Source of the DNA: a virus
Taxonomy: Duplodnaviria; Caudoviricetes
Length of the DNA stretch: 25,101 bases
Direction: 5' to 3' (one strand)
IMG/VR virus record: IMGVR_UViG_3300020045_003959
Span: 1-25,101 of that record
Part shown: positions 1-25,101 of the stretch, piece by piece
How positions within the stretch are numbered: the stretch's first letter is position 1
Layout: every line of letters begins with the position of its first letter
Notes under the pieces: generated by a model
What the model saw: the letters and a program-made list of their open reading frames with translations, nothing else
Databases searched by the model: none
Told to the model about the DNA's origin: nothing
Made by a program: the position numbers and the translations under genes

Positions 1-79
1 AATTCACATCCTCCGGCTTCTGCGAAGTGCCGGAAGTGGCCGAGGTCAGCGTTCCGAGGTTTGTGACTGCAATAGTCAT
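1..79 (-). CDS. 5' end of the gene downstream of major capsid (partial, runs off the window); probable virion protein
   Basis: ATG at 79 preceded by AAGGAG overlapping the capsid stop; reads MTIAVTNLGTLTSATSGTSQKPEDVN with no stop before the window edge. Confidence 0.7.
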   Translation of the reverse strand, partial: MTIAVTNLGTLTSATSGTSQKPEDVN

Positions 80-91
80 AGTCAAGTCTCC

Positions 92-1159
92 TTACGAGAT
101 GGAAAGCAGGGCGTTTGCATTGGCCCGGTTTGTGGTCATCGAGCCGCGCCAGGTCAGCGCCCAGTAATAGACGTACTTGTCATAGACGCGCGGAGGTTTG
201 CGGCTCACCATGTCCTGGCCTTCCATCGGGCGAAGCGTGATCGTCTTCGTATTCATGAAGTAGCAGCGCTTCGTCCAGTGGATCGCCGGGGAAACAAACC
301 CGCCGAAGTTGTCATCGAACTCAGGGCACCATTGGATTTCCAGCCCCTTGAAGAAGATGCCAGACACGCCGCCGTCAAGCTTCCGAGCCTCGCCGCCTGC
401 GTAGCTGATCTGCTGGCCGTTCAGGGTCATGGCAGCGATGTACGCATCAATGAAGCCGGCGCCGGCCAAGATCGTATCGGGGCGGCCGCCGTTCTTCACG
501 CAAGCGCGCCACATCGTTTCCATTGCGCCGAGGAATGCCGTCGCGTGCGCCGCAGTGGTCGGAGCCGTCAGGCCGGTGGAAACGTTGTTTCTCCACCAGA
601 CATTGCTGGCCACCGAGCGATCAATACCGCCGACCGTGCCGGAAGTTGGCGTAGTCGAAACCAAGGCATCAAGGCCGGAGATGGCATCGGTCGAGCTGGA
701 GCCGTCCAGATGCAGGTACATCGAGAATTTTTCCTCGAAGCCCAGGCGCAGCGTTTCGGTTGATTCGGTCAGAAGGTTCGTGAGCTGAACACGTTCAGCA
801 CTGGACGCATTGCCGCCGCTGCCGTTGTCGTCAATCGCGATGCCGTTTTGCGCAAGGCGGTCTTCATCGAGCGAGAAGCCATCATGCGCCGAGCGCCACG
901 GATACTGAGCCTGCTCGACGGTGACGCGCTTGTTATAGGTGACAACGGAGGCACCGTTGAACCATTGGAAATTGGACTGATAGCGATAGCGAAGCTGCTC
1001 GACGATGTACTGCTTGCCGCCGGGGAAGGTCTTCTTTTTCGCCATGAGCGCCTTGAGCAACGGACGCTCAACGGCAACTTGATCAATCGGGTTGTTTTTC
1101 AGGAAGTAGTCCAGGGCAATTTTGCCGCTGTCCTGTAGTTCTTGTGCGGTAAAGGGCAT
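92..1159 (-). CDS. Major capsid protein (355 aa)
   Basis: Start re-called to ATG at 1159 (MPFTAQELQD) with a strong AGGAGG SD; size, position after portal/scaffold and sequence character (GLDALV, GTVGGIDRS, C-terminal beta-rich RGSMTTNR) fit an HK97-fold phage coat protein. Confidence 0.85.
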   Translation of the reverse strand: MPFTAQELQDSGKIALDYFLKNNPIDQVAVERPLLKALMAKKKTFPGGKQYIVEQLRYRYQSNFQWFNGASVVTYNKRVTVEQAQYPWRSAHDGFSLDEDRLAQNGIAIDDNGSGGNASSAERVQLTNLLTESTETLRLGFEEKFSMYLHLDGSSSTDAISGLDALVSTTPTSGTVGGIDRSVASNVWWRNNVSTGLTAPTTAAHATAFLGAMETMWRACVKNGGRPDTILAGAGFIDAYIAAMTLNGQQISYAGGEARKLDGGVSGIFFKGLEIQWCPEFDDNFGGFVSPAIHWTKRCYFMNTKTITLRPMEGQDMVSRKPPRVYDKYVYYWALTWRGSMTTNRANANALLSIS

Positions 1160-1291
1160 GTAGCCTCCTATGTGCGTGAATAAGATTTGTGTCGATTTGC
1201 TCGACGTATCCGGCGGCGAACCCGGCATCAACCTTGAAAACACGCAGGCGGCGGACCCTGCATTACAGCCACGACCGCGAAAATTCAGCAG

Positions 1292-1334
1292 TCCATGTGC
1301 GCTTTATACTTTCGCTCGATCAAGATGATAAATT
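1292..1334 (-). promoter_or_regulatory. Putative late promoter, copy 1 (upstream of capsid gene)
   Basis: Minus strand AATTTATCATCTTGATC-N9-TATAAA-N6-ATGGA; same elements and spacing at 10172-10214; lies just downstream of a terminator. Confidence 0.7.
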
Positions 1335-1348
1335 GTTTGTTGCGGACG

Positions 1349-1372
1349 AAAAAAAGCCCACCGAAGCGGGCT
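1349..1372 (-). terminator. Rho-independent terminator after the scaffold gene
   Basis: Minus strand AGCCCGC-TTCG-GTGGGCT hairpin followed by a T run. Confidence 0.85.
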
Positions 1373-1476
1373 AACTCGCAATGAAGCGAGAAGGAGAGAA
1401 TCAAAATCCGTCTGCGGGATCTGTGCGCTTCACAGCGCTATCGTCGGACCACCTACCTTTCGATAGTTGCCAGAAT

Positions 1477-2523
1477 TTAGCCGCCCGAGTACCCCAGGCC
1501 CATCTCCATCGCTTCAAGCATTGATTTCGGCTGCCTTGCGCCGCCCTGCAGTCCGGTAGGCCGAAGCGGCGCCGGATTGTTCGCCGGAGCGCGTTGCATC
1601 GGCACGGCCGAAATCGTGTTGTAGAGGATTCTCACTTGCTGCGGCCACATCGACGGCGGGAAGTTGGCGGCAATTTCCGGCAATTGCTTCAGGATGATGT
1701 CTTCCTTGTAAGTGAAATCCGGGTCCGTCTTCGCCCACTGCTGGCCGAGCTGGTCAATCTGCTGAATCGACTGGCTGCGCTCCTGCTGTGATCTCTGCGT
1801 TTGCTGCTGGCTCTGCTGCTGGCGCTGGAATTGCTCCTGCTGCTGATTCTGCATCATGCGGGTGCGCGCAATCTCCATCGCGGTCTGCTCGTCCATCTGG
1901 TAGCCGTCGACGCGCTGGCGAAGGTCGGGAAACTGCGACAGAGGATCAGCGCCGGGAAGCGGCTTGCCCATCGCCAGCGACAGCATGCGCCGCTGATCGT
2001 CCATGATCTTCAATGCGCCTTCAAAGTCGCCATGCTTGACCATGCGCATGTAGTCAATCGCCTGGCTGAACTCCTGCGGACTCGTTCCGGTGCTCTGGAT
2101 CATTTCTCTGAACTGGCCGAGCGTGCCGGAGATTTCGGAGACTTGCGCCTCATGCTCCTTCACTCGATTAACCAGCTTCGTGAATCGCTCCTGCGCCTTC
2201 TGGCTCAAGCCCTCAGGCATGGCCATGTCGTCCTCGGGCTTGGCGACGGTTTCGGGCGTCTTCTTGTTCGGATCTGCTGCCGCTTCCTTAGCAGCAAACC
2301 GCCCTTGCTCGTCGCGGAGCCGCTCGACCTTTTCGGCCTCCGTCTCAACCTTCAGGCCCGATTCGATTGCTTCAAGCATCGATGCCGGTTCTGCTGGCGA
2401 ATCTGAGGCGACTTCCGGCGCCGGAGCATCATCAGCACTGCCGACAGATCCGCCCTCTTCCGCTCCCGTTTCCTCTTCCATGTAACCGCCGCGCGCCATC
2501 AAGTTTCTCAAGTACCAAGGCAT
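1477..2523 (-). CDS. Putative capsid scaffolding protein
   Basis: GGAG SD; acidic disordered N-terminus, helical Q-rich body, immediately upstream of capsid; assignment mainly by synteny. Confidence 0.65.
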   Translation of the reverse strand: MPWYLRNLMARGGYMEEETGAEEGGSVGSADDAPAPEVASDSPAEPASMLEAIESGLKVETEAEKVERLRDEQGRFAAKEAAADPNKKTPETVAKPEDDMAMPEGLSQKAQERFTKLVNRVKEHEAQVSEISGTLGQFREMIQSTGTSPQEFSQAIDYMRMVKHGDFEGALKIMDDQRRMLSLAMGKPLPGADPLSQFPDLRQRVDGYQMDEQTAMEIARTRMMQNQQQEQFQRQQQSQQQTQRSQQERSQSIQQIDQLGQQWAKTDPDFTYKEDIILKQLPEIAANFPPSMWPQQVRILYNTISAVPMQRAPANNPAPLRPTGLQGGARQPKSMLEAMEMGLGYSGG

Positions 2524-2533
2524 AGTTTTTCTC

Positions 2534-2890
2534 CTATAACATCAATAAAAGCGCTTCTTCTTCCGAGCGCATACGCTTCGCCCTGGATTTCGCCCGAGCA
2601 ATAACATCTTGAGCAAGAGACGCAGAAAGCATCTCGTTGCGAATTCTTGAAACCACATCAGCCGGCAAAGCCTCTTGGATCTCGTCCAGTTCGTCGTCAA
2701 GGCGCCTTTTCTTCCGCTTCCGATCATCAGTCCAACCGCCGAGCGATGCAGGAAGAACCGGGACAACAGCAGCAACGCCCCACGAATCGCCCCACGACAG
2801 CCCCCATGCACCGCCCCAACAATCCGCCGAATCAACGACCGGAGGATCAACTGGAGCGGCGGACTGATTGCCTAGGAGCGTGAGCAGCAT
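2534..2890 (-). CDS. Hypothetical phage protein with WGxxWG repeats
   Basis: ATG directly abuts the upstream stop (TAAATG); contains WGGAWGLSWGDSWG and a basic RKRKKRR patch. Confidence 0.65.
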   Translation of the reverse strand: MLLTLLGNQSAAPVDPPVVDSADCWGGAWGLSWGDSWGVAAVVPVLPASLGGWTDDRKRKKRRLDDELDEIQEALPADVVSRIRNEMLSASLAQDVIARAKSRAKRMRSEEEALLLML

Positions 2891-4306
2891 TTACACCGTC
2901 CGCGACAACTTGACCTTGACCTGGCCGGCTGCCACTGCGGCCGTGTCCGTATGAACCGCGTTTGCCGTGATCGCAATACCAAGGCCGAGCGCAAACCTGA
3001 AGCCGATAAAGCCAATGTTCGGATTAGCCACACCAGGGACGCCACTCACCGCGGCAGGGACCGGAATAATCATTTCTGGCACGTCCGTTCCGACCGTCGG
3101 CGCCGTGGCCTTGTTGTATAGCTTGACGTATGCCGGCGCTGCGCCCTCGTTGGTCACATAGAGAGACTGGACGCAGCTTGTGCCGGTGATAATCAGCGCG
3201 CCGTTCGTCGTCGCTGCTGAGTTCAGGAAGTACGGCGTTGCAGGCGCTGGCGGCGTAACCGTCGCCGTTACCGTTCCGCTGATCGGCTGAGTGGCCGTGA
3301 CCTGGACTGCGGGGATCGGCTCAGTGGCATAAGCCCCAGGCTGCAAAGTGTATGCCGCCGTGCCGCTGGTGTGCGCAGTCGCTCTGACACGGAACCACTT
3401 GTAGGCGTTGACCGAGGCTTCCCACCCATAAACCGGCGTCGAAGTAAGCACGCCAGATGCCGTATCGACGGTGTTTGCATTTGACCGCACGACCTGCACC
3501 ACGTACCAATTGCCGTCTATTCCGTTGGTGCTGTTGTTCGAGTATTCAAACGTTACGTTATGCCCCACAAGCGACGTGGCCACCATGCTGATCGTCAGAT
3601 TGCTGGCCCGCTCGACATTGATCGGCACCGTCTGCGCATTAGCTGTGATGTTCTGCACAACCGCGACTATTGAGCCAGGCTGAGTCGCCACCTTTACCCG
3701 CTGATTTTCGTCTAGGCTGATGTAGCCGAAATCGCCGTCGGCGACCGTCGCCGAAGCGTCAGAGTCTCGGCGCTTTGCAAGCATCACAAAGCCGCCGTGC
3801 CCGTCGGTTGCGATTGCGTCGTGCTGGCTGATCGCCGTAGCCAGGGCGTTCACGGCGTCCAGCACGGAGGCTAGAGTCACTTCGGCAGCCGCGCCGGCAG
3901 GCAATGGCAAATCAACAGCGCTCACCGGCTGCGTGGCCTGGAAAAAATCACCCGAGACTGGAACAGCCGAGTCGCGCAGTTGTGTGTTAGTCAGCCCTTG
4001 CGCCGTTGGATTGGCGATCGTTACCGTTTCCAGCGCCGCCAGCGTTGCAGCGTCGAGCGCCACGGAGTTTGTGTTGCAGGCTGATACCTTTGCGCTCAGA
4101 GAGTCGACGGACGCCTTGAGCGCCGATAGCGTTGCTTCTGTGCTGACGCCTGATACTTCGACTGGCATTGGGTCGGCGCTTGATACATCCGTGGCTTCGC
4201 CGTCGGCGCCGAATTGCACCTTGACGCGCTGATGCAACACGCTGTCGATTTCGTCGGCGGCAATCGTTGCGCCTGTGCCTGGGGTGAAACCTACGTTGTC
4301 AGCCAT
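2891..4306 (-). CDS. Putative virion fibre/decoration protein (471 aa)
   Basis: A/T/V/G-rich, short coiled-coil near the N-terminus, beta-rich C-terminal domains; tightly packed in the late operon. Confidence 0.6.
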   Translation of the reverse strand: MADNVGFTPGTGATIAADEIDSVLHQRVKVQFGADGEATDVSSADPMPVEVSGVSTEATLSALKASVDSLSAKVSACNTNSVALDAATLAALETVTIANPTAQGLTNTQLRDSAVPVSGDFFQATQPVSAVDLPLPAGAAAEVTLASVLDAVNALATAISQHDAIATDGHGGFVMLAKRRDSDASATVADGDFGYISLDENQRVKVATQPGSIVAVVQNITANAQTVPINVERASNLTISMVATSLVGHNVTFEYSNNSTNGIDGNWYVVQVVRSNANTVDTASGVLTSTPVYGWEASVNAYKWFRVRATAHTSGTAAYTLQPGAYATEPIPAVQVTATQPISGTVTATVTPPAPATPYFLNSAATTNGALIITGTSCVQSLYVTNEGAAPAYVKLYNKATAPTVGTDVPEMIIPVPAAVSGVPGVANPNIGFIGFRFALGLGIAITANAVHTDTAAVAAGQVKVKLSRTV

Positions 4307-4307
4307 A

Positions 4308-4928
4308 TCAGACAGGATTCCAAGGGTTAGCGGGCGTCCCGATGCCCTTGATCGACACGTCGTTCACTTGCTTGATGTTCACCGGGATGGCCACCGCCAG
4401 CAGGCGCGCCATGACGGCATCGGCGATTCGGGCAACGTCGGCGTCGGATATTGAGCCGGACCAAGATCCGCCAGGAGCCGCGCCACCAGCAAACACTGCA
4501 TCGTCTGTCGTTGCGGCAATAGACACTGACGCCAGTACTCCGGCTATCGTCGCGCCGCCCGAGAAAACGGCGTCGTCTGCTGTCGCGGTCACCCCCGCAT
4601 AAGCCGGTCCGACTTGCAGCCATGCTCTAACTGGCGATCCTGTTGCTACGCCGTTGACTTTTAACTGCCACTCGAACCAGTACGATCCATCCGCCGCGCC
4701 GCTGAATTCGTAGCTCGTGTCTTCGTAGGCGTGGAGCGAACCGGATGCCGGCCATGTCGTAATCGTGCCGCAAATCTCTTTGCCGGCGTCTGCCGGAAGC
4801 GACAAGCTGTTATAGGCATAACCCGGCCCATTGTCGCCAGTCGCCGGAATCAGCGAGCCAAGCACGCCAGTTTTAGGCGTCCCGAGTACCCGCTTTCCGC
4901 CAGAGGATTGATTGAGATTGCGCAGCAT
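4308..4928 (-). CDS. Putative virion structural protein (206 aa) with two TATxDDAVFxGG repeats
   Basis: TAATG overlap with the upstream gene; beta-rich composition. Confidence 0.6.
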   Translation of the reverse strand: MLRNLNQSSGGKRVLGTPKTGVLGSLIPATGDNGPGYAYNSLSLPADAGKEICGTITTWPASGSLHAYEDTSYEFSGAADGSYWFEWQLKVNGVATGSPVRAWLQVGPAYAGVTATADDAVFSGGATIAGVLASVSIAATTDDAVFAGGAAPGGSWSGSISDADVARIADAVMARLLAVAIPVNIKQVNDVSIKGIGTPANPWNPV

Positions 4929-6016
4929 TAGGCCACGGTCCCGGCTTGGTAATAGACGGATGATCGATCAGTAGTGGCAACAAGAAAAACGCCAGTTCCG
5001 GCAATCAGTCCGGTAGCGGTCAGAACGCCGCCTGCGCTAGTCGTCCCTGTGCCGTAATTTACGGACGACGGAGCGACGCCGATGCCAGTGCCGACGCGCC
5101 ACTCATAGACGACGGGAGTGCTCTCCCACACCGAGCCGGTGTTGTTCACCATCACGTCTGTGACGAATGATCCAGCGCCAGCCGGGACCGTTGCGCCGCC
5201 GGAAAACACCGCATCTGCGGTTGTCGCGGACACCTGAGTCGAGGACGATGCGCTGTATCCGACTGTCGCGCCTGAGAAGGCTGCATTGTCTGTTGTGGCT
5301 GTGATTTGTGTGGTGGCGCTTGGTGTGGACGCCTCAACCAGCGCAAACGCGTTGCTAGCACCTAAGCTGGCGTGCAGGTCTTCTATTTCTTGGTCTGTCA
5401 GCACTCGGTTAAATTGCGCAACCCACACATAATCAGCCGCAAATCCACCAACCCCACCAGATACAGACCCGCCAATATTCTGAGCGCGGTATCCGTCACT
5501 GGCATTCCCTAAACTCCCATATGTCGCCTGTACCTCGCCGTCGCAAAATGTTTTGGATGCGGTGCCAGATAAAGTACATCCAAAGGAGTGCGCGCCAGTA
5601 CCGATTATGTCTGTGGAGCCTAAAAGAGTTGGATAGTTAGAGCCGAAACAGATACCAGGAGCATCCCCGGTATAGACTCCTGGACCTGATGCGTTATTCA
5701 TCGCCGTGTCAAAAACTGAACTGCGAGACGCCCGGCTGTTACCCTCGTTAATCACAACAAAAGACGAGCCTGCGGCTGTTCCGGTTAGCGGTTTAGTGAG
5801 CAACCCCGGCGACAGCGCCACGCCCTCAGCGTTTACCGACCCGTTAATTACTGTCCGAAAATGCCGGCCAAGCGAACCTGACCCGACTGTACAGTTTGCG
5901 TGCTTTGAGCACGTCTGATTCCCCGTCAAATCCTTTACAGCGCCGTCGTCATCGACACAAATCAGCGCGAGAAGCGAGCTATAGAGCGGGTGCGATGTAT
6001 TTAGCGTGAGAGCCAT
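4928..6016 (-). CDS. Putative virion protein with a LamG/concanavalin-A-like domain
   Basis: YVWVAQFNRVLTDQEIEDL resembles the C-terminal signature of LamG-like jelly-roll domains; S/T/G-rich; two TATxxxAxFSG repeats. Confidence 0.55.
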   Translation of the reverse strand: MALTLNTSHPLYSSLLALICVDDDGAVKDLTGNQTCSKHANCTVGSGSLGRHFRTVINGSVNAEGVALSPGLLTKPLTGTAAGSSFVVINEGNSRASRSSVFDTAMNNASGPGVYTGDAPGICFGSNYPTLLGSTDIIGTGAHSFGCTLSGTASKTFCDGEVQATYGSLGNASDGYRAQNIGGSVSGGVGGFAADYVWVAQFNRVLTDQEIEDLHASLGASNAFALVEASTPSATTQITATTDNAAFSGATVGYSASSSTQVSATTADAVFSGGATVPAGAGSFVTDVMVNNTGSVWESTPVVYEWRVGTGIGVAPSSVNYGTGTTSAGGVLTATGLIAGTGVFLVATTDRSSVYYQAGTVA

Positions 6017-6018
6017 AT

Positions 6019-7089
6019 TTATGCCGTATGTTTGTAGAGGTAGGCTTTCGACGCCCCAGAGCTGCCATACCGCATAAACAGGTAGCAGTTATATTCCGGG
6101 ATCGGGCAACCAATGACGGGGTGCGTTGGTGACAGCATGACCGGAAATGCGCCAACGTCAGCCCATGCGCCAGAGGCCATATCTAGCTCATGCACGTGGC
6201 CGCTCGCCGGAGACAAAAGGATTGCTTTGGAGCGCTTGAGGTCTGGAAAAAATAGCTGCCCATCCGCGTGCGACAGCACGGTTTGCGGACAAGCACTAGA
6301 CGCCGTAACAACTCCCGTCGCAGAGACAAAATACAACGGATCTCCAATATTCGCACCGCCGCAAACAACCGAATCAGACTGCGGGTTGTAGTGCGCTACG
6401 GTCTGGCCGCGAATCGTCGCGTTTGCGTGTATTTGCGTCCAGACCTGCGATGCACGGTCCCACCGATACAACCGACCGAGTGATGAATCGCACCAAATCA
6501 ACGACCCTTGCGATCCAAGATGCGGATGCCACGCCAGTCCAGTTACGCCGCCAAATGCGCCAGTAACCGGGCCAAGGCTCGTCGACGGGCCTGTTAGCGG
6601 CGTCATCGCCTCCCATGCCTCACAATCCCACCGCTCAATTTGCGGCGTGTTGTAGGGCGCTTTGTAGTGGATGCGCTCCACTGGGTCATAAGTGTTTGAG
6701 TCGTAGCCGTGACCACAAAAGCGTCCAAACGGGTTGCGGACGTGGCCCCAAGTGTTGAGCTTTGCATCAAACCACAGCAGCACAGACCAGATGCCGCCAT
6801 AGCCAATAGCGCCGGCAGTCTCAGCGTAGATGATGGCGCGCTGACTTGGAGCGTCCCAAACCATTTTAGTGGTCCAGTTTGTGATCAGCGTGTTTGCCCT
6901 ACCCTCTGTCGGGTAAATGCCAGTGCCGTCCAGGGTGTTTAGTGCGGAGCACGGTATCTCGACCGCCTGCCCCGCTGAGAGCAGCGCGGCCTGCCTGCCG
7001 ACAAACGGCAGTAGATTTCTTCCCCCGGCAACTACTCCGCCAGATGGACAGCCTGACCAGGAGGGCGCCGGGGATGCCATGCTAGACAT
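6019..7089 (-). CDS. Putative beta-propeller protein (356 aa)
   Basis: Recurring blade-like motifs (WFDAKLNTW, RWDCEAW, YRWDRASQVW, HELDMASGAW); start overlaps the upstream gene end. Confidence 0.55.
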   Translation of the reverse strand: MSSMASPAPSWSGCPSGGVVAGGRNLLPFVGRQAALLSAGQAVEIPCSALNTLDGTGIYPTEGRANTLITNWTTKMVWDAPSQRAIIYAETAGAIGYGGIWSVLLWFDAKLNTWGHVRNPFGRFCGHGYDSNTYDPVERIHYKAPYNTPQIERWDCEAWEAMTPLTGPSTSLGPVTGAFGGVTGLAWHPHLGSQGSLIWCDSSLGRLYRWDRASQVWTQIHANATIRGQTVAHYNPQSDSVVCGGANIGDPLYFVSATGVVTASSACPQTVLSHADGQLFFPDLKRSKAILLSPASGHVHELDMASGAWADVGAFPVMLSPTHPVIGCPIPEYNCYLFMRYGSSGASKAYLYKHTA

Positions 7090-7453
7090 TACCCTCGGTG
7101 ATCGTCCAAGGCGCGGTCGGAGTCACGTCGACGCCTGTTGCAACCGTCCCGGTAAAGGCCATGTTTCCAGGGATCGCAAGCGTCAGCACAGCCACATCTG
7201 CCGAGGTCGTGATCACCGCGAAGGTCGGCGTTCCGGCAACGTGTCCGCTATTCGTCTGCGTGACCGTCTCGTTCATGTCGATCACACCGCCTGTCGCCGT
7301 TCCGAGGGCTCCTGTTACGTTCAACGTCGCCAGAAGCGTACCGGCCGGGGTGAGCGATTCCGTGCCGTTGTAGAACTTCACTTTCGGATTGGTGCCGGCT
7401 GCGGTGATGATGTCAGTGGCGCGGGTATTTCGGAGTGCGGTGGTTAACTTCAT
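7082..7453 (-). CDS. Small T/A/G-rich virion protein (123 aa)
   Basis: GAGGAG SD; beta-rich sequence; first gene after the portal. Confidence 0.7.
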   Translation of the reverse strand: MKLTTALRNTRATDIITAAGTNPKVKFYNGTESLTPAGTLLATLNVTGALGTATGGVIDMNETVTQTNSGHVAGTPTFAVITTSADVAVLTLAIPGNMAFTGTVATGVDVTPTAPWTITEGNV

Positions 7454-7510
7454 ATGTTACTCCTCTATTGGGCAGTTGTTTCTGGTGCAGTAGTCGATCC
7501 AGGCCCCAAG

Positions 7511-9856
7511 TTACTGGACCGTCTCGACTCCGATCATGTTTCCATCTTCGTCGCGGATTACTCGTTTCGGCGCAGTAAGTTGCTGTTGCATCGTCGAAAG
7601 TGAGTTACTGAAGTGCATTGCGACCTGCTGCATGGCCTGCTGCATCTCGGAAAGCATCGCGGTCACGTCCTGCGCCTGCTGCTGTCCGCTCTCGCTTTGG
7701 CCTTCAGATGACTGCCGCAGCGCGGTCATTTCGCGCAGCATAGCGATGCGCTCTTGGCTGGCGATGCGTTCGCGCTCGATGCTTTCTTTGCTCGCGGCGT
7801 CAATCTCAGTCTGGCGCGTCTGTGCGTCTGCTTTGATGCGTAATTCTTCGGACTTCGCCACGGCAGTCTGTTGCGCCTGTTCGTTCCTGAAGTTCGCCTC
7901 GTCAATCGCCTTCTTTTTCTCGAAGTCGAATTGCTCGCGCTTGAAGTCGTTGTCTGCCTGCTTCCCTTCAGCAACTTGCTTGAGTTGCGCGTTTTCCTGC
8001 TGCAACTGCTGGATCATTTGCTGGCCCTGCTGCATTTGCTGCTGAAGCTCCGGTGGTATCTGCGCTTGCTGTCCTTCTCCCTCTTTGCGAGGCGGCAAGA
8101 AGGATTCAATGTCGATACGCTCATCAAAGCGCCGGAGCGTTTCCTCAAGCAGCTTCATCACGGTTTCGGCCATGTCGTTCTGGCCGGCCTCGCGTAGCTG
8201 TATGATCTGCTCGACAGATTTCTGAATCTGCGGGAGCATCTGCCCCCACTGCTCGCGCTCTTTTGCCTTGTTCGGGCGCCCGGTCGATCCTGCGCGAATC
8301 TCGATCTGGACAAGGTCGAACACGTCGGCCTTGCTCATCTGTGGCCAGACCGCACCTTCTCCGGCAATCCGCTTTACCTGATCGACCGTCATCTGCTGAA
8401 GGCACAATTCAGCGGCGAACTGCGCCATTTCGGCGATCCAGTCTTCAACCACGTCAGAGCGTTCGGCAATGCGCGATTGAAGCCCTTGCGCCATGATTTC
8501 CGCCTCTGTGGCGGTCTTGGCTTTGTTAATCGACCCCTTGGCCGCATCTCCGGCGCCGAGCACCATCTCAGCGTCCCGCAGGATCGTTTGCACGTCATAC
8601 GTTGCAGGATCAACCGGCGGATTTTGCAGGATGGCAATATCGTTTTGAAGCGGTGTTTCTGGATTGCCTTCAATGCCGACCCACTGGCCTGACTTGCGAT
8701 TCGACAGCGCCTTAACGTCGGCGTCTGTAATGTCGCCGCCCTTGCGATAAACTCGCGTCGGCAAGTTCTCTTTGCGATGCTCGGCAAAGTTCGTGCGCGT
8801 CGTGTTGTATTCGTCCTGCAGCTCGATCAGAAGTTCGGTATCGGACAGCGGCTTAATTGACCCGTCGACCGGATTGAACGCCAGGGCAAAGAACGGATAG
8901 AATCGACGGCCTAAGACTTCCGGCGTGTAAGGATCTCGCGCCCATTCATCAGCGCCAGCGCACAGCGTATAAACGCGATTACTCGTCCGGTCCCACACTT
9001 CGAACACGGCCACAAGCTCAACGGCTGATTCATCCTTTGATGCGCTGCGCTCTTTCTTGTCGCCGCCGTATCGGTTCGCGGTCTTCGGCGGCTCCTTCTT
9101 GAATGTCTGCTCGTACTCCTCCGTCGTCATCCATACGCGATGCGCAATGGCGCCGGCCTGCGGGTAGCCGTCAAAGTCGTACATCGTGTCATCGAGGATG
9201 AATATATCCTCGGTCAGCGGCCGGTCAATCGCCACGCTGGAAACGACCGTCACCTCGGCTTGTTGCTCGAGCGCGGCAATCTGCTGCTCTAGTTCGGCCT
9301 GTTGCGCTTCAAGCTCGCTTTTGCCGCCGTCGTCTTCCTCAATTTCGCTGATCAGATGCCGGATGCGCTGAAGATTGTCTTGCGAGTCGGAAAGGCGCGT
9401 TTCGATGATCGGATCGGTGTTGATGTCCTTTTGCCAGCTAACCTTGGCCCATCCGATGCTTGTCGTCATCGCCGAGCGAATCGCCGCCTTGGCGCGCGGC
9501 TTGAGCTTCGCGTCCTTGATGAATACGCGATTCAGGACAGATTGCAGCGTCTTGCAGAAACCCGGAACCCATACGGCGGACGGTCCAGCGGCTTCAGTCG
9601 GCGTGACGGCGATTTCGGGATTCTTGGCGTAAATCTGCGGCAGTATTGCGGCAAAGTTCGAATGAATGATGTTTGTGCGAACAAGACCTGGAGAGTCATC
9701 GCCGCCTACATCGCCGCGAACGTACTTGCGCAGCTTCTTGAATCGTTCCTCTGTCTTTTCTTTGCTTTGCGTCTTCAGCGCGGATTCAAGGCGCTTTCCC
9801 CAGCGCTTTGCGAGTGCTTTGTCCTGTTCGGATAGTTCGGGCGTTTCCTTGTCCAT
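7511..9856 (-). CDS. Portal protein, P22/podovirus-type with long Q-rich C-terminal coiled coil
   Basis: About 781 aa downstream of TerL; KTATEAEI motif typical of this portal class; ATG at 9856 overlaps the upstream TGA (TGATG). Confidence 0.85.
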   Translation of the reverse strand: MDKETPELSEQDKALAKRWGKRLESALKTQSKEKTEERFKKLRKYVRGDVGGDDSPGLVRTNIIHSNFAAILPQIYAKNPEIAVTPTEAAGPSAVWVPGFCKTLQSVLNRVFIKDAKLKPRAKAAIRSAMTTSIGWAKVSWQKDINTDPIIETRLSDSQDNLQRIRHLISEIEEDDGGKSELEAQQAELEQQIAALEQQAEVTVVSSVAIDRPLTEDIFILDDTMYDFDGYPQAGAIAHRVWMTTEEYEQTFKKEPPKTANRYGGDKKERSASKDESAVELVAVFEVWDRTSNRVYTLCAGADEWARDPYTPEVLGRRFYPFFALAFNPVDGSIKPLSDTELLIELQDEYNTTRTNFAEHRKENLPTRVYRKGGDITDADVKALSNRKSGQWVGIEGNPETPLQNDIAILQNPPVDPATYDVQTILRDAEMVLGAGDAAKGSINKAKTATEAEIMAQGLQSRIAERSDVVEDWIAEMAQFAAELCLQQMTVDQVKRIAGEGAVWPQMSKADVFDLVQIEIRAGSTGRPNKAKEREQWGQMLPQIQKSVEQIIQLREAGQNDMAETVMKLLEETLRRFDERIDIESFLPPRKEGEGQQAQIPPELQQQMQQGQQMIQQLQQENAQLKQVAEGKQADNDFKREQFDFEKKKAIDEANFRNEQAQQTAVAKSEELRIKADAQTRQTEIDAASKESIERERIASQERIAMLREMTALRQSSEGQSESGQQQAQDVTAMLSEMQQAMQQVAMHFSNSLSTMQQQLTAPKRVIRDEDGNMIGVETVQ

Positions 9857-10176
9857 CAATGCAGCCCTTTCACTTCGACAGTGGCTTGCAGTCCGGTATT
9901 AGCGTCGAAGTTCCTAGCGGCCTTAATCGTGTCGGCCAGACCGTTTTGCGCCAGGTCTTCGGCGACTTCAGGGAAGAACTTTGACGCACGAACGACAATG
10001 GCTTCACCTTCAAGCAGGGAGCCATTGACCGTATAAATCCAGAAGTCTTTGCCGACATCAGCCGCGCAATGCGCTTCAAACTGTGCGGACGGATCGGCGA
10101 GAGCAAGAAGCTGCTCGAAATTGATTGATGGCCGCGTAATTCGCAGCCCTTGAATTATTTGCGCGACTTCATCCAT
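9856..10176 (-). CDS. Hypothetical protein between TerL and portal (106 aa)
   Basis: ATG at 10176 (MDEVAQ) 6 nt after the TATAAA of the repeated promoter motif; stop coupled to the portal start. Confidence 0.65.
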   Translation of the reverse strand: MDEVAQIIQGLRITRPSINFEQLLALADPSAQFEAHCAADVGKDFWIYTVNGSLLEGEAIVVRASKFFPEVAEDLAQNGLADTIKAARNFDANTGLQATVEVKGLH

Positions 10177-10214
10177 TCGCGTTTTATAACGCTCGCGGAT
10201 CAAGATGATAAATT
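10172..10214 (-). promoter_or_regulatory. Putative late promoter, copy 2 (upstream of the portal operon)
   Basis: 17-bp exact match to 1318-1334 plus TATAAA and ATGGA at identical offsets. Confidence 0.7.
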
Positions 10215-11662
10215 CAATCTATGGGGATAACTGATCGGTAGCGGCTGACGCCTTTCTTTTCATCGGTGATCGACAGCAGGTGGTCGAACGTCCCAGGTTT
10301 CGGCCCCCTGGTCGGCTTCATCCCGTCGCGCACGATTGGCCGCGCCATACATCCATAACGCGCCGCATCGGGTCCGTGGTCTTCTTGGTCGCTATCCACG
10401 TCTTCCGGGTCGTGCTCGTCGTGCTGAAGCGCCGGCAGCGTGCGAATCAGATGGACACACGTTTCAAAGACGAACATCAGCGGCTTGCCGTCGTCGTCAT
10501 CGTTCAAGCGAATGCGCATCTGTTCCCATCCTGCCTTGCGCTTGTTGTCAGCGTGGCGCCACTTGACGCCATTCTTGCGCATTGTCTCTGCGATGGACTC
10601 GCCGCCGTCAGCCGTGAAGATTGCAGGATCAGCAACGCCCCATCCACCTTCTTCGGTCGTCTCCTTCTGATCCTTTCGCTTGATTTCCTGCGCGACTCTA
10701 TCGGCGGTCATCTTCAGGCCTTTATTCGGCTCGTCGGCCATGCCGTAATACTCGCGATAGAACACCAGGGCCCCGCGCGGATACTCTCGTATTGATCCAT
10801 CAGACACAGCGATCCAGTAGCAGGCGAATGGCTTAGCAGACCCCCAATCGAACGCCCGGTATCGCGTCCAGTGAAGGGGAATGGCGAATGGCTTGACGAC
10901 ATGCTTCTGGCGCGAGAACTCTGTGAAGTACGCGCCGGCCACAATCTCCCAGTCGCCATCGAGCATCGCACGGACAAGCGCCTCATTACCCAGGCCAGAC
11001 AGCCGGTCAGCGTAGCCATCATCCATCGTCGGATTGTCTTGTAGTTTCGCCGGGATGTACTGGCGCAACATACCGCCCTCTTTCGGCAGCATCTGGCGAG
11101 TGACCATTGGCACAGCGCCATCGATGAAAGACGCCTTTACCCAATGATGCCCAATGCCGCCAGGATTCGCGCCGGAGAGGATGCGCGGGAACTGGCCGCG
11201 CCATCGTTCAGGCACAACGAATCCGCCGAGACGGCAGCGGCCACGCAGGAAGCGGTAAATCTTCTCGCTGAAGTGAGTTAGCTCATCGATCAGCAGCGCA
11301 TGGATTTCGGCGCCCTGGTACTTGATCACGTCCTTTTCGTGCTGACAGTGGCACAAGTGGATCTTCGAACCATTCGAGAAAATCACCTGGCCATCGCTGA
11401 AGTTAATCTTGCACAATCCGGCGCCGAGCCAATCGGCAAGCATCGCCGGGAAGCTGCTGCCGCCTTCCATGTGGTTCTTCCACAAGTCCGGGTAAGTGCG
11501 CCGAAAGAGATAGACCTGAATGCCGGGAATATCAACGCACCAAGCGATCGCACAAACGCGCATAAGGTGCGACTTTCCGCCGCCGGCCGCACCTCCGTAC
11601 AAAATCTCAGTGGATTGGCTCTCGAATGCGAATGATTGCTTCTGGTGAAGTTCTAGCCTCAA
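10214..11662 (-). CDS. terL: Terminase large subunit
   Basis: Walker A YGGAAGGGKS, Walker B LLIDEL, motif III GANPGG, nuclease-domain FDWG and DHGPDAARY; TTG start. Confidence 0.95.
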   Translation of the reverse strand: MRLELHQKQSFAFESQSTEILYGGAAGGGKSHLMRVCAIAWCVDIPGIQVYLFRRTYPDLWKNHMEGGSSFPAMLADWLGAGLCKINFSDGQVIFSNGSKIHLCHCQHEKDVIKYQGAEIHALLIDELTHFSEKIYRFLRGRCRLGGFVVPERWRGQFPRILSGANPGGIGHHWVKASFIDGAVPMVTRQMLPKEGGMLRQYIPAKLQDNPTMDDGYADRLSGLGNEALVRAMLDGDWEIVAGAYFTEFSRQKHVVKPFAIPLHWTRYRAFDWGSAKPFACYWIAVSDGSIREYPRGALVFYREYYGMADEPNKGLKMTADRVAQEIKRKDQKETTEEGGWGVADPAIFTADGGESIAETMRKNGVKWRHADNKRKAGWEQMRIRLNDDDDGKPLMFVFETCVHLIRTLPALQHDEHDPEDVDSDQEDHGPDAARYGCMARPIVRDGMKPTRGPKPGTFDHLLSITDEKKGVSRYRSVIPID

Positions 11663-11663
11663 T

Positions 11664-12038
11664 TTATGGCTTATTCTTTACTAATAGCGAATCGGCTATA
11701 GATCGAAGAATGTTTGACACGTTTTCGGCATCAGCCCTGTCGCAAAAATTCAAAGAACATTCTCTGAAAAGCTCACGTAAAGAAACTTTAGCAGTTGCGT
11801 AAGCTTCAAATTCACTAAGCTCAATAGAGCAATCAATACTTAGGTCGTTATCTTCAGAGTCAAAAGCGTCTAAAGATATTCTGGAATTTGCCCCAACATC
11901 GGAAAAAATGACGTCAATGCATTTTTCTAAGTGGTTGTGTATGGCCTTTTCTATTTCTGAAGAATCGCTATATAAATTCCACTCGGAGAAATCAGCTTTT
12001 GCATCTTTGTTTCGATACATCTTAATTTCTACGCTCAT
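11664..12038 (-). CDS. Low-GC hypothetical protein inserted between terS and terL
   Basis: AAGGA SD; 124-aa acidic ORF; hand count 113 G+C in 11701-12000 (about 38%), far below the flanking genes. Confidence 0.75.
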   Translation of the reverse strand: MSVEIKMYRNKDAKADFSEWNLYSDSSEIEKAIHNHLEKCIDVIFSDVGANSRISLDAFDSEDNDLSIDCSIELSEFEAYATAKVSLRELFRECSLNFCDRADAENVSNILRSIADSLLVKNKP

Positions 12039-12049
12039 TTTGCTTTCCT

Positions 12050-12592
12050 TTAGTTTTTGTGCAGAATGATTTCGAGCTTTGGTGCTTCAACGATCACCGG
12101 CCCGCCATCTTTTCCGGTTAATTCCACCTTGTCTTTAAACATCCCAAGGTGCCGTCCAATATCCACAAGCGCCCCTTTTTTGTCGTGCATCTTGATCTTC
12201 AACCCTTGCGCGGTCTGTGAAATCTCGGAGATTGCCGCCGCCGTGTCGTTGTCGATTTGCTCGCTGCCGATCAAAGAAACGCCATTCGAAATAACTATTT
12301 CGCCCGACTCAGGATCTTGCACAGAGAGTCCGTCGCCCCATTGCACAGCCTTTCGAATGTCGGCAAAGCCTATCTTGGCAAGCTCGTTCAAAACGCGATC
12401 TTGAGTGATTTCCGTGCGCTTCTCGCGGTCTTTCATTCGAGCAGATAACTCGGCTTGAATATAAGGTTTTCTTAGGTTTTCATCACCGATAACCGATGCT
12501 GTTTTTGACGAGTACCCAGCACGAATCGCCGCCTGAGTTGCATTCAGGTCAATCAGGTACTCATCGATAAACCGTTTCTGTTTTGGAGTCAC
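12050..12592 (-). CDS. terS: Terminase small subunit
   Basis: TPKQKRFIDEYLIDLNATQAAIRAGYS...KPYIQ and IKMHDKKGAL..IGRHLGMF are classic Terminase_2 family motifs; GTGA overlap start. Confidence 0.95.
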   Translation of the reverse strand: MTPKQKRFIDEYLIDLNATQAAIRAGYSSKTASVIGDENLRKPYIQAELSARMKDREKRTEITQDRVLNELAKIGFADIRKAVQWGDGLSVQDPESGEIVISNGVSLIGSEQIDNDTAAAISEISQTAQGLKIKMHDKKGALVDIGRHLGMFKDKVELTGKDGGPVIVEAPKLEIILHKN

Positions 12593-12825
12593 TTCTCACG
12601 CTCTGCTAGCATTGCGTCAGAAATCATGTAAGCATCCTCTGCTAAAGACTCTATATATCTTTCGGCTTCTATTTCCCACAATTCATGAAGCCTTCCGCTT
12701 AATATAAGAGACGACATCGCCTTCGCCGCTAAGTAGTCCCTGATCGTCATTCCCTCTTGTGTCACTTCGCCCATTGATCCGTGCGACGGAAACGCCGGAC
12801 CGCCTGTACTCTTCATCTCATTCAT
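12589..12825 (-). CDS. Conserved small phage protein (GGPAFP...GMTIRDYLAAKAM type)
   Basis: Recognisable motif common in proteobacterial phages; overlaps neighbours by 4 nt at both ends. Confidence 0.75.
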   Translation of the reverse strand: MNEMKSTGGPAFPSHGSMGEVTQEGMTIRDYLAAKAMSSLILSGRLHELWEIEAERYIESLAEDAYMISDAMLAEREK

Positions 12826-13028
12826 CCCTTCACCATGATCGCCCTTCCCGACTTCCCGCTGATAAATCGCTTCAAGTGAATCTCCCCTCTATCTGCCGCC
12901 CTGCGTAGCACTGCTTGAACGGTATTCGGCGCCGCTCCCGTTTCCCGGCTCAGCTCCGCCACGGTCCGATAAAACTGCGCCTTGCTCAAAATAACCTTGC
13001 CGATTGTTGCGGGTCGGCCTGGCTTCAT
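12822..13028 (-). CDS. Small winged-helix DNA-binding protein
   Basis: TVAELSRETGAAPNTVQAVLRR HTH pattern; ATGA coupling. Confidence 0.65.
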   Translation of the reverse strand: MKPGRPATIGKVILSKAQFYRTVAELSRETGAAPNTVQAVLRRAADRGEIHLKRFISGKSGRAIMVKG

Positions 13029-13255
13029 TGAAGGCCCTGCCGCTTGAGCAGCTCATCCCGCCGATTCGCATCCGTCGCGCACGATTCCTGCCCGTAGCTG
13101 CAATACTTCCGGCCATCCGGAGACGGATCGCTACACCAAGCGCAATGCGTGTGATACGTCGTGTCGGTCTGGTTCGCTTCGAAGTGCGCCTGGCGGATAG
13201 CGGTTTCAGTCCAGAGCGTTTCTACTTCGTTTGCGGCGTCGATGATGTCGCTCAT
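13025..13255 (-). CDS. TraR/DksA-like C4 zinc-finger protein (76 aa)
   Basis: N-terminal MSDIIDAANE (DxxDxA) followed by CAWC...YC...SC; start re-called to ATG at 13255, coupled to the upstream stop. Confidence 0.6.
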   Translation of the reverse strand: MSDIIDAANEVETLWTETAIRQAHFEANQTDTTYHTHCAWCSDPSPDGRKYCSYGQESCATDANRRDELLKRQGLQ

Positions 13256-13674
13256 CAGAATTCCTCCAATATCCATCCGCCGCCCTTTTTGACGGGCAAC
13301 TTTGTCGCCTTGATCATCTGGAACCACGGCATGACTTCGGCGCATAGCTTGATTTTCATCTGGCCCTTGTCGGTAGTGAATCCGCCCTTTGTTTCGTGGA
13401 TGGCCAGCGTCATGTCATCGTGCAGCACCAGAAAATCAACCTCGTAGTACGTGTTGTCGGCCAGGCGCACGCGCATAGGGTGAAACTTCCAGCCAATTAC
13501 CTTGCCCATTGTGCGAAGCGCTTCAAGTCGCCGGGCGTACTCCGTTTCGGTCTTGTTCATCTTCCCTTTGGGAAGCCGGCCAAGCGCGCGGAAACGCTCT
13601 GAGCCTGTTTGGTTGAGCGACTGGCTCTTGTGGCGCGACTGCGCTGCGCTGAACTGCTCCGGCGTCATCCTCAT
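13255..13674 (-). CDS. DUF1064-like PD-(D/E)XK endonuclease
   Basis: MNKTETEY...YEVDFLV...IHETKG pattern; nin-region position. Confidence 0.7.
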   Translation of the reverse strand: MRMTPEQFSAAQSRHKSQSLNQTGSERFRALGRLPKGKMNKTETEYARRLEALRTMGKVIGWKFHPMRVRLADNTYYEVDFLVLHDDMTLAIHETKGGFTTDKGQMKIKLCAEVMPWFQMIKATKLPVKKGGGWILEEF

Positions 13675-13955
13675 CGAACTCCCTTTCGTTTCAATATCCG
13701 CTCAACCCCGGCCACGGTGGCCGCCATCAAATCCAATTCACTACCGAACTGACGCTCGAAGTTTTCCCGGTCGCAATGGATCGAGTAGCCGCCTGTGTGA
13801 TGCTCCGGGCAGAGCGCAATCGTCAAGTGATCTGACTGGCGCTTCCCGAGTTGGCCTGTGCGCATGTGATGGACTTGCACTGGTGAGGATTCGCCAAGCT
13901 GCGCGCATACGACGCAAGGAACTTGAGCGACGAGGCCCATCCAGAGCGAACTCAT
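13671..13955 (-). CDS. DUF968/Ref-like Zn-binding HNH-related protein
   Basis: PCVVC...VQVHH...SDHLTIALCPEHH...IH motif; ATGA overlap with the NinB stop. Confidence 0.75.
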   Translation of the reverse strand: MSSLWMGLVAQVPCVVCAQLGESSPVQVHHMRTGQLGKRQSDHLTIALCPEHHTGGYSIHCDRENFERQFGSELDLMAATVAGVERILKRKGVR

Positions 13956-14428
13956 CGCCAACCCCTCGTTGTAATCTCGCCAGTCTCTTGATCGATGAAT
14001 TCATCCATGCTCACATCAAAGACCACGCCCAACTCAGTCACAGCAAACGCCGTAACCTTCTCGATCAACGTGGCGTAGCCGCGAACGCCTAGATCCTCTG
14101 TGGACACCCGAACGGAGCGCTTTGACTTCCGGCCGGTCAAAGGATTGGTGTAGCTTTTCCGCTTCTCGCCCAGGAACGTCTTGCGAAAATGCTCTTTCCA
14201 CGTGGCCATTGAAAATACTTGATCGCCGGGCCTTGCTTGCCGCGCAATCTCCATCAGGATGTATCCGTGGTAATACTTGCGCTGCCTGTCGGTCAAGTGA
14301 TCCTCATAGGGCCGAATCTCCGCGACGTGGCGATTCCCGGCGACGAGTTCAGGCTTGATGCTCTGCCACAACTGCGCAAACTGCTGATGCGCGGTTACGG
14401 GGCTTGATAGGACGATGGCAGCTTCCAT
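13952..14428 (-). CDS. ninB: NinB (Orf)-family recombination protein
   Basis: TDRQRKYYH...WKEHF...STEDL...LIEKVTAFA..LGV pattern and position upstream of a DUF968-like gene. Confidence 0.65.
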   Translation of the reverse strand: MEAAIVLSSPVTAHQQFAQLWQSIKPELVAGNRHVAEIRPYEDHLTDRQRKYYHGYILMEIARQARPGDQVFSMATWKEHFRKTFLGEKRKSYTNPLTGRKSKRSVRVSTEDLGVRGYATLIEKVTAFAVTELGVVFDVSMDEFIDQETGEITTRGWR

Positions 14429-15336
14429 TAATTACCCACCTCCGAGCAATCTCCATGCTGTCGCGGCTTGGAGCGGCACTTGTGCGTTTCCGTAGCCTTT
14501 AAGCTGGCCCACCCGATTGGGAATCCCATGAGCCACGCGGTCCAATTCGGGCTCAACGGTCCACCAGCTTGAGCAGCTAACGTCGGTGTATTCCGTTCGG
14601 ATTCGCTCTTGGCGTTGCACTCCTTGGCGTTGTGCGCCGTAGGCGTCGGCCACATCTTCACCGCTGAAACCAGCCCAGGCGTCCGTCTGTTCCGCTCTGA
14701 AGGACAATCTCCGCGCTGTGACGCACTTGGAGTAGGCCACAGAGCTCGCTTCGCCATCAACGCCAAAGTCGGGCGATGGTTCGAGCTTCCAATTGACGTA
14801 TTGAACCTGCCCGATCCCGCGTCGATTGAAACCGGAGTTGGCAAGTAAGAACCACCTGTCTCTGTGATGCGGCGCTCCGACATCGGATGCGCGAATGCAG
14901 AGCCACCGGCAGTCATACCCCATCTCGGCCAAGTCTGCGAGAACGGTTCCGAGTCCGTTAGAAAGGATTGCTGCAACGTTTTCCAAGAACAGGAAGCGTG
15001 GTTGAACGATGCCAGCAATGCGCAGGACTTCACGGTAAAGACCTGATCGGGTTCCCTTAGATACGCCTGCTTGCTTTCCAGCGACGCTAATGTCTTGGCA
15101 AGGGAATCCCGCATGAATGCAATCCACGCGGCCGGCGTACTCGGATGGATCGAACAGCCGGACGTCGCCTTCCCACACGTGCAATCCAGGGAACCATCCG
15201 TCAGCGGCTCGTTGGCGCAAGACTGCACAGGCGTATTTATCCCACTCAACAGCGACAATTGGATCATGTCCGAGAATGAGGTCGGCAAGTAGTCCACCGC
15301 CGATTCCTGCAAAGAGGTGCATGGTGCGCATATCAT
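14428..15336 (-). CDS. Overlapping alternative-frame ORF: putative C5-methyltransferase beta polypeptide (motif IX/TRD)
   Basis: 302 open codons over the MTase gene; GPLSPNWTAWLMGFPIGW resembles motif IX; LPTP/WPTP/WPTP repeats; ATGA overlap with the upstream stop and TAATG overlap with the ninB start. Confidence 0.7.
   Translation of the reverse strand: MICAPCTSLQESAVDYLPTSFSDMIQLSLLSGINTPVQSCANEPLTDGSLDCTCGKATSGCSIHPSTPAAWIAFMRDSLAKTLASLESKQAYLREPDQVFTVKSCALLASFNHASCSWKTLQQSFLTDSEPFSQTWPRWGMTAGGSAFAHPMSERRITETGGSYLPTPVSIDAGSGRFNTSIGSSNHRPTLALMAKRALWPTPSASQRGDCPSERNRRTPGLVSAVKMWPTPTAHNAKECNAKSESERNTPTLAAQAGGPLSPNWTAWLMGFPIGWASLKATETHKCRSKPRQHGDCSEVGN
14432..15331 (-). CDS. DNA (cytosine-5) methyltransferase, catalytic (alpha) polypeptide, 299 aa
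   Basis: Motifs I LFAGIGG, IV GFPCQ, VI LENV, VIII HRDRWF, X YGNAQVP; no motif IX visible in this frame. Confidence 0.9.
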   Translation of the reverse strand: MRTMHLFAGIGGGLLADLILGHDPIVAVEWDKYACAVLRQRAADGWFPGLHVWEGDVRLFDPSEYAGRVDCIHAGFPCQDISVAGKQAGVSKGTRSGLYREVLRIAGIVQPRFLFLENVAAILSNGLGTVLADLAEMGYDCRWLCIRASDVGAPHHRDRWFLLANSGFNRRGIGQVQYVNWKLEPSPDFGVDGEASSVAYSKCVTARRLSFRAEQTDAWAGFSGEDVADAYGAQRQGVQRQERIRTEYTDVSCSSWWTVEPELDRVAHGIPNRVGQLKGYGNAQVPLQAATAWRLLGGG

Positions 15337-15617
15337 CCCGCCTTCCCTTCTCTCGCTCGCCGTTTAAACCACTCGTTTCTGACTGATTCGCGCAACTCGT
15401 TAGCCGCCTTTGCTCCGCGCATCTTCTCCACTCGATCCATATACCCGGCGCGGCTGGCTTGCGGCATGTCCAGCACCGTGCGAATTTCACAGGATCTGCG
15501 GTAGGTTTCAGATTCGAGCATCCCGCGCTGTTCGGCTTCTTCCCGAGTAAGCATCCCGTCGAATTCGCAGATAGCTGCGCGTTCTTCGCGGATTTCTTTA
15601 CAGATGGTTTCGGTCAT
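15333..15617 (-). CDS. Hypothetical phage protein (ERAAICEFDG motif)
   Basis: EERAAICEFDGMLTREEAE motif seen in phage replication-region proteins; ATGA coupling. Confidence 0.7.
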   Translation of the reverse strand: MTETICKEIREERAAICEFDGMLTREEAEQRGMLESETYRRSCEIRTVLDMPQASRAGYMDRVEKMRGAKAANELRESVRNEWFKRRAREGKAG

Positions 15618-16300
15618 AGCGCAAGCCCGATCTGCTCTTGCTTGATTGATGGCGCAAATAACGACTCTTGGCGCTGTGCGTTCTCGATGCGCTGGCAGGC
15701 TGCCGAGAAGTAGTCGGCGTCTAACTCACAACCAACGAACTTGAAGCCGAGATTGTTTGCAGCGATTGCGCTTGATCCGCTGCCGAGGTGAGTGTCAATC
15801 ACAGACTGCCCACCCTCGCAATAGTTGGTCAGCAGCCACTCATAAAGCTCGACCGGCTTTTGTGATATGTGGATCTTCTTCTCTGCCGACGATGCCCCTG
15901 CTAGGCTTCCGTAATACCGAAACGGGAAACATTTAGCAGGGCGCTTAAACGACGTCCACGCCAGTTCTCCGTCTGAAAAGTTGTCGACCGGGTTTTGTTT
16001 GTACCAAAATATAAATCCTTGAGTCGGCGGCAATGGAAAGTAGTTTCCTCCCCAAATAATCTGATTCTTGCTAACCCTTTCAAGCTCTGAAAAATAAGCA
16101 GCGTCGGGAATGCTCTCATCCCATTTGCGCGGTACGTTATGAGCAAATCGTCCGTCCTTACGCGGCCTTTCCTTCGCCATATTCAAACCATACGGAGGAT
16201 CGACAATCGCCAAGTCGAACGCCTTGTCATCAAGGCCGCGCATGTAGTCCATGCAATCACCGCAGTACAAAGTCGCATTTCCAATGATTACCGGAGTCAT
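15614..16300 (-). CDS. DNA N6-adenine/N4-cytosine methyltransferase (beta class), 228 aa
   Basis: LYCGDCM, catalytic DPPY, H.SQKPVEL, SAM-binding DTHLGSGSS, GCELD; start re-called to ATG at 16300 (ATGA overlap). Confidence 0.9.
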   Translation of the reverse strand: MTPVIIGNATLYCGDCMDYMRGLDDKAFDLAIVDPPYGLNMAKERPRKDGRFAHNVPRKWDESIPDAAYFSELERVSKNQIIWGGNYFPLPPTQGFIFWYKQNPVDNFSDGELAWTSFKRPAKCFPFRYYGSLAGASSAEKKIHISQKPVELYEWLLTNYCEGGQSVIDTHLGSGSSAIAANNLGFKFVGCELDADYFSAACQRIENAQRQESLFAPSIKQEQIGLAL

Positions 16301-16968
16301 GCCGCGCGCTCCTGCTTCAGCACAGAAAGCAGCTTCCCGACGTTCGCGCGGAACTCCGGGTCTTTCGGCATTGGCGCCACGGTCCCGGTAAGCAGACCGG
16401 CGATAACATTCCCGCGCGCATGGTCTTCGCTTGTCATTGGCGCCGGGAGATACGCGGCCGCTTGCGATCTGGTCAGCAGCCCTTTTGACTCGGCCGCCTG
16501 GATTGCATCTGCGCGTAGCATTGGATCGTGCCCGAGTGACGGATACCATTTCGGTTTGATACCAGTTATCCGGTTTTTCCGGATAACTCGCTCGTAAGCA
16601 TCGCGAAACGCCATTCGAGCGCCTATGTCGTCGCCGGAATTCATTACCGGGCGCGCTGCTGCCATAGCCTCGTTGATCTCTTCGTTTAGGATGACTGTTG
16701 CCGCTTCATCGAAAGCCGACAGCGCGATTCCCCAGGCTTCGTTTGCTCCCGGCCTTCCGTCCGCCTGCTCGATGCGCTCAACGACTGCGGCTTGCGTCAG
16801 CCGGCCAGGAAGTTCGCGCCGGCAGCGGGTCAGCGCGGCCATAATCGCCGGTTCTGAATGTTCGCCGGCCAGGTCGGACGCCATCGCCTTCATTGCGTCG
16901 GCAGAAAGCTGCGTTCCAGTCAGTTCGGCAGTGACAGCGATTGCCTTTACCACGTCGGATATGCTCAT
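16297..16968 (-). CDS. Putative replication accessory protein (lambda P position; helicase-loader-like)
   Basis: Directly downstream of the initiator with ATGA overlap; helical, with RPGANEAW motif; function by synteny only. Confidence 0.55.
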   Translation of the reverse strand: MSISDVVKAIAVTAELTGTQLSADAMKAMASDLAGEHSEPAIMAALTRCRRELPGRLTQAAVVERIEQADGRPGANEAWGIALSAFDEAATVILNEEINEAMAAARPVMNSGDDIGARMAFRDAYERVIRKNRITGIKPKWYPSLGHDPMLRADAIQAAESKGLLTRSQAAAYLPAPMTSEDHARGNVIAGLLTGTVAPMPKDPEFRANVGKLLSVLKQERAA

Positions 16969-17846
16969 GCTGCTGCCTCCGCTTCAAGCATTCGAATCGC
17001 TTCGTTTGCGGCGTTGAAATTCGATTGGGTACGGTCAGACTGTTGGGCGGATGTGGCCGTGACCATCCGCCCGGTTTGCCACTCCATGCGCAGCTTTTCG
17101 GCATCAGCAAGCAGTGATCCGGTGTCGTGGCATTTTTTGACGTAGTAGGCATTGGCATGGCAGACGAAGAAAGCGGCTACGCTGGGCGATTCATCGAATC
17201 CAAGCCGCTGCACGAACTGCTTTATCTGCCCGTTGATCTTCGCGTTTCTTACCGGCTTCGTTCCGTAGCGTGTGGCGTAAGCATCGGAGTACGCATCCCA
17301 TGTTTCCCTGCAAGCGGTTTGCAGAGCGGTTTCGGGGTCGGGTTGATTTTCGGGGTCGGTCGGCTTGCCGGCCGGTAACGCTCCATTCCTTTCCCCTTCC
17401 CCTTCCTCTTCCTTTCCTATTCCCTTCCTCTTCCCTTCCTGGGATTTTGGTATTTCCCCAACGCTTCCCCGTTGCTTCCCTTGTGCTTCACAGTTGTTTT
17501 CTTCAGGAGCTGGGAATTTTTCTCCTTCTGTTGCTTCTTTCCCCGATAGTCTCTGATGCTTCTCGAACGTCGGGACTTCGCCGTACTCTTTCCCTGCCAC
17601 TGTGTAGCGCTTAAGCATCCCGGCTGACTCGAGAATGGCAAGCGTTGCGGCCATATCGAACGGAAGAAACGGAAGAATATCGAGCTTCAGCATGCGTGGC
17701 TTCCACTCGAAGCGGCCCTTGTTGTCGCAGTGGCCCCAAAGACCTTCAAATACCATCATCGGGTAGGCGCCAGGGTGCGCGATTTCTAAATCCTGAAGGA
17801 TTTCATGTCGGAAGAAATCAGGCTTAACCGTGCGTATGCGTGCCAT
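16965..17846 (-). CDS. Phage replication initiator protein (O-like)
   Basis: MARIRTVKPDFF...GLWGHCDNKGRF...FEKHQ N-terminal domain typical of phage initiators; low-complexity central linker with DNA repeats. Confidence 0.8.
   Translation of the reverse strand: MARIRTVKPDFFRHEILQDLEIAHPGAYPMMVFEGLWGHCDNKGRFEWKPRMLKLDILPFLPFDMAATLAILESAGMLKRYTVAGKEYGEVPTFEKHQRLSGKEATEGEKFPAPEENNCEAQGKQRGSVGEIPKSQEGKRKGIGKEEEGEGERNGALPAGKPTDPENQPDPETALQTACRETWDAYSDAYATRYGTKPVRNAKINGQIKQFVQRLGFDESPSVAAFFVCHANAYYVKKCHDTGSLLADAEKLRMEWQTGRMVTATSAQQSDRTQSNFNAANEAIRMLEAEAAA
17385..17495. repeat. Candidate replication origin: four imperfect 11-bp tandem iterons plus a polypyrimidine/polypurine tract
   Basis: atttccccaac gcttccccgtt gcttcccttgt gcttcacagtt at 17452-17495; near-pure C/T tract at about 17385-17440; inside the initiator gene as in lambdoid phages. 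Confidence 0.55.
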
Positions 17847-18689
17847 TTACGCCGCCTCGCAATCAATCAATGAGCCTTGTTTGATCGCTGGCCGACCCAC
17901 TTGCTTAACTGGCCGCAAGAAAGAGCCTTGGCGCTCGTTGCTGGCGATCCAGTCGCTAGCCGCGCTGAAGAAGTTCTTCTTGATTTCGAAGCCGTAACCA
18001 CGCCGGCCCATGTTGTGCGCAGCGATCAGCGTTGAACCGCTTCCAGCGCAAGGGTCGATCACCACATCGCCTTCATCCGTGAAGATGCTGATAAGGCGCT
18101 CAAGCAGATTGACGGGCTTTTGTGTCGGGTGAATCTTCGGCGACGACGTGTCTTTGTCCCACTCGATGCAGTTGAAAACCATCTTTCCGTGGTTGTTGAA
18201 CTTCGGCAGTTTGTCCCGGTACAGGATCAGGCCGTATTCGCAGTTGCCGACGACGCGCATATTTGCCTTCAGCACCTGGGCGCTGAAGTTTTTGCGGAAG
18301 ACGAGATTGATGTACTTGTTCAAGCCGTATTTCTTGGCTTCTTCGATCAACTGAAACTGTTGCTCGAACGCACAGAACACGATCATTGCCGGAGCGCGGC
18401 CCGCCTCTTTCGGCTCCTTGATCATCAAGGTCGAGCAGAAGTGCAAGAACTCAGGAATACGGAAATCCTTGTCGGTATCAAAGAATTCTTTGCCGGCCAG
18501 TTCGCTTTCGCCGTTGGCGTTGTCGCCGCCGACATACCATGATGGATTCGATCCGTACGCGTTTATCCCGATGTTGTACGGAATGTCGGCGATCATCAAT
18601 TGCGCTCTCGGGATGTTGTAGCGTTTGAAGTTCTGAAAGTGGTCGTGATAGAGATTCACGCCCTTGACTTTTTCTGCTTGGTGCTCCAT
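17847..18689 (-). CDS. Second DNA N4/N6 methyltransferase (beta class, DIPY variant), 280 aa
   Basis: GGAGG SD before ATG at 18689; ADIPY, HPTQKPVNLL, DPCAGSGST, GFEIK. Confidence 0.9.
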   Translation of the reverse strand: MEHQAEKVKGVNLYHDHFQNFKRYNIPRAQLMIADIPYNIGINAYGSNPSWYVGGDNANGESELAGKEFFDTDKDFRIPEFLHFCSTLMIKEPKEAGRAPAMIVFCAFEQQFQLIEEAKKYGLNKYINLVFRKNFSAQVLKANMRVVGNCEYGLILYRDKLPKFNNHGKMVFNCIEWDKDTSSPKIHPTQKPVNLLERLISIFTDEGDVVIDPCAGSGSTLIAAHNMGRRGYGFEIKKNFFSAASDWIASNERQGSFLRPVKQVGRPAIKQGSLIDCEAA

Positions 18690-18732
18690 TATTTCCTCCG
18701 GTACTTCAACGCCAGCGATACGGGTGACAGCC

Positions 18733-18939
18733 CTAGCTGGCGTTTTTCTTTTCCGCGCCCGTCGCGGATGCCGTATTGCAATCAGTGCATACCCACCCGC
18801 CGCCAACCGCTTTTCTCCGGCCAGCGAACTGATACCGAACCGTCTTGCACGTCCGGCACAGGAAAGATGGTGTTGCTGCGCACGCGGGCTTGGCGTCCCT
18901 GAAGCGTGCGATCTGGCGGGGATGGGTTTCGAAGGTCAT
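18733..18939 (-). CDS. Small C4 zinc-ribbon protein (68 aa)
   Basis: CRTC...WVCTDC; TAATG coupling to the upstream ORF. Confidence 0.55.
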   Translation of the reverse strand: MTFETHPRQIARFRDAKPACAATPSFLCRTCKTVRYQFAGRRKAVGGGWVCTDCNTASATGAEKKNAS

Positions 18940-19067
18940 TACTCGTCGCCCTTGTCGCTCGAAAATCCGATTACCTGAGCGATCATGGCCACCACAACGA
19001 GGTAAGCGACGAAGAATCCGCAGCCGGCGAGAATGGATGAAAGCTTGATACCAAAGATGGCGATCAT
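18939..19067 (-). CDS. Small single-pass membrane protein (42 aa)
   Basis: MIAIFGIKLSSILAGCGFFVAYLVVVAMIAQVIGF hydrophobic stretch; ATGA coupling. Confidence 0.5.
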   Translation of the reverse strand: MIAIFGIKLSSILAGCGFFVAYLVVVAMIAQVIGFSSDKGDE

Positions 19068-19345
19068 GCTGCCCTCGCCCGGTGCGCTGACTTGTTGCGC
19101 GCCTGGTTGCGGCGCTTCTTGGCCATGCGCTTGACCTGTGCGCAACTCCAGCCGGGTCCGCTGGCATAGCCCCAGGGCGACACGTAGGCGCTATGCGTCG
19201 AACTGGCGCGGCGCGTAGCCGGTGGAGCGAGGCGCGGCGCGCTGACTGAATGCACAAGGCCAAGTTCGCTTTGCCCGGCCAGTACTGAGCCCATAGACGC
19301 TGACAGCCCGGCCGCGATGGCCACAGCCAAAAGTCGATTTCTCAT
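19064..19345 (-). CDS. Hypothetical basic protein (93 aa)
   Basis: ATGA overlaps at both ends; hydrophobic N-terminus, basic C-terminus AQVKRMAKKRRN. Confidence 0.6.
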   Translation of the reverse strand: MRNRLLAVAIAAGLSASMGSVLAGQSELGLVHSVSAPRLAPPATRRASSTHSAYVSPWGYASGPGWSCAQVKRMAKKRRNQARNKSAHRARAA

Positions 19346-19641
19346 TGAAGTAGGTCCAGTTGTTTTAAAGGAAGGCCGACCGGGCGAATGCAGACGCCAC
19401 TCACGCGATCGGGCCGGTTCGGTTTGGCGATCACGTCGCCGGTTTCGTACAGCAACTCATTCACGCGCGCCGAGATCGTCGACTTCTCCATCCCGAGCGC
19501 CTGAGCAATTTCCCCGATAGACCAGTCGCCGCCGCGTTGCTCGATCAGCGCCAGGATGCGGGCGCGCTGCTGCGAGGATTTGCCGGAGGCTCGGTGATCA
19601 TGGAAAGCGCTGATACTCGTGCTTATGGCTTGCGTTCTCAT
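19342..19641 (-). CDS. Winged-helix DNA-binding protein (99 aa)
   Basis: SIGEIAQALGMEKSTISARVNEL HTH. Confidence 0.8.
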   Translation of the reverse strand: MRTQAISTSISAFHDHRASGKSSQQRARILALIEQRGGDWSIGEIAQALGMEKSTISARVNELLYETGDVIAKPNRPDRVSGVCIRPVGLPLKQLDLLQ

Positions 19642-19835
19642 TTCCCCTTACCCTCCGGTTGCGTCGGATTGATCCCGGCAACGCGGCAAATCATCATCGC
19701 CTCACGGGCTTTAGCGGTCGCCCAGTCTTCAAGGAGCGAATTGATGAACGATGTGCGGCATTTGCCGGTTGCGCTGCAATACCCGTCGAGAACGGCGAGC
19801 GTTGTGTCTTTGGCTTCGAAGCGGATTTCTGGCAT
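19638..19835 (-). CDS. Small regulator at the CII position (possibly ribbon-helix-helix)
   Basis: Directly after cro; EIRFE strand followed by two helices; ATGA coupling to the next gene. Confidence 0.55.
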   Translation of the reverse strand: MPEIRFEAKDTTLAVLDGYCSATGKCRTSFINSLLEDWATAKAREAMMICRVAGINPTQPEGKGK

Positions 19836-19836
19836 A

Positions 19837-20019
19837 TCAGGCTGCCTTTTTTTGTGGCTTCTCGGCCTTGAGTTTGTTTTTTGTTACCACCTGAATCTGA
19901 TACTGCCGAAGTTCTGGAACATACTCGCCCCAATGGTGCGTAGCAGAAGGATCGATACCGATAGCAGCGGCAAGCGCCGTTCGGCTTCCAAAGTGGTCAA
20001 TTGCGGTTTGTGTTTTCAT
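19837..20019 (-). CDS. cro: Cro repressor (P22/N15-type)
   Basis: MKTQTAIDHFGSRTALAAAIGI..SA..HWGEYVPELRQYQIQVVT..KLKA matches the Cro family; divergent from the HTH repressor. Confidence 0.9.
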   Translation of the reverse strand: MKTQTAIDHFGSRTALAAAIGIDPSATHHWGEYVPELRQYQIQVVTKNKLKAEKPQKKAA

Positions 20020-20027
20020 AAAGGCAC

Positions 20028-20056
20028 ATTATGAGCACACTCACAACTAAAAGCAA
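20028..20056 (-). promoter_or_regulatory. PR promoter with overlapping operator OR
   Basis: TTGCTT-17 nt-CATAAT on the minus strand; palindromic operator TTATGAGCACACTCACAA at 20029-20046. Confidence 0.75.
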
Positions 20057-20102
20057 GCACAATCGTTCCCACGCTCACACCGGAGAAAGTTATGATATTT
20101 TG

Positions 20103-20501
20103 ATGAAACTTAGCTCCCAAATAACAGCGGCCAGAGAGCGCGCAGGAATGAACCAATCCGAACTAGCGCGAGCTTGCGGAGTGTCGCCTGGAGCAATAAA
20201 CAAACTAGAGGCGGGAGATACCAAAGCATTGTCTGGCGATCTTCTATTGCGTCTCAGTTTGGCGACGAACTCCGACCCGTTCGAATTTAGCGCAATCTCT
20301 AACGCAACTACGGCCGCCACGATACAGCGGCTAATCAGGGTCCGTCAGCTTTTCTCAAAGCTGCCTAAAGACAAACAGGTGAAGATGCTGCACTACCTGT
20401 CGGTAGAGGTCGCAGAGCTTGAAGCGGGCTTTAGTGAAGGACTGTTGGACGGTCGAATGCTCGACGCCTCCCAGAGTGTAAAGCCTCGCCGTGAAACTTG
20501 A
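20103..20501 (+). CDS. cI: CI-like XRE-family repressor (132 aa, no S24 peptidase domain)
   Basis: ITAARERAGMNQSELARACGVSPGAINKLEAG HTH; start re-called to ATG at 20103, 6 nt after TATGAT. Confidence 0.85.
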   Translation: MKLSSQITAARERAGMNQSELARACGVSPGAINKLEAGDTKALSGDLLLRLSLATNSDPFEFSAISNATTAATIQRLIRVRQLFSKLPKDKQVKMLHYLSVEVAELEAGFSEGLLDGRMLDASQSVKPRRET

Positions 20502-20808
20502 CCGCGTGAATCGTATCTGATGTGACGATAGCTGTAGTAAATACGCCGTTATCAGCCAGGCGATCCATGCACGCTTGTAGTTCTCCCAACAACTTTTCTA
20601 CGCTGTCCATTTTTCTGGGTTTTAGGTTTGATACCCGGCTAGGAAATTTATAGAGGAGTGCCGGGTTTTCCTCTTCGAAAAGTATTGCCCTGCTACATTT
20701 TGTTCCGTGTGACTTTATGCACAACCCCAAGCTATTTAGAGGGGTCGGCAACGGAATAATTTAAGCGCTATAACTAAAGTAATACCTTCCGCCAGGAGTC
20801 GCAAAGAC

Positions 20809-20832
20809 GGCCGCAATTATGCGGCTTTTTTT
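20809..20832 (+). terminator. Rho-independent terminator between cI and PL
   Basis: GCCGC-AATTAT-GCGGC followed by T7. Confidence 0.75.
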
Positions 20833-20848
20833 CGACCTTTAAAAATAA

Positions 20849-20901
20849 TTGTGAGTGTGCTCAAATTTTCGCTTGACTTACGTTGTGAGCGCACTCATAA
20901 T
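20849..20901 (+). promoter_or_regulatory. PL promoter with two operators
   Basis: TTGACT (20873-20878)-17 nt-CATAAT (20896-20901); operators TTGTGAGTGTGCTCA (20849-20863) and TTGTGAGCGCACTCATAA (20883-20900) share TGAG-N4-CTCA with OR. Confidence 0.85.
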
Positions 20902-21115
20902 CAATTCCGTCAACACCGCAACACGAACAGCAGCAAAGCAGCGCTTCGAAATCGATTCTCATGCGCCGGATGGTGATCCTCAGGATTCTCCCTTCTCCAT
21001 ACGGCAGCCGCAGAGTGAGTCATGGCACTCGGCAAAAAGTAGCGACAAGCGGACTGGCAGGCCGCTGTGAGAGGCGATTTCAAAGTGCTGTGAATTAAGT
21101 TTGTAGTGCGTAGCT

Positions 21116-21204
21116 GGGAGGGTGTAGCTCATCGGTTAGAGCGCTGAAGCCGGCCGGCTTACCCAAGGACAGAGGTAGCAAGTTCGAATCTTGCCATCCT
21201 CCCA
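21116..21204 (+). ncRNA. tRNA-like RNA or pseudo-tRNA with a non-canonical anticodon arm
   Basis: Acceptor stem GAGGGTG/CATCCTC, T8A9, D arm GCTC-ATCGGTTA-GAGC, T arm GCAAG-TTCGAAT-CTTGC; the anticodon region is 29 nt with no 5-bp stem/7-nt loop. Confidence 0.75.
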
Positions 21205-21371
21205 AGTACGCATTAGCTACGAGTGGCCGCGCCCACCACACACCAACGGGCGAGCTTTAAAACGCAGGCGGATCACGATCAAGTACGCCAAGGCCGAAAG
21301 ACACGATCAAGAGCGAGCCGCTAGTACCGGCGAAGTCAGTGAAAGCCTGACCGTGCAGCGGCCCCGACGAT

Positions 21372-21647
21372 ATGGGGCCGCGTTTCTCCCGAGGTTTCGA
21401 CGTGTCCGAACTGCTCCAACTGCTGACGCTGACGCCCTACCCGCTGCCGATGGATATGGTCCGCGTTCAGACGTTCATCGTTCCAGAAGACGCAACCGAG
21501 GATTCGTACTGCCCGCGATGCAATCTTGAATTGCCCGAATCAGCGTTCTACAAGAACCCGAAAACAGGCATCCGGCATGCTCAGTGCAAGCAGTGCGCTT
21601 ACAAGAAGTCGGCCCGATACCGGCAAAGGAAAATGAAATGCGCCTGA
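21372..21647 (+). CDS. Small C4 zinc-finger protein (start uncertain)
   Basis: CPRC..ELPESAFY......CKQC motif with a basic tail; end overlaps the next gene. Confidence 0.6.
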   Translation: MGPRFSRGFDVSELLQLLTLTPYPLPMDMVRVQTFIVPEDATEDSYCPRCNLELPESAFYKNPKTGIRHAQCKQCAYKKSARYRQRKMKCA

Positions 21648-21865
21648 TCAACTTTATCCGCCGAGTCTGTTTGATGTTCGTGATTCGCAGCCTCGAGATC
21701 CACCTGGCCGACCAATGCGCGATGTTGCGCACCGAACTGACCGCCGAAGGATTTGCCAAGGTGCTGACGGCCAAGACGCATACCCAGGACGATCTGGCGA
21801 AGGCCCGCAAGGAATACTCGGCGCTGATGAAGCCCGGCCAGCGCAGAACGTGGAAGACGGCCTAA
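21638..21865 (+). CDS. Hypothetical protein (75 aa)
   Basis: AAGGA SD; MRLINFIRRV...; phage-like codon usage. Confidence 0.6.
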   Translation: MRLINFIRRVCLMFVIRSLEIHLADQCAMLRTELTAEGFAKVLTAKTHTQDDLAKARKEYSALMKPGQRRTWKTA

Positions 21866-21950
21866 GCCATGAGCAACGACGGCGGAATCCAGTATTACCA
21901 ACAACACCAAAGCCAGCTTGAACAACTGAATATTGAATTGGAGAACATCA

Positions 21951-22610
21951 ATGTCTATCGCTTGCATGATCTTAGGGGAAAGCGGAACGGGCAAGACCAC
22001 CAGCCTTCGCAATCTCGACCCAGCACATACGCTTCTGATCCAGTCCGTCAAGAAACCGCTGCCGTTCCGTTCTAGCGACTGGAAGCCATGCACCAAGGAA
22101 AGCGGGTCTGTGTACGTTACCGACATCAGCGCCAACATGGTCGAAGCCATGAAGCGCACCCGCAAGGAAATCATCGTTATTGACGACTTCCAATACCTGC
22201 TTGCCAACGAATTCATGCGCCGAGTCACCGACGTTGAAGTCGGAAACGCCGCATTCGCCAAATACAACGAAATTGCTCGCCACGCATGGGATGTGCTGAT
22301 GGCCGCTACATCGCTGCCCGATCACAAGCGGGTTTATCTGTTGAGCCACACGTCGACCGACGATTTTGGAAAAACGAAGATCAAGACGATTGGCAAGTTG
22401 CTGGACGAAAAGATCGTCATGGAGGGGCTTGTAACCATCGTTCTGCGGACAGTGGTGCAGAACGGAAATTACCTGTTTTCAACGCAAAACAGCGGGTCTG
22501 ACACAGTTAAGTCACCTCTCGGAATGTTCGACTCTGAACTGATCGAGAACGATATTTCTGCCGTCGATTCCACGATTTTCAACTACTACGGCTTGAAAGA
22601 AGCCGCCTAA
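21951..22610 (+). CDS. Sak4-like / AAA_24 P-loop ATPase (single-strand annealing recombinase)
   Basis: GGAGA SD; Walker A GESGTGKT, Walker B IVIDD, KTIGKLLDEK, KSPLGMF; followed by an SSB-like gene. Confidence 0.8.
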   Translation: MSIACMILGESGTGKTTSLRNLDPAHTLLIQSVKKPLPFRSSDWKPCTKESGSVYVTDISANMVEAMKRTRKEIIVIDDFQYLLANEFMRRVTDVEVGNAAFAKYNEIARHAWDVLMAATSLPDHKRVYLLSHTSTDDFGKTKIKTIGKLLDEKIVMEGLVTIVLRTVVQNGNYLFSTQNSGSDTVKSPLGMFDSELIENDISAVDSTIFNYYGLKEAA

Positions 22611-22628
22611 CTACCGGAGCTTTGAATT

Positions 22629-23267
22629 ATGGAATATCAACTGAACGTCGAAGCCGCAAAACAAGCCGACAGCATCAACAGCCGAATTGACACGAGAGGC
22701 AAGTACCCAGGGATCCTGACCCGCGCCGAGCCGATTACAAGCAGAAAAGGAAGTCAGGGTGTCGACATGTCGTTCAAGTCCAATACGGGCGCAACGGCGG
22801 ATTACCTGACCATCTGGACGCACAACGCAGACGGCAAACAGCTTCAGGGCTTCAATGCGCTGATGGCAATCATGACCTGTATGCGAGTCAAGTCTCTCAA
22901 GGCTGAAGTTGGCGAAATCGAGAAATATGACCAAGAGCAGCAGAAGCGCGTCAAGGTCAGCACGCCGATTTTCAAGGAACTGATGAACAAGCCGTTTGGC
23001 CTCGTCATCCATATGGAAGAGTACGAAAAGACGGCAGGCGGAACGGCTTGGAAGCCTGCTATCTCCGGCGTGTTCGACAAAGACGAATTCACCGCAAGCG
23101 AAATCTTGAACAAGGCGCAGAAGCCTGGAACGCTCGACAAGATGCTTGACGCGCTTCGTGATCGCCCGCTGAAGGCCGGCGCGCAGCCACCGAAACAAAC
23201 ACCAACGAGCAGCACGGCGCCATCTGGCGGCCCGTTTGCTGACATGGACGACGACATTCCTTTCTAA
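22629..23267 (+). CDS. Single-stranded DNA-binding protein (phage type)
   Basis: Acidic SSB tail DMDDDIPF; beta-rich N-terminus; adjacent to the Sak4-like ATPase. Confidence 0.75.
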   Translation: MEYQLNVEAAKQADSINSRIDTRGKYPGILTRAEPITSRKGSQGVDMSFKSNTGATADYLTIWTHNADGKQLQGFNALMAIMTCMRVKSLKAEVGEIEKYDQEQQKRVKVSTPIFKELMNKPFGLVIHMEEYEKTAGGTAWKPAISGVFDKDEFTASEILNKAQKPGTLDKMLDALRDRPLKAGAQPPKQTPTSSTAPSGGPFADMDDDIPF

Positions 23268-23279
23268 TTGGACGACAAC

Positions 23280-23972
23280 ATGAAACTCTATCTCGACATT
23301 GAAACGCTTCCTTGCTCCGATCCTGAGTTTATCGCCCAGGTAGCGGAAACAATCACCGTGCCGGCGCAGTACAAGAAGCCGGAAAGCATTGCCGAATGGC
23401 TGCGCGAGAACAAAGAACAGGCCATCAAGGATGCGGTTTCGAAAACCTCGTTCGATGGACTGTTCGGGCAGATCGCTTGCATCTGCTATGCATTCGATGA
23501 TGGCGAAATCTTCGCAGCGGACCGCAACTCGTCCGGCGATGAGAAAACCATGATCGAGCATTTCTACACGCATGTGTTTGATATGTCCGGCGTCGACCAC
23601 CACAGCGGAACAGCCTATCAGCCTATTACGGTTGTCGGCCATAACGTCGCCGGATTTGACCTGCCGTTCCTCAAGCATCGCTCAATCATTCACGGCGTTT
23701 TACCAGTTCCAGCAATTCTCAAAGCGATGGGCGCAAAGCCTTGGGAGGCTTGCATTGCAGACACGATGCTGATGTGGTCTAGCGACTCACAGAAGCGCGT
23801 CAGCATGGACAAACTGTGCAAAGCGTTCGGACTGGATGGCAAAGGCGGATTTGATGGCTCGATGGTAGCCGACACGTGGCCGCACGATCCGAAAAAGGTG
23901 ATCGAGTATTGCAAGGAAGACGTTCGCCGTACTCGCTCAATCTTCAAACGCCTGACATGGGATCAATCATGA
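23280..23972 (+). CDS. 3'-5' exonuclease, DEDD/DnaQ-like superfamily
   Basis: ExoI LDIET, ExoII GHNVAGFDLPFL, ExoIII YCKEDV. Confidence 0.85.
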   Translation: MKLYLDIETLPCSDPEFIAQVAETITVPAQYKKPESIAEWLRENKEQAIKDAVSKTSFDGLFGQIACICYAFDDGEIFAADRNSSGDEKTMIEHFYTHVFDMSGVDHHSGTAYQPITVVGHNVAGFDLPFLKHRSIIHGVLPVPAILKAMGAKPWEACIADTMLMWSSDSQKRVSMDKLCKAFGLDGKGGFDGSMVADTWPHDPKKVIEYCKEDVRRTRSIFKRLTWDQS

Positions 23973-25101
23973 ACACCACACAACTCACCGTAGCCGCCCG
24001 CGCCGCCGTCGCGCTGGGATCGTCCAAGGCCGAGGCGGAGCTTACCGCTCTCGCTATTCGATCTATGTCAATCACCGCAGTCACAAGCGCCGATGGCCGC
24101 ACAGAATGCCACGCTGCCGCGATGACTGCCAAGGCTGCGCGTGTTGGTATCGAAAAGGCCGGCAAAGCCGCCAGAGACGACGCCACGCAGTTCAGCAAGG
24201 CGGTAATCGCCGAAGAGAAACGCTTGGTGGATCTGATTGCGCCGGAAGAATGCCGCCTGGTCAATCTCCGCGACACATGGGACTCCAAGATAGCCCGCGA
24301 GAAGGCCGAGAAAGCCGAAGCCGAACGCCTAGCCCTGGCCGCAATCATGCAGCGCATCGCCAACATCAAGAACTTCCCGCTGCTGCTCGAAAACTCATCC
24401 TCCGAATCCGTGCTGGATGACATCGAGAAATTGGAGTCGATGGAGATTGACGACAGTTTCAAGGCGTTCTACGGCGAGGCGGTCGAGGCCAAGGCAAAGA
24501 CGCTGCAAACGATGCGCGACATCTACGCCGCAAAGGTCCGCGCCGAGGCCGAAGCTATTCGAATCAAGGCCGAGCAGGACGAGCAATTCAAGCGCATCCA
24601 GGCCGAGCGGGAAGAACTTGCAAAGCTGCGCGCCGAGAAGGAATTGCGCGAAGCTGAAGAGAAGAAGGAGCGCGATGCGGAGTTCGCCCGTCTGCAGGCT
24701 ATTCGCGACGAGATCGCCGCAACGCAATTGCTGCTGGCCGCCGAGAAAGCCGCCGCCGAGAAGCGCGAAGCCGACCGGATCGCCGACGAGCAAGCCGCTG
24801 CCGAAAAGGCAATTGCAGACGCCGCCATCCAGCGACACGCCGAGGTTATGGCGCGACTCCCGCTATCCGCCGCATGCCTCGCCGAAGTCCTTCCGATTGC
24901 CGACAACGGCCAAATGATGAAGACCGGCGAACTGTGCGAGCGCCTCGGATTTATCGTCAAGGCTGAGTTTCTGGAATCGCTTGGCTTCAAGCCGGCGATG
25001 GTCGACAAGGCCGCGAAGCTCTACAAGGTATCGCAATTCCCGGCCATCTGCGCCGCCATCGTCCGGCATATCGAGGGCGTGGCGATGAAGGAAGCGGCTT
25101 A
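23969..25101 (+). CDS. Long alanine/charged coiled-coil phage protein (about 377 aa; stop codon cut by the window edge)
   Basis: Not in the ORF track; ATGA overlap with the exonuclease; reads MNTTQLTVAARAAVALG...IEKAGKAARDDA...MKEAA followed by TA at the window end. Confidence 0.75.
   Translation, partial: MNTTQLTVAARAAVALGSSKAEAELTALAIRSMSITAVTSADGRTECHAAAMTAKAARVGIEKAGKAARDDATQFSKAVIAEEKRLVDLIAPEECRLVNLRDTWDSKIAREKAEKAEAERLALAAIMQRIANIKNFPLLLENSSSESVLDDIEKLESMEIDDSFKAFYGEAVEAKAKTLQTMRDIYAAKVRAEAEAIRIKAEQDEQFKRIQAEREELAKLRAEKELREAEEKKERDAEFARLQAIRDEIAATQLLLAAEKAAAEKREADRIADEQAAAEKAIADAAIQRHAEVMARLPLSAACLAEVLPIADNGQMMKTGELCERLGFIVKAEFLESLGFKPAMVDKAAKLYKVSQFPAICAAIVRHIEGVAMKEAA

Follow-up and report, generated by a model that had tools for sequence, protein, structure and literature searches.

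Phage-encoded tRNAs are thought to benefit their carriers by making up for host tRNAs lost to defence nucleases. Lambda Gam triggers OLD, a tRNA nuclease that strips tRNAs of their anticodon arms, and rescue is brought about by full-length tRNA that replaces the degraded host tRNA (PMC12445682). Septu cuts the variable arm of tRNA-Tyr, retron-Eco7 likewise cuts the variable arm, rescue is by full-length tRNAs, and the authors suggest that phage tRNA may serve as 'decoy or supplement' (PMC13096335). Other tRNA-shaped RNAs have been described in quite different settings. RNA1 of phage T5 (NC_005859.1 30501-30644) is annotated as a 'tRNA-like stable RNA with unknown functions', while the t-elements of plant mitochondria are processing signals with ends that match mapped RNA termini (Forner et al. 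2007, PMC1920247). The largely open-access literature searched gave no account of tRNA mimics that lack an anticodon in the leaders of temperate phages.

The window analysed here is a virus record of 25,101 nucleotides (25.1 kb), a 59% complete fragment of a temperate phage, and it contains a tRNA-shaped element without a usable anticodon that is a real sequence feature. Like the element, T5 RNA1 combines acceptor, D and T arms of tRNA type with an extended structured arm in place of the anticodon arm, but RNA1 belongs to the tRNA cluster of a lytic phage, is 144 nt long, has a long variable arm and is predicted to fold without the long sealing helix described below. RNA1 was absent among the matches listed (30 of 127) from a search of phages, and no phage record covered 80% of the element query. 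Like the t-elements, it is a cloverleaf of non-canonical form that keeps a conserved T arm and lies within a long (here predicted) transcript, but its leader is predicted to pair with its 3' end, which would hinder bacterial RNase P. Like the anti-defence phage tRNAs, it presents a phage tRNA body that could meet host tRNA nucleases; unlike the full-length phage tRNAs reported to counter OLD, Septu and retron-Eco7, it cannot supplement translation.

A tRNA body with a replaced decoding arm

The features of the element, all on the plus strand, are as follows:

21104..21117, plus strand: 5' strand of the extended acceptor helix, predicted pair probabilities 0.94-0.98, with G(-2)G(-1) at 21116-21117
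21118..21201, plus strand: tRNA-shaped core, Rfam RF00005, 47 bits
21127-21142, plus strand: D arm, D stem with 4/4 pairs
21144..21172, plus strand: replaced decoding arm, 29 nt, closed by three pairs (CTG/CAG)
21147..21160, plus strand: perfect 14-nt palindrome, predicted 5-bp hairpin (probability 0.64)
21173-21177, plus strand: variable loop, AGGTA
21178-21194, plus strand: T arm, T stem with 5/5 pairs, loop TTCGAAT
21202..21220, plus strand: CCA and 3' strand of the extended helix, predicted to pair up to 21215, with an alternative pairing to 21220

A preliminary description of this region had read it as a tRNA mimic with a canonical D arm, a T arm containing TTCGAAT, T8A9 and a 7-bp acceptor stem, and every one of these is present. 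The Rfam match runs from 21118 to 21201/21202 with an E value of 2.7e-7 and lies well above the family cut-off of 29 bits. All 16 acceptor, D and T pairs are intact, among them the seven of the acceptor stem (21118-21124/21195-21201), as are the elbow bases, and the Levitt positions are occupied by U15 and A48. A structural scan of 5.0 Mb of shuffled window returned no strict and two loose cores. ARAGORN called no gene at the element at default settings and gave only noise there at lowered thresholds; neither ARAGORN nor Rfam detected another tRNA in the window.

The element thus resembles a canonical tRNA (RF00005) in its acceptor, D and T arms, T8A9, variable loop and elbow bases, and departs from it in a CCA that stands one position early and is paired, in sealed flanks and in the 29-nt arm. 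The CCA (21202-21204) directly follows the acceptor stem and pairs with TGG (21115-21117), as first described; positions 73-76 read CCAA rather than RCCA and are paired in the predicted fold of the precursor. Enzymatic CCA addition after trimming is possible. The replaced arm, with the CTG/CAG ends and the perfect palindrome noted at the outset, has neither U33 nor a 7-nt loop, and the fold prediction gives its closing CTG/CAG stem a pairing probability of only ~0.01. A palindrome of at least 14 nt arises in 0.05% of arm-interior shuffles, in a post hoc test; one further 14-mer palindrome occurs elsewhere in the window. Within the phage, the best antisense match to the arm is 10 nt long, no different from shuffles.

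Predicted sealing of the acceptor helix by the flanks

The flanking sequence had also been proposed to lengthen the acceptor helix by TGG/CCA, TGCGTA/TACGCA and GTAG/CTAC. The first two are present and predicted to be paired, with a 2x2 loop between them, whereas GTAG/CTAC would need a 4-nt bulge and the outermost predicted pairing is instead TAG/TTA (21104-21106/21213-21215). Folding of the real flanks was matched or beaten by one of 1000 flank shuffles, and their pairing energy (-24.3 kcal/mol) is the strongest when set against 166 viral tRNA-type cores, the next being -20.7 kcal/mol. With the flanks included, the acceptor, D and T pairs are predicted at probabilities of 1.0, 0.74 and 0.98, under a model that ignores tertiary contacts and modifications. 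When the sequence is trimmed to the tRNA borders, acceptor pairing drops from 1.0 to 0.03-0.10, and the 5' strand of the acceptor is predicted to pair with the 3' side of the swollen arm; since the trimmed acceptor stem is also broken in 18% of arm shuffles, this effect is not special and is taken as a hint only.

The element lies in a predicted early transcript

The surroundings of the element comprise the following features:

19837-20019: cro-like gene, divergent from the cI-like gene (context)
20031..20501, plus strand: cI-like repressor gene, PHROG transcriptional repressor, E 1e-9
20849-20863 and 20883-20897: two operator-like repeats, related to a site between cro and cI
20873..20901, plus strand: predicted PL-type sigma-70 promoter, TTGACT-17-CATAAT, 10/12 consensus matches
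20939..21090, plus strand: module A, structured non-coding element with a long closing helix, z -3.0, no Rfam match
21222..21394, plus strand: module B, conserved non-coding sequence before the first PL-operon genes
21933..23972, plus strand: Sak4 annealase, SSB and exonuclease genes (PHROG matches), in the same operon downstream of the element

The gene order of the window is lambdoid, with packaging and replication genes on the minus strand; three DNA methyltransferase genes lie in the replication region (14428-18806). The cI-like gene has hardly any relatives in sequence searches. The promoter at 20873-20901, which overlaps one of the two operator-like repeats, is predicted to be PL; a terminator-like site (20809-20826) lies just 5' of it, terminator prediction lists none between it and the element, and ~470 nt without a recognised gene follow it. 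The location in a PL leader that had been proposed for the element agrees with this promoter and its operators, but not the claim that the RNA is made immediately from PL: the element starts 217 nt after the -10 box, ~210 nt from the promoter, behind the 150-nt structured module A. Best matches of the Sak4 annealase among 56 GTDB loci are from Burkholderiales (78-80% identical), which makes a betaproteobacterial host likely. Within the 25.1-kb fragment no Gam-like gene was identified, and PHROGs named no N- or Q-like gene.

The closest complete phage (genome G002, locus L001) matches the window in nine DNA blocks of 74-92% identity, seven of them at 80-92%. It keeps modules A and B and has no Rfam tRNA. 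Module A, a multibranched predicted RNA that is common in wastewater contigs, is 74% identical there, with seven double-sided and five one-sided pair changes; its pattern was found in the contig of L001 alone among viral contigs and nowhere in GTDB. As PHROGs named no N- or Q-like gene, module A may be an RNA antiterminator of a put-like kind, as in the put RNAs of HK022. Module B is 81% identical in L001 over 21261-21394 and folds no better than shuffles; a 10-mer is repeated within it (21274, 21302), and its final GC-rich hairpin has the highest summed contig depth in the wastewater runs. Neither module has a second copy in the window or in G002, and Rfam gave nothing over cut-off for module A, module B or the stretch between them in L001.

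That stretch (L001 2690-2825) is occupied by a strongly folded hairpin RNA (z -6.15) whose closing helix spans 15 bp and which is unrelated to tRNA, and BLAST detected no similarity between it and the element (two short matches were seen by eye). In wastewater run X1 a contig joins 21087 to 21252 with 38 other letters, and contigs of runs X4 and X6 join 21091 to 21295, skipping the element; pieces of module B from 21222 onward occur in X1 and X4. One low-depth contig of X1 aligns to 21108-21148 and then again from 21222, with intervening sequence; it may represent another slot allele, or an error. Contig cover is absent over 21165-21221 in four wastewater runs, an observation about contigs that has no bearing on expression. 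Since relatives and wastewater contigs replace or skip the element between modules A and B, the slot is, on these alignments, accessory. No normal tRNA was seen in it among the relatives. By the same token, the conservation of the element is weak, because the closest phage does without it altogether.

Core relatives and a wider class of expanded-arm look-alikes

Exact or near-exact copies of the element were found neither in IMG/VR nor in JGI metagenomes, cultured phages or plasmids, and 401 Burkholderiales genomes gave only two short matches, one attributable to chance and the other consisting of 25 nt in module B. As no full-length close homologue turned up in these collections, ongoing selection on this copy is unsupported. 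A metagenome search with the T arm returned four matches, three of which are canonical tRNA-Arg(UCG) genes of cellular contigs with the same T arm and variable loop. The fourth (L223 536-599), a 3' fragment without a D arm that resembles the arm and T arm of the element (80% over 65 nt), may reflect chance or a decayed relative.

The best score among 70 tRNA-like cores belongs to L145/L286, which is 79% identical to the core of the window over 71 columns. L286, whose 22-nt arm is non-decoding, has in common with the element its D arm, U15/A48, both ends of the decoding arm and almost all of the T arm. Each of the two sequences keeps all 19 pairs, five acceptor pairs with double-sided changes, although a comparison of two sequences is thin evidence, and the homology covers ~70 nt, comes from a set enriched for tRNA cores and leaves the acceptor stems with little sequence in common. 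L286 lies upstream of terminase genes, behind a putative late promoter, read by eye.

Among 80 viral Sak4 loci, one (L044, from another lambdoid phage whose Sak4 is 72% identical) carries odd-armed look-alikes upstream in the PL operon; none of the 56 GTDB loci has one near Sak4. The two look-alikes of L044 stand in tandem (4440-4640), and the acceptor helix of the first, predicted to reach 19 pairs (z -5.6), runs into the acceptor strand of the second. Because of this overlap the two folds may be mutually exclusive.

A pattern for tRNA cores with an arm of at least 21 nt, searched in 8 of the 64 parts of IMG/VR, gave 121 loci, or an estimated ~1000 in all. Under simple rules that misfile a few, 43 of the 118 distinct arms count as expanded, 34 as intron-like, 12 as class II-like and 29 as other. 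Viral loci with a Y15/A48 core number 40, of which 31 have 17-nt arms and nine are expanded. Six of the 401 Burkholderiales genomes matched the pattern, and inspection left two true expansions. Encoded CCA is present in 9/46 expanded look-alikes against 31/45 canonical tRNAs; on a smaller set obtained with a different pattern the difference is not significant (4/13 versus 14/21, p 0.08). At least three contiguous pairs extend the acceptor in 4/46 expanded look-alikes and in 0/45 canonical viral tRNAs, but mean flank-pairing energy does not differ between the two (-5.8 versus -5.3 kcal/mol), so the seal is not a trait of the class. A paired CNG, the OLD target motif, is not enriched (5/13 expanded versus 12/21); the element has one, a single pair off register.

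A decoy or ligand as the tentatively preferred reading

Our preferred reading, held tentatively and modelled on the predicted folds, is that the element forms part of an early RNA cassette and serves as a tRNA-shaped decoy or ligand, sealed at its ends and unable to decode. It would be transcribed early from the predicted PL, on induction or infection; the extended acceptor helix would keep it sealed, the top half of the cloverleaf forming only while the flanking helix is present; host RNase P would be expected to handle it poorly; and it could then decoy or bind host proteins that grip the top half of tRNA, such as tRNA-targeting defence enzymes. The combination of sealed ends and an intact elbow would suit a surface for binding, not cleavage, and the early position, ahead of the recombination module and in an accessory slot, fits defence evasion (compare the activation of OLD by Gam, PMC12445682). 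A decoy role is plausible.

Several observations argue for this reading. The acceptor, D and T pairs and the elbow are intact while the decoding arm is not, the arm cannot be traced to a single insertion, and the relative with the best-scoring core lacks a decoding arm as well. The PL operon of L044 carries a similarly sealed odd-armed look-alike, the seal of the element surpasses 999 of 1000 flank shuffles, and a paired G(-2)G(-1) slows E. coli RNase P (PMC9433436). Expanded arms recur in viral contigs, are rare in the 401 Burkholderiales genomes and mostly lack an encoded CCA. Against it stand the closest complete phage, G002/L001, which manages without the element, the lack of a full-length close homologue in the collections searched, the short L286 homology from a tRNA-enriched set, the CCA difference that loses significance on the smaller set, and the loss of the trimmed stem that arm shuffles show as well. 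The paired CNG is off register and not enriched in the class, and the fragment yielded no Gam-like gene. Moreover, OLD cuts the anticodon stem and Septu and retron-Eco7 the variable arm, regions that in the element are altered or short; the tRNAs that brought about rescue were full-length, and a remodelled arm may not mimic them (PMC12445682, PMC13096335).

A wider proposal, which we regard as speculative and rather improbable, is that the first early transcript of temperate phages has a slot for exchangeable RNA cassettes, in which sealed anticodon-less mimics would act as RNA-only anti-defence factors and soak up tRNA-binding immune enzymes just before the triggering recombination genes are expressed. 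If this were true, hundreds of uncatalogued expanded-arm look-alikes in viromes would join an anti-defence class. Such elements are missed by ARAGORN and liable to be dismissed as pseudogenes. With a tRNA body unable to decode, the 'decoy' idea can be tested directly and apart from the 'supplement' idea. This copy by itself is weak evidence, because the closest phage lacks it; it is of value as a clean case in which the acceptor helix is sealed and the slot has a natural allele holding a different RNA.

Competing explanations

The strongest competitor, though somewhat unlikely, is that a captured phage tRNA gene recently lost its decoding arm through slippage-type duplication and point changes and now persists as a neutral pseudogene in the leader. 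The absence of the element from the closest phage and its omission from contigs in X1, X4 and X6 would agree with such decay, as would a tandem CCGG repeat within the arm and the canonical tRNA-Arg(UCG) genes that share its T arm and variable loop (three of the four metagenome matches); a recent break would also leave the other stems intact. The best 12-nt omission, that of 21147-21158, gives five stem pairs enclosing a CCA triplet; the resulting loop, however, has A32-C33 instead of Y32-U33, and 33% of shuffles reach five pairs equally well. None of the 18 contiguous 12-nt omissions restores a canonical loop (a stem of at least four pairs with Y32-U33-R37), either in the element or in the arm of L286 (0/18 each), so the element is neither an intron-bearing tRNA nor a normal tRNA changed by one insertion. 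The searches brought up no canonical parent, the closest relative of the core cannot decode either, and a flanking helix of this strength is unusual, given that none of the 45 canonical viral tRNAs extends its acceptor by three contiguous pairs or more. With no canonical loop recoverable and a non-decoding relative, the non-decoding shape put forward in the preliminary description is supported.

Unlikely, too, is a cis-acting processing or stability element, a bacterial counterpart of the t-element at which RNase P or a double-strand RNase would cut the PL transcript, shaping the message or freeing neighbouring RNA modules. The PL leader of lambda carries an RNase III site, and long helices close both known slot occupants as well as module A; an elbow, however, is unnecessary for an RNase III role. 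For RNase P, the elbow and the 12-bp acceptor/T stack that the enzyme measures are intact (PMC9433436), and t-elements serve this purpose in plant mitochondria (PMC1920247). On the other side, the free leader and RCCA, both RNase P determinants, are missing: G(-2)G(-1) is predicted to pair with the 3' end, the helix continuing for another 6-9 pairs, and CCAA takes the place of RCCA. For the E. coli enzyme, GG is the slowest leader dinucleotide, and pairing of G(-2)G(-1) to the 3' end lowers kcat/Km 13-fold while Kd changes only twofold, although the enzyme is able to unwind short leader pairing (PMC9433436). These known anti-determinants weaken the RNase P processing signal that had been suggested for the element.

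Highly improbable is a role in which the palindrome dimerises the RNA, through a kissing loop and then a duplex, with the dimer as the working form. The predicted self-duplex (-29.1 kcal/mol) is far more stable than the hairpin (-5.1 kcal/mol). Among the nine expanded Y15/A48 elements, inspected by eye and post hoc, L308 (2494-2575) has its own perfect 14-nt palindrome in its expanded arm, and L312, L296/L304, L286 and L281 have palindromes of 6-8 nt. Any hairpin with a self-complementary 4-nt loop, however, is a full palindrome, and the nearest relative, L286, has a 6-mer only. Dimerisation, which had been raised as an option in the preliminary description, is unsupported because palindromes are not enriched in the wider class (at least 6 nt, 11/41 arms versus 12.4 expected; at least 8 nt, 3 versus 3.3).

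Close to refuted is the reading that the element is left over from an attachment site, or is a tRNA whose short intron is spliced out: integration does leave tRNA fragments in genomes (bioRxiv 10.1101/2022.07.05.498093) and 34/118 long arms in viral contigs look intron-bearing, but both tRNA halves are present and paired here, no repeat of the 3' half of at least 12 nt occurs elsewhere in the 59% complete fragment, the integrase of G002 lies ~6.6 kb from the slot, and no 12-nt removal gives a canonical loop.

Other arms met in the survey deserve brief mention. Two related look-alikes, L087 and L090 (~1501-1562), have 40-nt arms whose closing stems differ yet remain paired, which suggests a conserved family. 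In L131, L136, L146, L149, L175, L207, L105 and L338, phage tRNAs have an anticodon of UAU or related type together with a variable arm that is long and class II-like. Finally, in the cellular contig L222 (~2215-2370), a complete tRNA-Arg lies in an insertion bounded by inverted repeats within the arm region of another tRNA gene.
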